Virus record (IMG/VR): IMGVR_UViG_3300035208_002115
Source: a virus
Taxonomy: Duplodnaviria > Caudoviricetes
Strand: one strand, 5' to 3'
Length of the DNA: 64,000 nucleotides
Shown here: piece after piece, positions 1-64,000 of the stretch
How the letters are laid out: the number at the start of each line of letters is the position of its first letter
Numbering within the stretch: the first letter of the stretch is position 1
The notes under the pieces: generated by a model
Told to the model about the DNA's origin: nothing
Database searches by the model: none
Seen by the model: only the letters and a program-made list of their open reading frames with translations
Translations under genes and position numbers: made by a program

Positions 1-111
1 AGGTGTGTTCCACAAATGAAGTTTATCCATATTGGTATTAAAGTGTTAGAATATTTTATATAATAAAGGTGTTTGTGATAACACACCACTTTTATTCTAA
101 AAAAATTCAAT

Positions 112-984
112 TTACCCATGATAATCTGTCCCAAATACATCTAAGTATTCATTGTAACTGAGTCCATTAACCGCTTCAACAATTTTTTTATAATCACCAC
201 CATACATACTGGCACAATTGAATGAATTAATTTCAATCAATTTATATTCACCATTGGACAATCTAACAATATCCATAGTAAAAGCTTGGTCAGGTACGTA
301 TAAACCAAGTAACGACTCAGCATATTTTTTAGCTTCTTCATCAGTACATAATTTATCATAATAAGCACGGTGTAATGGTCTATTATCTTTATCCATATAC
401 ATTGTACCAGATACAATTTTACCATCAACAACCACAAACCGATATTCTTCTTCGAGTTCTTTTAATGAAGAAATAAGAATCAGTTGTTGTAAATCTAATC
501 CACCGTATGATAGTCTCAACAAATCCAAATCCATTTTGAAATTATTGAACGATATACACTGACCTGCAAATGATTTATAGCCATTGGATGGTCGTATGAA
601 TATTTTTGAAGTATTAAACCTATTAAATATAATTTTTTTATTTCTTTCAATATCATTAAGACCCATCATCATGTAATCAGAATTTAATAAATGGTTTCCA
701 TAAAAACCATAATATCTGAAACATTCGTAATTTTCCAAAGTTAAAAATATAGTTGGATAAACATTATATTTCAACATTTTTCTACCAAGTTGAAGACCAC
801 CATGAAATATAACTATATCAGTCGGTTTCAATTTAGTTATTAAATCTGTTTCAATGTTTGATTCTGTTGGAACGTAATCATAGGTAATAAATCTACATCC
901 AACTTCTTTTATGGCTGCTATAAGTTTCTGGTCGTATTCGTCATATACGTATTGTTCTATTATCCAAACGAAATTATTATTCAT
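112..984 (-). CDS. ATP-grasp domain protein (DUF4343/R2K-like)
   Basis: IFIRPSNGYKSFAG, EYRFVVVDGKIV and MDIV...LIEINSFNCAS motifs typical of ATP-grasp proteins. Confidence 0.75.
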   Translation of the reverse strand: MNNNFVWIIEQYVYDEYDQKLIAAIKEVGCRFITYDYVPTESNIETDLITKLKPTDIVIFHGGLQLGRKMLKYNVYPTIFLTLENYECFRYYGFYGNHLLNSDYMMMGLNDIERNKKIIFNRFNTSKIFIRPSNGYKSFAGQCISFNNFKMDLDLLRLSYGGLDLQQLILISSLKELEEEYRFVVVDGKIVSGTMYMDKDNRPLHRAYYDKLCTDEEAKKYAESLLGLYVPDQAFTMDIVRLSNGEYKLIEINSFNCASMYGGDYKKIVEAVNGLSYNEYLDVFGTDYHG

Positions 985-1002
985 AATTTAATTTATTTAT
1001 GC

Positions 1003-1010
1003 CAAATATA
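1003..1010 (-). promoter_or_regulatory. Bacteroidetes-type -7 promoter element TATATTTG
   Basis: Matches TAnnTTTG about 20 nt upstream of the ATG at 984. Confidence 0.5.
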
Positions 1011-1059
1011 ATCAAAAATAAATTAATAAAGAAAAAAGTTAAATTATAAAAGATTTTTT

Positions 1060-1068
1060 TAATATATA
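1060..1068 (+). promoter_or_regulatory. Putative phage late promoter TAATATATA
   Basis: Recurrent motif shortly upstream of many starts; resembles the T4 late promoter TATAAATA. Confidence 0.5.
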
Positions 1069-1087
1069 CTAAAAAACAAACAATATT

Positions 1088-1321
1088 ATGAAAATTAAAT
1101 TTGATGATTTCTTAAATGAATCTAAGTTACAAGATGAATATAGAGAATTCTTTTCACATCTTTTAAAAATATATGGTGTTACATCACCAATACAATTCAA
1201 AAATAAAGAAGAATTGAGTAAAAAATTCTATGCTGATGTTGAAAAAGGATGGAATAAAGGTAAGGGTTTATCTACATATGGGGAAAAACTTATGAAATCC
1301 GAAGTTTTTTTTGATATTTAA
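1088..1321 (+). CDS. Small protein with capsid-targeting-like leader (MKIKFDDFLNE)
   Basis: ORF, shared leader motif, upstream TAATATATA. Confidence 0.65.
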   Translation: MKIKFDDFLNESKLQDEYREFFSHLLKIYGVTSPIQFKNKEELSKKFYADVEKGWNKGKGLSTYGEKLMKSEVFFDI

Positions 1322-1344
1322 AAATCAAATATGAGATTAAAAAC

Positions 1345-1373
1345 AAAAAGCCACTTATTAGAGTGGCTTTTTT
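1345..1373. terminator. Bidirectional intrinsic terminator
   Basis: AAAAAGCCACT-TATTAG-AGTGGCTTTTT between convergent genes. Confidence 0.8.
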
Positions 1374-1395
1374 ATTTATGTTATATTATTATTAT

Positions 1396-2076
1396 CTAAA
1401 ATGTGAACGTCAAATTAGCAAACAGTTTTTTCGAATCTGGATTCAACATCAATGTTGTACTAATAGGTATCGAATAAGAACTATTAACATTTATTTCTTT
1501 AGTGAGTGTTAAACCAAGGTTAACAATGGCTAAACCATCAGCATAAAAGGATTTATAAGGGTTAACACCACAGAAAATATTTATATTTTTAATCAAATAA
1601 CTGGCTTCAACATAAGAAGAATATAATTGATTATCATTTTCATCTTTATCCCAGCCCCACACGAAAACATTATATGATAGTGTCAACGGAAACTTAAACG
1701 AATAACCAAGTGATGCTTCAAGTATATTATTTGTTGAGTCACTATAATTAAATACATCATCAACATTAAGCATATAATCGGTCACCATCAAATACAATGA
1801 CTTATAAGCCACTTTATAATACAAATCAACCTCTTTATAAGAACCATCCAATGCAAATGAACTGAATGTTCCTATTTCATTTGTCCAAAGAGAATCAGCC
1901 TTTGTAAAGTGAATAATAGGTTGAACACTTATTTTATCCGATAGATTTTGTCCTCTCCAGATAAAATTTGAGGTAACATTTGCGTTAAAGTGTGTATCTC
2001 CTTCTTGTGAATAGGACACAAAAGACAAAAACATGATACAAATTAATAATACTGTTTTTTTCATAGTTTTTTTCAT
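1396..2076 (-). CDS. Outer-membrane beta-barrel-like protein, Bacteroidetes type (TorF/Gcw_chp-like)
   Basis: Signal peptide, SNFIWRG...VQP, EVDLY, terminal Phe. Confidence 0.6.
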   Translation of the reverse strand: MKKTMKKTVLLICIMFLSFVSYSQEGDTHFNANVTSNFIWRGQNLSDKISVQPIIHFTKADSLWTNEIGTFSSFALDGSYKEVDLYYKVAYKSLYLMVTDYMLNVDDVFNYSDSTNNILEASLGYSFKFPLTLSYNVFVWGWDKDENDNQLYSSYVEASYLIKNINIFCGVNPYKSFYADGLAIVNLGLTLTKEINVNSSYSIPISTTLMLNPDSKKLFANLTFTF

Positions 2077-2100
2077 AGTTTGCTATTTTAGTTTTGATAA

Positions 2101-2607
2101 TTAAATTAAGTTATAGGATTTTATTATTTTTAATTTCATATTCTTTTCAGACTCTCCGAATTCAAGTATTGGTTTAGTTAAAGTTTCATCCCATTTTTTA
2201 TATTTTTTCCTGAATGCGTTATCTTCAAATACAACTTCAAATGGACATGGGTCATCACCTTCGAAATCGTAATCTACTATATCACCCAAGCAAATTTGTT
2301 TACCAGTGATATCAAATGAGTGAGTGGGAAATCCAGCTTTTAATTTTAAATTGTTAATTTTATTTATGGGTTCATTAAGTGAGAGTTTTCCATCGAATTC
2401 GTTTTTTATTTTTTTTGGATTTTTTCCATCAAGCAAACTTTGAACCATTGAAACAGTTAAAAAATGTGGTAAATCTTCTCCTGTTTCAGTATAATAAAAC
2501 CAAACAACCATTCCAACACTGGTTTGTTGTGGTAAAATTTCAATACCATCAATACTTTCAATATTTTGAGATAATAACCAAGATGTTGCTAAACTAATTA
2601 AATCCAT
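2101..2607 (-). CDS. Hypothetical protein with YopX-like C-terminal segment
   Basis: DITGKQICLGDIV resembles the YopX D..GKEIYEGDIV motif. Confidence 0.45.
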   Translation of the reverse strand: MDLISLATSWLLSQNIESIDGIEILPQQTSVGMVVWFYYTETGEDLPHFLTVSMVQSLLDGKNPKKIKNEFDGKLSLNEPINKINNLKLKAGFPTHSFDITGKQICLGDIVDYDFEGDDPCPFEVVFEDNAFRKKYKKWDETLTKPILEFGESEKNMKLKIIKSYNLI

Positions 2608-2631
2608 AACATAATTATAAATAAATTAAAT

Positions 2632-2910
2632 TCAAAAACATTTAAATCTGTCAGCATATCTATAATGTATCAAAACTGGTTTATCTTTTACACGAAATCC
2701 ACTTTTCAATGCAAATCTTTTTAATTCATCTAATGTATTTTTTTCAGCTAATAAAGCTTTATTGTTTAATGGTTTTAAAACCATCAGATTATTCAAATAA
2801 CCAAGAATTTCATATTCTTCTTCATTTCCTATAACTTTAGAACCTTTTTTAAAAGGTCTTTTTTTAGTGTTGTCACCACCTGTCAATAACAAAGTATTTA
2901 ATTGTTCCAT
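2632..2910 (-). CDS. Hypothetical protein
   Basis: ORF in leftward operon. Confidence 0.6.
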   Translation of the reverse strand: MEQLNTLLLTGGDNTKKRPFKKGSKVIGNEEEYEILGYLNNLMVLKPLNNKALLAEKNTLDELKRFALKSGFRVKDKPVLIHYRYADRFKCF

Positions 2911-2914
2911 ATTT

Positions 2915-4168
2915 TTATTTTAAATAATCACTTTCGAATTCATTAAATACAGCATATGCTGTTATACCAAGACATATAAACAAAGATAAAATAATATTAA
3001 GAATCACTGCCCATCTTGGTGGTTCAATCCTAAGATAAGAAAAACCTTCTGTCGGACTTGTAAATTGTATTCTTTGAAATTTCTCGTGTAACTCGATTTG
3101 TAAATAATCGGCTATTTGATACCAAACTTTATCATTCAATCTTGGGAGTTCCCTGAAATAATTTTTTAAATCGGTTTCTAATGTACCCGACTTGGCAAAT
3201 GAATGAGAAAACGGATAAATCCAAACTATCGAATCATTATTATCTAAGCCAAGACATATAGTTACTTCATTCTTATTACCACCCACCCAATAAGATTCTT
3301 GTAGTAATCCAACATCAACTGGTTTATTTTTAAATACACATAAAAATACACGACATGAATCCTCACTTCCAATCCAGCCATTTAAAGCGTTATAATATTC
3401 TTGAACTTTAGGTGATATATTTTCACCCAATATGATATCTTGATAAAAATAATTTTTGGGTTCGGGTAAATCGTATAAACCATATTCCCTAATATCGGCA
3501 GTATCGACTTTCTGATAACCAAACACAGAATAATCAGTATTTTTTAAACGATTTTCATAAGTATTTCTAACTACAACACCAGTTTGTTTAGAAAGAGGAT
3601 AATTTATAGGAATATTTGATTCATATTTATTTGATATCTGACCTACTTTTTTATGATAAAACTTAGATTTGTTATTCCAACAGAGGTCAGCCCAATCATT
3701 CGGTGCATAATTTTTATACTGTTTTATAACACTTCTTTGTCCACCAATTTTATTTAAAAAATAATAGTAGTCTTGCTCGTTGAGATTAATTTTTTGTCCT
3801 ATATTAGTTTTTAACTCCCAGTCTGCACAATAATCATCCTGATGAGAACAATCATAATATTCGGTACAATATTTGGTATTACCATCTTTATCAGTACCAC
3901 ATGAATAACTTCTGGAACAAGTTTCATGATGCCACTCATTATATGGTTCTCGTTCGTATAAATTAGTCATCACAGAACCATAATATTCAGTTGTTTTGGT
4001 TTTTTGGTTGATTACAATCGAAATAAAGGCAAGAGAAAAAAGAAATGGGATTATTACTATTAATAACATCTCCCACCAAGTAACACGCAATCTGAGTTGT
4101 TTTACAGCTAAGATTATTATAATAATCAAAGCAGAAAAAAATATGTTAATAAAATAATCTATTCCCAT
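2915..4168 (-). CDS. Membrane protein with Cys-rich extracytoplasmic domain
   Basis: Two N-terminal TM helices, one C-terminal TM helix, CSRSYSC...YCTEYYDC segment. Confidence 0.7.
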   Translation of the reverse strand: MGIDYFINIFFSALIIIIILAVKQLRLRVTWWEMLLIVIIPFLFSLAFISIVINQKTKTTEYYGSVMTNLYEREPYNEWHHETCSRSYSCGTDKDGNTKYCTEYYDCSHQDDYCADWELKTNIGQKINLNEQDYYYFLNKIGGQRSVIKQYKNYAPNDWADLCWNNKSKFYHKKVGQISNKYESNIPINYPLSKQTGVVVRNTYENRLKNTDYSVFGYQKVDTADIREYGLYDLPEPKNYFYQDIILGENISPKVQEYYNALNGWIGSEDSCRVFLCVFKNKPVDVGLLQESYWVGGNKNEVTICLGLDNNDSIVWIYPFSHSFAKSGTLETDLKNYFRELPRLNDKVWYQIADYLQIELHEKFQRIQFTSPTEGFSYLRIEPPRWAVILNIILSLFICLGITAYAVFNEFESDYLK

Positions 4169-4185
4169 TTCTTTTTATTTTTAAA

Positions 4186-4788
4186 TTAAAAAACCTGAAC
4201 ATCATCATCTTTACCAGTTTCAAACACTTTCTCAGTTTTCGTTGAGGTAACTGGTTTATAAGAATAAATTTGTTGTACCTGTTCATCTGCATAAACTTTG
4301 ACACCATCGACTATGGTATATTCTTTATACTTCTTATCAACAAAAAGACATTCTGGTTTATTCTCAATCATATTCATGATTTCTTTACGGATATCGATTG
4401 CTCTGGTTTGCGCCCGTGTGAATTTTTTACGTTCTATTTCAACATTATCCATTAACTTACTGAATAACTTTTCAGCATCATAGTTCGGATTAGCTTCCGT
4501 AATCCATCGCATAATTTCACCATCGGCTTTTCTACCAGCAACAAGAGCAGGTAAAACCTTTTCAGCGTAACTATTTACATACTTTTCTGAAATCTGGGCA
4601 TCCTGACTTATAATTTTCCACATTTCATCATGAGAAATTTTACAAACATCATACTGAGCCAAGAAAAGATTTTTGTTATCTTTTAATCTGTTATCGACTC
4701 TCCAATTATACCCAATTAAGGATATTGTTACGATTGCAATAAGTCCTATTACAGAACCTGCAATAATCCATTTTACTGATTTTTTCAT
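4186..4788 (-). CDS. Membrane-anchored helical protein (LemA-like, tentative)
   Basis: N-terminal TM followed by coiled helices; adjacent to the membrane protein gene. Confidence 0.55.
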   Translation of the reverse strand: MKKSVKWIIAGSVIGLIAIVTISLIGYNWRVDNRLKDNKNLFLAQYDVCKISHDEMWKIISQDAQISEKYVNSYAEKVLPALVAGRKADGEIMRWITEANPNYDAEKLFSKLMDNVEIERKKFTRAQTRAIDIRKEIMNMIENKPECLFVDKKYKEYTIVDGVKVYADEQVQQIYSYKPVTSTKTEKVFETGKDDDVQVF

Positions 4789-4821
4789 TTTTTGTATTGA
4801 TTTATTTGTTAATTAATGAAT

Positions 4822-6078
4822 TTATTCTTTAATCAATTTGCCTTCAAAATCGAAAGTATATTTTTTTGGTTTTCTATCATCTTTAAACCCAGTTACCTCG
4901 ATTCTATCTTGATAAACAGCCACATATTTATATTCTGATTTTATAATAATTTTTCCATCAATATTAACAATACCTGTATAAATACCATCGTTAGTTTTAA
5001 AAGAAAATAAATTATTATTTTGGTATTGTAACTGATAGTAAATTGGTTTTATAGTAACAACAAATTTACTATCAAGTAAACCCGACACTGACATATCATC
5101 ATTCATAATAAGATAATAATTTTCATTATTATACTTCTTAGCATATATGTTATCATATATCAGTGGAACATGTACATCACCTTTTATACTTAAAATACCA
5201 GTTTTTCCACCTACATTAACAATAAATACATTTTCATAACGACTAATTTCATTATAATACAATTCAATAATTATTTTACCCGTATTATCAATGACACCCT
5301 TTTTTTCATCATCACAAACAATAGCCACATTGTCTTTAAAATCGCATATATAATCATATAAAGGGTTTGTTATGATAACACCATCCATGTTTATAACACC
5401 ATATTTTTTGGATTCGTTTTCCACAATATACAAACCTTCAGACTTTATTATATTTTTATATAATTTCGAAATATATAAATAAACAGGAATTATTTCTTTT
5501 CCAACTATTTTTTGTAATTTTAAAATAGTATCTGGGGATGTTTCATTAAGAAAGTTGATAAAAGTATTTGTTTGTGTGCATACAAGAAACATTCTATCAG
5601 GTGAATCTGACGTAAGTAAAAGAGATTTGTCGATGATTAAATAGATAGTATCAACATGTTCAATTTTCATCTCAAATATATAGGTCTTAGTCCAGTTAAA
5701 TCTTTGAGCATAATAAAATAAAGCAGGTGTTGATTTTATATTTATTACCTGAAATTCTTCTGAATTATAAACAATTTTCGATTCACCAGAATCGATAAAT
5801 TCATTGTATAATAATAATTCAGATTCACTGGTTAAAGTCCGAGGTTTCAACATACCAATGTTGATATGTTTCTTATACAAATCGTAAATAATATCAATAT
5901 AATCTTCACTATACCCACTTTTTGAACAATTACCCCAACCACCCGTCATTCCCACAGGTAACATCATGGGAAATGGTATATGATTTCTTGATGAAGATTT
6001 CTCATCAATTGTACGTGCAGCTTCTTCAATAGTTATTGAACCATCTTTCACCTTTTTTAAAATATCAACTGTGTTCAT
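4822..6078 (-). CDS. WG-repeat protein (probable start MNTVD at 6078)
   Basis: Repeated KYGVINMDG/KKGVIDNTG/KTGILSIKG...P.Y units. Confidence 0.7.
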   Translation of the reverse strand: MNTVDILKKVKDGSITIEEAARTIDEKSSSRNHIPFPMMLPVGMTGGWGNCSKSGYSEDYIDIIYDLYKKHINIGMLKPRTLTSESELLLYNEFIDSGESKIVYNSEEFQVINIKSTPALFYYAQRFNWTKTYIFEMKIEHVDTIYLIIDKSLLLTSDSPDRMFLVCTQTNTFINFLNETSPDTILKLQKIVGKEIIPVYLYISKLYKNIIKSEGLYIVENESKKYGVINMDGVIITNPLYDYICDFKDNVAIVCDDEKKGVIDNTGKIIIELYYNEISRYENVFIVNVGGKTGILSIKGDVHVPLIYDNIYAKKYNNENYYLIMNDDMSVSGLLDSKFVVTIKPIYYQLQYQNNNLFSFKTNDGIYTGIVNIDGKIIIKSEYKYVAVYQDRIEVTGFKDDRKPKKYTFDFEGKLIKE

Positions 6079-6320
6079 TTGGATTATTTTTGGTTTTTTG
6101 TTTAATATAATTAAGAATGTCCAACAACTCATCTTTTGACAGCGTGGTAGCATTATAGGTGATTTGTTCTACAATCTCAGTGAACAGTAAATTTTTTGAT
6201 TTTTTAATATCACTCATTAAAACATTTTTAAGGAATTTGGTATCAAAAATATAAAATTATTATATAGAAAAAAAATATTTAGACAAATATTTAAATTAAT
6301 ATATAACATAAAAATGTTTA

Positions 6321-6593
6321 ATGGGCTGCAATTGTAATAATAACAAGTCAACTCACACAAAAAATATTATTGAAAAAGCCACTAAAAAAGCTACCAATAT
6401 AATAGAAGGGTGGACTAATTTAATAATGAATAAAAATAAAAATGAGGCTTTCTTAGAAAGAAGGGCTAAAATTTGTTTTTTATGCAGGGAAAGGTCGTCA
6501 ATCAATATTTGCAAAATTTGTTCGTGTTATATACCAGCTAAAATAAATGTCAAATCCGAAGAATGTCCTAAAAAAATGTGGTTAAAAGTTTAA
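6321..6593 (+). CDS. Cys-rich Zn-binding phage protein (DUF6171-like)
   Basis: RAKICFLC...CKICSC...CPKKMW; upstream TAATATATA at 6297-6305. Confidence 0.65.
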   Translation: MGCNCNNNKSTHTKNIIEKATKKATNIIEGWTNLIMNKNKNEAFLERRAKICFLCRERSSINICKICSCYIPAKINVKSEECPKKMWLKV

Positions 6594-6595
6594 TT

Positions 6596-7111
6596 TTAAG
6601 GTACTATATCTTTTTCTACAATCGGGTATAATATCTGATAATTTTTTTTACTGTCTAACACAGATTGAAACTGATATTCATTCGTAACAAACCACCCTTT
6701 TATTTTAGAAAGAGATGTCAAAGTTTTTTCATTCACTTTATATTTACTCCATAAATAATATTCACCTTTATCAGTACTCATAACTGGTGTTAAATAACCA
6801 TCAAATATAACTTCTGGAAAATTAGTATGATATGCAAAGTATTCAGACATTTTAACACTTTCAGATATCATTCTACCTTCAAAATATATAAAATTATTTT
6901 TTGTTTCAATATTAGCAGTTATAATTTTTTCTGAGATAATAGTATCATTTTTAATATTACTACTTTCAATTGATTTTTTAATTCTTTGTGGTAGTGTATT
7001 TAAAGACACAATTAAAACGATAATCAAAACAGCATTAATTTGAGGTGTAAATTTTAAAAAGTTTTTCATAATATTAAATATCAATTTTACCCAAAGTTGT
7101 TTGAACCACAT
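6596..7111 (-). CDS. Hypothetical membrane-anchored protein
   Basis: ORF with a hydrophobic segment; true start probably the internal ATG (MKNFL). Confidence 0.6.
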   Translation of the reverse strand: MWFKQLWVKLIFNIMKNFLKFTPQINAVLIIVLIVSLNTLPQRIKKSIESSNIKNDTIISEKIITANIETKNNFIYFEGRMISESVKMSEYFAYHTNFPEVIFDGYLTPVMSTDKGEYYLWSKYKVNEKTLTSLSKIKGWFVTNEYQFQSVLDSKKNYQILYPIVEKDIVP

Positions 7112-8156
7112 TTAATTCAGACATCACATATTCCATTGCGGTTTTAATCAATTCTAAATCATTAAATACCTTTAACTCAATAACAGAATATTGATTATCT
7201 TCTTTTATAATAGTATCGATAGCTACATATAATCCATCGGTTTTCTTAATTGAATGTCGATGAAAATGAATAGAATTAAAAACATTCTTATCATAATATT
7301 TTTCATAATTTTTGACATTATATGTATCAGCATTAGTAGAAAACTTTTCTTTTTGATTAATAAAAAATCTATATTGGGTTAAAATATTCTGGGGTATTTC
7401 ACCAGCCTTAGTGTAAGTAATTTCAAATCTACTTGTATTATTATCACCACATTCTATAACTCGTTCTCTCACTTTACCTTCTCGACCGTTGAAATTCATT
7501 AATCTCGGTTTCCAATATTTGTCAGTGTATTCATAAAACTTATGAGAAGATAAATCAAATTTATTAGACATTTTTTCTATAAATTCGATAGGATTTATAG
7601 AATCGGTTGCAACTTTAAATCTCGATTCATAATATTTTTCACTATGAAAAAAATTCCTTAGAGAATGTTTAAATTTTTTATACCACAATTCTATAATACC
7701 AACTTCAAAGAAAGATACTATTATAACAGCAAGTACGAAACTTAGAAATGCTAACATCCATTCTGGTGTACCAGTATAGACATATAGTCCACCCCACATT
7801 AACCCAAAATAAACAGGGTCATGTATTATAATATCTTCTAACATACTCACCGAACCATTTTTAATGGCTATTTTAAGACTGTTTTTTAGTGTGTCAAAAC
7901 CCTTTTTATAATGAACAAATCCAGTCCATAAATGATATGGATAAAATCCGACTTTTTCAACTACTGGGCCACCTATGGCAATAATAAAAGTTTTAAAACC
8001 GAAAGAACCGTTGATGTGAAATTTAACAATATGAGCAATTATTATTGTTCCAATAATATTAAATATTAATGAAATCACTTCATCCCGACCAAATCGTTTA
8101 AATACTTTCCAAAACGAATTTTCAGGTAGTATGATATATGAACTTTTTATCGACAT
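7074..8156 (-). CDS. Membrane protein fused to a CYTH-like domain
   Basis: Several TM helices, then ExRF, DxY, KVRER, ITY, AID and VIELK motifs. Confidence 0.5.
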   Translation of the reverse strand: MSIKSSYIILPENSFWKVFKRFGRDEVISLIFNIIGTIIIAHIVKFHINGSFGFKTFIIAIGGPVVEKVGFYPYHLWTGFVHYKKGFDTLKNSLKIAIKNGSVSMLEDIIIHDPVYFGLMWGGLYVYTGTPEWMLAFLSFVLAVIIVSFFEVGIIELWYKKFKHSLRNFFHSEKYYESRFKVATDSINPIEFIEKMSNKFDLSSHKFYEYTDKYWKPRLMNFNGREGKVRERVIECGDNNTSRFEITYTKAGEIPQNILTQYRFFINQKEKFSTNADTYNVKNYEKYYDKNVFNSIHFHRHSIKKTDGLYVAIDTIIKEDNQYSVIELKVFNDLELIKTAMEYVMSELNVVQTTLGKIDI

Positions 8157-8196
8157 TTAAATATAATCATTAATAGTGGTCGGTTATTATGTTTTA

Positions 8197-8733
8197 TTAT
8201 TTTTGTTTTTCTGATTTAGGGACTTCTTTGACAGATTTAATACCTAAATTAAACACATAATCAAATGCTTTACTTATTCGTTGATAAAGCCAATCATAAA
8301 TTTCTTCAACCATATCCGATATAATCCAAGTTATAAGAGATATAGGCCACATGAACCACCATCTGAATACATTTTCTTTAATTTTTCTATTTATGTTGTA
8401 TTCATATGTTTTTTCTTCAAGTCGATATTCATTAACCTTTTTCATTTCACTTCTACCATGAAAAAATACTCTTATAAATGCATGTATTAATCCAAGACTG
8501 AAGTAAACAGTAAAAAACTTCCAAGTAAATACCGATATGAATGTGGGTAAACTATCTTTTCCCCATTTGAAAAATAACAAACTAAATATAACCAAAAAAG
8601 TAGTGGCTACAAAACCGTTTTCTTTTACGTCCGAAATAAAACAAATTGTTATAAAAATTCCGATAACTATCAAAGCCCATACTACACTTCCAAAAAGTGT
8701 AAGGGACATTAAGGTGTGAAAAAATTCTATCAT
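8197..8733 (-). CDS. Hypothetical multi-pass membrane protein
   Basis: Hydrophobic helices, WWFMWP motif. Confidence 0.7.
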   Translation of the reverse strand: MIEFFHTLMSLTLFGSVVWALIVIGIFITICFISDVKENGFVATTFLVIFSLLFFKWGKDSLPTFISVFTWKFFTVYFSLGLIHAFIRVFFHGRSEMKKVNEYRLEEKTYEYNINRKIKENVFRWWFMWPISLITWIISDMVEEIYDWLYQRISKAFDYVFNLGIKSVKEVPKSEKQK

Positions 8734-8769
8734 GGTTTCTAAAAATTAATTTAAATAAAAATATTTTAA

Positions 8770-9027
8770 TTAAACATCATATGTGGTTAAATAATCAATG
8801 ATTAAATTACCAGAATCAGTTATTCCAATAATTCTAAAATGTGGTTCAAACAATTGTGGTATGGTAAATATACCATGTTTATATTTTTGTTTTGTCTCAA
8901 TTTTGTTTTGTGTTTCCCATGCCTTTTTACTATTTTCAAGTGCTTTTTTCTTTATTTTATCTTCAGTTGACGAAATAAGTTCGTCAATATAATCTATACC
9001 AGTTGAGTAATCTTCAATAATATTCAT
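8770..9027 (-). CDS. Hypothetical protein
   Basis: ORF in operon. Confidence 0.55.
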   Translation of the reverse strand: MNIIEDYSTGIDYIDELISSTEDKIKKKALENSKKAWETQNKIETKQKYKHGIFTIPQLFEPHFRIIGITDSGNLIIDYLTTYDV

Positions 9028-9032
9028 AGTTT

Positions 9033-9458
9033 CTAATTTAAAAAATTAAAATGTAAGTTTATCTCATAGGATTTCAATCCCCAGTCTGATATTTTTTTAC
9101 CAGTATCAATATCGAATAAATAAAACATATAATCACCTAAATTATTTTCTTTTAGGTAAATTTCATACGTTTTATCTACTTGAAATAAATCAAGTATATC
9201 GTGTTTGGCTTTTAATTGGTCACCTACAATAGGAATTCTGAGTGTATCCCCCACTTTTATTTCCTTTTTAACGATTTCGTAACCTGCTTTATCCAGTTCT
9301 TCAACTATATCTTTACATATTTTCTGTGCTTCTTCAACAGTTAATACGGCTGATAATGCTGTTTGTTTTTTATTCCATCTCATTAACCATATACCTTCTA
9401 ATAAGGCTAATTCCAATTCTTCTTCCATTGAATTATTTTTATTTAATTTTTTATTCAA
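9033..9458 (-). CDS. Hypothetical protein
   Basis: ORF overlapping the upstream stop. Confidence 0.6.
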   Translation of the reverse strand: MNKKLNKNNSMEEELELALLEGIWLMRWNKKQTALSAVLTVEEAQKICKDIVEELDKAGYEIVKKEIKVGDTLRIPIVGDQLKAKHDILDLFQVDKTYEIYLKENNLGDYMFYLFDIDTGKKISDWGLKSYEINLHFNFLN

Positions 9459-9669
9459 AATTAAACAATTTTTTTAATTTTTCTTTTCGTTCAGCTCTTT
9501 TTATTTCTTCGGGACTTTTAACGATTGGTTCTTCGAGAATATGTAATAAATCTTCAATATATCTCTTAGCCTCTCTAATATCTCTAAAAGTACTTAAAGA
9601 ATGATTATATAAATCATTTACAGAATATGTACCATCATAATTTTGTTTTATGTTGTAATTTTCATTCAT
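9451..9669 (-). CDS. Small protein with C-terminal RKEKLKKLF tag
   Basis: ORF, shared C-terminal motif. Confidence 0.65.
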   Translation of the reverse strand: MNENYNIKQNYDGTYSVNDLYNHSLSTFRDIREAKRYIEDLLHILEEPIVKSPEEIKRAERKEKLKKLFNFE

Positions 9670-9715
9670 TTTTTATATGATATGTTGAAAATTTTATTCA
9701 ATCATAAATATTATT

Positions 9716-9988
9716 TTAATTTTTAGTACAATATTCAAGTGAATTAAATATACTCTTTATATTACCACAAACACCATTAAATTGACGAAGTAATTCTTCT
9801 TCATCATCATAAAACTTAATATAAACAGTTTGACTACCATCTCTATCACCCAGAGCTTCTTTTATTTTTTTGATAAGAGGAATTACCATATCATCTTTAT
9901 CATAGGCAATCTTCGGTGTTTTTTCAGCATCAATAAAAGAAAGAATTGCTTTTAGAGCTGAAGCTGTTGTGTTAAGCATACTACCCAT
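9716..9988 (-). CDS. Hypothetical protein
   Basis: ORF in operon. Confidence 0.6.
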   Translation of the reverse strand: MGSMLNTTASALKAILSFIDAEKTPKIAYDKDDMVIPLIKKIKEALGDRDGSQTVYIKFYDDEEELLRQFNGVCGNIKSIFNSLEYCTKN

Positions 9989-10021
9989 AATTGTTCAATT
10001 TAAGATTATAAAAATAAATAA

Positions 10022-10324
10022 TTAAGTTAAATCAACATATCCAAGAAAAATCAATTCGCAAATAATATTCCAAAATTCTTTGGTTATTTTCAAATCACTT
10101 GCACCACCTTCAATGTGTCCATCTTTTCGCCATTTTGATAAAATTTCACGTTCTTCGGAATTTATTCTATTTGGGTCGATACGTTGTTCATTAGTCATCA
10201 CATATTGTATATATGGTAACATCCTCAATTCTCGTTGAGAAATCTCGTAACCTAATAACTCTTTGGATTTTTCTTTAATCCTATCTGTTAATTGACCTCT
10301 TTTTTGTTCGGCTAATTTTTCCAT
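10022..10324 (-). CDS. Hypothetical phage protein
   Basis: ORF in operon. Confidence 0.65.
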   Translation of the reverse strand: MEKLAEQKRGQLTDRIKEKSKELLGYEISQRELRMLPYIQYVMTNEQRIDPNRINSEEREILSKWRKDGHIEGGASDLKITKEFWNIICELIFLGYVDLT

Positions 10325-10343
10325 ATTAATAAGTATTTTATTA

Positions 10344-10595
10344 TTATAAACTTCTCTTTTTTAATTGTTTTTCCCATACAAAAAAAGCACCACCTATTAT
10401 TACTCTGTGACCCAATCCTTGTATTATTTTTCTGGCATAAATAAGGTCACAATGTTGTTGAGAATTTTCAATGTTACCATATAATCCAACAGATTTAAAG
10501 TCTTCTTTTGATAATATTTTTATTTTATTACCATCATGGTGATTGTGCCACTCGGTAGAGTAAAATAAATCAAGTATTTTTTGTTTTTTGGTCAT
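10344..10595 (-). CDS. Hypothetical protein
   Basis: ORF in operon. Confidence 0.55.
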   Translation of the reverse strand: MTKKQKILDLFYSTEWHNHHDGNKIKILSKEDFKSVGLYGNIENSQQHCDLIYARKIIQGLGHRVIIGGAFFVWEKQLKKRSL

Positions 10596-10611
10596 AAAAT
10601 AATAATCAGAA

Positions 10612-10854
10612 TTATCGTTTTATACTTCGAAGTTCTTCATTGGTTAAGTCATCCATCATCTTTTGTTTAATAACGGATTTATGTCGAAGTTCAAGAGGAT
10701 AACCATAATTCACAAAATCATCACCCTTTTTTGAACCAACACCAGAACCATCACCAGACCTGAAACCAAAAAACTTTTTATCTTTATGTTTCTTCTGGGA
10801 TTTTTTTGGAAAAACTTTACCGTTTTTCTTATTTATCATTATAGATTTTGACAT
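10612..10854 (-). CDS. Small basic hypothetical protein
   Basis: ORF in operon. Confidence 0.55.
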   Translation of the reverse strand: MSKSIMINKKNGKVFPKKSQKKHKDKKFFGFRSGDGSGVGSKKGDDFVNYGYPLELRHKSVIKQKMMDDLTNEELRSIKR

Positions 10855-10858
10855 ATTT

Positions 10859-11191
10859 TCATTGATTAAGTTGTATAACAGTATGCAAAGACAAAGAATA
10901 ATTTTTTGTTTCTTTTTTAAAATACTTTATAGATTTACCTAATGCTTCATCTTCAGATACAGCATCAGTGATTAATACTCGTAAAAGAGTATCTATTGAA
11001 CTCCAATACACAAGTGATACACTATATTTTTTATTATCAGTCTCAGACGGAGATATTTTAATCAAAACTTTCTCCAGAGAATCTAATTCTTCTTGTGTTT
11101 CTTTTTCACGCAAGTTAGGTAAACTCAAAGCTAATTTTCTTTGAGCTATTTCACTTTTTAATATTTTTATAGCTTTATTCATTTTTACCAA
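10859..11191 (-). CDS. Hypothetical protein
   Basis: ORF in operon. Confidence 0.55.
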   Translation of the reverse strand: MVKMNKAIKILKSEIAQRKLALSLPNLREKETQEELDSLEKVLIKISPSETDNKKYSVSLVYWSSIDTLLRVLITDAVSEDEALGKSIKYFKKETKNYSLSLHTVIQLNQ

Positions 11192-11937
11192 CTATCAATA
11201 CCATCTTCAGTTTTAAAAACAACCTTATCATCAAACAACCAAAAACTAATTGTTACATTGTCATAATTTTCCTTGAAATTTATTATTGGTTTATCATCAC
11301 CAAAATAATTTATATGATAATGAATAGCTGTTTGAGAAAATATGTTGTTTTCGTGGATGGTCTCTATTGTGACGAATAATTCACTAATCATATACACTGG
11401 TACACCGAATAATTGTTTTAAATGTGTTGCGATTGAACCATAACAATTATCGGTTTCTGACAATTCTTCAACATCTACCTGATAATGTTCTTCTTCAGAA
11501 ACATTATGATTATGTTCTTTATAAAAATTAAATTTTCGGTTGAAGTTTTCCAATTGTTTACTATCAGGTGTTAACAATGTTCTCACATCAGTGTAGAAGA
11601 TTTCTTCAAATTTATATTTACATTTGAGAATACTAAAATCAGTAATTAAGGTGTTTTTACGAACACCGTCTGGGTTTGACAAATGTGTGAATTGTTCAAT
11701 CAATTCACCTTTAATCATTCTAAATCTTTTGGCACACTTCTGAAATATACCATATAAGTAATCACTCTTTTTAGAGTCATACATTTTCTTGTATTTATCA
11801 TCTAATAAAAGAGTGTGTTGAACATCGGCAATATATTGAGTATTGGTCTGACGGGTAATCCTTCTCAACCAGTTCTGTTTGAACCCCTCGTTATGAGTCC
11901 ACTCATCAAATATATATTTTCCGATTAAGTTTGTCAT
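11185..11937 (-). CDS. Hypothetical protein
   Basis: 250 aa ORF. Confidence 0.7.
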   Translation of the reverse strand: MTNLIGKYIFDEWTHNEGFKQNWLRRITRQTNTQYIADVQHTLLLDDKYKKMYDSKKSDYLYGIFQKCAKRFRMIKGELIEQFTHLSNPDGVRKNTLITDFSILKCKYKFEEIFYTDVRTLLTPDSKQLENFNRKFNFYKEHNHNVSEEEHYQVDVEELSETDNCYGSIATHLKQLFGVPVYMISELFVTIETIHENNIFSQTAIHYHINYFGDDKPIINFKENYDNVTISFWLFDDKVVFKTEDGIDSW

Positions 11938-12092
11938 ATTTTTATTCTAATGATAACATCATCTTTTGGAACTGAATTTATTTTACCATTCTTATCAGCA
12001 AACCACACCAGAACTAAACCATCTGACGGACGTGTTTCAACATTAAGAAAATAACCCATGTTTTCATTATTACAATATACTAATTTCATCAT
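11934..12092 (-). CDS. Small hypothetical protein (52 aa, MMKLVYCNNE...), not in the ORF track
   Basis: Fills an operon gap; its TGA overlaps the next ATG (ATGA coupling). Confidence 0.55.
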   Translation of the reverse strand: MMKLVYCNNENMGYFLNVETRPSDGLVLVWFADKNGKINSVPKDDVIIRIKI

Positions 12093-12116
12093 AATCGTCT
12101 AATTTAATTTATATAC

Positions 12117-12461
12117 TCATTTTGTTGGATAACCCATGCAATTGGTTATAGTGCCATCCAAAACTGATTTTGGTATGTCAAAACCCCCAAATAATCGTTT
12201 TATAATATAGTCATAAGATGCACCATAGGTTTGCATATCAGGATTAAACCACTCGTTATTTATCCAAATAAAAACTTCAAGTTTTTTATAAAGAGAAACC
12301 AAAAAGGGGGAATCAGTTACAATATGATAATCTCTGGGAACAGATGATGTGAACATCTGTTGAGTGGTCATACCAGTTTCAGGATAAAACAAAGTATTAT
12401 CTTTATTAATATCTGCTGGTAGAACAGCATCGCTATCTTGACTTTTTATATAACAATTCAT
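12117..12461 (-). CDS. Hypothetical protein
   Basis: ORF; IVTDSPFLVS...TYG resembles C-termini of ABC/AAA-type ATPases. Confidence 0.55.
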   Translation of the reverse strand: MNCYIKSQDSDAVLPADINKDNTLFYPETGMTTQQMFTSSVPRDYHIVTDSPFLVSLYKKLEVFIWINNEWFNPDMQTYGASYDYIIKRLFGGFDIPKSVLDGTITNCMGYPTK

Positions 12462-12462
12462 A

Positions 12463-12831
12463 TTATTTCAATTTTTCAAGAATTTCTCTGGCTTGCTTTC
12501 TTTTAGCACGGATATCAGTCACGTCACCATGATTTAAAACATTTTCAAGTTCAGTGAGTGCTTTAATTAATTCGGGAATATCAGTGGGGTCGATACCCTT
12601 GGTATAAGTTTCATTATATGCTGTACATAAATTTTCAGCAATTGCAACAGTCATTGGTTCTACGAATTCACTATCACCAATATATTTTTTAGTCATTCTT
12701 AGACTGGCAACGTTTTGGCAAGGATATTTAGTCTTAATAAAATACGCTGTTTTAGCATATCCACTATCATCACTCATATCCGCTTTAGTGACCATAAGTC
12801 CTCGTTCGATGATGTGTTTATCTTTTATCAT
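12463..12831 (-). CDS. Hypothetical protein
   Basis: ORF in operon. Confidence 0.6.
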   Translation of the reverse strand: MIKDKHIIERGLMVTKADMSDDSGYAKTAYFIKTKYPCQNVASLRMTKKYIGDSEFVEPMTVAIAENLCTAYNETYTKGIDPTDIPELIKALTELENVLNHGDVTDIRAKRKQAREILEKLK

Positions 12832-12897
12832 AATTATATATCTTTAGTTTATACAACAAATTAACGTAAAAATATATTATAAAAAAAATTACAGAAT

Positions 12898-13404
12898 TTA
12901 TTTCACAACCTCTTTAAAATAATCAATTAATTTTTTAATTATTTCAAATAATTCTTTAACATTCAAATCACATTCACATTCTATTGATGTACCACGATGG
13001 TCATATCCAATGTGAAAATATTTACCATCAATTTGAACTATATAAGAACAATATTCATAATTTCTTTTTCTGTCAAAACCTTCACCAAATTCAGAATGTT
13101 TAATGGGATTTCCGAACATTTTTTTAAGATTCTTTTCATTTAAATACGAAGTGATAAAAAGAATACCAACACATCTTTTATTTGAATCTATTTTACCATT
13201 ATCATCGATTGAAAAGGGGTCATTTTTTAAAAAATCATAACCGACACTTTTTATAAAATACTCACCAATTAAAACATACCAATCTTCACTGTGGTCATTC
13301 ATCCATATATTTTGTGTTGGTGTAAAACGTATTTTACCATAAATATAATCATTAAATAATTTATTCTGCAAATCAACACCAATTACATATTTTAAATTTT
13401 TCAT
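12898..13404 (-). CDS. Hypothetical protein
   Basis: ORF, ATGA coupling. Confidence 0.65.
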   Translation of the reverse strand: MKNLKYVIGVDLQNKLFNDYIYGKIRFTPTQNIWMNDHSEDWYVLIGEYFIKSVGYDFLKNDPFSIDDNGKIDSNKRCVGILFITSYLNEKNLKKMFGNPIKHSEFGEGFDRKRNYEYCSYIVQIDGKYFHIGYDHRGTSIECECDLNVKELFEIIKKLIDYFKEVVK

Positions 13405-13775
13405 ATCCCAAGAATTTGTTTGGCTTCATCGATGGCCTGATTTATCATATTCCATTGTTCAAATGAAATATCGAGTTTACCGTTCACAGAAAATTGTACA
13501 TCCAGATGACGTTTTCTATATTCATCTTGTTTTTTATAATTCCATTTAACAGGATTTTCTTTTTTATAAACTATAATAACCACATTCACTCCCATTGAAA
13601 CTCTAATTTCAACTCGTTCATGTTCCCCAGTGATATGTTTAGCTTTAAATTTTTTAGTGTCGGCTTCTGACATGTTTGAAACATAAGTTCCATCTATACC
13701 GCTATCCGAAGAATACATTTCATTATGTTTCTCAGTAGAACGGATTTTTTGGGGTTTTTCAAAATCTAAAATCAT
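13401..13775 (-). CDS. Hypothetical phage protein
   Basis: ORF in operon. Confidence 0.65.
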   Translation of the reverse strand: MILDFEKPQKIRSTEKHNEMYSSDSGIDGTYVSNMSEADTKKFKAKHITGEHERVEIRVSMGVNVVIIVYKKENPVKWNYKKQDEYRKRHLDVQFSVNGKLDISFEQWNMINQAIDEAKQILGI

Positions 13776-13785
13776 ATTTTATTTA

Positions 13786-14307
13786 TTATAAATCAAAACA
13801 ATCGTTAAAAATTTCTTTTAATTTCATCGCTCTTTGTTTAGCTTCAGGTGCTTTTTCAAATGCTCGAAGAAATTTAGCATCTGTCCATTTAGAAGTTTCA
13901 ATAATTTTAACTTCACCAGTCTCTTTATCCGTGCGTTTTATTTTAGCTTTCATCCACATTCTTGGATAATAATTACCTGAATAACATGCTTCCCAAATCA
14001 TTCCATTATGAAAAACCAACGCAATAGCGGAATAACCACCAACAGGTGTTTCATATTTAATATCTTTATCAGTAGTTATATAACAAACTCCTTCATATAT
14101 CCATTCAAAATGTCTGGAAATAAAAAATTTATTTTGAACTGAATTCCAATCATTCTTTTTCAGAGGTTTAAAATTTATGACGGATTCGTAATTAGAATCA
14201 TAATCAATCATTTCAACGTCATCAGGAGTCACTTTATAAATTTTCTTACTGGTTGTAATAATTTTATAAGAAAATGTACCGTCTGTTCTGTAATGAATAT
14301 TGCTCAT
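13786..14307 (-). CDS. Hypothetical protein with C-terminal RAMKLKEIF tag
   Basis: ORF, variant of the shared C-terminal motif. Confidence 0.65.
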   Translation of the reverse strand: MSNIHYRTDGTFSYKIITTSKKIYKVTPDDVEMIDYDSNYESVINFKPLKKNDWNSVQNKFFISRHFEWIYEGVCYITTDKDIKYETPVGGYSAIALVFHNGMIWEACYSGNYYPRMWMKAKIKRTDKETGEVKIIETSKWTDAKFLRAFEKAPEAKQRAMKLKEIFNDCFDL

Positions 14308-14345
14308 ATTTTTTATTTATATTAAAAATTCGCCCTTTCAATTCA

Positions 14346-14543
14346 TTAATTACAAGGTTGAACAATCCATCTTTCATCGAAATCAAACCAAGCACCACCA
14401 CATCGTATTTTTTTATTTTTTACATCTAAAGTTGCTGTATCTCCAACCTTACAATATCTTTCTGTTATTGGTGTTTGCAAAACGGTAACAAGTTTAGAAG
14501 CTAACGTATTTACATTATTATCGGTAATTGAATTATTTTTCAT
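14346..14543 (-). CDS. Hypothetical protein
   Basis: ORF in operon. Confidence 0.5.
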   Translation of the reverse strand: MKNNSITDNNVNTLASKLVTVLQTPITERYCKVGDTATLDVKNKKIRCGGAWFDFDERWIVQPCN

Positions 14544-14566
14544 TTTATTAAATATTTGATAACAAT

Positions 14567-15082
14567 TTAAAATCCTCCCTTATCGCACTTCTCAAATTTA
14601 ACCACCAAATGAAACCACTTTTCGGCTTCAAACTTTCTGCGTTTTTTCTTAGTCATTTCATCAATAAACTTAATACGCATATGATTCGCTGTAATATATT
14701 TTATTTTTTCAGCATTTCCACCCATTTTTTCAATCCAGTCTTTATGTTTTTCGATATAATCCATTGAAAAACTTTCGTGTCCAAATGCAATCCAGATTTC
14801 TTTTTTCTCATCCCATTTAGTTGTATCAAATTTACCAAGGTCATGAAACAAACCAGACAGGGTAATATCTATATTATGAAAATTGTTATGTAGTCGATTA
14901 GTAACTATTTTGGAATGTATAAATACATTTCCTTCAGGATGCCATTGCGGATTTTGTTCGACACTTTTTTGTTTGAAAATATCCTTCTTCAATTCATCCG
15001 TAGCCAGATTAAACAGAAAATCAAAAACGTTTTCCATTTTTCGAGTTTTACTCCAGAATAATATTTTCTTTAAAAATCTCAT
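14567..15082 (-). CDS. HD-domain phosphohydrolase (like the HD domain of CCA-adding enzymes)
   Basis: QNPQWHPEGNVFIHS, LFHDLGK, GHE, HM, D motifs. Confidence 0.8.
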   Translation of the reverse strand: MRFLKKILFWSKTRKMENVFDFLFNLATDELKKDIFKQKSVEQNPQWHPEGNVFIHSKIVTNRLHNNFHNIDITLSGLFHDLGKFDTTKWDEKKEIWIAFGHESFSMDYIEKHKDWIEKMGGNAEKIKYITANHMRIKFIDEMTKKKRRKFEAEKWFHLVVKFEKCDKGGF

Positions 15083-15083
15083 A

Positions 15084-15449
15084 TTATTTTCTTAATGTAA
15101 CAACAAACCATTTCTTTTTAGCAATCTTTAATAAAAACAAATCATTAAATAATAACCTAATAAATGGTATTTCAACTTCGAACAATTCTTCTAAATTTAA
15201 AAAAGAAACTGGTCTTACCTTTTCTATATTTTTAAAAACAAAATCACCAGCCTCATCAAACGAATCAATGCTCATTTTCAAATGTTCAAATGTCATCGGT
15301 TCACCATTCAAAGATAATTGTTTATTATTAATTTTTTGTTTTACGTCTTTAGAAAACAACTCATTCTTTCGCAATAGGTCAGAAATAGTTGTTTCTTCGA
15401 CAACTTCTGTCACCTTTAGATTAAGAATATTTTTATTTTCTAACTCCAT
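15084..15449 (-). CDS. S4-like RNA-binding protein resembling the TyrRS C-terminal domain (tentative)
   Basis: SKDVKQKINNKQLSLNGE...LLKIAKKKWFVV pattern. Confidence 0.45.
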   Translation of the reverse strand: MELENKNILNLKVTEVVEETTISDLLRKNELFSKDVKQKINNKQLSLNGEPMTFEHLKMSIDSFDEAGDFVFKNIEKVRPVSFLNLEELFEVEIPFIRLLFNDLFLLKIAKKKWFVVTLRK

Positions 15450-15465
15450 ACTACAATATTTTCAA

Positions 15466-15484
15466 CAAAAATAATTAATATATA
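15466..15484. promoter_or_regulatory. Divergent promoters: TATTTTTG (minus, 15466-15473) and TAATATATA (plus, 15476-15484)
   Basis: Motifs at a strand switch. Confidence 0.5.
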
Positions 15485-15513
15485 TTTTATAAAAAAATTA
15501 TAACACAATATTC

Positions 15514-16068
15514 GTGAAATATATTAGATTATATGAGAGTTTTATATCGGGAATTTTTTATCATGGTTCGACTGATAAAAATTTATCAGGAAAAAAAGGT
15601 ATTCATGTGGGAACTAAATTAGCAGCAACACAAGCTTTAGAAGCAAGAATAGGTGTTCCAGCAGTTGGTGAATGGGATGGTACAAGAGAATATGGTAAAA
15701 CATTACTTGCAGGTAAACACTCACTTGAAACAAAACCAGAAAATAAATGGAAATGTACAGGTTTTAATTGTGGCAAGAATATACCAGAAGATGATTATTA
15801 TCCCACACAACGAAATGAAAGAGCTGAATATAGTGATAGAACCCCCATATCATTTGATTGTAAACCAATAATATTTCCTGTCAAAATAATAGGGAAAATG
15901 ACAAATACACCATATAACTGTCATTCTGATGTAAAGGCAAATAGTCTAATGTTAAGAAATTTAAAAATGAATAACGCTAAAAGTGGTTATTATTATATTA
16001 ATGATGGTGAAGATAGTGGTTCTGTTTCGGCAGTTGTTCCAGATAAAACTTTTTTAGAAATATTATGA
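15514..16068 (+). CDS. Leader-bearing protein (MKYIRLYESF) with ADP-ribosyltransferase-like domain
   Basis: FYHGS...GIHVGT...YINDGED. Confidence 0.6.
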   Translation: MKYIRLYESFISGIFYHGSTDKNLSGKKGIHVGTKLAATQALEARIGVPAVGEWDGTREYGKTLLAGKHSLETKPENKWKCTGFNCGKNIPEDDYYPTQRNERAEYSDRTPISFDCKPIIFPVKIIGKMTNTPYNCHSDVKANSLMLRNLKMNNAKSGYYYINDGEDSGSVSAVVPDKTFLEIL

Positions 16069-16622
16069 AGTATTTAAAATTATATGAAAATTTCAAAGAT
16101 GTTATCACTAAATGTGATGGTTGTAAATATTTTGATATGAATAATATAGGAAATATTTATGCAGCATATGAAAATCCAATTTATTCATTAGTTTATAAAA
16201 GAAAAATTGAAGAATTAATATTTATGAAACCAAAACAATATATTTACACCATCGCTCAAAATTTTGGTGGATTATCTTATGACGATGCCATATCACATGT
16301 CAGTGATGAAAAAGTTGATAAATATGTTGAAGCTATGAAAAATGGTGCAAAATTTCCTGTCGGTAATTATCAAGAAAAATCTTCATTACAAGAAGGTAGA
16401 CATCGTGCAATAGCAATGATTAAATTGGGTTGTGAAACTATGCCCATTATAAAAATAACGATGGATGTACCTAATGATTATATAAATGAAATTGTTAGTG
16501 AAATAAAAGATATGAGTAGAGAAGAACTTAATCAATATTATATAAACAAAGGTTATCAAGGAATCACAAATTTAGACTGGAGTGAATTACATTCATATAT
16601 AAAATATAAATATCAAGAATGA
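16065..16622 (+). CDS. Leader-bearing protein (MKYLKLYENF) with ParB/Srx-like domain
   Basis: KVDKYVEAMKNGAKFP...QEGRHRAIA. Confidence 0.6.
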   Translation: MKYLKLYENFKDVITKCDGCKYFDMNNIGNIYAAYENPIYSLVYKRKIEELIFMKPKQYIYTIAQNFGGLSYDDAISHVSDEKVDKYVEAMKNGAKFPVGNYQEKSSLQEGRHRAIAMIKLGCETMPIIKITMDVPNDYINEIVSEIKDMSREELNQYYINKGYQGITNLDWSELHSYIKYKYQE

Positions 16623-17011
16623 AATATTTAAAATTATTTGAAAATTTTACAGATATTATAACATTATATCATGGAACATGTTTAGATAATGCTAAAGAAT
16701 TAGTTAAAAATGGTTGGAAACCTTTTAGTGGTATAGTCGGTGGTAATATGGGACAAAATAATTATTTATACGTAACATCCGAAATAGAAGATGCTTTATG
16801 GTTTGCCGAAGAAAAAGGTTGTAATACAATAATTGAAATAAAAAATATACCTATTAATTATTTAAAATTTGACCCAGAAGATGGTGATGCAGATTTATAT
16901 AATTATAATATTAATGTGGCAATTAATAAATTAAAAAATGGTTATGAATCACCAATAAAATTTGTTATAATACACGAACTTAGTGCTGATAAATTTAAAA
17001 TTATACAATGA
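16619..17011 (+). CDS. Leader-bearing protein (MKYLKLFENF) with ART-like domain
   Basis: LYHGT...NGW...YLYVTS...ALWFA. Confidence 0.6.
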   Translation: MKYLKLFENFTDIITLYHGTCLDNAKELVKNGWKPFSGIVGGNMGQNNYLYVTSEIEDALWFAEEKGCNTIIEIKNIPINYLKFDPEDGDADLYNYNINVAINKLKNGYESPIKFVIIHELSADKFKIIQ

Positions 17012-17553
17012 AATATTTAAAATTATACGAAGAATTTAATGAAGATGAAGAAAAATATAAAACCGTTGAACTTGGTAGTGTCACTAATGAAAATGGTTGG
17101 AGAATTCATAAATTAAATTCATATGAGGAATTAAAATTTATTTTAGATAATTTTTATCAAGGTAAAAAATGGATTCATAATGAAAATGGTTTTGATATTT
17201 ATTATTGGGAAAACACAGACTGGGATAAAGATGAAAATGAACCATTCTGGTATAAAAAAATGGTAATATCTATTAATCCCAGAGAATTTATAATAAAGAC
17301 TAAAACATTGGAAGAAAAACCATTATATTCTATTAGAGACGAAAAAAATGGAATGACCAGAGAACAAGAATTAAAATTGCGTACTTGGATAGGTACTTCT
17401 AAAAACCCAAAAAGTGGTGAATTAAAAGGTGGTTATTTTGGAATGAAAAATGGGTTTGCCTTGATGAGAAGTCCTTTATCTGGTACAGTTTATAAAATAG
17501 ATAAAGATGGTGAAATGTTCAATAATAGTACGGGTGAAAAATTAGGAGAATAA
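17008..17553 (+). CDS. Leader-bearing protein (MKYLKLYEEF), unknown payload
   Basis: ORF, shared leader. Confidence 0.65.
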   Translation: MKYLKLYEEFNEDEEKYKTVELGSVTNENGWRIHKLNSYEELKFILDNFYQGKKWIHNENGFDIYYWENTDWDKDENEPFWYKKMVISINPREFIIKTKTLEEKPLYSIRDEKNGMTREQELKLRTWIGTSKNPKSGELKGGYFGMKNGFALMRSPLSGTVYKIDKDGEMFNNSTGEKLGE

Positions 17554-17554
17554 T

Positions 17555-18052
17555 ATGAGAATTATTAAAACATTCGAGAATTTTAATGAAAAAAATATTA
17601 ATGAATATATAGCATATCATTCAACCAACCATACAATAAAAGAATTTAATTTTGATGATATTGATATCGGTGCTGGGTCATCAACAAGAATAGATGGTAT
17701 TTTTTTTAGTAATATTCCACAAAAATCATGGGGTGAATATACATATAAAGTAAAAATTATTTCTGAAAACCCAGCAATTTTTAATTTAAATAAGAGTCGA
17801 TTAGATAGTCTGGGTGTACAAGAACTCTTTGATGCATTTTTAAGAGGTGAGACATCATACATGTTAGAAGATTTAATTGATAATGGTGGTATGGAAGAAG
17901 ATGTAGCAGAACAATTAATAGACCAATGGGAAAAATTAGATTTAATTGTAATTACACATCAAATATATGCTAAACATGATATTGAATATATAGTACCAGC
18001 CCCATATTATAATAGTAAAAGTGCTGAAATAATTAATTTAGGATTAATATGA
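17555..18052 (+). CDS. Leader-bearing protein (MRIIKTFENF) with ART-like domain
   Basis: AYHST...FNF...GIFFS...WG...EYIV. Confidence 0.6.
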   Translation: MRIIKTFENFNEKNINEYIAYHSTNHTIKEFNFDDIDIGAGSSTRIDGIFFSNIPQKSWGEYTYKVKIISENPAIFNLNKSRLDSLGVQELFDAFLRGETSYMLEDLIDNGGMEEDVAEQLIDQWEKLDLIVITHQIYAKHDIEYIVPAPYYNSKSAEIINLGLI

Positions 18053-18621
18053 AAAAAATAAAAACATTTGAAAATTTTTTATTAAAAGAATATAATAACA
18101 CTGATTCATTTCTCTCTGACTATGAAAGTGCTAAAAAATATGCTTATGATAACATAGATGGTGTTTCAGATGCATTTGATGATTATAAAGAAGACCCAGA
18201 TAACATACAGGCATCTTATAGTAGAGATAATTATATAGAAAGAATCGATATGTATGTTGATAAATACAATAAATTAAAAAACGAATATAATATAACAATT
18301 TATCGTTTAATAAAATTAAATTCCATTGATGATTTAGATTTAACAAATATTGGAAAACACTGGAGTTTTGAACAAGATGGTGTTGGAGCTTATGGAGAAC
18401 AACATCCAAATAGGGATATGATGTCAACGGGTAAACCATTTATTTTAGAGGCAGAAGTAAGTCCTAAAAATATAGACTGGGTGTATGGATTTAATTCATT
18501 TATATGGTACGGAGAAGACCAATGGGAATGTGCATTAAATAAAGGAACAAAAGTCACTATAAATAAAATAAATGATGATGAACTGAAAACACCCATTATT
18601 GCGTTAGTGGGTGAACATTAA
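18049..18621 (+). CDS. Leader-bearing protein (MKKIKTFENF) with R-S-E-type ART-like domain
   Basis: IYRLI...HWS...EDQWE. Confidence 0.55.
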   Translation: MKKIKTFENFLLKEYNNTDSFLSDYESAKKYAYDNIDGVSDAFDDYKEDPDNIQASYSRDNYIERIDMYVDKYNKLKNEYNITIYRLIKLNSIDDLDLTNIGKHWSFEQDGVGAYGEQHPNRDMMSTGKPFILEAEVSPKNIDWVYGFNSFIWYGEDQWECALNKGTKVTINKINDDELKTPIIALVGEH

Positions 18622-18634
18622 AAAATATTTAATT

Positions 18635-19054
18635 ATGAAACATCTAAAATTATTTGAAGAATTTAATGATAAGCGAATAATCGGTTATCATGTAACCAAT
18701 CAATCCAATTTAAAAAGAATTTTAAAAACTGGATTAGAACCACGAGTTCCCGAAGATTTTGGTGAAAAGGGTGATGTAAAAGGGGTTTATTTATTTAAAA
18801 CAGCATCGGACACTGATAATGCACTGAGTAATTGGTTTGGTGAAAGAATAGAAGAATGGGAAGAAGAACATGATAAAGAATTTAAAGAGTGTATTTTAGT
18901 TGTTGATTTAACTGGTTTAGATTTATATAATTCTGTTGAATTTGAATGGACTTGTTTAGAACATATATCACCAGATAGAATAATTCAAGTAATTAAAAAT
19001 AATGAACAAGTCTTAGGTATATGGGATGAATTATCTAAAAAATATGACTATTAA
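18635..19054 (+). CDS. Leader-bearing protein (MKHLKLFEEF) with ART-like domain
   Basis: Start reassigned to the ATG at 18635; GYHVT...ILKTGLEP...GVYLF...EW...HISP. Confidence 0.6.
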   Translation: MKHLKLFEEFNDKRIIGYHVTNQSNLKRILKTGLEPRVPEDFGEKGDVKGVYLFKTASDTDNALSNWFGERIEEWEEEHDKEFKECILVVDLTGLDLYNSVEFEWTCLEHISPDRIIQVIKNNEQVLGIWDELSKKYDY

Positions 19055-19086
19055 ATTAATATATAACTAAAAATAAATACAATAAT

Positions 19087-19329
19087 ATGAACGAATTTAA
19101 AACATTCAAAAATTATATCAAAGAAAATAATGTCGAAAGTGAAGTCAAAAATACCCAAGATGATTTATTTGATGAAATAATAGAAGAAGCTGACATCGCT
19201 TTTTGGAATGTTATAACTAAAAGTTTTCCTGAAATAACTACTGGTGATTTTCCAATTGATGCACATGTAGAATTCCAAGTTGCCCAAGAAAAAGCAGTTA
19301 AAACATGGATAGATTTTAATAAGAAATAA
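19087..19329 (+). CDS. Leader-bearing small protein (MNEFKTFKNYIKE)
   Basis: ORF, upstream TAATATATA at 19057-19065. Confidence 0.65.
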   Translation: MNEFKTFKNYIKENNVESEVKNTQDDLFDEIIEEADIAFWNVITKSFPEITTGDFPIDAHVEFQVAQEKAVKTWIDFNKK

Positions 19330-19332
19330 TTT

Positions 19333-20688
19333 TTATTTATCGAATATACTTTGTGATAATTCAGCAAACAATTCAACAGTTTGCCTACCACGACCCATAC
19401 CACTTCTTGATATATATACAAATTTTTTACCTGTACCATAATATCCGTGTGAATTATGACTCAGCTCATATTTAATTCCTTCATCATTTATAAAACCATA
19501 ATGTTCAGAAGTTTTAATCAAATGAGTAGTCTGATTTAAATAAACAATTTCTTTATTTAAAATTCCATATGGAATTTCGGAAAGTGGTTTATTATCATAA
19601 TCAAAAGATGAACCATCCATCGGAAATACAACACACACAAATCGAACCTTTTCCTTTTTAATAATCATTCTATTTTTTAACTCATTATCAATTACCCAAT
19701 ATTTTTGGTTACCAGTGATTTTAATGAGTGATTTATCCTTTTTAAGTTTTGTCACTAAATCTTTACACTCTTGAACTTTCTCAGCATAAGTTTTTTCTAC
19801 TTCACCACCCATCATGGAAATAAAAGTTTTTGAATAAAAATCCATGATTGTATTAACAACGTCTATACTTTTTGCTGATGTACTTGTACCAACTTTATGA
19901 TATTTTTCGATAAGAGGATTTAATAAATTTATTTCTTTCAATAAGGATATAAATTTATCAGCATCAAATTTATTTTTTTGTGATAAACGCTGATTATACA
20001 CAAAAGCACCGAACATTGTATTTACCATATAACCAGCATCATTAACATCCTGAATAAATTTAATATCAGAAACAAAAAATTCATTTATAATACGATTTTT
20101 AACGGTATTTATTTTCTTATTTCTGGTATTTCCAAAACTTCCACCATAATCGTTTTTAATTTTATCACTGGATAAATAAGCATCGAAAGCCTCTTTATAC
20201 TTGAAAATATCCAAATGAAAAACTGATTTTAATAATAAAGAAAATCCACGTTCAAGATAAGCACCACCACCATAAAATTTGAAATGATTAAGGTGAATCA
20301 TAAGAGTTAATATATTTTCACTTGTTAAATTTTTTTCTTGATATATTCGAACTAATACATCATGGTCTGGTGCGTTATACCATAATAATCTACGGAAACC
20401 ATCTAAAAGAATATATTCTTCTGTTTCTTTTTGTAACAGAAAAAAATTCTGGTATTCATATATTTCTATTGGTGGATTAGATTCAATCTGTTCTTGTTCT
20501 TTTTTTTCTGATGAATACATCGAACGAGTCGAATTTTTATCATCATTATAATCATCAATATTAATACCTGCTGATGAATATGATTTTCTAAGATAATCAG
20601 ATAATTCTTTAGCATTAATTAAAATTAATACATAATCAACACCAACCAGTTTATCTTTGAATTTACCAATTATATTTTTCTGTATCAT
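19333..20688 (-). CDS. ParB-like N-terminal domain protein (probable start MIQKN at 20688)
   Basis: PPI...YILLDGFRRL motif. Confidence 0.6.
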   Translation of the reverse strand: MIQKNIIGKFKDKLVGVDYVLILINAKELSDYLRKSYSSAGINIDDYNDDKNSTRSMYSSEKKEQEQIESNPPIEIYEYQNFFLLQKETEEYILLDGFRRLLWYNAPDHDVLVRIYQEKNLTSENILTLMIHLNHFKFYGGGAYLERGFSLLLKSVFHLDIFKYKEAFDAYLSSDKIKNDYGGSFGNTRNKKINTVKNRIINEFFVSDIKFIQDVNDAGYMVNTMFGAFVYNQRLSQKNKFDADKFISLLKEINLLNPLIEKYHKVGTSTSAKSIDVVNTIMDFYSKTFISMMGGEVEKTYAEKVQECKDLVTKLKKDKSLIKITGNQKYWVIDNELKNRMIIKKEKVRFVCVVFPMDGSSFDYDNKPLSEIPYGILNKEIVYLNQTTHLIKTSEHYGFINDEGIKYELSHNSHGYYGTGKKFVYISRSGMGRGRQTVELFAELSQSIFDK

Positions 20689-20733
20689 ATTAAGTTTATT
20701 ATGTTGTACCAAATTAAGTTTATTATGTTGTAC
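20689..20733. repeat. Direct repeat ATTAAGTTTATTATGTTGTAC x2 (period 24)
   Basis: Copies at 20689-20709 and 20713-20733. Confidence 0.85.
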
Positions 20734-20802
20734 TATATTTAGCTTTTTATGCTGTAAAAATATAATTATTTAAGATATAAAAAAAATTAGATATAATAAA
20801 TA

Positions 20803-21213
20803 TTATTCGTAATAATAAATTTCATTATTATTCATATCAATTAAACCATTAAATCCCTTTGATTTAATAAAAGGTTCTATTGTATTATAAATTTCAGTTT
20901 TGGAAATGTTTTCTTTATAATACAAACCAGTATCATCAAACAATTCTGGAAATTGTTCTCGTATTTCATCTGCATATAATCCTTTGGGTGAATCCTTAAT
21001 TATATCAACATAACACAGTTTTTTACCAGATATATTTTTCGAAACTAATTTTCTATTATGTCCCATATATCCAGAAGCAAATCCTTTATCTAATGTATAA
21101 TATTTAGCATTGGGTCTGTCAGTATATTCAGCTCTATACATCTTAGTACCAACAGGTGCTATATATTCAACTAATATATTTTCTTTAATATATGTTGTAA
21201 ACTTTTTAATCAT
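20803..21213 (-). CDS. Leader-bearing protein (MIKKFTTYIKE) with ART-like domain
   Basis: MYRA...YYT...FASGY...GFNGL...EI; late motif at 21219-21227. Confidence 0.55.
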   Translation of the reverse strand: MIKKFTTYIKENILVEYIAPVGTKMYRAEYTDRPNAKYYTLDKGFASGYMGHNRKLVSKNISGKKLCYVDIIKDSPKGLYADEIREQFPELFDDTGLYYKENISKTEIYNTIEPFIKSKGFNGLIDMNNNEIYYYE

Positions 21214-21231
21214 ACCCTTATATATTAATTT

Positions 21232-22176
21232 CTAATCAAATGTTTGATTCATCGAATTAGATATTTCAATCATTCTTTCATATTCAGTTGGTGTTAAATC
21301 ATTAAAGAAAAAGTTAATTGGATTAATTCTCTGACCATTCTTAAAAACTTCATAGTGTAGATGTGTTCCAGTACTTGTACCCGTATTACCAACTAAACCT
21401 ATTATATCACCCCTTTTAACTTTCTGATGTATCTTCACATTAAATTTACTTGTATGTCCATACAATGTCTTATAACCATAACCATGATTAATTATAATAA
21501 CATTACCGTATCCTTTATCACCTTTCTGTAAAAATTCCACTTCACCATCACCAGTGGCAAATATTGGAGTGCCTTCCTTTGCACTAAAATCTAAACCATA
21601 ATGAAATTTTCTAATTTTATAAATTGGATGAATTCTCCAACCCCACCCACTGGCAGTTCTTCTTAAATCTTTATTAGATATTGGTTGTATAGCTGGAACA
21701 CACTTTAAAAAATCAACACGTTGTAACGCTAATTTTTCAATTTCTTCATAACTACCATATTCTTCAGTTATTTTATGTTGTATTTTTTTGAGACGTTGAT
21801 GAGTTTCTTCAATAAATTTAACATAATTTGAATTATATTTTTTACTATTAATTTCTTCGGCAAACGTATTAAAACTTGGTGCAGTTTCAAATAAAGATTT
21901 ATAAATAACACTATCTTTGGTTTCTATTTCATTAAGAATAGATTCTAATCCATCAATTCTATTAGTTATAATTTGAATATCAGTCCACATTATAAAAATA
22001 TTATCTTTTAATCTTTTTTCTTCTGGGGATTCAAATGTATATGAAATAATAAAATAAAAGACTATACCAAATGTTAATAAAAATAATATTTTTAGTAGAA
22101 CTTTTTTATATGTTATTTTTATTTCATCATATGAAAGATTTTTCGAATTATATTTATATGTTTTAATTTTTTTCAA
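21232..22176 (-). CDS. M23-family peptidoglycan endopeptidase, Bacteroidetes type
   Basis: HYGLDF, YGH, GNTGTSTGTHLHYEV; N-terminal TM and coiled coil. Confidence 0.92.
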   Translation of the reverse strand: MKKIKTYKYNSKNLSYDEIKITYKKVLLKILFLLTFGIVFYFIISYTFESPEEKRLKDNIFIMWTDIQIITNRIDGLESILNEIETKDSVIYKSLFETAPSFNTFAEEINSKKYNSNYVKFIEETHQRLKKIQHKITEEYGSYEEIEKLALQRVDFLKCVPAIQPISNKDLRRTASGWGWRIHPIYKIRKFHYGLDFSAKEGTPIFATGDGEVEFLQKGDKGYGNVIIINHGYGYKTLYGHTSKFNVKIHQKVKRGDIIGLVGNTGTSTGTHLHYEVFKNGQRINPINFFFNDLTPTEYERMIEISNSMNQTFD

Positions 22177-22281
22177 TTATAATAAACATTCATTTAAATG
22201 TATATATTATTGAATATATAAAAAATATATTTATAGGTTAATATACCGATAAAACACAAATATCGGTTAATATACCGATAT

Positions 22282-22578
22282 TTAAAATTTTAAGAAATCA
22301 TAATATTCTATCATCATATCCTGAATTTCTTTTCTTTCAGAATCTATTAAATCTCCATGTAAACTTTCAAAATTATCTAATAATTCTTCAATTAATTCAT
22401 TGGATATTTCACTATCACTTATACTTAAATAAAAATTTTCTTCAGAATCAAAATATTCAATATCATCATCGTTATTATTATTTGAAGATGATAATTTATC
22501 ATTATAAATTATATTCACTTCATTATAACCATATTCTTCTTTAAAATCTTCAAATGTTTGTTTTAATAAATTGTTCAT
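22282..22578 (-). CDS. Acidic hypothetical protein
   Basis: Very Asp/Glu-rich ORF. Confidence 0.55.
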   Translation of the reverse strand: MNNLLKQTFEDFKEEYGYNEVNIIYNDKLSSSNNNNDDDIEYFDSEENFYLSISDSEISNELIEELLDNFESLHGDLIDSERKEIQDMMIEYYDFLKF

Positions 22579-22815
22579 AATGCTTTTTTTATTTTGATTT
22601 ATATATTTAAATCAAAAAAGATAAAAAAAAGAAAATTAAATAATATATATAATATAATATATCATTAAGTTGTACCTTTTTGAGAAGTTTGAACATCAAA
22701 AAATATAAAACAGTGATAATTAGAATATTATATTTTTAATAAAAATGAATAAAAATGAATAAAAAAGATATTATTTTAAAAATATATACATATATAAAAA
22801 TAAATTTTTAGAAAC

Positions 22816-23094
22816 ATGAAACTAAACAATTTACTTAACTTTAATGATTTTGTGAAGAATTTTCAAACTGACTTTGAAGCTAAGAAAACCAAGAGAACTG
22901 AAACATCAAAGGATGTATTAGGTGAGGGTAAAACTGAAGAAACTGTCATAACCGAAGAACAATCAATCACACCTGAAGAAAAGATAGATGAAAAAAAAGG
23001 TGAATGTGAATGCAAAGAGGGTGAAGAATGTGAAAAATGTAAAGATTGTAAATGTAAAGACGGTAAATCTGAAGAAGATACTGTTAAAGAATAA
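22816..23094 (+). CDS. Acidic, Cys-containing small protein with leader-like N-terminus
   Basis: MKLNNLLNFNDF; CECKEGEECEKCKDCKC. Confidence 0.6.
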   Translation: MKLNNLLNFNDFVKNFQTDFEAKKTKRTETSKDVLGEGKTEETVITEEQSITPEEKIDEKKGECECKEGEECEKCKDCKCKDGKSEEDTVKE

Positions 23095-23158
23095 ATATTT
23101 TTATTGAAAAAAAATTATCAATAGTAAAATTTAAACAAAAACTTTTTTTTGTTCTATA

Positions 23159-26083
23159 ATGAACAACAAAACATGTTTAGTTATGAAAAAGATTTTTCTA
23201 TTGATAATTTTTTTTGTATATAGTATACATATCATCGGACAAGATTGTAGTATTATATCAAAAGCAAATGATATTCTTCCCACCGATTTATGTTCTCCAG
23301 TATCTGTTGATTGGACTATAACTTATAGAGGTGTAAATAATAATAGTACACCAGTAATTATTCGTTATGATTGGGATGATGGTACAGTTCAAACCGTTCC
23401 AGCCACAAATACCAATCCAGACCCAACTGTACGTGAATGGAGCGCAATTTTAAACCACACTTATAATTCAAATAATCAATGTAATTATCAACCTTCTGCC
23501 ACTTTAATTGTTAATGGTCAAGTGTGTACATCATCTGAACAACAACAAATTGTAACTGTATGGGATGATGATAATCATAATGGTGGTCGTCTAAGAATAA
23601 CACCAACTATTTATCCTATTTGTTTTGGTAATAGTGCCAATGTTCGTTTTAGGGATGTTACAAGATTTAACTGTGTTCCACCACAAGAAAATGATGTTCC
23701 GAATTTAGAGACAAGGTGGATTCAATGGGTGTATGGTACAGATATTACGATGACTGGTACACCAGTCACTATAAATGGTGTATCACAAACCTTCCCTTAT
23801 TATGGAAATATTATTACTCTACCAGCACCAGTATCTGGTTCTGGAATTTATAGTCAATGGTTAAATGTTGCTAATGATAAGTTAATAGGACAATATTTTC
23901 AAGTTACGTTAAGATATTGGAATTATTGTAATCCATATGATGACCCAAACATACCCGGCCTACCAACCGACTTAATCAATGGGGACAATGACCCTGTTAC
24001 AACCACTGCTATTATATTAATAGTACCGTATCCAGATGCAACAATAAATAAAACGCCAGATATTTGTCGAACTGCGAGTCCAATAAATCTAACTGCTATT
24101 ACCAATGGTGGTACGTGGTCAGGAGTTGGTATAATAAATGCAACAAGTGGTTTATTTTCACCGACAGTTGCAGGTTCTGGACAACATGTAATTAGATATG
24201 ATGTAACTGATGGAAATGGATGTAGTAATTGGGATACTGCAATAGTAAATGTATTATCAACACCCGTTGTTAATATAACTGATTTTGCACCAATATGTTT
24301 TACAACAGATACATTTGATTTAGATGTAGATTTTCCTCTTGGTATGTGGTCTGGTGACGGAATAACTGATAATACACTTGGGTATTTTTCACCAACACGA
24401 ACAGGAGATTATACAATTAGTTTTTCAACACCACCTGATACGAATGGTTGTGTGGGAGTTGACCAAACAACAATTACAGTATATGATTTACCAAATGCTT
24501 GGTTTGTAACCAAGGATTCAGCCTTTTGTGATAATAATGTTAATATTATACCAATTGAGATACACATTGAACTTTTCGGTGGTGTGACTAATTTAATATT
24601 ATCAAGAAATGGTGTATCTCAAACTATAAACAATATTACTACAAATCAAATATCAGTCAATGATACAATTGATACTAATGGTTTATATGATTATAATTTG
24701 ATTAGTATAACAGAATATCATGATTCATTGGTTTGTTCAGCTTCATTGAGTGATTCAATAGAATTAGATGTTTATCCACTTCCTAATTCGGAATTTACAA
24801 TAATGACTGATAATTATTGTAGTCCTGTCATAGCTAATTTTACAGCACAAACTGGTTATTTTAGATATGATTGGAATTTTAATGATGGTGCATCAGAAAC
24901 AAATTCTTTGACATCATTAGTTCATGGATATGTTAATAACACAATAATCGATACCACATTTCACCCAACTTTGACGGTTTACACAAACAATAATTGTGTA
25001 TCAACAACTACACATGATATTCATATTTATCCAAGGCCAATTGCTGATTTTTTTGTTGCACCGATAGAACAGATATTACCAAGCTCGACTGTTTTGTTGG
25101 ATAATTTAAGTAATGCAGGTAATTGGATGTATTATTGGAACTTTGGTGATGGAACTTTTAATAATGTGAAAGAACCATCGACCCATACATATATGAATTA
25201 TGGTGAGTATCGAATTTTTTTAAGAACATACAGTTTATATTGTTCTGATAGTCTTACTAAATCTATTTTAATACTTCCACCACCACCATCAGCTCGTATT
25301 GAATCTGATTCATCTGGTTGTCCACCATTAATTATGAGTTTTAAAAATTATACCTCATATGCTGAGAGTTTCATATGGGATTTCGGAGATGGGTTTTATT
25401 CAACTGAATATGAACCGACACATACATTTTATGAAAGTGGAACATATAATATCGTTATGACTGCTTATGGTATGAGTGGTATAACAAAAGATTCGGTTAA
25501 TATTACAATATATTCTCATCCAATTGCAATGTTTAATGTGTATCCTGAAGAAGCGGTTGACTTGAATCAAATATTCAAATTTTATAACACATCAATAGAT
25601 ATGAGTAGATGCTATTGGTTATTTGGTGATGGTAATACATCAACTGATGAACACCCATCATATTCTTATTCAAGCGAAGGCGTGTATGATATAACATTAT
25701 ACGTATGGAGTGAAAATAATTGTACGGATTCAATAATAAAAGATAATTTAATTAGAGTTAATTCAGATAATGGTCAAATAATATTTCCAAATGCTTTTAA
25801 ATGGAATCTCACTGGCTCTACTGGTGGGTATTGGAATAATAATATAATTGATAATACAGTGTTCAGACCACACCCAACAAACGTTTCTGAATATAGGTTG
25901 GAAATTTATAATAGGTGGGGAAACTTAATTTATCAATCTGACCAATTAGAAAAGGGTTGGGATGGGTATCTTAATGATGGAATGCATTTGGCTGAACAGG
26001 GTGTATATGTCTGGAAATGTTGGGTGACTTATACATCTGGAAGAAAAGAAATATTAAGCGGTTATGTAACGTTTTTACATTAA
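23159..26083 (+). CDS. PKD-repeat protein with T9SS type-B (gliding-motility-associated) C-terminal sorting domain
   Basis: Signal peptide, multiple WxFGDG PKD units, C-terminal FPNAF...IYNRWG...GWDG...QGVY...GYVTF. Confidence 0.9.
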   Translation: MNNKTCLVMKKIFLLIIFFVYSIHIIGQDCSIISKANDILPTDLCSPVSVDWTITYRGVNNNSTPVIIRYDWDDGTVQTVPATNTNPDPTVREWSAILNHTYNSNNQCNYQPSATLIVNGQVCTSSEQQQIVTVWDDDNHNGGRLRITPTIYPICFGNSANVRFRDVTRFNCVPPQENDVPNLETRWIQWVYGTDITMTGTPVTINGVSQTFPYYGNIITLPAPVSGSGIYSQWLNVANDKLIGQYFQVTLRYWNYCNPYDDPNIPGLPTDLINGDNDPVTTTAIILIVPYPDATINKTPDICRTASPINLTAITNGGTWSGVGIINATSGLFSPTVAGSGQHVIRYDVTDGNGCSNWDTAIVNVLSTPVVNITDFAPICFTTDTFDLDVDFPLGMWSGDGITDNTLGYFSPTRTGDYTISFSTPPDTNGCVGVDQTTITVYDLPNAWFVTKDSAFCDNNVNIIPIEIHIELFGGVTNLILSRNGVSQTINNITTNQISVNDTIDTNGLYDYNLISITEYHDSLVCSASLSDSIELDVYPLPNSEFTIMTDNYCSPVIANFTAQTGYFRYDWNFNDGASETNSLTSLVHGYVNNTIIDTTFHPTLTVYTNNNCVSTTTHDIHIYPRPIADFFVAPIEQILPSSTVLLDNLSNAGNWMYYWNFGDGTFNNVKEPSTHTYMNYGEYRIFLRTYSLYCSDSLTKSILILPPPPSARIESDSSGCPPLIMSFKNYTSYAESFIWDFGDGFYSTEYEPTHTFYESGTYNIVMTAYGMSGITKDSVNITIYSHPIAMFNVYPEEAVDLNQIFKFYNTSIDMSRCYWLFGDGNTSTDEHPSYSYSSEGVYDITLYVWSENNCTDSIIKDNLIRVNSDNGQIIFPNAFKWNLTGSTGGYWNNNIIDNTVFRPHPTNVSEYRLEIYNRWGNLIYQSDQLEKGWDGYLNDGMHLAEQGVYVWKCWVTYTSGRKEILSGYVTFLH

Positions 26084-26102
26084 AATATTATATAGACCTT
26101 AT

Positions 26103-26672
26103 GTGGGATTATATATAATTAAAAATAAAATTTATAGGATGAAAAAATTTATTAAATTGATGGGTGTTATGTTGTTAACATTAACAATGTTTATGTTTGT
26201 ATCATGTTCTTATGACACAGATGAATTTTATAAAAAGTATGATAATAATTCAAATTATATTATCAAAACTGATATTAGTAATTATCCATATATTACGGAT
26301 ACTATTAATAATATTCAATATAAAAGTATATATATTAGTCGAACCATAGACTTTAAAAACAGTGTTAATTTTTGTAAAAATCTGTCTAATGATTATAAAA
26401 TAAAATTTAATGGTAAATTTTCGAAAGTGTTTATAAAAATTTATGTTAAACCACTCAATAAATATTATAATGAAATCGTATGTTGGGTTGGTGATGATAA
26501 GAACAAGGATAGTGGTGAAACTATTATTACATACTATGGTATTTTTGATGATATATTTGTTGATGAATTTATACGTAATATAGAGTTTATAGAGAAAATT
26601 CTTAATTCAACTGAGAAAACAAATAATTCAAAATCAAATAATTTGAATTATAGTAATCAGTCGAATATTTAA
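26103..26672 (+). CDS. Putative lipoprotein
   Basis: MKKFIK...FMFVSC lipobox-like signal from an internal ATG. Confidence 0.55.
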   Translation: MGLYIIKNKIYRMKKFIKLMGVMLLTLTMFMFVSCSYDTDEFYKKYDNNSNYIIKTDISNYPYITDTINNIQYKSIYISRTIDFKNSVNFCKNLSNDYKIKFNGKFSKVFIKIYVKPLNKYYNEIVCWVGDDKNKDSGETIITYYGIFDDIFVDEFIRNIEFIEKILNSTEKTNNSKSNNLNYSNQSNI

Positions 26673-26723
26673 TATTATTTTTTAAGATATAAGAATAAGT
26701 ATTATTTTTGTAAAAAAAATAAC

Positions 26724-27260
26724 ATGACTAATAATCATAAATATGCTACTTTCTTTGGTAACTCTTTTGAAACAGAAGATTATCCCAATTATCAAGATAC
26801 AATAAAGATTGGTAAATTATTGGCAGAATCTGGTTATACTGTTAAAAACGGTGGTTATAGTGGGTTAATGACTGCTGTTTCAAAAGGTGCTAAAGAAGCT
26901 GGTGGCGAAGTTATAGGATACACATGTCAAATATTTCCTTCTGTTAAGGGTAATGAATACTTAACCCAAACTGTAATTACTACAAATATATTCGAAAGAT
27001 TGTTCTTATTGATGGATGAGAGTGAATTATTTGTTATTCAGATTGGGTCTTATGGTACATTATCAGAAGCCTTTTTATTAATGGATTTAATAAAAGCCTC
27101 GAATATAAAACCAGTTATATTTTTTATAGGAGATATGTGGTCAGAAATATTTGACGTTCTTCGTGAACACTTAATTATGTCTATGAATGATAATAACATT
27201 TTCTTTTGTAAAGATTATATAGCCTTTGAGATAAATATTTTGATGTTAAAAAATAAATAA
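26724..27260 (+). CDS. LOG/SLOG-family Rossmann-fold nucleotide-binding protein
   Basis: NGGYSGLMTAVSKGA, ER..LM, GSYGTLSE; TATTTTTG promoter at 26703-26710. Confidence 0.85.
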   Translation: MTNNHKYATFFGNSFETEDYPNYQDTIKIGKLLAESGYTVKNGGYSGLMTAVSKGAKEAGGEVIGYTCQIFPSVKGNEYLTQTVITTNIFERLFLLMDESELFVIQIGSYGTLSEAFLLMDLIKASNIKPVIFFIGDMWSEIFDVLREHLIMSMNDNNIFFCKDYIAFEINILMLKNK

Positions 27261-27265
27261 TTTAT

Positions 27266-27502
27266 ATGGATATTGTTTATGAGTTTTTATATAATAGTTC
27301 TTGTTGCGAAAGTGCAGCTCACACAATGAGTATTCATAAAACCCAACGGGGTGCTGAAATAGCTATGGAATTTCATAGAAATGAAAAGAAAAACGAGTAT
27401 GATGAATTGATGAATGGTTATTATGATGAAGAATATAAAGAAGAATACCCTTATGATTTTGACCAATGGTGGGAAATAAGGGAAACTGAATTACAAGATT
27501 AA
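27266..27502 (+). CDS. Hypothetical protein
   Basis: ORF in operon. Confidence 0.6.
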   Translation: MDIVYEFLYNSSCCESAAHTMSIHKTQRGAEIAMEFHRNEKKNEYDELMNGYYDEEYKEEYPYDFDQWWEIRETELQD

Positions 27503-27827
27503 CTAACAAGCTTATAAGCCATTTCAGTGAGTTTAGAACTCAATTTTATTTTATACTTTTCAGCATTATTTGGTTTAATCTCAAATTTTAATTTATCATC
27601 TATAACCACAAAATTTATAACCGAATCATCATTTATAGCACCATTTTTTTCGGTTATTATTAAAGTACTACTATTTATTTTAGATAAAATGACTGATAAT
27701 TCTTTCGTTTTAGAAAAAGGTATAAATAAAATTTGACATTTTGTAATTTCTTCAACACTATCGAAATGTTTAACTATAATTGTTTGTGTTCCGACAGTCT
27801 TCTTATTTGAATAAGAATTAATTTCAT

Positions 27828-29051
27828 ATTTTTTGAACAGGAAACACCGAAATCTTCAGTTTCGGTGAGGAATGTTCAGCCTATTATTTTTTAAAACTTT
27901 TTACAGTTTTTAATATATATATTAAAAATGAACATCACATTAAAAATTAAATTAGAACCCACTGAAGAACAAAAAATTTTTCTTTTACAGACATTGAAAG
28001 AAACTAATGATGTTTGTAATCTGATTTCTGATTTTGCATGGGGTGACAAAATATTCAACAAATTCAAATTACACTATCAATTATATCACAAATTGAAAAA
28101 TTCTACTGATTTGAGTAGTCAAATGTTAGTAAGATGTTTTCAAAAAGTAAGTTCTTCTTACAAAGTAGATAAGAAACGTAAAAGAATATTCAAAGAATAT
28201 GGTTCTATTGCATATGATTCCAGAATATTAACATATAATTTACATAATAATATTATATCTATTTGGTGTATAGGAGGTAGACAGAAAATTAAATTCGTAA
28301 CACATAATCAAGAATATTTAAAATATATTAAAGGTGAAGGTGACTTAGTATACAAAAAAGGTAAATTTTACATATATCAAACTATCAATGTACCAGAAAA
28401 AAAGCTAATAATTAATAATGATTATTTAGGTATTGATATGGGGATTACTGATATTATTGTTACATCAGATAATTTACATTATTCTTCTGATGTTTTAAAT
28501 GAATATAGGGAAAAAAGACAAAGAATTCGTAGTTCTTTACAAAGCAAAGGTACTAAGGGGTGTAAAAAACTCTTGAAACAATTAAGTGGTAAGGAAAGAA
28601 CACATTCAAGTATTATTAATCACACTATTTCTAAACAATTAGTTAATAATGCTATCGAAACTAAAAGAAATATAGTATTAGAAGATTTAAAAGGAATTAG
28701 GTTTAACAACAAAAGAAATTCAAAGAAATTTAGAATTAAATTAGGAAAGTGGAATTTTTCACAATTAAGACAGTATATTGAATACAAATCAAAAATAAAT
28801 GGTGTTCAATGTATGGTAGTACAACCTAATTATACAAGCCAAACTTGTAATTGTTGTAAACATATTGGTAAAAGAAATGGGAAAGAATTCAAATGTGAAA
28901 ACTGTGGATTAACAATAGATGCTGATTATAATGCAGCATTGAATATTAGTTTACTTGGGGGTGCTATAAATCGCCCTGAACAATCAACTATGTACTGTTG
29001 TATATAGTTAGGTTGAAAACCGCTAAATCTTTTAGTTTAGCGGTAGTTTAT
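27828..29051 (+). mobile_element. IS200/IS605-family (IS1341-like, TnpB-only) element
   Basis: Left hairpin CACCGAAA-TCTTCAG-TTTCGGTG (27845-27867); right hairpin ACCGCTAAA-TCTTTTAG-TTTAGCGGT (29019-29044), element ending TAGTTTAT; inserted 3' of TTCAT; ends fixed by reconstructing the split gene. Confidence 0.85.
27928..29007 (+). CDS. tnpB: RNA-guided endonuclease TnpB
   Basis: RuvC motifs GIDMG, VLEDL, DADYNAA; Zn ribbon YTSQTCNCC...CENCG. Confidence 0.93.
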   Translation: MNITLKIKLEPTEEQKIFLLQTLKETNDVCNLISDFAWGDKIFNKFKLHYQLYHKLKNSTDLSSQMLVRCFQKVSSSYKVDKKRKRIFKEYGSIAYDSRILTYNLHNNIISIWCIGGRQKIKFVTHNQEYLKYIKGEGDLVYKKGKFYIYQTINVPEKKLIINNDYLGIDMGITDIIVTSDNLHYSSDVLNEYREKRQRIRSSLQSKGTKGCKKLLKQLSGKERTHSSIINHTISKQLVNNAIETKRNIVLEDLKGIRFNNKRNSKKFRIKLGKWNFSQLRQYIEYKSKINGVQCMVVQPNYTSQTCNCCKHIGKRNGKEFKCENCGLTIDADYNAALNISLLGGAINRPEQSTMYCCI

Positions 29052-29452
29052 TATAAGCATCTTTAGACCCATAAACACCAATAACAAAATCATTCGTTTT
29101 AGTTTCGGCTGGAAATTCTATTAAACGAGTGAAATTATAGATAAACATAGCTTGTGTTCTTTGAATAGTGTTTTGACTATACAAATTGAATAATATAAAA
29201 CAAAAAATTATTATACTTATCATCTTTTTCATAATATTATTTTTAAATATATTTTTTATACGCCTTATACTTTATATGGTTACATATTATGAGCAATATG
29301 AAAATATAAATCATAATACACATACTTACAAATAGTTAGGATTATTAATTATATCATATTAAAAATAAATCAAACCTTTTAATGATTTATTAATACAATT
29401 GTTATAGGTGGTTCTTAATATATAGATTCAAAGAACACATTTATATAAAAGA

Positions 29453-30028
29453 ATGTTTTCATATAAAAAATATGACATCGCAATGAAGAATATAAAACTG
29501 ACTGCCGACTGGATTCTTTTAAATTTAACAAACACATATTATTGCGAAAATGGTGTAGTCACCATCACACCATTGGATGAATTTTCAGCTTATGAATTTA
29601 TAATATTAACTTTAAAACAATTAAAAATAAATTTTGAAGAACTTGAAACTTGTGATGAGGATGATGATGACGATATGGACACTGGAGAAACAATTATAAC
29701 TTTTAATTTTTCTGATGTCTATGAAAAAGATTGTCCAGCTTTTTATAGTATGATGAAATCATTAAATGAAGGTAAAAATAATGTTGTTGATATAAGTGGT
29801 GAAAATATAAATTTAATGAAATTAAAAGATATTGATACCAGTTTCATGAAGAATCAAACAGATGATAAAATATTTGATTATTTATATTCACTTGGTTGTA
29901 AACCAGAACAAATAAAATTAATAATTAAAAACATCAAAAAGATTGAAAACAAAAAATTTATGATAGATGATTGTGATGTTTTTATAATTGATGAAAGTAC
30001 TGACGAAATAAAAAAGATAAAAGATTAA
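29453..30028 (+). CDS. Hypothetical acidic protein
   Basis: ORF, upstream TAATATATA at 29416-29424. Confidence 0.65.
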
Positions 30029-30044
30029 AAATAACTTACAATAC

Positions 30045-30296
30045 ATGGAACATTTAAAACCGTTTGAATTACATAAATTAAATGAGAATAAAACTACCAA
30101 TAATTGGGTAGTTACTTGTTATAATAAAAGTAATAAAATAATAAAACAATGGACTATTGAAGATAGGACTGAACATGAAGCTGAAAAAGAAGCCGAACCA
30201 AATATACCAAATGATGTATATGATTGGTCATTAATGCCTAAAAAATTCTGGGATGATATTAAAAAATCTGAAAAAAGAATTAAAAATGATAAATAA
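30045..30296 (+). CDS. Leader-bearing small protein (MEHLKPFELHKLNE)
   Basis: Shared leader. Confidence 0.65.
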   Translation: MEHLKPFELHKLNENKTTNNWVVTCYNKSNKIIKQWTIEDRTEHEAEKEAEPNIPNDVYDWSLMPKKFWDDIKKSEKRIKNDK

Positions 30297-30298
30297 TT

Positions 30299-30556
30299 AT
30301 GATACATATTAAACTATTTGAAGAATTTAATGATGACTCTACCGATATTAAAGTAATAGTCTCTAAGAAATATTCCATTGACCAAGCTGAACGTCTAATA
30401 TCAAATTTAGAAGATATTCACAATATTAGTGGACAATTTATAGATTGGACAGATGATGGTAGAGTTATACTGGAACTGTCTGCCGATGGAACGTGGAATA
30501 AAGAGAATTTCTTAGAATTTATAGAGAATTCTGAATATTTTGATAAAATCATTTAA
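30299..30556 (+). CDS. Leader-bearing small protein (MIHIKLFEEF)
   Basis: Shared leader. Confidence 0.65.
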   Translation: MIHIKLFEEFNDDSTDIKVIVSKKYSIDQAERLISNLEDIHNISGQFIDWTDDGRVILELSADGTWNKENFLEFIENSEYFDKII

Positions 30557-30568
30557 TAATTTATATTT

Positions 30569-31213
30569 TTATTTTAATTGAAGTTTCTCCATCTTCAGTT
30601 TTCGAAGTAATAATTTATAATCTTTTAATGTTAATTCAGTAATATCATTTCCATATTCATCTATTATTTGAAATTCATCAAAAGAACAAGTTTCACTATC
30701 TTCTCTTGGTAATACACCTATATATCCATCATAAACTTCATTAGTCCAACCATCAAATAAACCACAATTATCATTAAATTTTATATCATCGCTATTATAA
30801 TCAACAAATGGTGTACCGTCCAGTTTAGCCACACTTCCTTCAACATACCATGTATCTGGTAATGCTATAAACTTACACTTACTTAATATTTTCCTGTATT
30901 CTTTTATTGTCATAGGTGATTTTCTTCCAGTATAATTTCTTTTAGTTTTTCTTTTCTTAATCTTGCTTTTTAATTTACTTACACATATTTTTACCCATCT
31001 ATCATCATACTCACCAAATTTTTTACCATATTTATATTTAGTTAAATCCACCCAATTCTGGTCAACTATAACATGTTCACTAATAGCATTCGTCCGTTTT
31101 CTTTCAGTAACATTTCTAAATCCCCATATTCCACTGCTATTAGTGTGGGGTTTTAATAAAAAAAATGTTTTCATTTTGAATTGTAGGTAATACCATTGTA
31201 TTCTCGCTGTCAC
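30569..31213 (-). CDS. Hypothetical protein with C-terminal RKLKMEKL tag
   Basis: ORF, shared C-terminal motif; start uncertain. Confidence 0.6.
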   Translation of the reverse strand: MTARIQWYYLQFKMKTFFLLKPHTNSSGIWGFRNVTERKRTNAISEHVIVDQNWVDLTKYKYGKKFGEYDDRWVKICVSKLKSKIKKRKTKRNYTGRKSPMTIKEYRKILSKCKFIALPDTWYVEGSVAKLDGTPFVDYNSDDIKFNDNCGLFDGWTNEVYDGYIGVLPREDSETCSFDEFQIIDEYGNDITELTLKDYKLLLRKLKMEKLQLK

Positions 31214-31334
31214 TTTGAACAGAATAAATTTCGAAATATATATATTTTATATCTGACATTTTATAAGTGTTTCAAATAGTGCAATTAAGAGGTTTCTCAT
31301 TTTTAATATATAATAAAAAATATGAAAAGTTTTT

Positions 31335-33536
31335 ATGTTTACAACAAAAACAAAAAAAGATGATAGTAGTTTAGTATTTTCAACTGAAAAAGTTAATGAA
31401 ATTTTAAGAAAAGAAGATTTAGGACTAAAAAGAACCAGAGATGAACACATTTGGTTAAATAATATACATGGGGTTAGAAAAGCCAATTTAAAATTCGGAT
31501 ACACCCAAGAAGAAATACAGGAATACGCAAAATGTAAATTAAACGTGCAATATTTTGCTGAAAAATATTGTATGGTAAAAAGAGAAGATGGTAGTATTGG
31601 TAATATTACATTAAGAGATTATCAAAAGGATATTATCAATTTATATGATAAAAGTAAATACTCAATATTAATGGCCAGTAGGCAAACGGGTAAAACTATT
31701 TCTTCGTCAATATTTATTCTTCATTTTTGTTTATTTAATTCAGATAAAAACGTAATGATTGTGGCCAATAAAGGTCAAACCGTAGAAGAAATTGTCTCTA
31801 AAATAAAATCAATTTATACACATTTACCATTCTTCTTAAAGTGTGGTGTAATTAGCTGGAATCAAAAGTCATTAACATTCGAAAATGGTTGTAGAATAAA
31901 ATCGGAAAAAAGAACTAAAGAACCTGCTATCGGTTTCACCATCGATTTATTATATCTGGATGAATTCGCTAAAATACCAAATAATATCATTAGACCATAT
32001 TATACATCAGTTGTCCCAACTGTTTCTGCTATTAAAAATTCAAAAATTATTGTGACATCTACACCAGATGGTTTTAATTTATTCTGGGAATTACTTAGAG
32101 ATGGTGAAAAAGACCACGATGATGCAGATTGGAATCAATTCAATGCTATGCGAGTTTATTGGTGGCAAATAGAAGGCCGTAGAAATACTAAATTATATTT
32201 CTTAAAGAATAAATTAGAGAAACATGGTTTAAATAAGGAAACTGTTTTAGAATTTTTAGAAACTAAATATGGTTATGAAATAAAAGAAGATTTCGAAGAA
32301 GGTGATAAAGTATATTATCATATAAAACATGATGGTGATATTGAGAATACCGAAATAGACTTTATAAGAAGTATAAGAATAAATGAAAGTGTACCACTGG
32401 TAGAAGTTTGTACTATAACTAATTGGAAAGAACAGCAAACTAAGTTAATTGGTGGGGATGAAGCATTTAAACAGGAATATGACATTCAATTTCTGGCTGG
32501 CAATAAATTATTAATTGATAATGTTATGCTGGAAAAAATGAAAAGAGATGAAACAAATTTTGAATATGTCGATTTTGAAAAGTTATCAAAAAAATTCGTT
32601 TTACCCTACACCGAATTGAAATTTATAAAAGACAGACCAGACTTGTTTGATATTAAAAAAATAAAAGATTATTATATCTTATATGGAATAGATTTGGGTG
32701 AGGGGTTATCCCAAGATTATAGTATTATAAATATATTTAGATTAATACCGAAAACAATAGAAAACATTGAAAAACATAAACATAAGTTCGCTGATATATA
32801 TGATTACTTTAAGATTGAACAGATTGGAATGTTTAGAAATAATATTTACTCATTAAACGAAGTGGCACATTTGTTTTATCTAATTGCTTTTGAATTATTC
32901 GATTCAGAAAAATCCAAGGCCGTTCTTGAATATAATACATATGGTGGTGAATTTTTAGCTCATCTTCCAAATGTATTTAACCAGATGAATAACTATTCAA
33001 ACGGTGTATTCATAAGATTTAAACATAAAAAAGAAGATAAAGCACCAAAGGTTGGATTAAAAGTTACTGGTGGTAATGATGGTAAAAAAATATTAGTTAA
33101 AGAATTTCAAAATACTATAAAAAAAGGTAATTTAATATTACATAATACTATTTGCATAAATGAATTATCTGTTTTTACGAAAAAAGAAACCCCAAGCGGT
33201 GATATTACATACAAATCTGAATCGGGTCATGACGATACTGTCATGAGCGAAGTTAACTTGGCTAATGGATTAAAAACAACAGCTTATAAGAACTTAGTTG
33301 ATTCTGTTATACAGTTTGAATTATCATCAGATATGAGGTTATTGATAGAAAAATATATTAATTCAAACTCCGAATTAACATCAAACCCGAATTTAGATTC
33401 GTTTGGTGCTGGATATAGAAAAATTTATAATAATTCAAACCCAATGTATAAAAAACCAAATATACCAAGAAAAAATTTATTTTTAAATAAAAATAGTAAC
33501 GGAAATCCATTTTATAAAAAAAATTCATTCAACTAA
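31335..33536 (+). CDS. terL: Terminase large subunit (T4 gp17-like)
   Basis: LRDYQ, Walker A ASRQTGKT, Walker B LYLDEFA, STPDG, nuclease GIDLGEG..DYS and HDDTVM; late motif at 31304-31312. Confidence 0.95.
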   Translation: MFTTKTKKDDSSLVFSTEKVNEILRKEDLGLKRTRDEHIWLNNIHGVRKANLKFGYTQEEIQEYAKCKLNVQYFAEKYCMVKREDGSIGNITLRDYQKDIINLYDKSKYSILMASRQTGKTISSSIFILHFCLFNSDKNVMIVANKGQTVEEIVSKIKSIYTHLPFFLKCGVISWNQKSLTFENGCRIKSEKRTKEPAIGFTIDLLYLDEFAKIPNNIIRPYYTSVVPTVSAIKNSKIIVTSTPDGFNLFWELLRDGEKDHDDADWNQFNAMRVYWWQIEGRRNTKLYFLKNKLEKHGLNKETVLEFLETKYGYEIKEDFEEGDKVYYHIKHDGDIENTEIDFIRSIRINESVPLVEVCTITNWKEQQTKLIGGDEAFKQEYDIQFLAGNKLLIDNVMLEKMKRDETNFEYVDFEKLSKKFVLPYTELKFIKDRPDLFDIKKIKDYYILYGIDLGEGLSQDYSIINIFRLIPKTIENIEKHKHKFADIYDYFKIEQIGMFRNNIYSLNEVAHLFYLIAFELFDSEKSKAVLEYNTYGGEFLAHLPNVFNQMNNYSNGVFIRFKHKKEDKAPKVGLKVTGGNDGKKILVKEFQNTIKKGNLILHNTICINELSVFTKKETPSGDITYKSESGHDDTVMSEVNLANGLKTTAYKNLVDSVIQFELSSDMRLLIEKYINSNSELTSNPNLDSFGAGYRKIYNNSNPMYKKPNIPRKNLFLNKNSNGNPFYKKNSFN

Positions 33537-33583
33537 AAACTTTTTGTTATTTCTGGAATATACACTTTAAAAGGAATATTTTT

Positions 33584-34435
33584 ATGGCAAAGAGAGAAAC
33601 AAAAAAGTTAGAGTTCGTTGTAACCATCGATAAGTTAGAATTATTAATTAGTAAACTTACTGATTTATCAGCTATTGACGACTTCGTAGTTATGAAACTA
33701 AATAATGAAGATACTATATTATACTCTGCTGCTTATACTGGGAGTAATAATGGTAGTAGAACAAAAGAAAATATTTTAGCTTTTAAAAATTTTATATTTA
33801 AAACTGAAGATGTTTTCACTATCAATACTAAAATTGATAATGAAATAAATTTCATAATAAGAGAGACTAAAAAAACCATAAAGAATATTAGAAACTTTTT
33901 GGATTTAGGGATAGACGAATTAATCAAATGTAGACTTTCATATGATGAATTAAACGGGTTTCAATTTGGTGATTCTTTGATGTTTAAGAATAGTAAACTG
34001 AAACTCGATTTCCCGGGTGGTTCACCCATCGACTCCGATATAAACATATCCAAAGACCTCATCGAAAAAGCTGCGACAAAAAGTCCCATTGAAGTCAAAT
34101 TCATCTTAACCAAAGATGATTATGATAAGGCCAAGAAAATGTCATACATCGAAAAAGATAATGAAATAATTTACTTCACCATTTTTGAAAATGAATTAAG
34201 AGTTGGTGAAAATCGGTGGTCACTTAAACTTCAAGATTATCAATACGTTGATGAAATAAAAGATGTGAATGATGCGATTATAGACACTAAGAATCTCGAA
34301 TTAAGTGCCTCTATTCATAAAAAATATTTCAAAACAATCACATGTGGTGATGAGGGTATAAATGTTGACATCTATGCCACTCACCTTTTACTTAACAACA
34401 ACGAATCAACATTATTAATATCAAGGCAAATGTAA
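33584..34435 (+). CDS. Hypothetical protein, possibly sliding-clamp-like
   Basis: Size and alternating helix/strand pattern only. Confidence 0.35.
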   Translation: MAKRETKKLEFVVTIDKLELLISKLTDLSAIDDFVVMKLNNEDTILYSAAYTGSNNGSRTKENILAFKNFIFKTEDVFTINTKIDNEINFIIRETKKTIKNIRNFLDLGIDELIKCRLSYDELNGFQFGDSLMFKNSKLKLDFPGGSPIDSDINISKDLIEKAATKSPIEVKFILTKDDYDKAKKMSYIEKDNEIIYFTIFENELRVGENRWSLKLQDYQYVDEIKDVNDAIIDTKNLELSASIHKKYFKTITCGDEGINVDIYATHLLLNNNESTLLISRQM

Positions 34436-34451
34436 AAATTATTATTTTAAA

Positions 34452-35636
34452 GTGAAAGAAAGAAAACCAAAAGGTTATTGGACGTTTGAAAGATGTAAAG
34501 AAGAAGCACTTAAATATAATAAAAAAATAAATTTTAGAATAAATAATTGTGGATGTTATACTTACGCTTATCGTAGAGGGTGGTTAGATGATATTTGTCT
34601 ACATATGATTAAAAATACTTATTGGAATTATGAAAAATGTAAAGAAGAAGCTTTAAAATTTAAAACCAGAGCTGAATTTAGTAAGAAATCAGGTGGTGCT
34701 TATAATATGACATTTAAAATGAAATGGTTAGATGAAGTATGTTCTCATATGACTATTGAACATTTACCAAAAGGTTATTGGACTTACGATAAATGTAAAG
34801 TAGAAGCATTAAAATATAAAACCAAAAAAGAATTTGAAGAATATAATGCTTCAGCACTCACTATCGCAAGACGTAATGGTTGGTTAAAAGAGATTTGTGA
34901 ACATATGGTTAGTGTTGGAAATAAATATAAAAGGTGTATTTATTCTTATGAATTTTCAGATAATTATGTATATGTAGGTTTAACATATAATTTAACTGAA
35001 CGACACAATAATAGATTTTCTAAAAAAATAGATATTGTATATAAACATTATAATAAAACAGGTATTAATCCGATATTAAAACAATTAACAGAATACATAA
35101 CTGTGAAAGAAGCACGAGTATTAGAAGGTGTTTTTGTTGAGAAATATAAGTCAGATGGTTGGAACATTTTAAATATATATGATACTGGAGGAATTGGTGG
35201 TAATATTTTACACTGGTCTAAAGAAAAATGTATAGAAGCTATATTAAAATGTTCATCGAGAACTGAATTTAAAAATAAATATAGAGGCGCACAAAATTCC
35301 GCTTTTAAAAATAAATGGTATAAAGAGATAATTGAATTAATACCAAAAAATAAAAATATAAAATATACTAAAACAATTTGTTTAGAAAAAGCCATATTAT
35401 GTAATACTCGACAAGAATTTAAAAAACGATTTATCCACGAATTTAGCGTATCATATACAAATAAATGGTTAGATGATATATGTATACATATGGTAAGTGG
35501 TAGATTAAAATGGACTTACGATAAATGTAAAGAAGTATCATTATTATGTAAAAATAAACATGAATTAGAATTAAAATATAAAGGTGCGTATTGTTCAGCC
35601 CTCAGAAACAATTGGATAAATGAATTTTTTAAATGA
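34452..35636 (+). CDS. GIY-YIG-like homing endonuclease with tandem W-x-x-E/D-K-C repeats
   Basis: CIYSYEFSDNYVYVGLT...R...E; about six YWTYDKCKEEALKY...EF...WL repeats. Confidence 0.75.
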   Translation: MKERKPKGYWTFERCKEEALKYNKKINFRINNCGCYTYAYRRGWLDDICLHMIKNTYWNYEKCKEEALKFKTRAEFSKKSGGAYNMTFKMKWLDEVCSHMTIEHLPKGYWTYDKCKVEALKYKTKKEFEEYNASALTIARRNGWLKEICEHMVSVGNKYKRCIYSYEFSDNYVYVGLTYNLTERHNNRFSKKIDIVYKHYNKTGINPILKQLTEYITVKEARVLEGVFVEKYKSDGWNILNIYDTGGIGGNILHWSKEKCIEAILKCSSRTEFKNKYRGAQNSAFKNKWYKEIIELIPKNKNIKYTKTICLEKAILCNTRQEFKKRFIHEFSVSYTNKWLDDICIHMVSGRLKWTYDKCKEVSLLCKNKHELELKYKGAYCSALRNNWINEFFK

Positions 35637-35642
35637 AAATAT

Positions 35643-36080
35643 ATGGATAAATGGAATTTTAGATTTATGGAACTTGCTAAAAATGTGAGTGGATGGTCAA
35701 AGGATAAAAGAACCAAAGTTGGTGCAGTTATAGTTTCTGGTAGAAATCCCATATCTTTGGGTTTTAATGGGTTTCCTGTTAGATGTGACGATAATATAGA
35801 AGAACGATACGACCCAAAAAATAAGTACTTCTGGACTCTCCATGCTGAATCCAATGCTTTAATCCAAGCTTGCAAGAATGGTCAAAAAACAGACGGATGT
35901 GATATATACGTTAATCTATTCCCCTGTGCTAATTGTGCAGGTTTGATTGTAAATGCTGGAATAAAAAGAGTATTTTGTGAAAAAGAACCAGATTTTAATC
36001 ACGAAAGATGGGGAGAAAGTTGGAAGATAGCGCACACTATTTTTACCGAAGCTAAAGTAGAAATCATTTATTTAGATTAA
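35643..36080 (+). CDS. dCMP deaminase
   Basis: KVGAVI, GFNGFP, HAESNA, PCANC. Confidence 0.93.
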   Translation: MDKWNFRFMELAKNVSGWSKDKRTKVGAVIVSGRNPISLGFNGFPVRCDDNIEERYDPKNKYFWTLHAESNALIQACKNGQKTDGCDIYVNLFPCANCAGLIVNAGIKRVFCEKEPDFNHERWGESWKIAHTIFTEAKVEIIYLD

Positions 36081-36146
36081 AATATATAACTTTACAAAAA
36101 TAAAAATCATTTATTTAGATTAAAATATATAACTTTACAAAAATAA
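36061..36146 (+). repeat. Perfect 43-bp tandem duplication covering the deaminase stop and downstream region
   Basis: AAATCATTTATTTAGATTAAAATATATAACTTTACAAAAATAA x2. Confidence 0.9.
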
Positions 36147-36158
36147 AAATATAAAATT

Positions 36159-36425
36159 ATGACTTCTAAAGAACATCCAGAAATATTCATATGTGAATGC
36201 CATTCAACAGAACATCAATTAGTATTTAGACATGACCCAGATGACGAATATCATGAGTTATTTATTGATGTTCATCTAAGAACATATAAAAATGTTTTTA
36301 AAAGAATATGGGTATCTTTAAAATATATTTTTGGTTATAAATGTCGTTATGGTCACTGGGACGAATTCATATTCAATAAAGATGATGCTCAACGGTTAAT
36401 TGGTATTTTAAATAAATTGAAATAA
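36159..36425 (+). CDS. Hypothetical phage protein (CECH motif)
   Basis: ORF in operon. Confidence 0.65.
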   Translation: MTSKEHPEIFICECHSTEHQLVFRHDPDDEYHELFIDVHLRTYKNVFKRIWVSLKYIFGYKCRYGHWDEFIFNKDDAQRLIGILNKLK

Positions 36426-36631
36426 TGTACATCTCATTAATATCAATTGGTGTGTGGCTTTTCCTTGGAGTATCGGCTTTATTGATAAATTATAAATATT
36501 ATTCCAAAAGATTTCCACCAAGAACAGATTGTATAAATGTTATATTATTCGGACTTATAACTTTAATAGTAGTACTGGGAGTTATTTATGAATATAAGAT
36601 AAGGTATAAAAAACAAAACAATGAATATTAA
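36425..36631 (+). CDS. Small two-TM membrane protein
   Basis: Two hydrophobic helices. Confidence 0.55.
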   Translation: MYISLISIGVWLFLGVSALLINYKYYSKRFPPRTDCINVILFGLITLIVVLGVIYEYKIRYKKQNNEY

Positions 36632-36836
36632 ACAGGAACTTAATCAAAAGGATATTTCCCTTCCATCTCAAAAAATAGTTAGACGAGGATTTATTCAAGC
36701 AATGAACGGAAATGAACTATGGGTAAATACTGAAACAGATGAAATGGTAAAGTTTATCGTACATGATGAAAGTCTTTTAATGAAATTATACTGTACTCAC
36801 GTTAGAATAATTATCGAATCATTAGATGATGAATGA
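36621..36836 (+). CDS. Hypothetical protein
   Basis: ORF in operon. Confidence 0.55.
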   Translation: MNIKQELNQKDISLPSQKIVRRGFIQAMNGNELWVNTETDEMVKFIVHDESLLMKLYCTHVRIIIESLDDE

Positions 36837-36981
36837 ATCTAAATATAAAATAGTCGTTTGGTTAGATGAAAATTATACTAAATCAGAAGATTTTGAATGT
36901 TCAATTATATTAACAAAAGAACAAATTACAGAAGAAGTTAATAAAAAATATCCATTGTGGTATTATTATGATATATGGTAA
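36826..36981 (+). CDS. Small hypothetical protein (51 aa), not in the ORF track
   Basis: MMNESKYKIVVW...YDIW fills the operon gap. Confidence 0.5.
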   Translation: MMNESKYKIVVWLDENYTKSEDFECSIILTKEQITEEVNKKYPLWYYYDIW

Positions 36982-36996
36982 AAATAAAATAATATT

Positions 36997-37188
36997 ATGC
37001 CAAGGTTAATAGAAATTCTTAAAGATTGTGAAAAAATAGTTGTTCACAATGATTGTGGAGCAAAAATTGGTTATTACCAAACCGAAGTTAGAAGTTATGT
37101 GGCACACGATTACGGTGGTGGGAGTGAAACAATTTATTTTATAATTTGTCCCAATTGTGGAAAACAAGTAGAAGTGAAGGGTTATTAA
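36997..37188 (+). CDS. Zn-ribbon small protein
   Basis: HNDC...CPNCG. Confidence 0.6.
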   Translation: MPRLIEILKDCEKIVVHNDCGAKIGYYQTEVRSYVAHDYGGGSETIYFIICPNCGKQVEVKGY

Positions 37189-37207
37189 AAATGAAAATAT
37201 AAAATAT

Positions 37208-37381
37208 ATGATAAAACATATTACAATTATAATGAATGATGAGAATGTATATTATTTCGATGATTGCTTTTCCAATTATAATGAATCACACTATTCTGTA
37301 ATAATAAATGTAGATGGTAAAACAAAACAAATCGAACGATTCCCATTCATACAAATATATCACATTGTAGAAGAATTTTGA
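37208..37381 (+). CDS. Small hypothetical protein (57 aa), not in the ORF track
   Basis: MIKHITII...IVEEF fills the gap. Confidence 0.45.
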   Translation: MIKHITIIMNDENVYYFDDCFSNYNESHYSVIINVDGKTKQIERFPFIQIYHIVEEF

Positions 37382-37704
37382 TATACTATATCAACAATCT
37401 TTATACAATCAGCCAGATATACATTATGTGGAGAATGTTCTTTCCTTCTTAAAAATTTAGCATGACAGGTAATAATCCCCTTAGTTTTTTTATTCTTAAA
37501 TTTCTGGAGATATTTAATACATTCATCATAGGATAACATAATATGCAATCCAGATAAATAACTTGTTCCATCACCATCATTAACAAATTTCTTGTCAGCA
37601 GCTATCCACACATCTTTTTTCAATACCCTTGAATGATTAATACCATGAAATAAAGTCTTTATCTGGTCATTCTCGATTTCAACTATTTTATAATAAATTT
37701 CCAT
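37360..37704 (-). CDS. Hypothetical phage protein
   Basis: ORF in operon. Confidence 0.65.
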   Translation of the reverse strand: MEIYYKIVEIENDQIKTLFHGINHSRVLKKDVWIAADKKFVNDGDGTSYLSGLHIMLSYDECIKYLQKFKNKKTKGIITCHAKFLRRKEHSPHNVYLADCIKIVDIVYQNSSTM

Positions 37705-37707
37705 TAT

Positions 37708-38868
37708 TTATTTTTTATAGTGTGCTTTTATTTTCCGAATCTTTTCTTCAATTGGGAACTGTGAACTTATTATAGAAGCTAAAACTTCATCTTCAGTAAC
37801 AGGTTGCACATTATTAATTTCCACTTTGTTTATATCATGGGCTGGAATATCCTTAATTTTATTTTGAAATTCCAGTTTTTTAGCTACCATTTCTTCGTTT
37901 TTATTATTTATTGTAGTCATAATCCTCTCATAATTATTTTCATTAATAAGAGGGAAAATGTTAAACGGATTTTTGTGAAATTCTCTCTTTTGATTCTCAT
38001 TGGTGCATAGAATAACACCATCTTTTGTGTTACCGTCCTCACAAACAAATAAAACTTTACTATCTTCACCTTCCCCCTCAAAAACATAACAAGCATCACC
38101 AGCTTTATAAAATTCTGGGTTTGTTATCAATTTTAATTCATCGTTTAATTTCTGAATATTTTTATACCAGTTATAATAGTTTTCTTTTTTATCAAAAAGA
38201 CAATTGGCAAGATTGGCAGCATTTTTAATACCTTCAATATCACCATCTTTAATAGATATGATAGAGTTTATAAAGTTCAACATTTTTAGTTTTTCTGGAA
38301 AATAACCATCGAGATTAAATTTTTTAACAATTTCAAATGATTCGATTATGATAGAAGAAAATTCAGTTAATTTTCCTAAAAATTTGTCAATTTTCTCTAT
38401 TTCCATATTAGATATATCCATTTCATATTCTTCTTTTGAAAGTTTTTGAGTTTTATTGAAATTTATTTCGTATATCCGAATAAATTTACCATTTGAACCA
38501 CAAACCTTTATATTAAATCCCCCGTAAACGCCAAATGATTCTATAACACCCACGAATGATTCAAATTTGATATAATCGTTAATATTTATATCTAATTTAT
38601 TATCATACACAATTATAAAAGAAAATTCTGGTACAACTATTTCATCAAGCGAATTATGAGGCTCTGTTATTATATTATTAACAATAAATTTTTTTCTATC
38701 GGATGATATACCAGTTATTCTGTAAATCAACGATTCCTCACCCCAACAACAAGATGGTAAATGAGAATTTTTATGAAATTTACTTCCATGAAAAAAATTA
38801 TCTTGGAGCATAATAAAATCTCCAACTTTTGCTTTTTCAGTGCTTTCCCTGATTCCGAATGGTTTCAT
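37708..38868 (-). CDS. Hypothetical protein
   Basis: 386 aa ORF. Confidence 0.7.
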   Translation of the reverse strand: MKPFGIRESTEKAKVGDFIMLQDNFFHGSKFHKNSHLPSCCWGEESLIYRITGISSDRKKFIVNNIITEPHNSLDEIVVPEFSFIIVYDNKLDININDYIKFESFVGVIESFGVYGGFNIKVCGSNGKFIRIYEINFNKTQKLSKEEYEMDISNMEIEKIDKFLGKLTEFSSIIIESFEIVKKFNLDGYFPEKLKMLNFINSIISIKDGDIEGIKNAANLANCLFDKKENYYNWYKNIQKLNDELKLITNPEFYKAGDACYVFEGEGEDSKVLFVCEDGNTKDGVILCTNENQKREFHKNPFNIFPLINENNYERIMTTINNKNEEMVAKKLEFQNKIKDIPAHDINKVEINNVQPVTEDEVLASIISSQFPIEEKIRKIKAHYKK

Positions 38869-38870
38869 AA

Positions 38871-39152
38871 TTATAATAATTTTAGTTTTTTAATTTTATA
38901 TTTTCGTTTTTCTATAACAGACATCTCCGAATATAATTTTTCTTTTTTATTTAACCATGCTTTAAATTTCTTACTAAACATTTCTGATATGTAAAGAGTA
39001 AACCATATAAATAAAAAGAAAACATATGGTACAATACTTTCAATTTCTCCAATATCAGATTTAAACCAAGCTAAAATATAACCAGAAATTATACCTATAA
39101 TACTTATAAAGTATATAATAAACCTTCTTTTATATCTTATATTATTTAACAT
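38871..39152 (-). CDS. Two-TM membrane protein with C-terminal RKYKIKKL tag
   Basis: TM helices, shared motif. Confidence 0.6.
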   Translation of the reverse strand: MLNNIRYKRRFIIYFISIIGIISGYILAWFKSDIGEIESIVPYVFFLFIWFTLYISEMFSKKFKAWLNKKEKLYSEMSVIEKRKYKIKKLKLL

Positions 39153-39703
39153 TTTTTTTCTTCTACATATTTCTTTATCCGTTCATGTCTTATCATCCAA
39201 TCTGGTTTTAAATCCTCTGGAATCTGTGTAGAATGTTCTTCACAATACCAATCCTTATTTATATCATGTGTAAAACATGTGGGAATATTACAAATCTTAC
39301 AATTGTGAGCAGGTGGGAACACATTACTCTTAAACATACCACAATGCTTACATATACCACCACCATTATCATATCCACGCCTTTCGAACTCATGTTCTTG
39401 GCAATTTTTATATTTTTGAAACTGATTCCAAGCTGATTGTTCAGCTTCCTCAACCGATTTACCTTCACCCCTTATAAATGTTGAAGGTTCTTTCGGGAAT
39501 GCTTCAAAAAAAGCTGTAATATACGATTTCTTATCACTGGCAGCTTCACTCAATGCTTCAAGTGGATTTTCAGCATCAAAAACTTCTTGTAAAGAACCTT
39601 TACCAAGAACAATACCCGATTCTCCACATTGTACAAAACAATCTTCGTCCCAATCACATTTACATACATAATCTTCACCAAAACTTTTTCGAGCAGTTTT
39701 CAT
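39146..39703 (-). CDS. Cys-rich hypothetical phage protein
   Basis: FFEAFP...FIRGEG; CKHC and CKIC motifs. Confidence 0.7.
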   Translation of the reverse strand: MKTARKSFGEDYVCKCDWDEDCFVQCGESGIVLGKGSLQEVFDAENPLEALSEAASDKKSYITAFFEAFPKEPSTFIRGEGKSVEEAEQSAWNQFQKYKNCQEHEFERRGYDNGGGICKHCGMFKSNVFPPAHNCKICNIPTCFTHDINKDWYCEEHSTQIPEDLKPDWMIRHERIKKYVEEKKC

Positions 39704-40041
39704 AATCCAAATATTTCTTCAATTTTAAGTTTGCGTATGATATTCTTACTCTGATTTTCTTCTGAAATAGTTAAATCATTTGCAATAGCATAGGAACATA
39801 TTAAATCTTCAGCGAATTTAAAACTATCAACGTAAAAAATTGTATTATCTATACTCAAAATACATCGGTTTACATCTAATCTAACTTTTGTCCAGTTGTT
39901 TTTAAAGTTGATAGTATAATCAACATCATAGTGTGAATATGGGTTTGAGTATATAATTTCCCAATAAAGATTATGACCTTCCACTTTGTCTTTATCTTTA
40001 TTCATTAATATTTTATCGATAAATCTACTCATCTTCATCAA
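39700..40041 (-). CDS. Hypothetical protein with C-terminal RKLKIEEIF tag
   Basis: ORF, shared motif. Confidence 0.65.
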   Translation of the reverse strand: MMKMSRFIDKILMNKDKDKVEGHNLYWEIIYSNPYSHYDVDYTINFKNNWTKVRLDVNRCILSIDNTIFYVDSFKFAEDLICSYAIANDLTISEENQSKNIIRKLKIEEIFGL

Positions 40042-40369
40042 GATTTTCAGACATCATATCATCAATTTTTTCTTTTCTAACATCATTTATATGTTTGAAA
40101 AGAGGTGGAATTTCAGAACCATTAGCGTATATGAAAGCTTTTATTATTTTTTCGGCTTTTACTATATCTGTAAAGTGAAATTTTAATTCTCCTATTTGGA
40201 ATGTATTGGAATTTGGATAGTAAGTAAAATGTACACTATGACTATCAATATCATCTAACCAAATCATATAAGCTTCAGGTAATAACTGTGAATAATAAAT
40301 TGGTTCTACTAACCAATTAAAATATTTACCTTGGTATAAAGTTCTACCATTTTTGGATTTAATCATCAT
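40025..40369 (-). CDS. Hypothetical protein with C-terminal RKEKIDDM tag
   Basis: ORF, shared motif; resembles its neighbour 39700-40041. Confidence 0.65.
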   Translation of the reverse strand: MMIKSKNGRTLYQGKYFNWLVEPIYYSQLLPEAYMIWLDDIDSHSVHFTYYPNSNTFQIGELKFHFTDIVKAEKIIKAFIYANGSEIPPLFKHINDVRKEKIDDMMSENLDEDE

Positions 40370-40385
40370 TTTTATAAAAAATTAG

Positions 40386-40458
40386 CGAGCCAGACAGGAC
40401 TCGAACCTGCGACCAATGAATTTAAAGTCCATTGCTCTACCAACTGAGCTACTGGTTC
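40386..40458 (-). tRNA. tRNA with anticodon UUA (ochre suppressor), Lys-like body, no encoded CCA
   Basis: Cloverleaf: acceptor GAACCAG/CTGGCTC+G; D arm GCTC-AGTTGGTA-GAGC; anticodon arm ATGGA-CTTTAAA-TTCAT; T arm GCAGG-TTCGAGT-CCTGT; anticodon at 40423-40425. Confidence 0.9.
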
Positions 40459-40467
40459 ATAATTGAA

Positions 40468-40475
40468 CAAAAATA
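40468..40475 (-). promoter_or_regulatory. Bacteroidetes-type promoter TATTTTTG upstream of the tRNA
   Basis: TAnnTTTG about 10 nt upstream of the tRNA 5' end. Confidence 0.55.
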
Positions 40476-40502
40476 AATAAAAGATTAAATATAAAAAAAT
40501 AA

Positions 40503-40991
40503 TTAAGAATTTATTTGAAAAATTTTATTGTTAATTATAGAAGCAGATTCGTAATCTTCTTCTCTTATGGCCTCTTGAAGACCTTCATTTAGCATATTAA
40601 TAAAAATATTTTTGACTAAAATATTATTTTTGTAGGTCGTATCCAACATATCATAATATAATTTATTATACAATTCAAATGAATCTGAAATTTCTTTTTC
40701 TCCAACATTCGTATCTTCAATATCTTCTATGAATTCATCATACTCATCATCTATATTATCCAATAAACTTGAAGCTATTATAATACATTGTTCTAAAGAT
40801 ATTTTATTATCAATATCAACACTTTTCATTCTAAGGGTTTCGATATTCAATTCATCTTCTGATAAAGGATAATTAAGTTCTTCATTATAACCAAACCTAT
40901 ATGTTAACAATAGTGTTAAAAGTTTAAAATAAATTATTTCAGTGTGTACTGAAATGTAGTTTTCAACATATATAGAATCAATTTGACTCAT
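40503..40991 (-). CDS. Acidic protein with C-terminal UVR (UvrB/UvrC) motif
   Basis: LQEAIREEDYESASIINNKI. Confidence 0.65.
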   Translation of the reverse strand: MSQIDSIYVENYISVHTEIIYFKLLTLLLTYRFGYNEELNYPLSEDELNIETLRMKSVDIDNKISLEQCIIIASSLLDNIDDEYDEFIEDIEDTNVGEKEISDSFELYNKLYYDMLDTTYKNNILVKNIFINMLNEGLQEAIREEDYESASIINNKIFQINS

Positions 40992-41001
40992 ACATTAAAA
41001 A

Positions 41002-41523
41002 TTATTTTTTTGTATAAACATTGGTTAAACTGTCTGTTTTTCTAATAAATGTTTTATAATCTTTATATAAATTTTCTGCTTTTACCTCTTTTTTTTCTGG
41101 AACAGGTTCACCATCTAATACACTTTTTAAGTTTTTTTCCACAATCTTCTTATTTCCTTCAGTTCCTCGTTCACCTTCTTTAGTTTTAGCCCTATTTTTA
41201 TCTTTATGGCCTTCTGTGATACTTTTATGTTCTAATTTCAACTTACTTCTATCAATATCGGATTTACCAGTTAAACCTCTATTTCCAAGTTTAATTATAC
41301 TTCTATCAATATCAGGTTTACCAGTTAAACTTCTGTCTCCAAGATTTTCTGAGTTGTTATTATCTACTTTACCAGTACTATTAACCACTGCCAAATCTTC
41401 CTTTCTATCTTTTGATTTGGATGTGTTATTATTATTAACATCAGTCTTAGCTTTATTTTTACTAAAACGGATATTCAAACTTTCTATCTCCTTTTTTAAT
41501 TTACCTCTAAATGGATTTGGCAT
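41002..41523 (-). CDS. Basic low-complexity protein with 18-aa internal repeats
   Basis: LGDRSLTGKPDIDRSIIK / LGNRGLTGKSDIDRSKLK. Confidence 0.65.
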   Translation of the reverse strand: MPNPFRGKLKKEIESLNIRFSKNKAKTDVNNNNTSKSKDRKEDLAVVNSTGKVDNNNSENLGDRSLTGKPDIDRSIIKLGNRGLTGKSDIDRSKLKLEHKSITEGHKDKNRAKTKEGERGTEGNKKIVEKNLKSVLDGEPVPEKKEVKAENLYKDYKTFIRKTDSLTNVYTKK

Positions 41524-41533
41524 AATAATATTT

Positions 41534-42121
41534 TTATTTTAAATTGTATTCTATTTTTAATTTATCAATCAATAATTGGGTTATTAAATCCTGTACTAAT
41601 AACTGGTCTAAATAGTTGAGGTCAACTTTTAACATTCTCGATTTTTTTTCGCTTTCTGAACCATCATTTTTAGGTTTAGTTATTCGATAATCATTATATC
41701 TTAATTCCATAAGACAAGGAAAATATTTAGCTGTATTTCCTTTATTAAGAAATAGTCCCTTCCCAACTTCAATTTGATATAGACTACTAAGAACTATACC
41801 AGATTCTTCATATAACTCACGTCTAACTGTTTGTTCTGGTGTCTCTCCAGCTTCTATTGTCCCAGATATAATAGTTAAAAAATTGGTATATTTATTCCAA
41901 TTTGCATTATTTCGATAACGATAAGCATAAGTTGGGATATATTCACTTCTTAAATATATATATCCTTCATCTTTAAAATATGGTAATATTGCAACCATAT
42001 CTGATTCTCTAACAAAAGTAAAATTGTCATATTCTATAACTTTAATATATTTGCTGTCTAAAAGACATTTTTCTCCAGATTCTTCTTTAACTTTTTGATT
42101 TAAATTACTAAATTTGTCCAT
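41534..42121 (-). CDS. Nudix hydrolase
   Basis: GTIEAGETPEQTVRRELYEESG Nudix box. Confidence 0.88.
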   Translation of the reverse strand: MDKFSNLNQKVKEESGEKCLLDSKYIKVIEYDNFTFVRESDMVAILPYFKDEGYIYLRSEYIPTYAYRYRNNANWNKYTNFLTIISGTIEAGETPEQTVRRELYEESGIVLSSLYQIEVGKGLFLNKGNTAKYFPCLMELRYNDYRITKPKNDGSESEKKSRMLKVDLNYLDQLLVQDLITQLLIDKLKIEYNLK

Positions 42122-42162
42122 ATGATAAAAATTACTTTTTATTTATATATAAAAAATCTAAA

Positions 42163-42468
42163 ATGAAAGATTTAATAATTAGATGTTCAAAATGTAATGT
42201 TGAAGATGCAAGTTACGGTACTGTTGAAGTTGAACTAATTAATATTAAATCTATCGATGGTTTAAATCTAAAAGAATTATTAAAAGATAGATATATCCTC
42301 GAAGATGAAATTCTCGAAGAAATGGATAATAGAATTTTATTCGAAAAAATTGATATTGATGAATTTATTGATTATTTTGGAGTTGATAAAATTTTCAAAC
42401 AAATCGATAATACTGTAATAGAAAGATATATAAGAAAGAAAAAAATTGACGAATTAGAAATAAACTAA
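42163..42468 (+). CDS. Hypothetical protein with C-terminal RKKKIDEL tag
   Basis: ORF, shared motif. Confidence 0.6.
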   Translation: MKDLIIRCSKCNVEDASYGTVEVELINIKSIDGLNLKELLKDRYILEDEILEEMDNRILFEKIDIDEFIDYFGVDKIFKQIDNTVIERYIRKKKIDELEIN

Positions 42469-42474
42469 ACTACT

Positions 42475-43212
42475 ATGGACAGGGATACATTTCTCAAAAG
42501 TTTACGTAACATTACGAATATTATAGAGAAGAATGAGATAAGTTATGACATTCCATTTGATTACAGAAATAAAAATAAATTCGATAATATAAAGATATTA
42601 GTCAGGGATGATTTGGACTTGAAAGTTTTAGAAAATGAACTTGGTAGTTCTATAATAGAAGAAAGCGGTGTGTTTACCAAAATGTTATATGAAAACGAAT
42701 CTATAATTTTCATAAAATCACCAGAGTTATATTGGGTGAATAATTTTTATTATTATTCAGGAGAAATCATATCCGAGGCCATAAATAAATTAGCAAGTAA
42801 ATTTAATCTTATCTATACACCAACTGGTTTATATTATCAAATAAAAGATTTAAAAATTTTAGTTACCAATAAAGTATTCGAGATATTCGGATTTTTTGGT
42901 GTTAATACTGAGAAACTATTGGAAGGGTTCAATGACCTTATTGACATATACGATTTTATAATTAAATCGGACTACTTTAATTGCGAGTTATTTAATATGT
43001 CAGATATCAGTAGTGATAATTATTTTAAAGATGAAAAAATACCTATTTATGAAGATTTTGTAGATACTTTAACATTATTCAAGGGTCGCAAAAATGTTAA
43101 TTTCGAATTCGAAGAACCAGAAAAATATTTTCAACTTATAATAGATTATTTCCCTGATGCATTTCTATATGAAAAAGCATCAGAATACTATAATAAAAAC
43201 AAAAAGATATGA
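42475..43212 (+). CDS. Degenerate Pol-beta-like nucleotidyltransferase-fold protein (tentative)
   Basis: YRNKNKFDNIKILV resembles R.K..FGDxD.LV with the catalytic DxD altered. Confidence 0.4.
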   Translation: MDRDTFLKSLRNITNIIEKNEISYDIPFDYRNKNKFDNIKILVRDDLDLKVLENELGSSIIEESGVFTKMLYENESIIFIKSPELYWVNNFYYYSGEIISEAINKLASKFNLIYTPTGLYYQIKDLKILVTNKVFEIFGFFGVNTEKLLEGFNDLIDIYDFIIKSDYFNCELFNMSDISSDNYFKDEKIPIYEDFVDTLTLFKGRKNVNFEFEEPEKYFQLIIDYFPDAFLYEKASEYYNKNKKI

Positions 43213-43478
43213 AAGTGAGTTTTAAAAATATATTAAAGAAATCATTTTATGCTTCTTTAATTTGTATGTGTACTTTATTTTTTAGTAGTATAATAGTAAT
43301 CATATTAATAGCCTTCTATTCTGTTATTAAAAAAATGATATATAATAATATTATATCGGATTCACACACCGTTATTATATCTTCATTAATTATTTTAGGT
43401 TTTTTTTTGATTACAATAATATTCTACAATTCTCCAAAAATAATAGCTTGGGCTTTCAAAAAATTCAAAAACATTTAA
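43209..43478 (+). CDS. Two-TM membrane protein
   Basis: Hydrophobic helices. Confidence 0.55.
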   Translation: MKVSFKNILKKSFYASLICMCTLFFSSIIVIILIAFYSVIKKMIYNNIISDSHTVIISSLIILGFFLITIIFYNSPKIIAWAFKKFKNI

Positions 43479-43523
43479 AACTTTTTTTTCTTCAATTTAA
43501 TATATAGAAGATAAAAATTTTGA

Positions 43524-44945
43524 ATGAATAGGACTATCAAATTAAAAAGGGGTCAGAAAGAACGTTGGATGTGTCTCGGTATAATATTGGAAAATGGTGA
43601 ACCGGGTGTTTGTTTTGATGGTGATGATATAATATTTAAAATAGGCAACGGAATCAATAATTGGTGTGATTTACCTACGCTAAGTTTTTCTAAACATGCC
43701 GTAAATGATTTAATTTATGAATATTTAAGTGGTAATACCATAGACTCAACTAAAATAATAAGTTTCGGTAATATTTCTGATAGTGGTAATATGGACTACC
43801 CAGTTACCGAAAATTCCACAATAGGTGATGGTAAATATCAAAGATATTATCCTGATTTATATAATAATTTTAATTCAGTATACAAAGATTTCTTATGGGA
43901 TATCGTTTGGTCAGATGGTAGTTCAGGATTAACACAAAGAAAATATAATAACCGAGTTGAATTGGTCGCTGATATAGGTAATAATACTCCCAACAATTCA
44001 TCTATCAGAACTGCTTATTATAACATAGAATGTTACGCAAAACAATCTAATAGTGTTGGTAGAATAAATAAAGTTTATGGTATGAATAAATTTCTTTCTA
44101 TGTTAAAGGGGAGAGGTAATTATAAATCCAGAATTGGACATTTGGGTAATGTTTATTCTTCTTTAAGATGGTCAAATAAAGATTCTTTTATAAGTACTAT
44201 ATGGGATTATTTCACATTTAATGGATTTACAAATAGTAATAATTTAGCAAATATCACATCTTCAACTTGGATAGCATCTAATTATCATACTATGTATGGT
44301 CTTTTACAAAATGGAAATACTATAACTTTTAATTCTGGGGATGCTAAAAATAGAAAAGTTTTTTCATGGGGGGATTCTGATTTTTATACTCATAATGTAG
44401 AAAATATGACGGTAACTGATTCAGTATTTGTGGGTTTAAATCTAAATGCAACATCTTTCACACTATTATCAAATACAACATTAGATAATATTTATTATTC
44501 ATACGATAGTTTAATAAAAGTTTATAAATTAAATGGTATAAGTCAATATGGTGATAATATATCAGCATTATATATAAAACCAGTTGGAATGGATACATTC
44601 CGATTAAATTACATACCAAATTCTACAAGTAAATCATTATATATGTATGTTTATTCTGGTTGGAATGATGACCAACCACTTATAAGAAAATTAAATGATG
44701 TTAATGTGTCGGTGGATGAAGGAAGTAAATTATTAGGAGATTTATCATATATGGTTTCTAAATTCCAATGGCAACCAAATATTTTATATAGTAATTCTCG
44801 AAATCATATTGGTGAAACAAAACAAAAAAGATTTAGATTTTTCATTGGAGATAATAATGGTAATATTTCTAATTTTAGTTCAGAAATCGCACCTTATGTA
44901 TACGGTACGGGGACTAAAGTTAGAACTGTTATAAAAGGAGTTTAA
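43524..44945 (+). CDS. Tail fibre / receptor-binding-like protein with Mtd-N/hyaluronidase-N-type attachment domain
   Basis: IKLKRG...W...LENGEPG...FKIGNG...WCDLP; late motif at 43498-43506. Confidence 0.7.
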   Translation: MNRTIKLKRGQKERWMCLGIILENGEPGVCFDGDDIIFKIGNGINNWCDLPTLSFSKHAVNDLIYEYLSGNTIDSTKIISFGNISDSGNMDYPVTENSTIGDGKYQRYYPDLYNNFNSVYKDFLWDIVWSDGSSGLTQRKYNNRVELVADIGNNTPNNSSIRTAYYNIECYAKQSNSVGRINKVYGMNKFLSMLKGRGNYKSRIGHLGNVYSSLRWSNKDSFISTIWDYFTFNGFTNSNNLANITSSTWIASNYHTMYGLLQNGNTITFNSGDAKNRKVFSWGDSDFYTHNVENMTVTDSVFVGLNLNATSFTLLSNTTLDNIYYSYDSLIKVYKLNGISQYGDNISALYIKPVGMDTFRLNYIPNSTSKSLYMYVYSGWNDDQPLIRKLNDVNVSVDEGSKLLGDLSYMVSKFQWQPNILYSNSRNHIGETKQKRFRFFIGDNNGNISNFSSEIAPYVYGTGTKVRTVIKGV

Positions 44946-44952
44946 AATATTA

Positions 44953-45040
44953 GTGCTGTATTAATAAAATAATAGCACACCAAATCCATTACTGATAAAA
45001 TAAATGGATACTAAAGGCTGAATTAATAAAAGGACAGCCC
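44953..45040 (+). repeat. Array of three stem-loops at 31-nt period with conserved loops
   Basis: GTGCTGT-ATTAATAAAATA-ATAGCAC; ATCCATT-ACTGATAAAATA-AATGGAT; GGCTG-AATTAATAAAAGGA-CAGCC. Confidence 0.75.
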
Positions 45041-45047
45041 TAAACGG

Positions 45048-45078
45048 GCAACCATAGAGAAATTTATGGTTGCTTTTT
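45048..45078 (+). terminator. Intrinsic terminator
   Basis: GCAACCATAGA-GAAA-TTTATGGTTGC-TTTTT. Confidence 0.8.
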
Positions 45079-45094
45079 AAAAACAGTTTTATTT

Positions 45095-45568
45095 ATGAGA
45101 CTTAAAGGTAAACAAATAGCAGATTCAACTATCACACAAAGAAATCTTAATTTAACAACACCATCTGGTAATACCGATGCAGCTACGAAAGAATACGTTG
45201 ATAGTATGATTTCAGTTGAACATTTATCACTGGCTAATAAAAATATGTCAGCTTTATCCACCTCTGGTATAACAGGAATTACACTGGCTTGTAGTACCCC
45301 TATATTAGAACCCCCTATTACTAATTCACAGACTGATGTTTATATAAATAATCTTTTGATTGATAGTGGCCCGAATAAAGCAGCTTTCTTTTCGGGAAAT
45401 AGTGGTATCACAGCGAGAGGGGTGGGTGAAACACAACTTGGTGATTATTTATATTGGAATATGCTTATAGCAGAATATGAACTCGAAATATCAGATAGTA
45501 TTGACTTTAGCTATCTTATTCATGGTGCATCTTCTGAGACTGGCGTAATAGATGGTGGAGTTATTTAA
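45095..45568 (+). CDS. Virion structural protein (fibre/baseplate-associated)
   Basis: IADSTIT and DAATKEYVD motifs, C-terminal IDGG. Confidence 0.55.
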   Translation: MRLKGKQIADSTITQRNLNLTTPSGNTDAATKEYVDSMISVEHLSLANKNMSALSTSGITGITLACSTPILEPPITNSQTDVYINNLLIDSGPNKAAFFSGNSGITARGVGETQLGDYLYWNMLIAEYELEISDSIDFSYLIHGASSETGVIDGGVI

Positions 45569-46563
45569 ATTGAAACAGAATTTTCCATATTATGTAAAAG
45601 TTCCTCTGGTGCATAAAAATCGTTCAATACAATAAGCTTTAAGTTTCTTTTTATTCTACTATCCATTAGATTTTTAATGTTAGTCACATTAATAGGGTCA
45701 ACCTTCTTAAAGGAACAAACAACATCTTTTATTCGTTCAACGATTTCTTTTGAATTGAAATCTATATCCTCTGGGTATATCTCTTTATATAAATCATATA
45801 AAGATTTTGCCCCATCAGTTCCAATACCTCTAGGTTTACCAGTAGTGGTCATAGATTCATAAACAGATGTAATATTATCACCTTTATCTCCCGATATTAT
45901 TTTAATAAACAATTCAGCCTCTTTATTTTTTTCAACAATATGACCCTTATGAGTAATATTTTTCAAAAAATCAACCATCTCAACATCATCTGACATATTG
46001 AATAGTGTAGTTGGTTCATCAGAATTATTAACAGCAAAATCCAAAAAGACTTTATAATTCTCTGGAAGATGAATTCTATCATCAGACATCTTATGTCCAA
46101 GCATTATATTAATAAACCCTTTATTTATATCATAATCTAACAATTGGTACAAGTCACCATCAACTGATATTATTAGATTACTAAATCCCTTCTCGTTTGA
46201 TTTTCGTACAACATATGCAATTAAATCATCTCCTTCTGCATTTACAACTTGTAATTGCTTAATACCTCGGAAATTGATAATATTCTTTTTAAAATTTTCA
46301 TAAGTTTCATATACAAAAGGCCAATCTATTTCACTGTCTTTGCTTCTTTTAGCTTTATAATCAGTATAAAACTTTTTTCTCCAGTTGTTTTTATCATCCG
46401 ATATGAAATAAATATTATCAAACGCATACATATCAGATAAATTCTTAATTTCTTTGACCATTATAGTTTCAAGCTCCGAATACAATATTTTATTTTTATG
46501 AGCTATAAAAGCGTTTTTAGTCAACAAAAAATTACCATCTATTATTAAATTAATTTTATCCAT
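45565..46563 (-). CDS. rnh: T4-type RNase H / 5'-3' exonuclease (FEN family)
   Basis: IIDGN, WRKKFYTDYKAKR, EGDDLI, ISVDGDLYQL, GDKGDNI. Confidence 0.9.
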   Translation of the reverse strand: MDKINLIIDGNFLLTKNAFIAHKNKILYSELETIMVKEIKNLSDMYAFDNIYFISDDKNNWRKKFYTDYKAKRSKDSEIDWPFVYETYENFKKNIINFRGIKQLQVVNAEGDDLIAYVVRKSNEKGFSNLIISVDGDLYQLLDYDINKGFINIMLGHKMSDDRIHLPENYKVFLDFAVNNSDEPTTLFNMSDDVEMVDFLKNITHKGHIVEKNKEAELFIKIISGDKGDNITSVYESMTTTGKPRGIGTDGAKSLYDLYKEIYPEDIDFNSKEIVERIKDVVCSFKKVDPINVTNIKNLMDSRIKRNLKLIVLNDFYAPEELLHNMENSVSI

Positions 46564-46577
46564 TTTATATTTTTATT

Positions 46578-46769
46578 TTAAAGACCTGAAATTTCTGGTA
46601 TTTTCACTTCTTTCGTTGTTCCTTCTTCACCCCTTATCCACGCTTTACCTTCTTTAGTATTAACAATAATCTTTACAACACCAGTGTCTATCATATGCAA
46701 TAAAGTTATATTCATCTTATCAGATGATTCAAAATAACCATTATTGTAATAAATGAAAAATGCGTTCAT
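46578..46769 (-). CDS. Hypothetical protein
   Basis: ORF in operon. Confidence 0.55.
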   Translation of the reverse strand: MNAFFIYYNNGYFESSDKMNITLLHMIDTGVVKIIVNTKEGKAWIRGEEGTTKEVKIPEISGL

Positions 46770-46770
46770 A

Positions 46771-47055
46771 TTATAATAATTTATAAGTGACTTTATTAAA
46801 TTTTATACCCGTCTGTGTTATGATAGTATAATAAACATTTATAATTTCAAGTTTAGATACTTTTTTATTATCTGTTCCGTCTTCATTTAAAGTGTTAGAT
46901 TCTTCATATTTAAATTCAACTGCTGGTCTTTCACCCAACGCCTGTGCCAGTTCCGATTCAATTTTTTTATAATCAAGTTTTTCTGGGTTTTTTAAATCAA
47001 CCAATGACATATAATCATTTATAACTTTTTCTTTAAATATTGCTGTACCATCCAT
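46771..47055 (-). CDS. Hypothetical protein
   Basis: ORF in operon. Confidence 0.6.
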   Translation of the reverse strand: MDGTAIFKEKVINDYMSLVDLKNPEKLDYKKIESELAQALGERPAVEFKYEESNTLNEDGTDNKKVSKLEIINVYYTIITQTGIKFNKVTYKLL

Positions 47056-47084
47056 ATTTATATTTATATTTTTATTATATATTT

Positions 47085-47498
47085 TTATTTACACGTAGCA
47101 TATCCACCAATATGATATTCATCTAAAACCATTGGGATTAACCACCGTAAATTAGGAATTACGTCCAATGAAAATAAATTATCAACATCATGAATTTCAA
47201 CTATTTCATCAGTCAATGACTGAACTCTACTATAATCTTCGGATGAATACCAGAAAAAATGAACATAAGCAAATTCATTTTCAATTGTGAAAAAATCTTC
47301 CCAACCATTTAAATAAACTCCAGTTTCTTCAACAAATTCTCTTGACATAGCATCACATGGAAATTCACCAACTTCAACATGACCACCGACTCCGTTTAAT
47401 TTACCAACCTGCCATTGTGGTCTATTTTTTCTTATAAGAACTACTTTTTTATAGTCTGGAGAAAAAAGAAACCCCACCACATATATTTGTTGTTCCAT
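47085..47498 (-). CDS. Nudix hydrolase (MutT-like)
   Basis: GGHVEVGEFPCDAMSREFVEETG. Confidence 0.9.
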   Translation of the reverse strand: MEQQIYVVGFLFSPDYKKVVLIRKNRPQWQVGKLNGVGGHVEVGEFPCDAMSREFVEETGVYLNGWEDFFTIENEFAYVHFFWYSSEDYSRVQSLTDEIVEIHDVDNLFSLDVIPNLRWLIPMVLDEYHIGGYATCK

Positions 47499-47513
47499 TT
47501 TATATTTTTATTT

Positions 47514-48464
47514 TTAATTAATACATCTTTTCAAATCCTGAATATAACATATCAAATGAATTATCGGGTCAATAGTATTAGCCAATGTAGCGTTATAATT
47601 TTTTTGAATTTCAAATATTTGTGTTGCATTTTTAACAGCTAAATCTAATTTGAACTCCATTATATAATTAAAAAATGGTCGTCCTAATAATTCAAAAGCT
47701 TTTTCATAACTATCTTGATAATTACCCATAACATATTTGAATGTTTCTATTGAATCCGAATTTTTATCAAATAAAAAATTATATAAATCAATCTGGTGGG
47801 AACTGGCTGATGATGTTTCAAGACGATTACCATTTCTCGATATCTGAATTTCCTGAACCATTTGTACTGCCGAGCGTAAATCTGGGAAAAATTTATTAAT
47901 AATTTTGGTGATAATTTCACCAGAAACTAATTCTTCTTCTTTAATAGCTTTAACTAAAGCAGTTAAATATTTCCTATAATTACTTTTTAAAAAATCTACT
48001 TCTGATTGACTGAGTGGGTCAAAATTTATCTTATTATACCGAGAACCCATCTCAGTTATTTTATTGATGTGATTAGTAGTAATAATAAACCGAGCTTGTT
48101 TATGATAAGTCTCAATGAAACCTTTCAACGCATCCTGAAAAGAAGATGATGCTTTATCAAACTCATCTAATATAATTACTTTATGTTCTTCTGGTGAATA
48201 CTGGAAATTTAATGTGGTTATATGGTCTAAAATTTTAGTTCTAACTATCTCAACACTGGTATCCAGTGATGTATTTATTTCCAATGTATGACGGTCAGCA
48301 GCTAAGATTCGAGCTAAACTGGTTTTACCAGTACCAGCACCACCATGAAATATTAAATTAGTCTGGATACCTTTATCAACGAATTCCCGTATACGTGGTA
48401 ATAATATGATATTGTTCAGATTGTTTGGGCGATATTTCTCCCATAGTAAATAATTCTTGTTCAT
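47514..48464 (-). CDS. Clamp loader AAA+ subunit (T4 gp44/RFC-like)
   Basis: WEKYRP, GGAGTGKTS, IILDEFD, FIITTN, PDLR. Confidence 0.92.
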   Translation of the reverse strand: MNKNYLLWEKYRPNNLNNIILLPRIREFVDKGIQTNLIFHGGAGTGKTSLARILAADRHTLEINTSLDTSVEIVRTKILDHITTLNFQYSPEEHKVIILDEFDKASSSFQDALKGFIETYHKQARFIITTNHINKITEMGSRYNKINFDPLSQSEVDFLKSNYRKYLTALVKAIKEEELVSGEIITKIINKFFPDLRSAVQMVQEIQISRNGNRLETSSASSHQIDLYNFLFDKNSDSIETFKYVMGNYQDSYEKAFELLGRPFFNYIMEFKLDLAVKNATQIFEIQKNYNATLANTIDPIIHLICYIQDLKRCIN

Positions 48465-48564
48465 ATTCTCTTTTTTAATTACTATTTATAGTCTGATTAA
48501 TGATTATAGTTTAATTTTTTTTATATAAACTAAATATTTATTTTTGTTTTAAATAATATAATAA

Positions 48565-48990
48565 ATGATTGATATAAATATATTGTTAAGTAAATTAGAT
48601 ACGTTAGCTGCCAATCCAGTTGATTATAATTTAATGCTGGATGTAACAATACTTATGTATCAAGAAAATTGTGTATGCGATGGAAAAATAGACCTTTGTA
48701 AAAAAATTAAAAATGATGCAAACACTAGATTACAATATGCTAAATATTTTATAGATATCTTTATTGAAATAAACGTGTTTTATGTGGACAATAAAAAAAG
48801 TACCCATATAAATAATATGAATATGTTTCGTCCATATTATACACGTAAAATAATAAAAGAATATTTTAAAATAAATGATTTATATTATATTATTAATAAT
48901 AATCTGGATTATTATACCTATCAAAAAATGCATAGGAAAGAAAAATTAGATGAGATATTTGGTAACAGTTTAATAGGGAAAATGATATGA
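48565..48990 (+). CDS. Hypothetical protein with C-terminal RKEKLDEIFG tag (paralog 1)
   Basis: ORF; TATTTTTG promoter at 48539-48546. Confidence 0.65.
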   Translation: MIDINILLSKLDTLAANPVDYNLMLDVTILMYQENCVCDGKIDLCKKIKNDANTRLQYAKYFIDIFIEINVFYVDNKKSTHINNMNMFRPYYTRKIIKEYFKINDLYYIINNNLDYYTYQKMHRKEKLDEIFGNSLIGKMI

Positions 48991-49367
48991 TTGATTATGA
49001 TTATCTGGCTGCAAATCCTAAAGATTACAATTCTGTATTAGATACACTTATTAAAATGCAACAAAATGATTATATCGCATTTGGTAAATTACAATTTGTA
49101 AAAGAATTAAAAGAGAGAGCCTTAATTGAATTAAAATATACTAAGCTTACTTTTGATATATTTTGTTTTTTAGAAATAATTTATGAAGTTGTAAATTACC
49201 CATCAAATAATGGTTATACAGAATATCATATAAATAAAATTATAAAAAATTATTTTAGATTAAGTGATATATCGTATATGTTAAAAAATGGGATAAAATA
49301 TTCCACGTATGATAAAATGCACAGGAAAGAAAAATTGGAACAAATATTTGGAAATGAATTGAAATAA
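48987..49367 (+). CDS. Hypothetical protein with C-terminal RKEKLEQIFG tag (paralog 2)
   Basis: Shares LAANP.DYN and KMHRKEKL with the upstream gene. Confidence 0.65.
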   Translation: MIDYDYLAANPKDYNSVLDTLIKMQQNDYIAFGKLQFVKELKERALIELKYTKLTFDIFCFLEIIYEVVNYPSNNGYTEYHINKIIKNYFRLSDISYMLKNGIKYSTYDKMHRKEKLEQIFGNELK

Positions 49368-49395
49368 AAAAAGTGGACTTTTGAACCACTTTTTT
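49367..49395. terminator. Bidirectional terminator
   Basis: AAAAAAGTGG...CCACTTTTTT between convergent genes. Confidence 0.7.
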
Positions 49396-49415
49396 ATTTC
49401 AATGCTTTATATTTT

Positions 49416-49820
49416 TTATTCGTTTTTTTTACTTTCATTGACACGTAGGTCAGTCACCAAATCTTGAATTTTAAATTCGAGGTCTGCTGCACCTTCAACA
49501 ACTGCATTCAAATCTGTTTCTGCTAATTTTATATCACCATCAATCCAATTGAAATTATGATTTTTAAAAGATTTAAGCTTTACATTTTCCAATAATTTCA
49601 CTCTTTCTTTTAATACAGTAACTTTAATAAGTTTACCAACTAATTTAAGAAATTCATCTTTACCTGCTATTGATATGACATTCTGACTAAGTGATTCAGC
49701 TATCTGGCCTTCTACTTTTATTGACAACGTTTCATTAAAGAAACCTTCTAATATTTCTGGAAAAGTTTTAGGTTCGCCATCATTAATATCAATCTTATCT
49801 AAATTGCTAAATTTTTTCAT
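49416..49820 (-). CDS. Hypothetical putative late protein (MKKFSNL)
   Basis: ORF, late motif at 49841-49849. Confidence 0.65.
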   Translation of the reverse strand: MKKFSNLDKIDINDGEPKTFPEILEGFFNETLSIKVEGQIAESLSQNVISIAGKDEFLKLVGKLIKVTVLKERVKLLENVKLKSFKNHNFNWIDGDIKLAETDLNAVVEGAADLEFKIQDLVTDLRVNESKKNE

Positions 49821-49853
49821 GTTCTAATAATTTTTTATTCTATATATTAAATT

Positions 49854-50540
49854 TTATCTTCGATTTTTGTAAATCCAAGAATTAGAAAAATATTCATTCT
49901 TATTTAATTCATTCATATAAACTTTTGCTTCATCCAAGGAATAGAACCCACATATATAAACAAAGTATAGATTATTATCATAAAACATTCCAGCGTTTTC
50001 ATTTTTCAATTCAGATATATAATTAACAGCATTATTTTCTTCTCTGAATACACCTGTTATCACATAATATGATGTAATATCATCTTTCATTATATTTTGA
50101 TATTCATATAAACTATCAACAATATATTTATATCTATTAAATAAAGAATCATATTTATAACTGAGACCAAGTTTTTTGCACATATTTCTTGTATAGTTAT
50201 TAAAATCGGTGAGAGTGGCTAAATAAGTATTATATGATTTTTCATCCAGTGATATACCAACTGATAAAATGCTATCAACTGTCGTATAATAATCTTTAAC
50301 AAACAAATCAATAGTATTAAGAACAATAGTAGTATCATCCCCTATTAATTGAACTTCAGGTATAATGTTTTCATCGGTGTATGGTATTTCTTCAACTTTA
50401 CTTACCTGTTCCTGTTTACAAGCCTCTTTAAATTTAGAGAAACTAAATCCAAACTTATCAACAATAACTGGTTTATACAACAACACTATTAAAAGAGCAA
50501 TAATAGTAAATCCTAAAAATAATTTTGCCCAGAAATTCAT
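49854..50540 (-). CDS. Membrane-anchored SPOR-domain protein
   Basis: N-terminal TM; C-terminal YYVITGVFREENNA...YFVY..GF...EA...WIY. Confidence 0.7.
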   Translation of the reverse strand: MNFWAKLFLGFTIIALLIVLLYKPVIVDKFGFSFSKFKEACKQEQVSKVEEIPYTDENIIPEVQLIGDDTTIVLNTIDLFVKDYYTTVDSILSVGISLDEKSYNTYLATLTDFNNYTRNMCKKLGLSYKYDSLFNRYKYIVDSLYEYQNIMKDDITSYYVITGVFREENNAVNYISELKNENAGMFYDNNLYFVYICGFYSLDEAKVYMNELNKNEYFSNSWIYKNRR

Positions 50541-50551
50541 TTAATTATATT

Positions 50552-50938
50552 TTATTTTAAATCAGCAATAAATGGGATAATTTGCTGTTTTATTTCATCT
50601 ATTGTTATTGACGGATACTTTTCAATTATCAAGTTTTTAAGTTTTAATGAATCTTCGTTCAATTTCTTAATCTTGATATAATACGGTTGAATCTGACTTT
50701 CGATTTTATCTACGTTTTTAATCAGCTCATCCATTTTCTCTATATATAATTTTTCTTTTATAGAATTTTTTTCTTCACCCTCATATAGTTCATCTATTTC
50801 ATCTCTATATCGCTCAATTTCTTTACGATATCTATTGATACTTGGCTGTTTCTTTTTAATATTAGAAAGTGCCAGTAAGTATTCTTCACGAATTCTTCTG
50901 GCCTCATTTAAATAAAATAAATCCAATTTTACTTTCAT
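50552..50938 (-). CDS. Coiled-coil hypothetical protein
   Basis: Heptad-rich ORF. Confidence 0.6.
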   Translation of the reverse strand: MKVKLDLFYLNEARRIREEYLLALSNIKKKQPSINRYRKEIERYRDEIDELYEGEEKNSIKEKLYIEKMDELIKNVDKIESQIQPYYIKIKKLNEDSLKLKNLIIEKYPSITIDEIKQQIIPFIADLK

Positions 50939-50939
50939 A

Positions 50940-51881
50940 TTATACTATAACGGGTTTTAATTTTTTCTTTTCTGCCGATTCTGGTAACAATTCTACTTCT
51001 TTACCATTTTCATCAAAATAGAAAAACTTTTGTTTTCCACTTTTTGTTTGTTTTCCAGCTTTGTGTATACCTTTTTTAGTTTCCACTGCTTTGATAGTTA
51101 CTTTGTCAGTTTTAAACTTATTAGCCTCATCTTCACCATAAATTTCTTTAATGATTTGATATTCAACCTCACTTTCAACATCAGAAACTTTACTCATAAT
51201 ATTATCCATTATAAGATTTTTATAATAACCAATAATATCACCTTCAATATTTTCTAACATCATTTTAACAAAATCTGGGCTACCGATTTTATCTTTAAAC
51301 TCGATATTTATGGTTATATCATGATTTCTTTTGAAAGATTTAAAAATCATTTCACTTGGATTGATGGGTTGCTGATAAGTCGGTTGTTGAGTTTGTATTG
51401 ACTCATTTGGAATAGCACTATTAGTAGGTAATGGTTGTCTTTTCATTCTAATTCTTCTCCTATTGTTAGCTTCAGTTAATCCAAACATGGCTACCTCATC
51501 TCTATATAAATCTTCTTCAGCATTAACAGTATTTTTTGTGTTGTCTATTTTGGTAACGACTGGTTCTTGAATAGTACCAATATTCATTTTATCCCCAGTT
51601 GTTTTATCAACCACTGAAATACTTGGTTGGTCTGTTATTTTACTGGTATCAACTTTTTTTAAGTTTTCTTCAAATTCACCAGCTAATTTACCATAACTCC
51701 CACTTTTTAAAAAAGATTTTGGGTCAACGACATCTGTCATTATTTCTTCATATAGAAAATTAAATCTATCAGCCAAAACATTATCACCATTTGATAACGA
51801 TATAAAATTATCATTTTCATTTAATATAATGACTGGTTGTGAATTTGGACTATCTTTTTTACGAAATTGTTTCTTTTCCAT
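50940..51881 (-). CDS. Hypothetical protein
   Basis: 313 aa ORF. Confidence 0.7.
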   Translation of the reverse strand: MEKKQFRKKDSPNSQPVIILNENDNFISLSNGDNVLADRFNFLYEEIMTDVVDPKSFLKSGSYGKLAGEFEENLKKVDTSKITDQPSISVVDKTTGDKMNIGTIQEPVVTKIDNTKNTVNAEEDLYRDEVAMFGLTEANNRRRIRMKRQPLPTNSAIPNESIQTQQPTYQQPINPSEMIFKSFKRNHDITINIEFKDKIGSPDFVKMMLENIEGDIIGYYKNLIMDNIMSKVSDVESEVEYQIIKEIYGEDEANKFKTDKVTIKAVETKKGIHKAGKQTKSGKQKFFYFDENGKEVELLPESAEKKKLKPVIV

Positions 51882-51973
51882 TTTTATATGGTTTTATTTT
51901 TTATATATGAAAATTTTGTTTTTGTTTATTTTAAAATATAAATATATATAGTAAAAAAGATTGGGTTCGTTTT

Positions 51974-52561
51974 ATGTTTAATTACAAAAATTTCATTATT
52001 TCTAAAACTAAGCAACTATTTGAGAATGAATTAACAGAATATCTTGGATATGATATTCCAGAGAAGGAAATATCAGGAACATTTTATCATGGGTCTATTA
52101 TACAAGATTTAGATGATTTAATAAATGAATTTAACCCATCCATATATAGTGATTATACAGCTACTTGGATAACAGACGATGAATATATAGCCAATGAATA
52201 TTCTACATACAAACAATCTGAAAATGAATTGAGATGTGTTTATAAAGTTGAAATACAGAAACCAATAAAAATTTTAGAATTTAATGGTGAAATTGCCAGA
52301 GATATTATAGAATATTTTGGTGAAGATGATTTGCGAAATACCATTGGTTTTTTAGAACGACTTGGGTATAAAGGTTGGCGTACCAACGGCTCAATAAATT
52401 ATCACGAATATGAAGATATAGCAATTTTTGATAGTAAATTTTTATATATATATAGTGTGAAATTCATCATCGATGATATTGAAACAGATTACATGTCATT
52501 GAATGATGCAAAAAATTATATTTTAAAAAACAAATTGATACAAGATGAAAACGAAATTTGA
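51974..52561 (+). CDS. Leader-bearing protein (MFNYKNF...LFENE) with ART-like domain
   Basis: FYHGS...F...WITDD..IANEYS...GYKGW...DIAIF. Confidence 0.6.
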   Translation: MFNYKNFIISKTKQLFENELTEYLGYDIPEKEISGTFYHGSIIQDLDDLINEFNPSIYSDYTATWITDDEYIANEYSTYKQSENELRCVYKVEIQKPIKILEFNGEIARDIIEYFGEDDLRNTIGFLERLGYKGWRTNGSINYHEYEDIAIFDSKFLYIYSVKFIIDDIETDYMSLNDAKNYILKNKLIQDENEI

Positions 52562-52796
52562 AGATTTTCTAAATGAGTACAAAGAAGCTTTTAATGTAGA
52601 AAAAGCACTTAAAGAGGTTATTGGAAAAGCCTTTGGTGAAGAAAAATGTGATTGTAAAACAATTATAAATAAAATTTACAAAGAAAGTGAAAATGGTACA
52701 TTACCGACTGCCATTAAGAAAGTTGTAAAAGAATATCCAGAACTGAAAGATTTTGAAAAAGAGCTTATTGCAGTACTGGAAGACCAAATCGATTAA
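52545..52796 (+). CDS. Leader-bearing small protein (MKTKFEDFLNE)
   Basis: Shared leader. Confidence 0.65.
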   Translation: MKTKFEDFLNEYKEAFNVEKALKEVIGKAFGEEKCDCKTIINKIYKESENGTLPTAIKKVVKEYPELKDFEKELIAVLEDQID

Positions 52797-52820
52797 ATAT
52801 AGATTTTTATTTCTATAATG

Positions 52821-52852
52821 AAAAAAGGAGATTATATATAATCTCCTTTTTT
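52821..52852. terminator. Perfect 32-bp palindrome / terminator
   Basis: AAAAAAGGAGATTATA|TATAATCTCCTTTTTT. Confidence 0.75.
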
Positions 52853-52871
52853 AAAATACTACCAATACTTA

Positions 52872-53957
52872 ATGTCTAATTTAACAACAGAAAAATTTAT
52901 AGAAAAAGCAAAATTGAAACATGGGGACAAATATAATTATAGTTTAGTTAATTATATAGATACTCATACTATAATTAGAATAATATGTTCGATTCATGGT
53001 GTTTTTGAACAAAAACCCTGTAATCATTTAGCTGGTTGTGGTTGTCAAATATGTTATAAAAATATACAAAATATTGATAAAAAATATACAAAAAACATTT
53101 TTATTGAAAAATCTAATATATTACATAATAATAAGTATGATTATAGTAAAGTTATTTATATCAACAGCAAAACTAAAGTAAAAATAATTTGTAAAGAACA
53201 CGGGGAATTCGAACAAACACCTAAACATCATTTAAAGGGTTGTGGGTGTAAAAAATGTAGTATATTATATAATAAAGAAATATTTGAAACAAAAGCTAAC
53301 CTAAAACATAATAATAAATATGATTATTCTTTAGTTAATTATAATAATTGTAGGAATAAAATAAAAATAATTTGTTCTGAACATGGTGTATTTGAACAAA
53401 TACCATATTATCATTTAGCTGGTAATGGATGTCCAAAATGTTCTAAAAGTTATAATAAAACAACTGAATATTTTATTAATAAAGCTAAAGAAATTCATGG
53501 CGATAAATATGATTACTCTTTAGTTGAATATAAAAAAGCTAAAAATAAAGTCGAGATTATCTGTTCAAAACATGGGTCATTTTTTCAAAGACCACAAGAC
53601 CATTTAAGCGGTAATGGTTGTCCAACATGTAATAATTCAAAAGGTGAGATAGAAATAAGAAAATTATTATCAAAAAATAACATCATATTTAAAGAACAAT
53701 ATATATTTGATAATTGTAAATTTAAAAATAAATTAAAATTTGATTTTTATTTAATAGAGAATGAATTATGTATAGAGTTTGATGGAAAACAACACTATGA
53801 AGAAGTTCGGCATTTTGGGGGTAAAAAAACATTAAATGAACAAAAAATTAGAGATGAAATAAAAAATAATTATTGTAAAGAAAATAATATATACTTATTA
53901 AGAATAAAATATAGTGAAGATATTGAACATAAATTAAAAGAGTATAATATCATATGA
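52872..53957 (+). CDS. Homing-endonuclease-like protein: four DUF723-type Zn repeats plus a C-terminal PD-(D/E)xK/Vsr-like nuclease
   Basis: KYDYS.V.Y...KV.IIC..HG.F.Q.P..HL.G.GC..C repeats; SKGE, FDFYL...IEFDGKQHY. Confidence 0.8.
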   Translation: MSNLTTEKFIEKAKLKHGDKYNYSLVNYIDTHTIIRIICSIHGVFEQKPCNHLAGCGCQICYKNIQNIDKKYTKNIFIEKSNILHNNKYDYSKVIYINSKTKVKIICKEHGEFEQTPKHHLKGCGCKKCSILYNKEIFETKANLKHNNKYDYSLVNYNNCRNKIKIICSEHGVFEQIPYYHLAGNGCPKCSKSYNKTTEYFINKAKEIHGDKYDYSLVEYKKAKNKVEIICSKHGSFFQRPQDHLSGNGCPTCNNSKGEIEIRKLLSKNNIIFKEQYIFDNCKFKNKLKFDFYLIENELCIEFDGKQHYEEVRHFGGKKTLNEQKIRDEIKNNYCKENNIYLLRIKYSEDIEHKLKEYNII

Positions 53958-54370
53958 GATATAAAGAATTAAAATATCAGGGAAAAACTTATACGGAAAA
54001 ATATCAGATAGACGAAATTCTTTCTGAAAATAAATTTCTTTGGGTTTTAGAAGCTGAATTATCAACTCTTCGTATGGAGATTATGAAAAACACATTTATA
54101 ATTAATGGTGGTATTTGGTATTCTGGAACATTTAAATTTGGGGTAGTGAGAAATGTTGAAATGAGATTTTGTAATTGGGAAAATGGCGTTTGGTATAACG
54201 GATATTGGTGGGACGGTATATTTAAGTCTGGACTTATTTATAATGGCACTTTTTATAAAGGTCAATTCTTAAATGGTATAGCAAAAAATATGATGCCAAA
54301 CTCTGAGTATAAAACCAAACACGATTTTATAGATTGTGATATATCACCAAATTTCAAAATTGAAGAATAA
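53954..54370 (+). CDS. Protein with W/F-x-x-G-x pentapeptide-like repeats
   Basis: WENGVWYNGYWWDGIFKSGLIYNGTFYKGQFLNG. Confidence 0.65.
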   Translation: MRYKELKYQGKTYTEKYQIDEILSENKFLWVLEAELSTLRMEIMKNTFIINGGIWYSGTFKFGVVRNVEMRFCNWENGVWYNGYWWDGIFKSGLIYNGTFYKGQFLNGIAKNMMPNSEYKTKHDFIDCDISPNFKIEE

Positions 54371-54373
54371 AAA

Positions 54374-55981
54374 ATGGAAACAACACACTTCTTAGAACAA
54401 CTTGATAATATTATAAACCGATATAACAGAACTTCTTTAAATGAGACTTCTTTTTTTGATAATATTAAAAATATAATAAAAACTTTTTTATCTGATAACA
54501 AAGATAGAATTGAATCTATATTACCAAAAGTTATAGATTTTATTAATAAAAAAAATATGAATGCTTTGTATAAAAAATCTATTCTTACATTCATTCTTAT
54601 GACAGTTATAGGTTTTGGACTTAATATTTCTAAAGCATCAGAAATTTTTCAAGATAAAGGTGTTTATGACAAAGTTGAATGGTCAGAAATTAAAATAGGA
54701 AAAAATTTAAATGTTGATGGACTTGATTCACATTTTGAATTAGGACAATATAATATGAAATATCTGCAAATTCAAGAATGGTATGATTCTATCACAAATC
54801 AATTACCATCTTATCCTGTATCAATAAAAGCTACATTCGTTGTAACTATAAGTAAAGACCCATCAAACCCAACAAATAAAAATTTCGCAAATGATGATAC
54901 AGAAGCAGATAAAGCAACTGGTGGTAAATTATTAGAAAAGAGAAAAAAAACAGCCGTTAAATTGTTAACAATGTTGAAAGATAAATTGAAAGCTGATAAT
55001 ATATCTTTTGATTTTGATGTTCTAACTAAAGTTGAAAATGAAAAAATTGGTTATTTTTCAGAAATAGTATACGAAGGAATACCAGTTGTAGCAAGTGGCG
55101 ATTTAGATGACGAAGCATATTATAACCAAGGTGAAGACCAACAAGACAATGATGGTAATTTTATTAGACCTAATATAACAGGTGGTAGAATGGATATTTC
55201 ATCTTTAAGTAGAAATTATCAATTTGTTGAACTTTTAAAGCTCGGAGATATAAATTCTAAGCGTTTTAATGGGGATAAGATTGATAGTGGTGATGAGTAT
55301 TCAAAATGGATAGTAAACACCAGAAAACACATTAAAGAGTTCTTAACGAGACTTCAAAAAGAATACCCTGAAAAAGGAATACAATTTGATAAATCTGCGA
55401 AAGCTATAAATCCAATAACTGGTTCTGTTGCTGGTATGTCAAATGTTGGTAAACAGTTTCAATATGTTCAAGAAAATAAATATATTAAATGTTTTGAAAG
55501 ATTTGAAAAGGAATTAAACCCTTTATATAGTAAATGGAAAAAAATATTAGGTCAATTTTTCCCAAAACTTACCGTTGGTCAAGCCGAAAAACTGGATAGA
55601 AACATCGATAGGATTCTTAATTATCTGGAACAAATGTATGGTAGTTCAATTTTAAATTTCACTTATGCTAAAACAATTGATATAAAAGAAAATGTTGATT
55701 TCAGTGTAGCAAATGAAATACTTCATCAGATTGGTAAGAGAGCTTTATATATGATGGGAGCGTGTAACTATATGGGTGAAGATAATGGTGTAACTTTTAA
55801 AATAAAAGGGAGTAAAAATTACAATTTTATAAAAATACTGTTAAATAATATGGATACATATGATATAACTTTTATAAAATTATCTCTCACTAAAAGAACC
55901 GAAAAGAAAATTGATGGTGTGTATAATGATAACTTACACGAAATTATCTCTAAAGAAACAGGTTTAGCACTAAATATATAA
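54374..55981 (+). CDS. Large multi-domain hypothetical protein, possibly virion-associated
   Basis: 535 aa; SLNE and an internal leader-like KYIKCFERF segment. Confidence 0.65.
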   Translation: METTHFLEQLDNIINRYNRTSLNETSFFDNIKNIIKTFLSDNKDRIESILPKVIDFINKKNMNALYKKSILTFILMTVIGFGLNISKASEIFQDKGVYDKVEWSEIKIGKNLNVDGLDSHFELGQYNMKYLQIQEWYDSITNQLPSYPVSIKATFVVTISKDPSNPTNKNFANDDTEADKATGGKLLEKRKKTAVKLLTMLKDKLKADNISFDFDVLTKVENEKIGYFSEIVYEGIPVVASGDLDDEAYYNQGEDQQDNDGNFIRPNITGGRMDISSLSRNYQFVELLKLGDINSKRFNGDKIDSGDEYSKWIVNTRKHIKEFLTRLQKEYPEKGIQFDKSAKAINPITGSVAGMSNVGKQFQYVQENKYIKCFERFEKELNPLYSKWKKILGQFFPKLTVGQAEKLDRNIDRILNYLEQMYGSSILNFTYAKTIDIKENVDFSVANEILHQIGKRALYMMGACNYMGEDNGVTFKIKGSKNYNFIKILLNNMDTYDITFIKLSLTKRTEKKIDGVYNDNLHEIISKETGLALNI

Positions 55982-55984
55982 TAT

Positions 55985-56392
55985 TTAATTATTCTTTTCC
56001 TCTGATTTAGAAATTAATCGATTAACTAAAAGATTAAGATTTTTATCATTTAAAATCTCCATCATTATATCTTGGTTGATTTTACTAATAGAACCAGATT
56101 TTTCTTTTAATTTTCTATGAGCATCCGAATTGTGATAAATTATCATATCTGCCAATTCACTTTCAGTGAAGTCCATATAAAATTCAAAATGTTTTTTTCT
56201 TCTTTTATTAATAAATTTTTTGAAATTATCTTTACAAAATATTTTAACAATGTCTATCGCCTTTGGTTTTAAAACATTTTCTAATTGCATATCTAAAATA
56301 TGATTAACATTTTTATAGAATTCATCATCAATATTCATAATATCCAATAATTTATTAACTAACTGTTCTTTATCATCATTATGTTCTTTCAT
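55985..56392 (-). CDS. DUF2059-like helical protein (tentative)
   Basis: FYMDFTESELADMIIYHNS resembles the Y..FT..EL...FY.S motif. Confidence 0.45.
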   Translation of the reverse strand: MKEHNDDKEQLVNKLLDIMNIDDEFYKNVNHILDMQLENVLKPKAIDIVKIFCKDNFKKFINKRRKKHFEFYMDFTESELADMIIYHNSDAHRKLKEKSGSISKINQDIMMEILNDKNLNLLVNRLISKSEEKNN

Positions 56393-56490
56393 AAACAGAA
56401 TACTCGTTTTGATTATATATTAAAGAATGTGAGTCCAATATTAAATACATTTTTATTTTTAATATATAGAATAAAATAAAATATCTTAAT

Positions 56491-56985
56491 ATGAAATATG
56501 TAAAAGCATTTGAAAGCTACGGAAAACCTGATAAAGATGTAGAAAATATGTACAATAAATTTGGAAAAGAATTTCCACTGGCTGCTGATTTGATAGCATA
56601 TTACATATTTAACTATAAAGAAACTGATAATAACATATTGAAAGTTATTAAAAAACATGCACATGAATTAAGTGAATTAGCTATGGGTTATGAAAATAGT
56701 TGGGAAGATAATATGGAAAATATTGAAACTGAAATTAAAAAAATTATTTATCCAACAGAATCTAACGAATCTGTGAAAAATAGTGAAAAAAACGTTATAG
56801 ATATACTTATCGCTATTGGTAAGATTGAAAAAATATTTGATGAAGAATATATACCAAATTTAAAATCTTTAATTGAGAACGGTTTAATAGATAAAAGATT
56901 ACTTGACCATGCAGAAGTTACTACAAATGATTTTGCAGCATTAAAAAGTTGGGCTAATCAAGATTTTAACAAACAAACTAAATAA
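56491..56985 (+). CDS. Leader-bearing protein (MKYVKAFESY)
   Basis: Shared leader, late motif at 56460-56468. Confidence 0.65.
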   Translation: MKYVKAFESYGKPDKDVENMYNKFGKEFPLAADLIAYYIFNYKETDNNILKVIKKHAHELSELAMGYENSWEDNMENIETEIKKIIYPTESNESVKNSEKNVIDILIAIGKIEKIFDEEYIPNLKSLIENGLIDKRLLDHAEVTTNDFAALKSWANQDFNKQTK

Positions 56986-57326
56986 GGTAAAATTTTATCA
57001 GAATACGGAGAGCGTTTATTATAACCATATTTTTCAACATCCTTGGTCTCATTTTCAGTAACAAATAAATAATGTTTGTTATCGATGGCATCCCACAGGT
57101 CATGATTAGATACATCTTCAAATTCTGGTTCACAACCGCCACAAAATTCATCGCAAATAACATCTTTAATAATTTCAAAGTATTCCTGTGGTATAGGATT
57201 AATTCTTGGAACACCAGCATTATTAAAAACAGTACCAATGATACCAACAAGTTGTTTAACATAAAAATATTTAATGTTTTTACATTCTTCAATTGTATGA
57301 TATTTTATTTTTTCTTCGATGTTCAT
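56958..57326 (-). CDS. Hypothetical protein
   Basis: ORF, ATGA coupling. Confidence 0.6.
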   Translation of the reverse strand: MNIEEKIKYHTIEECKNIKYFYVKQLVGIIGTVFNNAGVPRINPIPQEYFEIIKDVICDEFCGGCEPEFEDVSNHDLWDAIDNKHYLFVTENETKDVEKYGYNKRSPYSDKILPYLVCLLKS

Positions 57327-57568
57327 TTTTTACGTTTTGTAGAAGCAATTAAATCTCCTTTATAATACAATTTTCGCTCTTTAATAGTTGTGATTAATAT
57401 CAAGCCGTCAAAATTATAAGTATAACCAGAATTAATTTTATCATTGAAATTTATTATATCACAACCTTTTTCAATCGGTGGACACGCTATATAAGTTATA
57501 ATCTTACCATCTTTTCGGATAATAATCATATTTGAATTTTTAATATCAAAAGATATATCGTATTCCAT
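57323..57568 (-). CDS. Hypothetical protein
   Basis: ORF in operon. Confidence 0.55.
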   Translation of the reverse strand: MEYDISFDIKNSNMIIIRKDGKIITYIACPPIEKGCDIINFNDKINSGYTYNFDGLILITTIKERKLYYKGDLIASTKRKK

Positions 57569-57578
57569 AATTTTTTAA

Positions 57579-57791
57579 TTAAACTGTCATAAATACTCGA
57601 CAAAATTCCTCTGATATAAATTGACCAGCACCAGCATTTCCACAGTTATTACCATAAATGTTGGTTAAATATTCAACACTAAAACCACCATTAGATGAAA
57701 CAGCTATAAAATAGTTATCTATGAATTTGTTCCACCAAGAACCTTTAGTTCCTTTTTTTGTTATATGAATTATTTTTTTATTCTTTTTCAT
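57579..57791 (-). CDS. Hypothetical protein
   Basis: ORF in operon. Confidence 0.55.
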   Translation of the reverse strand: MKKNKKIIHITKKGTKGSWWNKFIDNYFIAVSSNGGFSVEYLTNIYGNNCGNAGAGQFISEEFCRVFMTV

Positions 57792-57794
57792 GAC

Positions 57795-58049
57795 TTAAAA
57801 TTTATCAGTTCTGATTCGAAATAATATCTCAATTTCAATGGCACGGGACACATTACTAAATTTATCACTCCATGTATAGAATTCGTGATTTTCAGCATCA
57901 AACAACGATTTCATCAATTTTGACTTCTTGAAATATGCTGGAGCTTCCTCTGAAGATATGAGATGACTTTCTTTTAAAATTTTTCTCAGTTCTTCGTTAC
58001 TCAGCGTTCTTGCTATATCATAACAACTTGGGGTTTTAATATCTTGCAT
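57795..58049 (-). CDS. Hypothetical protein
   Basis: ORF in operon; loosely similar to 58053-58298. Confidence 0.6.
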   Translation of the reverse strand: MQDIKTPSCYDIARTLSNEELRKILKESHLISSEEAPAYFKKSKLMKSLFDAENHEFYTWSDKFSNVSRAIEIEILFRIRTDKF

Positions 58050-58052
58050 ATA

Positions 58053-58298
58053 TTATGATTTTTGATTTGTAATACGAGTAACACACTCATCCAATATTAA
58101 ATCGGACATTGCATCCAAATTGGTAGAAATACCAGATTCATTTTCAACTACTATACCAAATTTTTTAAAAAGCGATTCTTTGGATAATTCAAGAGTAGTA
58201 TACAATCCACGAAATTCTAAAAGAAGATTTTTAAAATCTTCGTCTGACATTTTCTGTAAATAATCTTTAGAAGTCTGTAAATTTTTTCTGTAAACCAT
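58053..58298 (-). CDS. Hypothetical protein
   Basis: ORF; TATTTTTG promoter at 58323-58330. Confidence 0.6.
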   Translation of the reverse strand: MVYRKNLQTSKDYLQKMSDEDFKNLLLEFRGLYTTLELSKESLFKKFGIVVENESGISTNLDAMSDLILDECVTRITNQKS

Positions 58299-58369
58299 AA
58301 TTGTATGTTTTAGTTTGTCTTACAAAAATATACAGAAAAATAATATAAAAAAAATCGTAGTAAATTTAC

Positions 58370-58822
58370 TTATACACTTTTAAATTCGATAAATTCTAAA
58401 ATATTTTCATATATTAAAGAACTTCCAAATATTCCAACCAACGCAGAAAAAGTATCACATATAATATCATTCTTATCTTCCTCGGATATTTCATCCAAAG
58501 TATTTAATACAAATTCTATCTCATCATCATCAATGGAAGTAAAATCGGTAGGTAACTCTACATCTTCTATAATTTCTTCGGTTTCAATCTTACTAAAATA
58601 TTTATCCAAAAAATAATCATCTATTGTATTTTTTGCTATTTTGACTCTTATCAATACCAAATTGTTATCAACAACATCAGTTTCAATTATACCACCAAAA
58701 TAATCATCTATAAAATCGGTGATAATTTGATTAGAAAGACAGGAATTTCCAATCCCATTAATTGAATCTGACAATATACTAATTGAATTCTTTTTAAGAT
58801 AATCGGTATTTAATGTAATCAT
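58370..58822 (-). CDS. Acidic hypothetical protein
   Basis: Asp/Glu-rich ORF. Confidence 0.6.
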   Translation of the reverse strand: MITLNTDYLKKNSISILSDSINGIGNSCLSNQIITDFIDDYFGGIIETDVVDNNLVLIRVKIAKNTIDDYFLDKYFSKIETEEIIEDVELPTDFTSIDDDEIEFVLNTLDEISEEDKNDIICDTFSALVGIFGSSLIYENILEFIEFKSV

Positions 58823-58869
58823 AATTTAAATATAATTTTTAATAAATCATTTTTATATATAAATTAAAT

Positions 58870-59277
58870 ATGAGTTTAAATATGTCATTTATTAAAAATT
58901 ATAACATTTTTATAAACGAAAATATATCTGATGTTAAATTTATCAAACAATATATAGAAAAAACAAATCCACATACTGGTTCAAGAGATGCGTTTCAGGG
59001 AATAGGTCGTTTATCGGATTTTACTTGGAATGTTAAACAAACTTTAATTCAACCAGATGATAAAAAAATAGATTTGGATGATTTATATCCAGCATCTAAA
59101 TTAGATGTTAAGCGATATAAAAAAGCCTATTTAAAGGGGAGTGAATTTCCACCAATAGTACTGGTTGACAAAGGAAATAAATATACTATTTTAGATGGCG
59201 CACATAGATTGAAAGCTGCTATTGAATTGGATGTTCCAATAAGGGCATACATTGGTTATGAAATAAAAAATAAATAA
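58870..59277 (+). CDS. Leader-bearing protein (MSFIKNYNIFINE) with ParB/Srx domain
   Basis: FPPIVL...YTILDGAHRLKAA. Confidence 0.8.
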   Translation: MSLNMSFIKNYNIFINENISDVKFIKQYIEKTNPHTGSRDAFQGIGRLSDFTWNVKQTLIQPDDKKIDLDDLYPASKLDVKRYKKAYLKGSEFPPIVLVDKGNKYTILDGAHRLKAAIELDVPIRAYIGYEIKNK

Positions 59278-59296
59278 TTTACATTTTTTAACATTT

Positions 59297-59330
59297 TTTG
59301 TCATTATGTCAGAAAAAGGTTTTATATTTG
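59297..59330 (+). promoter_or_regulatory. Bacteroidetes-type promoter (TTTG...TATATTTG) upstream of the pth locus
   Basis: -33-like TTTG at 59297-59300, -7 TATATTTG at 59323-59330. Confidence 0.6.
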
Positions 59331-59401
59331 TCACGATTTATTAATTAAAACATTTTGGTACGAAATTCGTACACAATAAAAACAAACAAAATTATTGCAT
59401 T

Positions 59402-59761
59402 ATGAAAGAAACATAAATTTACAACAGACTTTACGTAATCACTCGAAGTGATTTACATCCTTCTACTCAGGCGGTTCAAGCCATACATGCTGGTATTCAA
59501 TTTCAGCATGAACACCCAGAAATTTCAAAATCATGGAATGAATTATCTAATTATTTAGTCTTTTTGTCAGTTAATGACGAAAGGGAACTCCTATCTATTC
59601 ATTCTAAAGCAACTCAACAAGGTATTAAAGCGAGTGTTTTTCAAGAACCCGATTTGAATAATCAGGTTACTGCTATTACATTAGAACCAAGTTCTGATAC
59701 GAGAAAACTATGCTCTAATTTACCCTTGGCATTAAAAAACGTAAGTTTTAACAAAAATTAA
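59402..59761 (+). CDS. pth: PTH2-family peptidyl-tRNA hydrolase with an in-frame TAA at codon 5 (59414-59416)
   Basis: MKET*IYNRLYVITRSDLHPSTQAVQAIHA...FQEPDLNNQVTAITL...LPLAL; the track ORF 59564-59761 is only the C-terminal half. Confidence 0.85.
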
Positions 59762-59771
59762 TTTTAAAGTT

Positions 59772-59816
59772 ATGAAAGACACATAAATTTTCACACGAGG
59801 TTCACCAAGTCCATAG
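59772..59816 (+). other. Second minigene MKDT* with in-frame readthrough extension IFTRGSPSP*
   Basis: TATGAAAGACACATAAATTT (59771-59790) matches 59401-59420 at 19 of 20 positions. Confidence 0.7.
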
Positions 59817-59888
59817 TTAAAAATTAGGATTTTGAACAAAAATTATTTAAACAAAAATTATTTAAAAACAAAAAACAAAAATTTAATT

Positions 59889-64000: not shown

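What the first reader, a model, noticed from the sequence alone, without database searches (positions are those of the whole stretch)
40386..40458. Ochre (UUA anticodon) suppressor tRNA in a genome that ends most genes with TAA
Seen: a canonical 73-nt cloverleaf with anticodon loop CU-UUA-AA, one A-C mismatch in the acceptor stem, a G discriminator and an upstream TAnnTTTG promoter at the head of an operon. The D and T arms closely resemble bacterial tRNA-Lys(UUU), so this looks like a U36A change, as in the E. coli lysine ochre suppressors. Known: phage recoding usually involves UAG or UGA. Here TAA remains the dominant stop, so the genome is not recoded. Inference: the tRNA provides partial, regulated readthrough of selected UAAs (such as pth), or interferes with host termination or anticodon-nuclease defence.
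Basis: partly seen in the sequence, partly recalled or inferred. Interest (0 to 1): 0.85.

Follow-up and report, generated by a model that had tools for sequence, protein, structure and literature searches.

The report
Ochre tRNA unlocking a phage operon
A giant phage that uses the normal genetic code keeps a well-formed tRNA that reads the stop codon UAA, and it most likely serves as the key to two deliberate UAA stops in a small operon 19 kb away, a switch design that over a hundred related phage loci share (mostly with UAG) and that I found in no paper.

Summary
The tRNA is real: 73 nt, minus strand, loop CU-UUA-AA, 68 bits against Rfam tRNA. A Logan contig is identical. Two related phages (75-82% DNA identity) also have UUA at this site, so it is old, not an error or a fresh Lys mutant. 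The genome is not recoded (TAA ends 86 of 110 ORFs). Its likely targets are two UAA gates at 59402-60350: codon 5 of a Pth2-fold gene, and codon 5 of a leader whose end pairs over the next gene's AUG. In 140 non-redundant related loci, 120 Pth2 genes carry such an early stop. Gate and anticodon agree in 101 of 102 loci that have both (95 UAG/CUA, 6 UAA/UUA). A complete close relative has a decayed tRNA and lacks the operon. Expression, charging, the inserted residue and the purpose are untested. Lysine ancestry is plausible, not shown. Orphan phage suppressor tRNAs are published (phage G, XacN1); the gated operon I found in no paper. This scan noted the module before on other DNA and on this genome.

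The parts
40386..40458 (-). tRNA with UUA anticodon (anticodon at 40425-40423), Lys-like body, A3.C70 mismatch, G73, no encoded CCA
40468..40475 (-). TAnnTTTG Bacteroidota-type promoter motif, 9 nt upstream of the tRNA; kept in both close relatives
   Evidence: function inferred
59323..59330 (+). TAnnTTTG motif upstream of the gated operon
   Evidence: consensus match only
59402..59761 (+). Pth2-fold gene, Met-Lys-Glu-Thr then UAA at codon 5, then 114 open codons
   Evidence: identical in two sequencing runs
59414..59416 (+). Gate 1: in-frame TAA followed by ATT
59772..59816 (+). Leader ORF MKDT-UAA-IFTRGSPSP-UAG; its first 21 nt repeat the start of the Pth2 gene; RGSP motif
   Evidence: RGSP listed as a shown stall motif in PMC10987492
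59784..59786 (+). Gate 2: in-frame TAA followed by ATT
59810..59893 (+). Predicted 12-bp helix: leader end (59810-59821) pairs with 59882-59893, covering the AUG at 59889
   Evidence: z -1.86; same pairing with other letters in 43 of 73 leaders
59889..60350 (+). Gene X: 153-aa basic protein of no known family, homologues beside Pth2 in related loci
60450..60476 (.). Terminator-like hairpin with T runs on both sides, closing the operon

Best explanation
The tRNA is the trans-acting key of a phage translational switch. It is transcribed from its own promoter, gets CCA and an amino acid (probably Lys) from host enzymes, and competes weakly with release factors at UAA. Two UAA codons in a readthrough-friendly context (UAA-AUU) are placed to report that competition. 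At gate 1, readthrough makes the full Pth2-fold protein; otherwise only a four-residue peptide. At gate 2, readthrough lets the ribosome reach the RGSPSP-stop end of the leader, where it pauses and melts the helix that hides the AUG of gene X. Output of both genes then tracks the ratio of charged suppressor tRNA to release-factor activity. Most likely purpose: to supply a peptidyl-tRNA or ribosome clean-up function in step with faulty termination. Shown by sequence comparison: tRNA, gates, their conservation and matching, the helix, joint loss in one relative. Inferred: expression, charging, stalling, purpose (about 0.35 for the purpose alone).
For: Gate in 120 of 140 non-redundant Pth2 loci (113 TAG, 7 TAA) against 12% for any such ATG-stop arrangement at ordinary genes. 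Those genomes are not amber-recoded: no TAG inside the matched domain against about 6 Gln codons each. Gate and anticodon match in 95 TAG/CUA and 6 TAA/UUA loci, with no TAA/CUA. Starting from UUA tRNAs instead, all 4 records that also hold this Pth2 have TAA gates. Both gates switch together (57 TAG/TAG, 4 TAA/TAA). Purine after the gate in 119 of 120 against about 50% at ordinary stops. Leader end pairs over the next start site in 43 of 73 leaders at shuffle p<=0.05. UUA kept at the syntenic site in G021 with a different, fully paired anticodon stem. G020 (640 kb, complete) has a decayed copy (35 bits, anticodon stem 2 of 5) and no module.
Against: No RNA, ribosome or protein data. Here the tRNA lies 19 kb from the operon, while relatives keep it mostly within 2.5 kb. 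Joint loss rests on one genome. G021 keeps UUA but shows no module in a 59%-complete record, and its copy is cut by the contig end and has one D-stem mismatch. One locus pairs a TAG gate with a doubtful UUA tRNA (L120). The Pth2-fold protein lacks the Lys and the DAGxT motif of archaeal Pth2, so hydrolase activity is unproven. A UUA tRNA should also hit about 78% of the phage's gene ends, and I saw no protective tandem stops (5 of 86). Contingency counts ignore kinship; the tree is poorly resolved.
Confidence: 0.8

Rival explanations
1. The early stops are minigenes followed by re-initiation (for example at AUU) or read by host near-cognate tRNAs. The suppressor tRNA has a separate job and only travels with the operon.
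For: AUU follows the gate in 73 of 120 cases and here; AUU is a rare start codon (established knowledge). The tRNA is far from the operon here.
Against: 47 of 120 gates are followed by other codons, mostly GUA or GUU, which are not usual starts. Stop type follows the anticodon in 101 of 102 loci. The leader helix is reached only by readthrough.
Confidence: 0.08
2. The tRNA's main job is global: to weaken host termination, or to act as a decoy or sentinel for anticodon nucleases that cut Lys-type loops. The gates are a secondary read-out of its level. This can hold together with the best explanation.
For: UUA reads the commonest stop. The acceptor identity of these tRNAs is not conserved (N73: A 59, G 26, U 21, C 3), so the inserted residue seems not to matter. 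This phage also encodes RtcB.
Against: No direct evidence. The close relative G020 does without tRNA and module. Most members use CUA, which reads a rare stop (about 10% of gene ends).
Confidence: 0.2
3. A decaying tRNA-Lys mutant with no function; the pth stop is a nonsense mutation.
For: A3.C70 mismatch and Lys-like body. A decayed copy in G020. An unconserved TAG at codon 20 of this phage's rtcB shows that nonsense changes occur here.
Against: UUA is shared across three diverged phages, with a compensated stem in one. Gates are conserved in position and context in 120 loci. G020 keeps true Lys tRNAs elsewhere, unlike this one (37 and 44 of 73).
Confidence: 0.04
4. The phage recodes or is starting to recode UAA genome-wide.
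For: Cognate tRNA present; Borges et al. propose suppressor gain as a step towards recoding.
Against: 93% coding density under table 11; gene ends at TAA are kept in relatives while the frames behind them differ; in-frame gene pairs are mostly not conserved. Surveys found no support for TAA recoding in phages.
Confidence: 0.02

Closest known systems
Orphan suppressor tRNAs of standard-code jumbo phages: tRNA Sup:UUA of Bacillus phage G (PMC12484599), two CUA tRNAs of XacN1 (PMC5852040)
   Same: Stop-reading tRNA in a giant phage that is not recoded; phage G's is reported as UUA.
   Different: Those papers name no target (XacN1: none found by readthrough of gene ends). Here two conserved internal targets are identified. 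Phage G gave no match to this Pth2 subfamily.
Stop-codon-recoded phages with suppressor tRNAs (code 15 crAss-like and Lak, code 4; 10.1101/2021.08.26.457843, 10.1101/2022.06.29.495998)
   Same: Phage-encoded suppressor tRNA proposed to control when genes are made.
   Different: There many late genes hold in-frame TAG or TGA. Here UAA stays the main stop and only single codons near two starts are read through.
prfB (release factor 2) autoregulation at an early in-frame UGA (established knowledge)
   Same: An early stop makes synthesis of a translation factor depend on weak termination.
   Different: Bypass by a dedicated tRNA in frame, not by +1 frameshift; the product is not a release factor.
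RAPP/RAGP/RGSP arrest leaders such as SecM, ApdA, ApdP (PMC10987492)
   Same: Short upstream ORF ending in an R-G/A-x-P motif whose ribosome would unmask the next gene's start.
   Different: About 14 codons, no secretion signal, not upstream of sec or yidC genes; access to the motif is gated by a stop codon.
E. coli lysine ochre suppressors supG/supL (established knowledge)
   Same: UUA anticodon on a Lys-like body (52 of 58 identical over positions 8-65).
   Different: Those are laboratory single-base mutants of an essential tRNA. This is an extra, old, conserved phage gene with a different acceptor stem and G73.
Archaeal/eukaryotic Pth2 (PF01981; PDB 2zv3, 3erj, 1q7s, 1xty)
   Same: Same fold for the gated protein (TM 0.73-0.77).
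   Different: GK lysine and DAGxT motif replaced; activity untested.

Membership tests
Nonsense (ochre) suppressor tRNA | Intact cloverleaf with canonical D and T loops | tested here: met
   RF00005 68.3 bits, full length; ARAGORN call
Nonsense (ochre) suppressor tRNA | UUA at positions 34-36 of a 7-nt loop with U33 and purine 37 | tested here: met
   CU-UUA-AA; same in L005
Nonsense (ochre) suppressor tRNA | Expressed, matured, aminoacylated and able to read UAA | not testable with these tools
tRNA-Lys-derived suppressor (supG type) | Body closest to tRNA-Lys | tested here: inconclusive
   Lys 59/73 with matching acceptor start, but Met 58 and Arg 58; with the anticodon left out Lys does not lead
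tRNA-Lys-derived suppressor (supG type) | Recent single-base change from a UUU gene at the same site | tested here: not met
   Both relatives have UUA at the syntenic site
Stop-codon-recoded phage | Many genes broken by the stop; coding density rises clearly under the other code | tested here: not met
   Density 0.93 under table 11, TAA ends 86 of 110 ORFs, ends conserved in relatives
RAPP-like arrest leader | RAPP-like motif at the end of an upstream ORF | tested here: met
   RGSP here; RPP, RAPP, RGPP, RGPT in relatives
RAPP-like arrest leader | Leader region pairs over the downstream start site | tested here: met
   (prediction and cross-locus recurrence)
RAPP-like arrest leader | Ribosome stalling at the motif | not testable with these tools
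   Most RAPP-like motifs outside true arrest peptides did not stall (PMC10987492)
RAPP-like arrest leader (Sec/YidC monitors) | N-terminal localisation signal and sec/yidC downstream gene | tested here: not met
   14-codon leader; gene X has no family match
Pth2 peptidyl-tRNA hydrolase | Pth2 fold | tested here: met
   pLDDT 93, Foldseek E 2e-8 to 2zv3
Pth2 peptidyl-tRNA hydrolase | Catalytic Lys and Asp/Thr motif (residues recalled from established knowledge) | tested here: not met
   GK aligns to gap or Tyr, DAGxT to EPD

The most novel reading that the evidence does not exclude
A widespread, undescribed class of phage switch in which a dedicated suppressor tRNA serves only as a reference competitor of release factors, so that stop-gated genes and a stop-gated stalling leader measure the health of translation termination or of tRNA in the infected cell (for instance under host defences) and switch on a rescue operon. 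The UAA form here would sense both release factors.
Probability: 0.35. Interest if true: 0.9.

Novelty: new variant of a known kind. Interest (0 to 1): 0.72.

Why it matters
Suppressor tRNAs in standard-code giant phages have been reported without targets. This gives them concrete, conserved targets and a testable circuit. It shows that even the dominant stop codon UAA can be used as a gate without recoding. It warns that a phage suppressor tRNA is not evidence of recoding, and that gene callers mis-start these Pth2 genes or wrongly switch code. The parts are short and can be tested with reporters.

Tried and rejected
No whole genome was held. Exact tRNA patterns found nothing in viral contigs. 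A looser pattern caught mostly Lys-UUU tRNAs and was corrected. A loose pattern on cultured phages was at chance level. Gln at the gate position in database proteins is a gene-caller artefact (TAG read as Q), so I rejected it as evidence for the inserted residue. In-frame neighbour pairs in the window (42163/42475, 37708/37360, 53954/54374 and others) have their own ATG and are not kept in frame in both relatives: rejected as targets. The Pth2 tree scatters the 10 TAA rows (10 changes, at least 2 forced by strong branches), but the test of one origin did not finish, so repeated origin is likely, not shown. No release factor gene in G020, G021 or three UUA records. Seven paper searches found no description of the gated operon; subscription journals are mostly not covered. 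A paper for the Pth2 catalytic residues was not held.

Full report
Observation. ARAGORN calls tRNA-Stop(tta) and Rfam scores it 68.3 bits over the whole model, with one acceptor mismatch. The loop is CU-UUA-AA, the discriminator G73, and CCA is not encoded. The window is 26.6% GC, 93% coding under table 11, and TAA ends 86 of 110 ORFs. It holds a T4-type terminase, and its proteins lie on a contig of 678,337 bases: a huge phage. Near absence of Shine-Dalgarno sites (3 of 110) and TAnnTTTG motifs before genes point to a Bacteroidota host (inference).

Not an error, and old. A Logan contig is identical over 6489 bases. Two related phages were found through the neighbouring NUDIX gene. G021 (about 75% DNA identity) has the 5' 44 bases of the tRNA at the same site before the contig ends: loop CU-UUA-AC and a different but fully paired anticodon stem. 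G020 (about 82%, 640 kb, complete) has a remnant there that still reads UUA at 34-36 but has 2 of 5 anticodon-stem pairs and a broken T loop, 35 bits. So relatives do not carry Lys-UUU here.

Ancestry. The body is 57/73 identical to E. coli tRNA-Lys. Among 121 Bacteroidota genomes the best match is tRNA-Lys(UUU), 59/73 with the same GAACC acceptor start, but Met and Arg tRNAs reach 58. The loop is one base from Lys and one base from the amber tRNAs described below (best 54/73). Lys origin and Lys charging are the best guess, not shown.

Targets. A scan for frames joined by one TAA left one convincing gene: ATG 59402, MKET, TAA, then 114 codons of Pth2 fold. Ten bases after it a leader repeats the same start: MKDT, TAA, IFTRGSPSP, TAG. 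Both stops are identical in two sequencing runs. Other in-frame neighbours have their own ATG and are not kept in frame in both relatives.

The module. About 180 loci with this Pth2 were fetched. After reduction to 140 at 90% protein identity, 113 have ATG, 1-10 codons, TAG before the domain and 7 have TAA. At ordinary genes such an arrangement occurs in 12% of cases. These genomes are not amber-recoded. Most have a CUA tRNA within about 2.5 kb. Where gate and tRNA are both present, 95 are TAG/CUA, 6 TAA/UUA, none TAA/CUA, and one TAG has a doubtful UUA tRNA (Fisher p 5e-9, kinship and search route not corrected). In the reverse search, UUA tRNAs were collected first; the four records that also hold this Pth2 all have TAA gates in the gene, the leader or both. 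Where Pth2 itself is open, the leader often carries the gate. The base after the gate is a purine in 119 of 120 cases against about 50% at ordinary stops; a 3' purine favours suppression (established knowledge). The tRNAs' acceptor ends vary widely, so the inserted residue seems unimportant. TAA rows are scattered on a weak tree.

The leader switch. Folding 59765-59900 puts the leader's last codons (59810-59821) in a 12-bp helix with the AUG region of gene X (z -1.86, modest alone). In 43 of 73 leaders the end pairs with the next start site or Shine-Dalgarno site better than 95% of shuffles, with different letters. A ribosome that stops at the gate does not reach this arm; one that reads through does. 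RGSP is listed as a shown stall motif of Mannheimia SecM (PMC10987492), though most such motifs do not stall out of context. I took the helix idea from earlier notes of this scan and tested it here.

Joint loss. G020 lacks this Pth2 subfamily and gene X and is the genome with the decayed tRNA. That is one case. G021 is incomplete.

Mechanism. Shown: tRNA, two gates, matching across loci, helix, one joint loss. Inferred: the tRNA is charged, suppresses weakly, and sets the output of Pth2 and gene X by its ratio to release factors. Weakness is needed because UAA ends most genes; the mismatch and G.U pairs may damp it (inference). The likeliest purpose is clean-up of peptidyl-tRNA or stalled ribosomes when termination fails, but the protein lacks the archaeal catalytic motif and gene X has no family.

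A possible third client. I confirmed it: relatives have GAA, Glu in 54 of 62 homologues, and the context is TAG-CCA. UUA can read UAG by wobble (established knowledge), so it may be a tolerated nonsense change; it is not a conserved gate.

Literature. Phage G is reported to carry tRNA Sup:UUA (PMC12484599) and XacN1 two CUA tRNAs with no target found (PMC5852040). Pth2 in jumbo phages is noted without the stop (PMC7824862). Surveys found no support for TAA recoding. I found no paper on the gated operon. This scan has noted the module in at least 43 genomes and on this genome; those notes are not counted as evidence.

Verdict. Real, selected ochre tRNA; most likely the key of a stop-gated operon (0.8). 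New variant of known kinds of control, undescribed as a system as far as I could search. Interest 0.72.

Noticed in passing
L449:1376-1456 (same phage, outside the window): rtcB has an in-frame TAG at codon 20 where close relatives have GAA; databases hold a 430-aa product started at Met28. Not a conserved gate.
   Followed up: yes
L378:700-2100 (XacN1, AP018399): The HD-like/Pth2 fusion gene of this cultured phage begins MK-TAG-TIKAMK; a possible target of its two orphan CUA tRNAs, but a Met follows five codons later.
   Followed up: partly
L373-L376 (LR756500, LR756501, LR756504, LR745206): Published 462-735 kb huge phages carry the amber-gated Pth2; at least two also have gene X, and two have CUA tRNAs within 4 kb.
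   Followed up: partly
L324:1041-1334: TAA-gated Pth2 followed by two tRNAs with 9-nt loops containing UUA, called Leu(TAA) by ARAGORN; possibly atypical ochre readers.
   Followed up: no
L377:80-430 (P0001): Database protein has Gln at the gate only because the gene caller read TAG as Gln; such calls can fake code-15 phages.
   Followed up: yes
L003:9005-9994: A copy of the Pth2 start is fused to a homing-endonuclease-like ORF just upstream of the gated gene.
   Followed up: no
L006:5765-6446: Release factor gene in two pieces (PCRF and RF-1 domains) 3.5 kb from an amber-gated Pth2.
   Followed up: no
L333 (G020:429276-429380): The relative that lacks the module has a different, ungated Pth2-like gene.
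   Followed up: partly
window 15514-19329, 30045-30556, 60476-60868: Many unrelated-looking genes begin with the same MKxLKLF/YEEF-type peptide, several in a tandem array.
   Followed up: no
window 27928-29007: 359-aa ORF that looks like an IS200/IS605 TnpB by its N-terminus (recalled, not tested).
   Followed up: no
window 1396-2076, 23159-26083, 29032-29232: Proteins with signal-peptide-like starts resembling Bacteroidota envelope or secreted proteins.
   Followed up: no
window 58822-60900: The gated operon sits at a rearrangement junction relative to G020 and G021.
   Followed up: partly
L166, L167, L180: Large contigs with this Pth2 and CUA tRNAs sit in archaeal MAGs; L166 matches viral record L013 in length and range, so these are probably mis-binned phages.
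   Followed up: no

What the first reader, a model, noticed from the sequence alone, without database searches (positions are those of the whole stretch)
59402..59761. Peptidyl-tRNA hydrolase gated by an in-frame UAA, with an ochre suppressor tRNA in the same genome
Seen: after a Bacteroidetes-type promoter the sequence reads ATG AAA GAA ACA TAA ATT TAC..., i.e. MKET* followed in frame by a full PTH2-family domain (LYVITRSDL...QAVQAIHA...FQEPDLNNQVTAI). No in-frame ATG/GTG/TTG lies between the TAA and the TTG at 59564, and that TTG would omit the conserved QAxHA motif. The same window encodes a UUA-anticodon tRNA at 40386-40458. Known: Pth recycles peptidyl-tRNA after drop-off, and lambda bar-type minigenes cause such drop-off. 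Inference: full-length Pth is made only when UAA is read through, either via the phage suppressor or when release factors are limiting or inhibited. That would be a termination-stress sensor and tRNA-rescue switch. I am not aware of this arrangement being described.
Basis: partly seen in the sequence, partly recalled or inferred. Interest (0 to 1): 0.92.

Follow-up and report, generated by a model that had tools for sequence, protein, structure and literature searches.

The report
Ochre-gated phage operon with suppressor tRNA
A giant phage that uses the normal genetic code keeps a deliberate UAA stop codon near the start of a tRNA-hydrolase-like gene and in the small leader of the next gene, and carries its own UAA-reading tRNA, so both genes are most likely switched on only when that tRNA overrides the stop; relatives use the same design with UAG.

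Summary
Confirmed, and larger than reported. The TAA at codon 5 of the Pth2-fold gene is not an error: contigs of two studies match the window exactly. 133 of 148 related loci keep an early in-frame stop (129 TAG, 4 TAA), mostly with a CUA tRNA nearby (62 of 65 well-flanked loci). Where the gate is TAA and a suppressor tRNA is visible, it is UUA; this switch arose at least three times. These genomes are not TAG-recoded. A second gate follows: leader MKDT-TAA-IFTRGSPSP-stop, whose 3' end pairs with the start codon of the next gene. That helix covaries across 79 loci, so readthrough should also open the downstream gene. Readthrough by the phage tRNA is the best reading (0.8). What the switch senses, whether the leader stalls ribosomes, and whether the protein hydrolyses peptidyl-tRNA (canonical Lys absent, DAG replaced by EPD) are untested; AUU initiation is not excluded here. 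I found no paper describing it. Other agents of this scan reported the same module, amber and ochre, on other genomes.

The parts
59323..59330 (+). Bacteroidota-type -7 promoter-like box (TAnnTTTG), 72 nt before the leader ATG; weak evidence
   Evidence: motif not enriched in the window
59402..59416 (+). Gate 1: ATG-AAA-GAA-ACA-TAA (MKET*), stop at 59414-59416, A at -3 of the ATG
   Evidence: conserved in 133 of 148 loci
59417..59761 (+). Body of the Pth2-fold protein (114 aa; 119 aa with leader and readthrough residue)
   Evidence: Pfam PF01981; model pLDDT 91.6 and TM 0.77 to A. fulgidis Pth2 3erj
59772..59816 (+). Gate 2: leader ORF MKDT-TAA(59784-59786)-IFTRGSPSP-TAG, member of a conserved M-K-x-stop-I-x-x-R-(P/G/S/A)-P family
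59810..59821 (+). 5' arm of the predicted attenuator helix (last Pro codon, TAG and five more bases)
59882..59893 (+). 3' arm of the helix: initiation region and ATG 59889 of the downstream gene
59889..60350 (+). Downstream gene, 153 aa, basic and helical, no family or fold match; homologs follow gate 2 in about 20 loci
40386..40458 (-). tRNA with anticodon UUA (ochre suppressor type); tRNA-Lys-like body, G73, one A.C mismatch in the acceptor stem, no encoded CCA
40468..40475 (-). TAnnTTTG promoter-like box 10 nt before the tRNA; weak evidence

Best explanation
A two-output translational switch keyed by a phage tRNA in a standard-code phage. SHOWN in sequence: two early in-frame UAA gates, a UUA tRNA, conservation of the design, and matching of stop codon to anticodon. 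INFERRED: (1) by default ribosomes start at AUG 59402 and AUG 59772 and terminate after four codons; no Pth2-like protein is made and the next gene's start stays locked in the 59810-59821/59882-59893 helix. (2) When charged UUA tRNA outcompetes release factors, gate 1 gives the 119-aa Pth2-like protein, and at gate 2 the ribosome runs to the Arg-Gly-Ser-Pro-Ser-Pro-stop end, probably pauses there, covers the 5' arm and frees AUG 59889. (3) The tRNA is a key and not a recoding tRNA: only its anticodon loop is conserved, so it is probably charged by a host enzyme that reads U35 (LysRS or GlnRS, from established E. coli suppressor work) and the inserted residue does not matter. (4) The signal is the ratio of charged suppressor to release factor. 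I judge it most likely (about 0.55 given the gate) to rise under translation stress, when cognate tRNAs are damaged or sequestered or release factors are tied up, inducing tRNA-rescue functions; a timer or dose limiter is the alternative.
For: Early stop in 133 of 148 loci, at codon 3-5 in 111. CUA tRNA in 62 of 65 well-flanked TAG-gated loci, often within 150 nt to 2 kb. UUA tRNA goes with a TAA gate in this window, L127/L227 and L229, and with a TAA-gated RGPP leader in L081, L152 and L224; CUA goes with a TAG leader in L173 and L179. Five ungated loci have neither leader nor suppressor tRNA in the DNA held (L063, L075, L077, L085, L086). TAA forms sit on separate branches next to TAG forms (L229 with L171, L127 with L126, support 0.96), and both gates switch together. 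No code 15: 828 Gln codons in the domain bodies are all CAA/CAG, and TAG ends 31 of 439 conserved neighbours. The leader's terminal stop differs from its gate in 77 of 79 loci. Helix: own-locus duplex -9.5 kcal/mol against -5.4 (sd 0.23) for swapped loci and -4.1 for shuffles; its 5' arm starts at least 10 nt past the gate in 65 of 67 loci, median 3 nt before the terminal stop. tRNA bodies vary freely (discriminator A 64, G 29, U 19, C 2).
Against: No expression, proteomic or ribosome-profiling data. UAA ends 55 of 74 long ORFs here, so an efficient ochre suppressor would be costly; the tRNA must be weak or conditional. The tRNA lies 19 kb away on the other strand, unlike most relatives. ATT follows the gate in 80 of 133 loci although ATT and ATA are equally used in the window, which also fits AUU initiation. 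The window's own helix is not significant alone (z -1.56), and blocking the 5' arm raises AUG accessibility only from 0.00 to 0.11-0.16 in the model. Exceptions: L119 (TAG gate, odd UUA call), L178 and L237 (suppressor, no gate found in the DNA held), three well-flanked TAG loci without a tRNA in range.
Confidence: 0.8

Rival explanations
1. Non-AUG start: the Pth2-like protein starts at AUU 59417 (possibly when IF3 is low, or by re-initiation after the MKET minigene), and the tRNA is not needed.
For: ATT follows the gate in 80 of 133 loci against 4 ATA; an IF3-like gene family lies near 12 loci (judged from sequence); 22 loci have an ATG, GTG or TTG after the gate, and in Catera and Myrna the annotated GTG follows the TAG at good Shine-Dalgarno spacing.
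Against: 30 loci have GTA/GTT after the gate and 19 have no near-cognate start before the domain. The AUU always has U at -3, whereas the leader ATG has A at -3 in 91 of 132 loci (A-3 is a positive determinant, PMC6847099). It does not explain the stop/anticodon matching, nor gate 2, where AUU initiation would give a 4-9 aa peptide.
Confidence: 0.07
2. The gates sense release-factor shortage through ordinary near-cognate readthrough, as prfB does through its frameshift; the suppressor tRNA is a passenger or a first step towards recoding.
For: Standard-code phages with suppressor tRNAs were read as precursors of recoding (10.1101/2021.08.26.457843). RF1-like genes near about 15 related loci carry in-frame TGA or a CTT-TAG-C junction, which would be RF-sensing without a matching tRNA in view.
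Against: The tRNA sits beside the gated gene in most loci and changes anticodon with the gate several times independently; ungated loci tend to lack it.
Confidence: 0.07
3. Gating by the tRNA is real but is only a timer or dose limiter: readthrough follows tRNA transcription or keeps a harmful hydrolase low, with no stress sensing. This rival concerns step 4 only and overlaps with the best explanation.
For: Here the tRNA is transcribed separately, 19 kb away. Timing by recoding has been proposed for lysis genes (10.1101/2021.08.26.457843).
Against: In many relatives the tRNA lies 110-250 nt upstream of the gene on the same strand, so separate timing is hard; a dose limiter would not need a second gate with an on-switch helix.
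Confidence: 0.3
4. Sequencing error, private nonsense mutation (pseudogene), or genome-wide reassignment of the stop codon.
For: Several database proteins show Gln at this place (P0001, P0003, P0004, P0009).
Against: Two assemblies agree; the stop is conserved at 45-60% protein identity; two gates in one operon; UAA is the main terminator here; no TAG at any of 828 Gln positions in the bodies. The Gln records are probably gene calls under code 15 (P0009 has the same N-terminus as L027, which has TAG; their own DNA was not fetched).
Confidence: 0.02

Closest known systems
Stop-codon-recoded phages with suppressor tRNAs (code 15 crAss-like and Lak, code 4; 10.1101/2021.08.26.457843, PMC9523058)
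   Same: Phage-encoded tRNA with a stop anticodon; in-frame stops proposed to control when genes are made.
   Different: No genome-wide reassignment; one stop per target at codon 3-5; UAA is used, the main terminator; the tRNA body carries no fixed identity; target is a Pth2-fold gene and a leader.
Leader-peptide translational attenuation with RAPP-like arrest motifs (SecM RAGP, ApdA/ApdP RAPP, RGPP; PMC10987492, PMC12992588); ermC/cat-type induction (own knowledge)
   Same: Short upstream ORF ending in Arg-x-Pro; a helix that hides the next start is opened by ribosome position.
   Different: The motif is reached only after stop readthrough; the peptide is 8-14 aa with no secretion signal; the motif abuts a stop codon; the window's RGSPSP is not a tested arrest motif. 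PMC12992588 has no occurrence of 'stop codon', 'phage' or 'RGSP'.
prfB (RF2) autoregulation at an in-frame UGA (own knowledge)
   Same: An early in-frame stop lets a translation factor gene read out termination efficiency.
   Different: prfB bypasses by +1 frameshift and senses its own product; here the frame is unchanged and a dedicated tRNA matches the stop.
Archaeal/eukaryotic Pth2 (PF01981; TIGR00283) and the PTH2 genes noted in jumbo phages and cluster C mycobacteriophages (PMC7824862, PMC5966550)
   Same: Fold (TM 0.77), QxxHA helix, conserved Thr; found in phage tRNA regions.
   Different: Lys of the GK motif absent, DAG replaced by invariant EPD; the passages found in those papers mention no internal stop or suppressor.
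E. coli ochre suppressors derived from tRNA-Lys (supG, supL; own knowledge)
   Same: UUA anticodon on a tRNA-Lys-like body (best E. coli match tRNA-Lys, 88-91%).
   Different: Natural, conserved, and paired with its own target codons.

Membership tests
Pth2 peptidyl-tRNA hydrolase | PF01981 above gathering score and Pth2 fold | tested here: met
   36.9 bits against 23; Foldseek E 1.2e-8, TM 0.77 to 3erj
Pth2 peptidyl-tRNA hydrolase | Equivalog cut-offs (TIGR00283, PRK04322) | tested here: not met
   32.7 against 82 and 29.4 against 126 bits
Pth2 peptidyl-tRNA hydrolase | Lys of the GK motif and Asp of DAG (catalytic Lys18/Asp86 of P. horikoshii Pth2, from memory) | tested here: not met
   Lys column is Tyr/Gln/Thr; DAG aligns to invariant EPD. 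His24, Glu77, Pro78, Asp79 are invariant in 154 sequences, so a different active or binding site is likely
Pth2 peptidyl-tRNA hydrolase | Hydrolysis of peptidyl-tRNA | not testable with these tools
   needs an enzyme assay
Stop-codon-recoded phage (code 15 or 4, or UAA reassigned) | The stop is used as a sense codon across many genes | tested here: not met
   TAA ends 55 of 74 long ORFs and no other start-less coding frame was found in the window; relatives: ORF coverage gain for TAG 0.06, same as for TGA
Stop-codon-recoded phage (code 15 or 4, or UAA reassigned) | Phage tRNA with matching stop anticodon | tested here: met
RAPP-like arrest peptide leaders | RAPP/RGPP/RAGP-like motif near the C-terminus of an upstream ORF | tested here: inconclusive
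   window RGSPSP; family RPP 21, RGPT 12, RAPT 5, RAPP 4, RGPP in L081, L152, L224, L165; Arg and Pro codons vary synonymously, so selection is at peptide level
RAPP-like arrest peptide leaders | Helix hiding the downstream start that the ribosome opens | tested here: met
   locus-specific pairing in 79 loci; prediction only
RAPP-like arrest peptide leaders | Arg-dependent ribosome arrest | not testable with these tools
   needs toeprinting or ribosome profiling
prfB-type frameshift autoregulation | Shift site (CUU-stop-C) with the body in the +1 frame | tested here: not met
   the body is in frame 0 with the leader
tRNA-Pyl (ARAGORN label for the CUA tRNAs of relatives) | Short D-loop without GG, 6-bp anticodon stem, no TTC in the T-loop (own knowledge) | tested here: not met
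   relatives have ordinary GG D-loops, 5-bp stems and TTC T-loops
lambda bar-type toxic minigenes | Very short ORF causing peptidyl-tRNA drop-off | not testable with these tools
   the four-codon ORF is present; drop-off cannot be computed

The most novel reading that the evidence does not exclude
The tRNA is a purpose-built sensor: having no synthetase identity beyond its anticodon, it becomes charged and active only when the host's cognate tRNA pool (Lys or Gln) is cleaved or locked up as peptidyl-tRNA, or when release factors are trapped by host defence. It then unlocks, through matched stop-codon gates and an arrest-peptide attenuator, a counter-defence pair (a Pth2-fold enzyme of altered specificity and an unknown helical protein). 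This would be a new class of riboregulator and would explain orphan suppressor tRNAs of standard-code phages.
Probability: 0.4. Interest if true: 0.92.

Novelty: new variant of a known kind. Interest (0 to 1): 0.8.

Why it matters
It gives the unexplained suppressor tRNAs of standard-code large phages a conserved, concrete target and shows them co-evolving with it. It predicts a testable genetic switch built from a tRNA, two stop codons and a leader helix, with amber versions in cultured mycobacteriophages. The ochre form is the best natural control: lock and key changed together, in a genome where UAA is the main stop. It also means the gene is routinely mis-annotated (truncated to 65 aa here, or given a Gln start under code 15).

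Tried and rejected
No whole genome held, so other tRNAs, release factors and gated genes outside the window could not be checked. Look-up of the 65-aa TTG product found no record. No RNA holder listed. First UUA-tRNA pattern was mis-spaced and found nothing; corrected. The seven exact matches of the leader pattern in viral contigs are unrelated chance matches. My first scans for leaders in ungated loci missed those that run on past RGPP; the looser scan found them. Downstream protein: no Pfam (172-aa form), PHROG, NCBIfam or Atlas hit and no fold match above background; this does not show a new fold. The three downstream families are not detectably related. Sigma-70 scan at chance level; no plus-strand terminator between gate 2 and the next gene, so transcriptional attenuation is not supported. 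No structure around gate 1 (z -0.8). One tree script returned nothing and was rerun with FastTree. Powers et al. 2005 (PMC2253226) not held, so the Pth2 catalytic residues rest on memory. Ten paper searches found no description of the module; most subscription papers are not searched.

Full report
1. Observation. The window reads ATG AAA GAA ACA TAA at 59402-59416, then 114 open codons to TAA 59759-59761. The frame matches Pfam PTH2 above cut-off and has no ATG/GTG/TTG before 59564, which is why gene callers report a 65-aa fragment (P0005, on a 678,337-base contig). The only tRNA in the window has anticodon UUA at 40386-40458, minus strand. Contigs of two runs from two studies (landfill 2018, groundwater 2022) cover gene and tRNA without a differing letter; they may be the source, so this excludes a one-off assembly slip more than it shows spread. 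The window is from a large tailed phage (T4-type terminase); a CHU_C type IX secretion domain and A-rich starts without Shine-Dalgarno suggest a Bacteroidota host (inference).

2. The stop is a conserved feature. Of 148 distinct homologous loci from viral, metagenome and genome collections, 133 have an ATG, 1-12 codons and an in-frame stop just before the domain: 129 TAG and 4 TAA; the stop is codon 3-5 in 111. The base after the stop is a purine in 132 of 133 and the next codon is ATT in 80. Large GenBank phages of 462-735 kb have the TAG form, and cultured mycobacteriophages Catera and Myrna have ATG-TAG-GTG and GTG-TAG-GTG with a CUA tRNA just downstream, although there the annotated GTG may be the true start.

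3. It is not recoding. In the domain bodies all 828 Gln codons are CAA or CAG; conserved neighbours end in TAA 345, TGA 63, TAG 31; reading TAG through raises ORF coverage no more than reading TGA through. In the window TAA ends 55 of 74 long ORFs, and the Pth2 frame is the only start-less coding frame found.

4. Lock and key change together. A CUA tRNA lies in 62 of 65 well-flanked TAG-gated loci and in 100 of 126 overall, many of the rest being short contigs. Starting from UUA tRNAs instead, four of seven records with a clean UUA call hold a homolog: two have TAA gates in the gene (L227, the same element as L127, and L229), one has a TAA-gated RGPP leader upstream (L224), and one shows no gate in the 1.5 kb held. 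L081 and L152 also pair UUA with a TAA leader, and L173 and L179 pair CUA with a TAG leader. Five ungated loci have neither leader nor suppressor in the DNA held. On a FastTree tree, L229 is sister to TAG-gated L171 and L127 to TAG-gated L126 (support 0.96), and the window lies elsewhere with weak placement, so the ochre form arose at least three times. The 126 distinct suppressor tRNAs share the anticodon loop (CU-CUA-AA in 82) but not acceptor stem or discriminator. The window's tRNA is closest to tRNA-Lys in E. coli.

5. A second gate. Ten bases after the Pth2 stop, the leader 20-mer is repeated: MKDT-TAA-IFTRGSPSP-TAG at 59772-59816. Equivalent leaders (M-K-x-stop-I-x-x-R-P-P, -R-G-P-T, -R-S-P) occur at 79 distinct places, in front of at least three unrelated families of unknown small proteins. 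In all TAA-gated loci with enough flank the leader gate is TAA too (window, L127, L141, L229). The terminal stop differs from the gate in 77 of 79. Folding 59750-59920 pairs 59810-59821 with 59882-59893, hiding AUG 59889. Across loci, the leader end pairs with its own downstream start region at -9.5 kcal/mol on average, against -5.4 for swapped partners and -4.1 for shuffles; related loci are not independent, but the swap control keeps composition and shared motifs. The 5' arm begins beyond the reach of a ribosome stopped at the gate in 65 of 67 cases and around the terminal stop. In a constrained fold, a ribosome at the gate leaves the start region closed (0.22 unpaired) and one at the leader's end opens it (0.54-0.59; AUG itself 0.11-0.16).

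6. The proteins. The Pth2-like protein folds like archaeal Pth2 (TM 0.77) but falls far below the equivalog cut-offs, lacks the GK lysine and has invariant EPD for DAG. It works like a Pth2-fold tRNA-acting enzyme; membership as an active peptidyl-tRNA hydrolase is not established. The downstream 153-aa protein is helical and unassigned. Neighbours of relatives include RF1-like, TROVE and poly(A)-polymerase/CCA-type genes and tmRNA, a tRNA-repair and ribosome-rescue setting.

7. Mechanism. Best reading (0.8): both genes are off unless charged UUA tRNA beats release factors at the gates; gate 1 makes the enzyme directly and gate 2 opens the next gene by ribosome position. The signal is inferred. 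Release-factor sensing alone needs no tRNA (prfB, own knowledge), and the gate tolerates both UAG and UAA, so the tRNA's own supply or charging is probably part of the signal. Because stop-anticodon tRNAs without identity elements are charged by LysRS or GlnRS in competition with cognate tRNAs (own knowledge of E. coli suppressors), loss of cognate tRNA would raise readthrough, the right sign for a rescue loop. A timer or dose limiter remains possible (0.3). AUU initiation (0.07) is weakened by the 19 loci with no near-cognate start and by the -3 base (PMC6847099), but the ATT excess is unexplained.

8. Comparison and novelty. It shares parts with recoded phages, RAPP-type leaders and prfB, and fails a defining test for recoding, prfB and tRNA-Pyl. 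Surveys that list phage PTH2 do not mention the stop in the passages found. Ten searches found no description. Other agents of this scan described the amber and ochre forms on other genomes; these are unchecked notes and not independent support, except where I retested a lead (L081). I rate it a new variant of leader-controlled translational attenuation and programmed readthrough, interest 0.8. What this window adds is an ochre case with two nearly identical gates, a distant tRNA, and a covarying attenuator helix.

Noticed in passing
L005:5765-6446, L022:3355-3873, L054, L057, L065, L076, L079, L080, L083, L084, L138, L150, L154, L168, L046: RF1-like genes (PPT motif) about 2 kb upstream of the Pth2-like gene are themselves interrupted: two in-frame TGA in some, and a CTT-TAG-C junction with the body in the +1 frame in others, like the prfB shift site but with UAG.
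   Followed up: partly
L217:2474-2482 (Catera), L218 (Myrna): TAG directly before the annotated GTG of the peptidyl-tRNA hydrolase gene; the Catera tRNA annotated as tRNA-Arg at 3106-3177 has anticodon CUA by ARAGORN.
   Followed up: partly
window 27502-29271: A TnpB/Cas12f1-like gene (27928-29007, +) lies between a signal-peptide-bearing ORF start (29035-29271, -) and a start-less coding-like frame (27502-27855, -): probably one gene split by an IS200/IS605-type insertion.
   Followed up: no
window 23159-26083: 974-aa PKD-repeat protein with a CHU_C type IX secretion signal, a Bacteroidota-type protein carried by the phage.
   Followed up: partly
suppressor tRNAs of L027, L029, L052, L114 and others: Recurrent mismatches in the acceptor stem (two adjacent in four loci) and at the 31-39 pair; they may tune these tRNAs to be weak suppressors.
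   Followed up: no
window 59830-59870: Direct repeat of about 15 nt (AACAAAAATTATTTA) in the loop between the two helix arms.
   Followed up: no
L010, L023, L028, L044, L092, L098, L123: Two CUA tRNAs with different bodies in one locus.
   Followed up: no
window 15514-19054, 51974, 56491, 60476-60868, 63174-63821: Many unrelated genes begin with a shared MKYLKLFE/YE-like N-terminus.
   Followed up: no
window 58870-59277: ParB-like small protein directly upstream of the operon (weak TIGR00180 match).
   Followed up: partly
L240/L227 Pth2-like gene: Frameshift near residue 70 relative to the near-identical L127 copy; assembly error or a broken copy.
   Followed up: no
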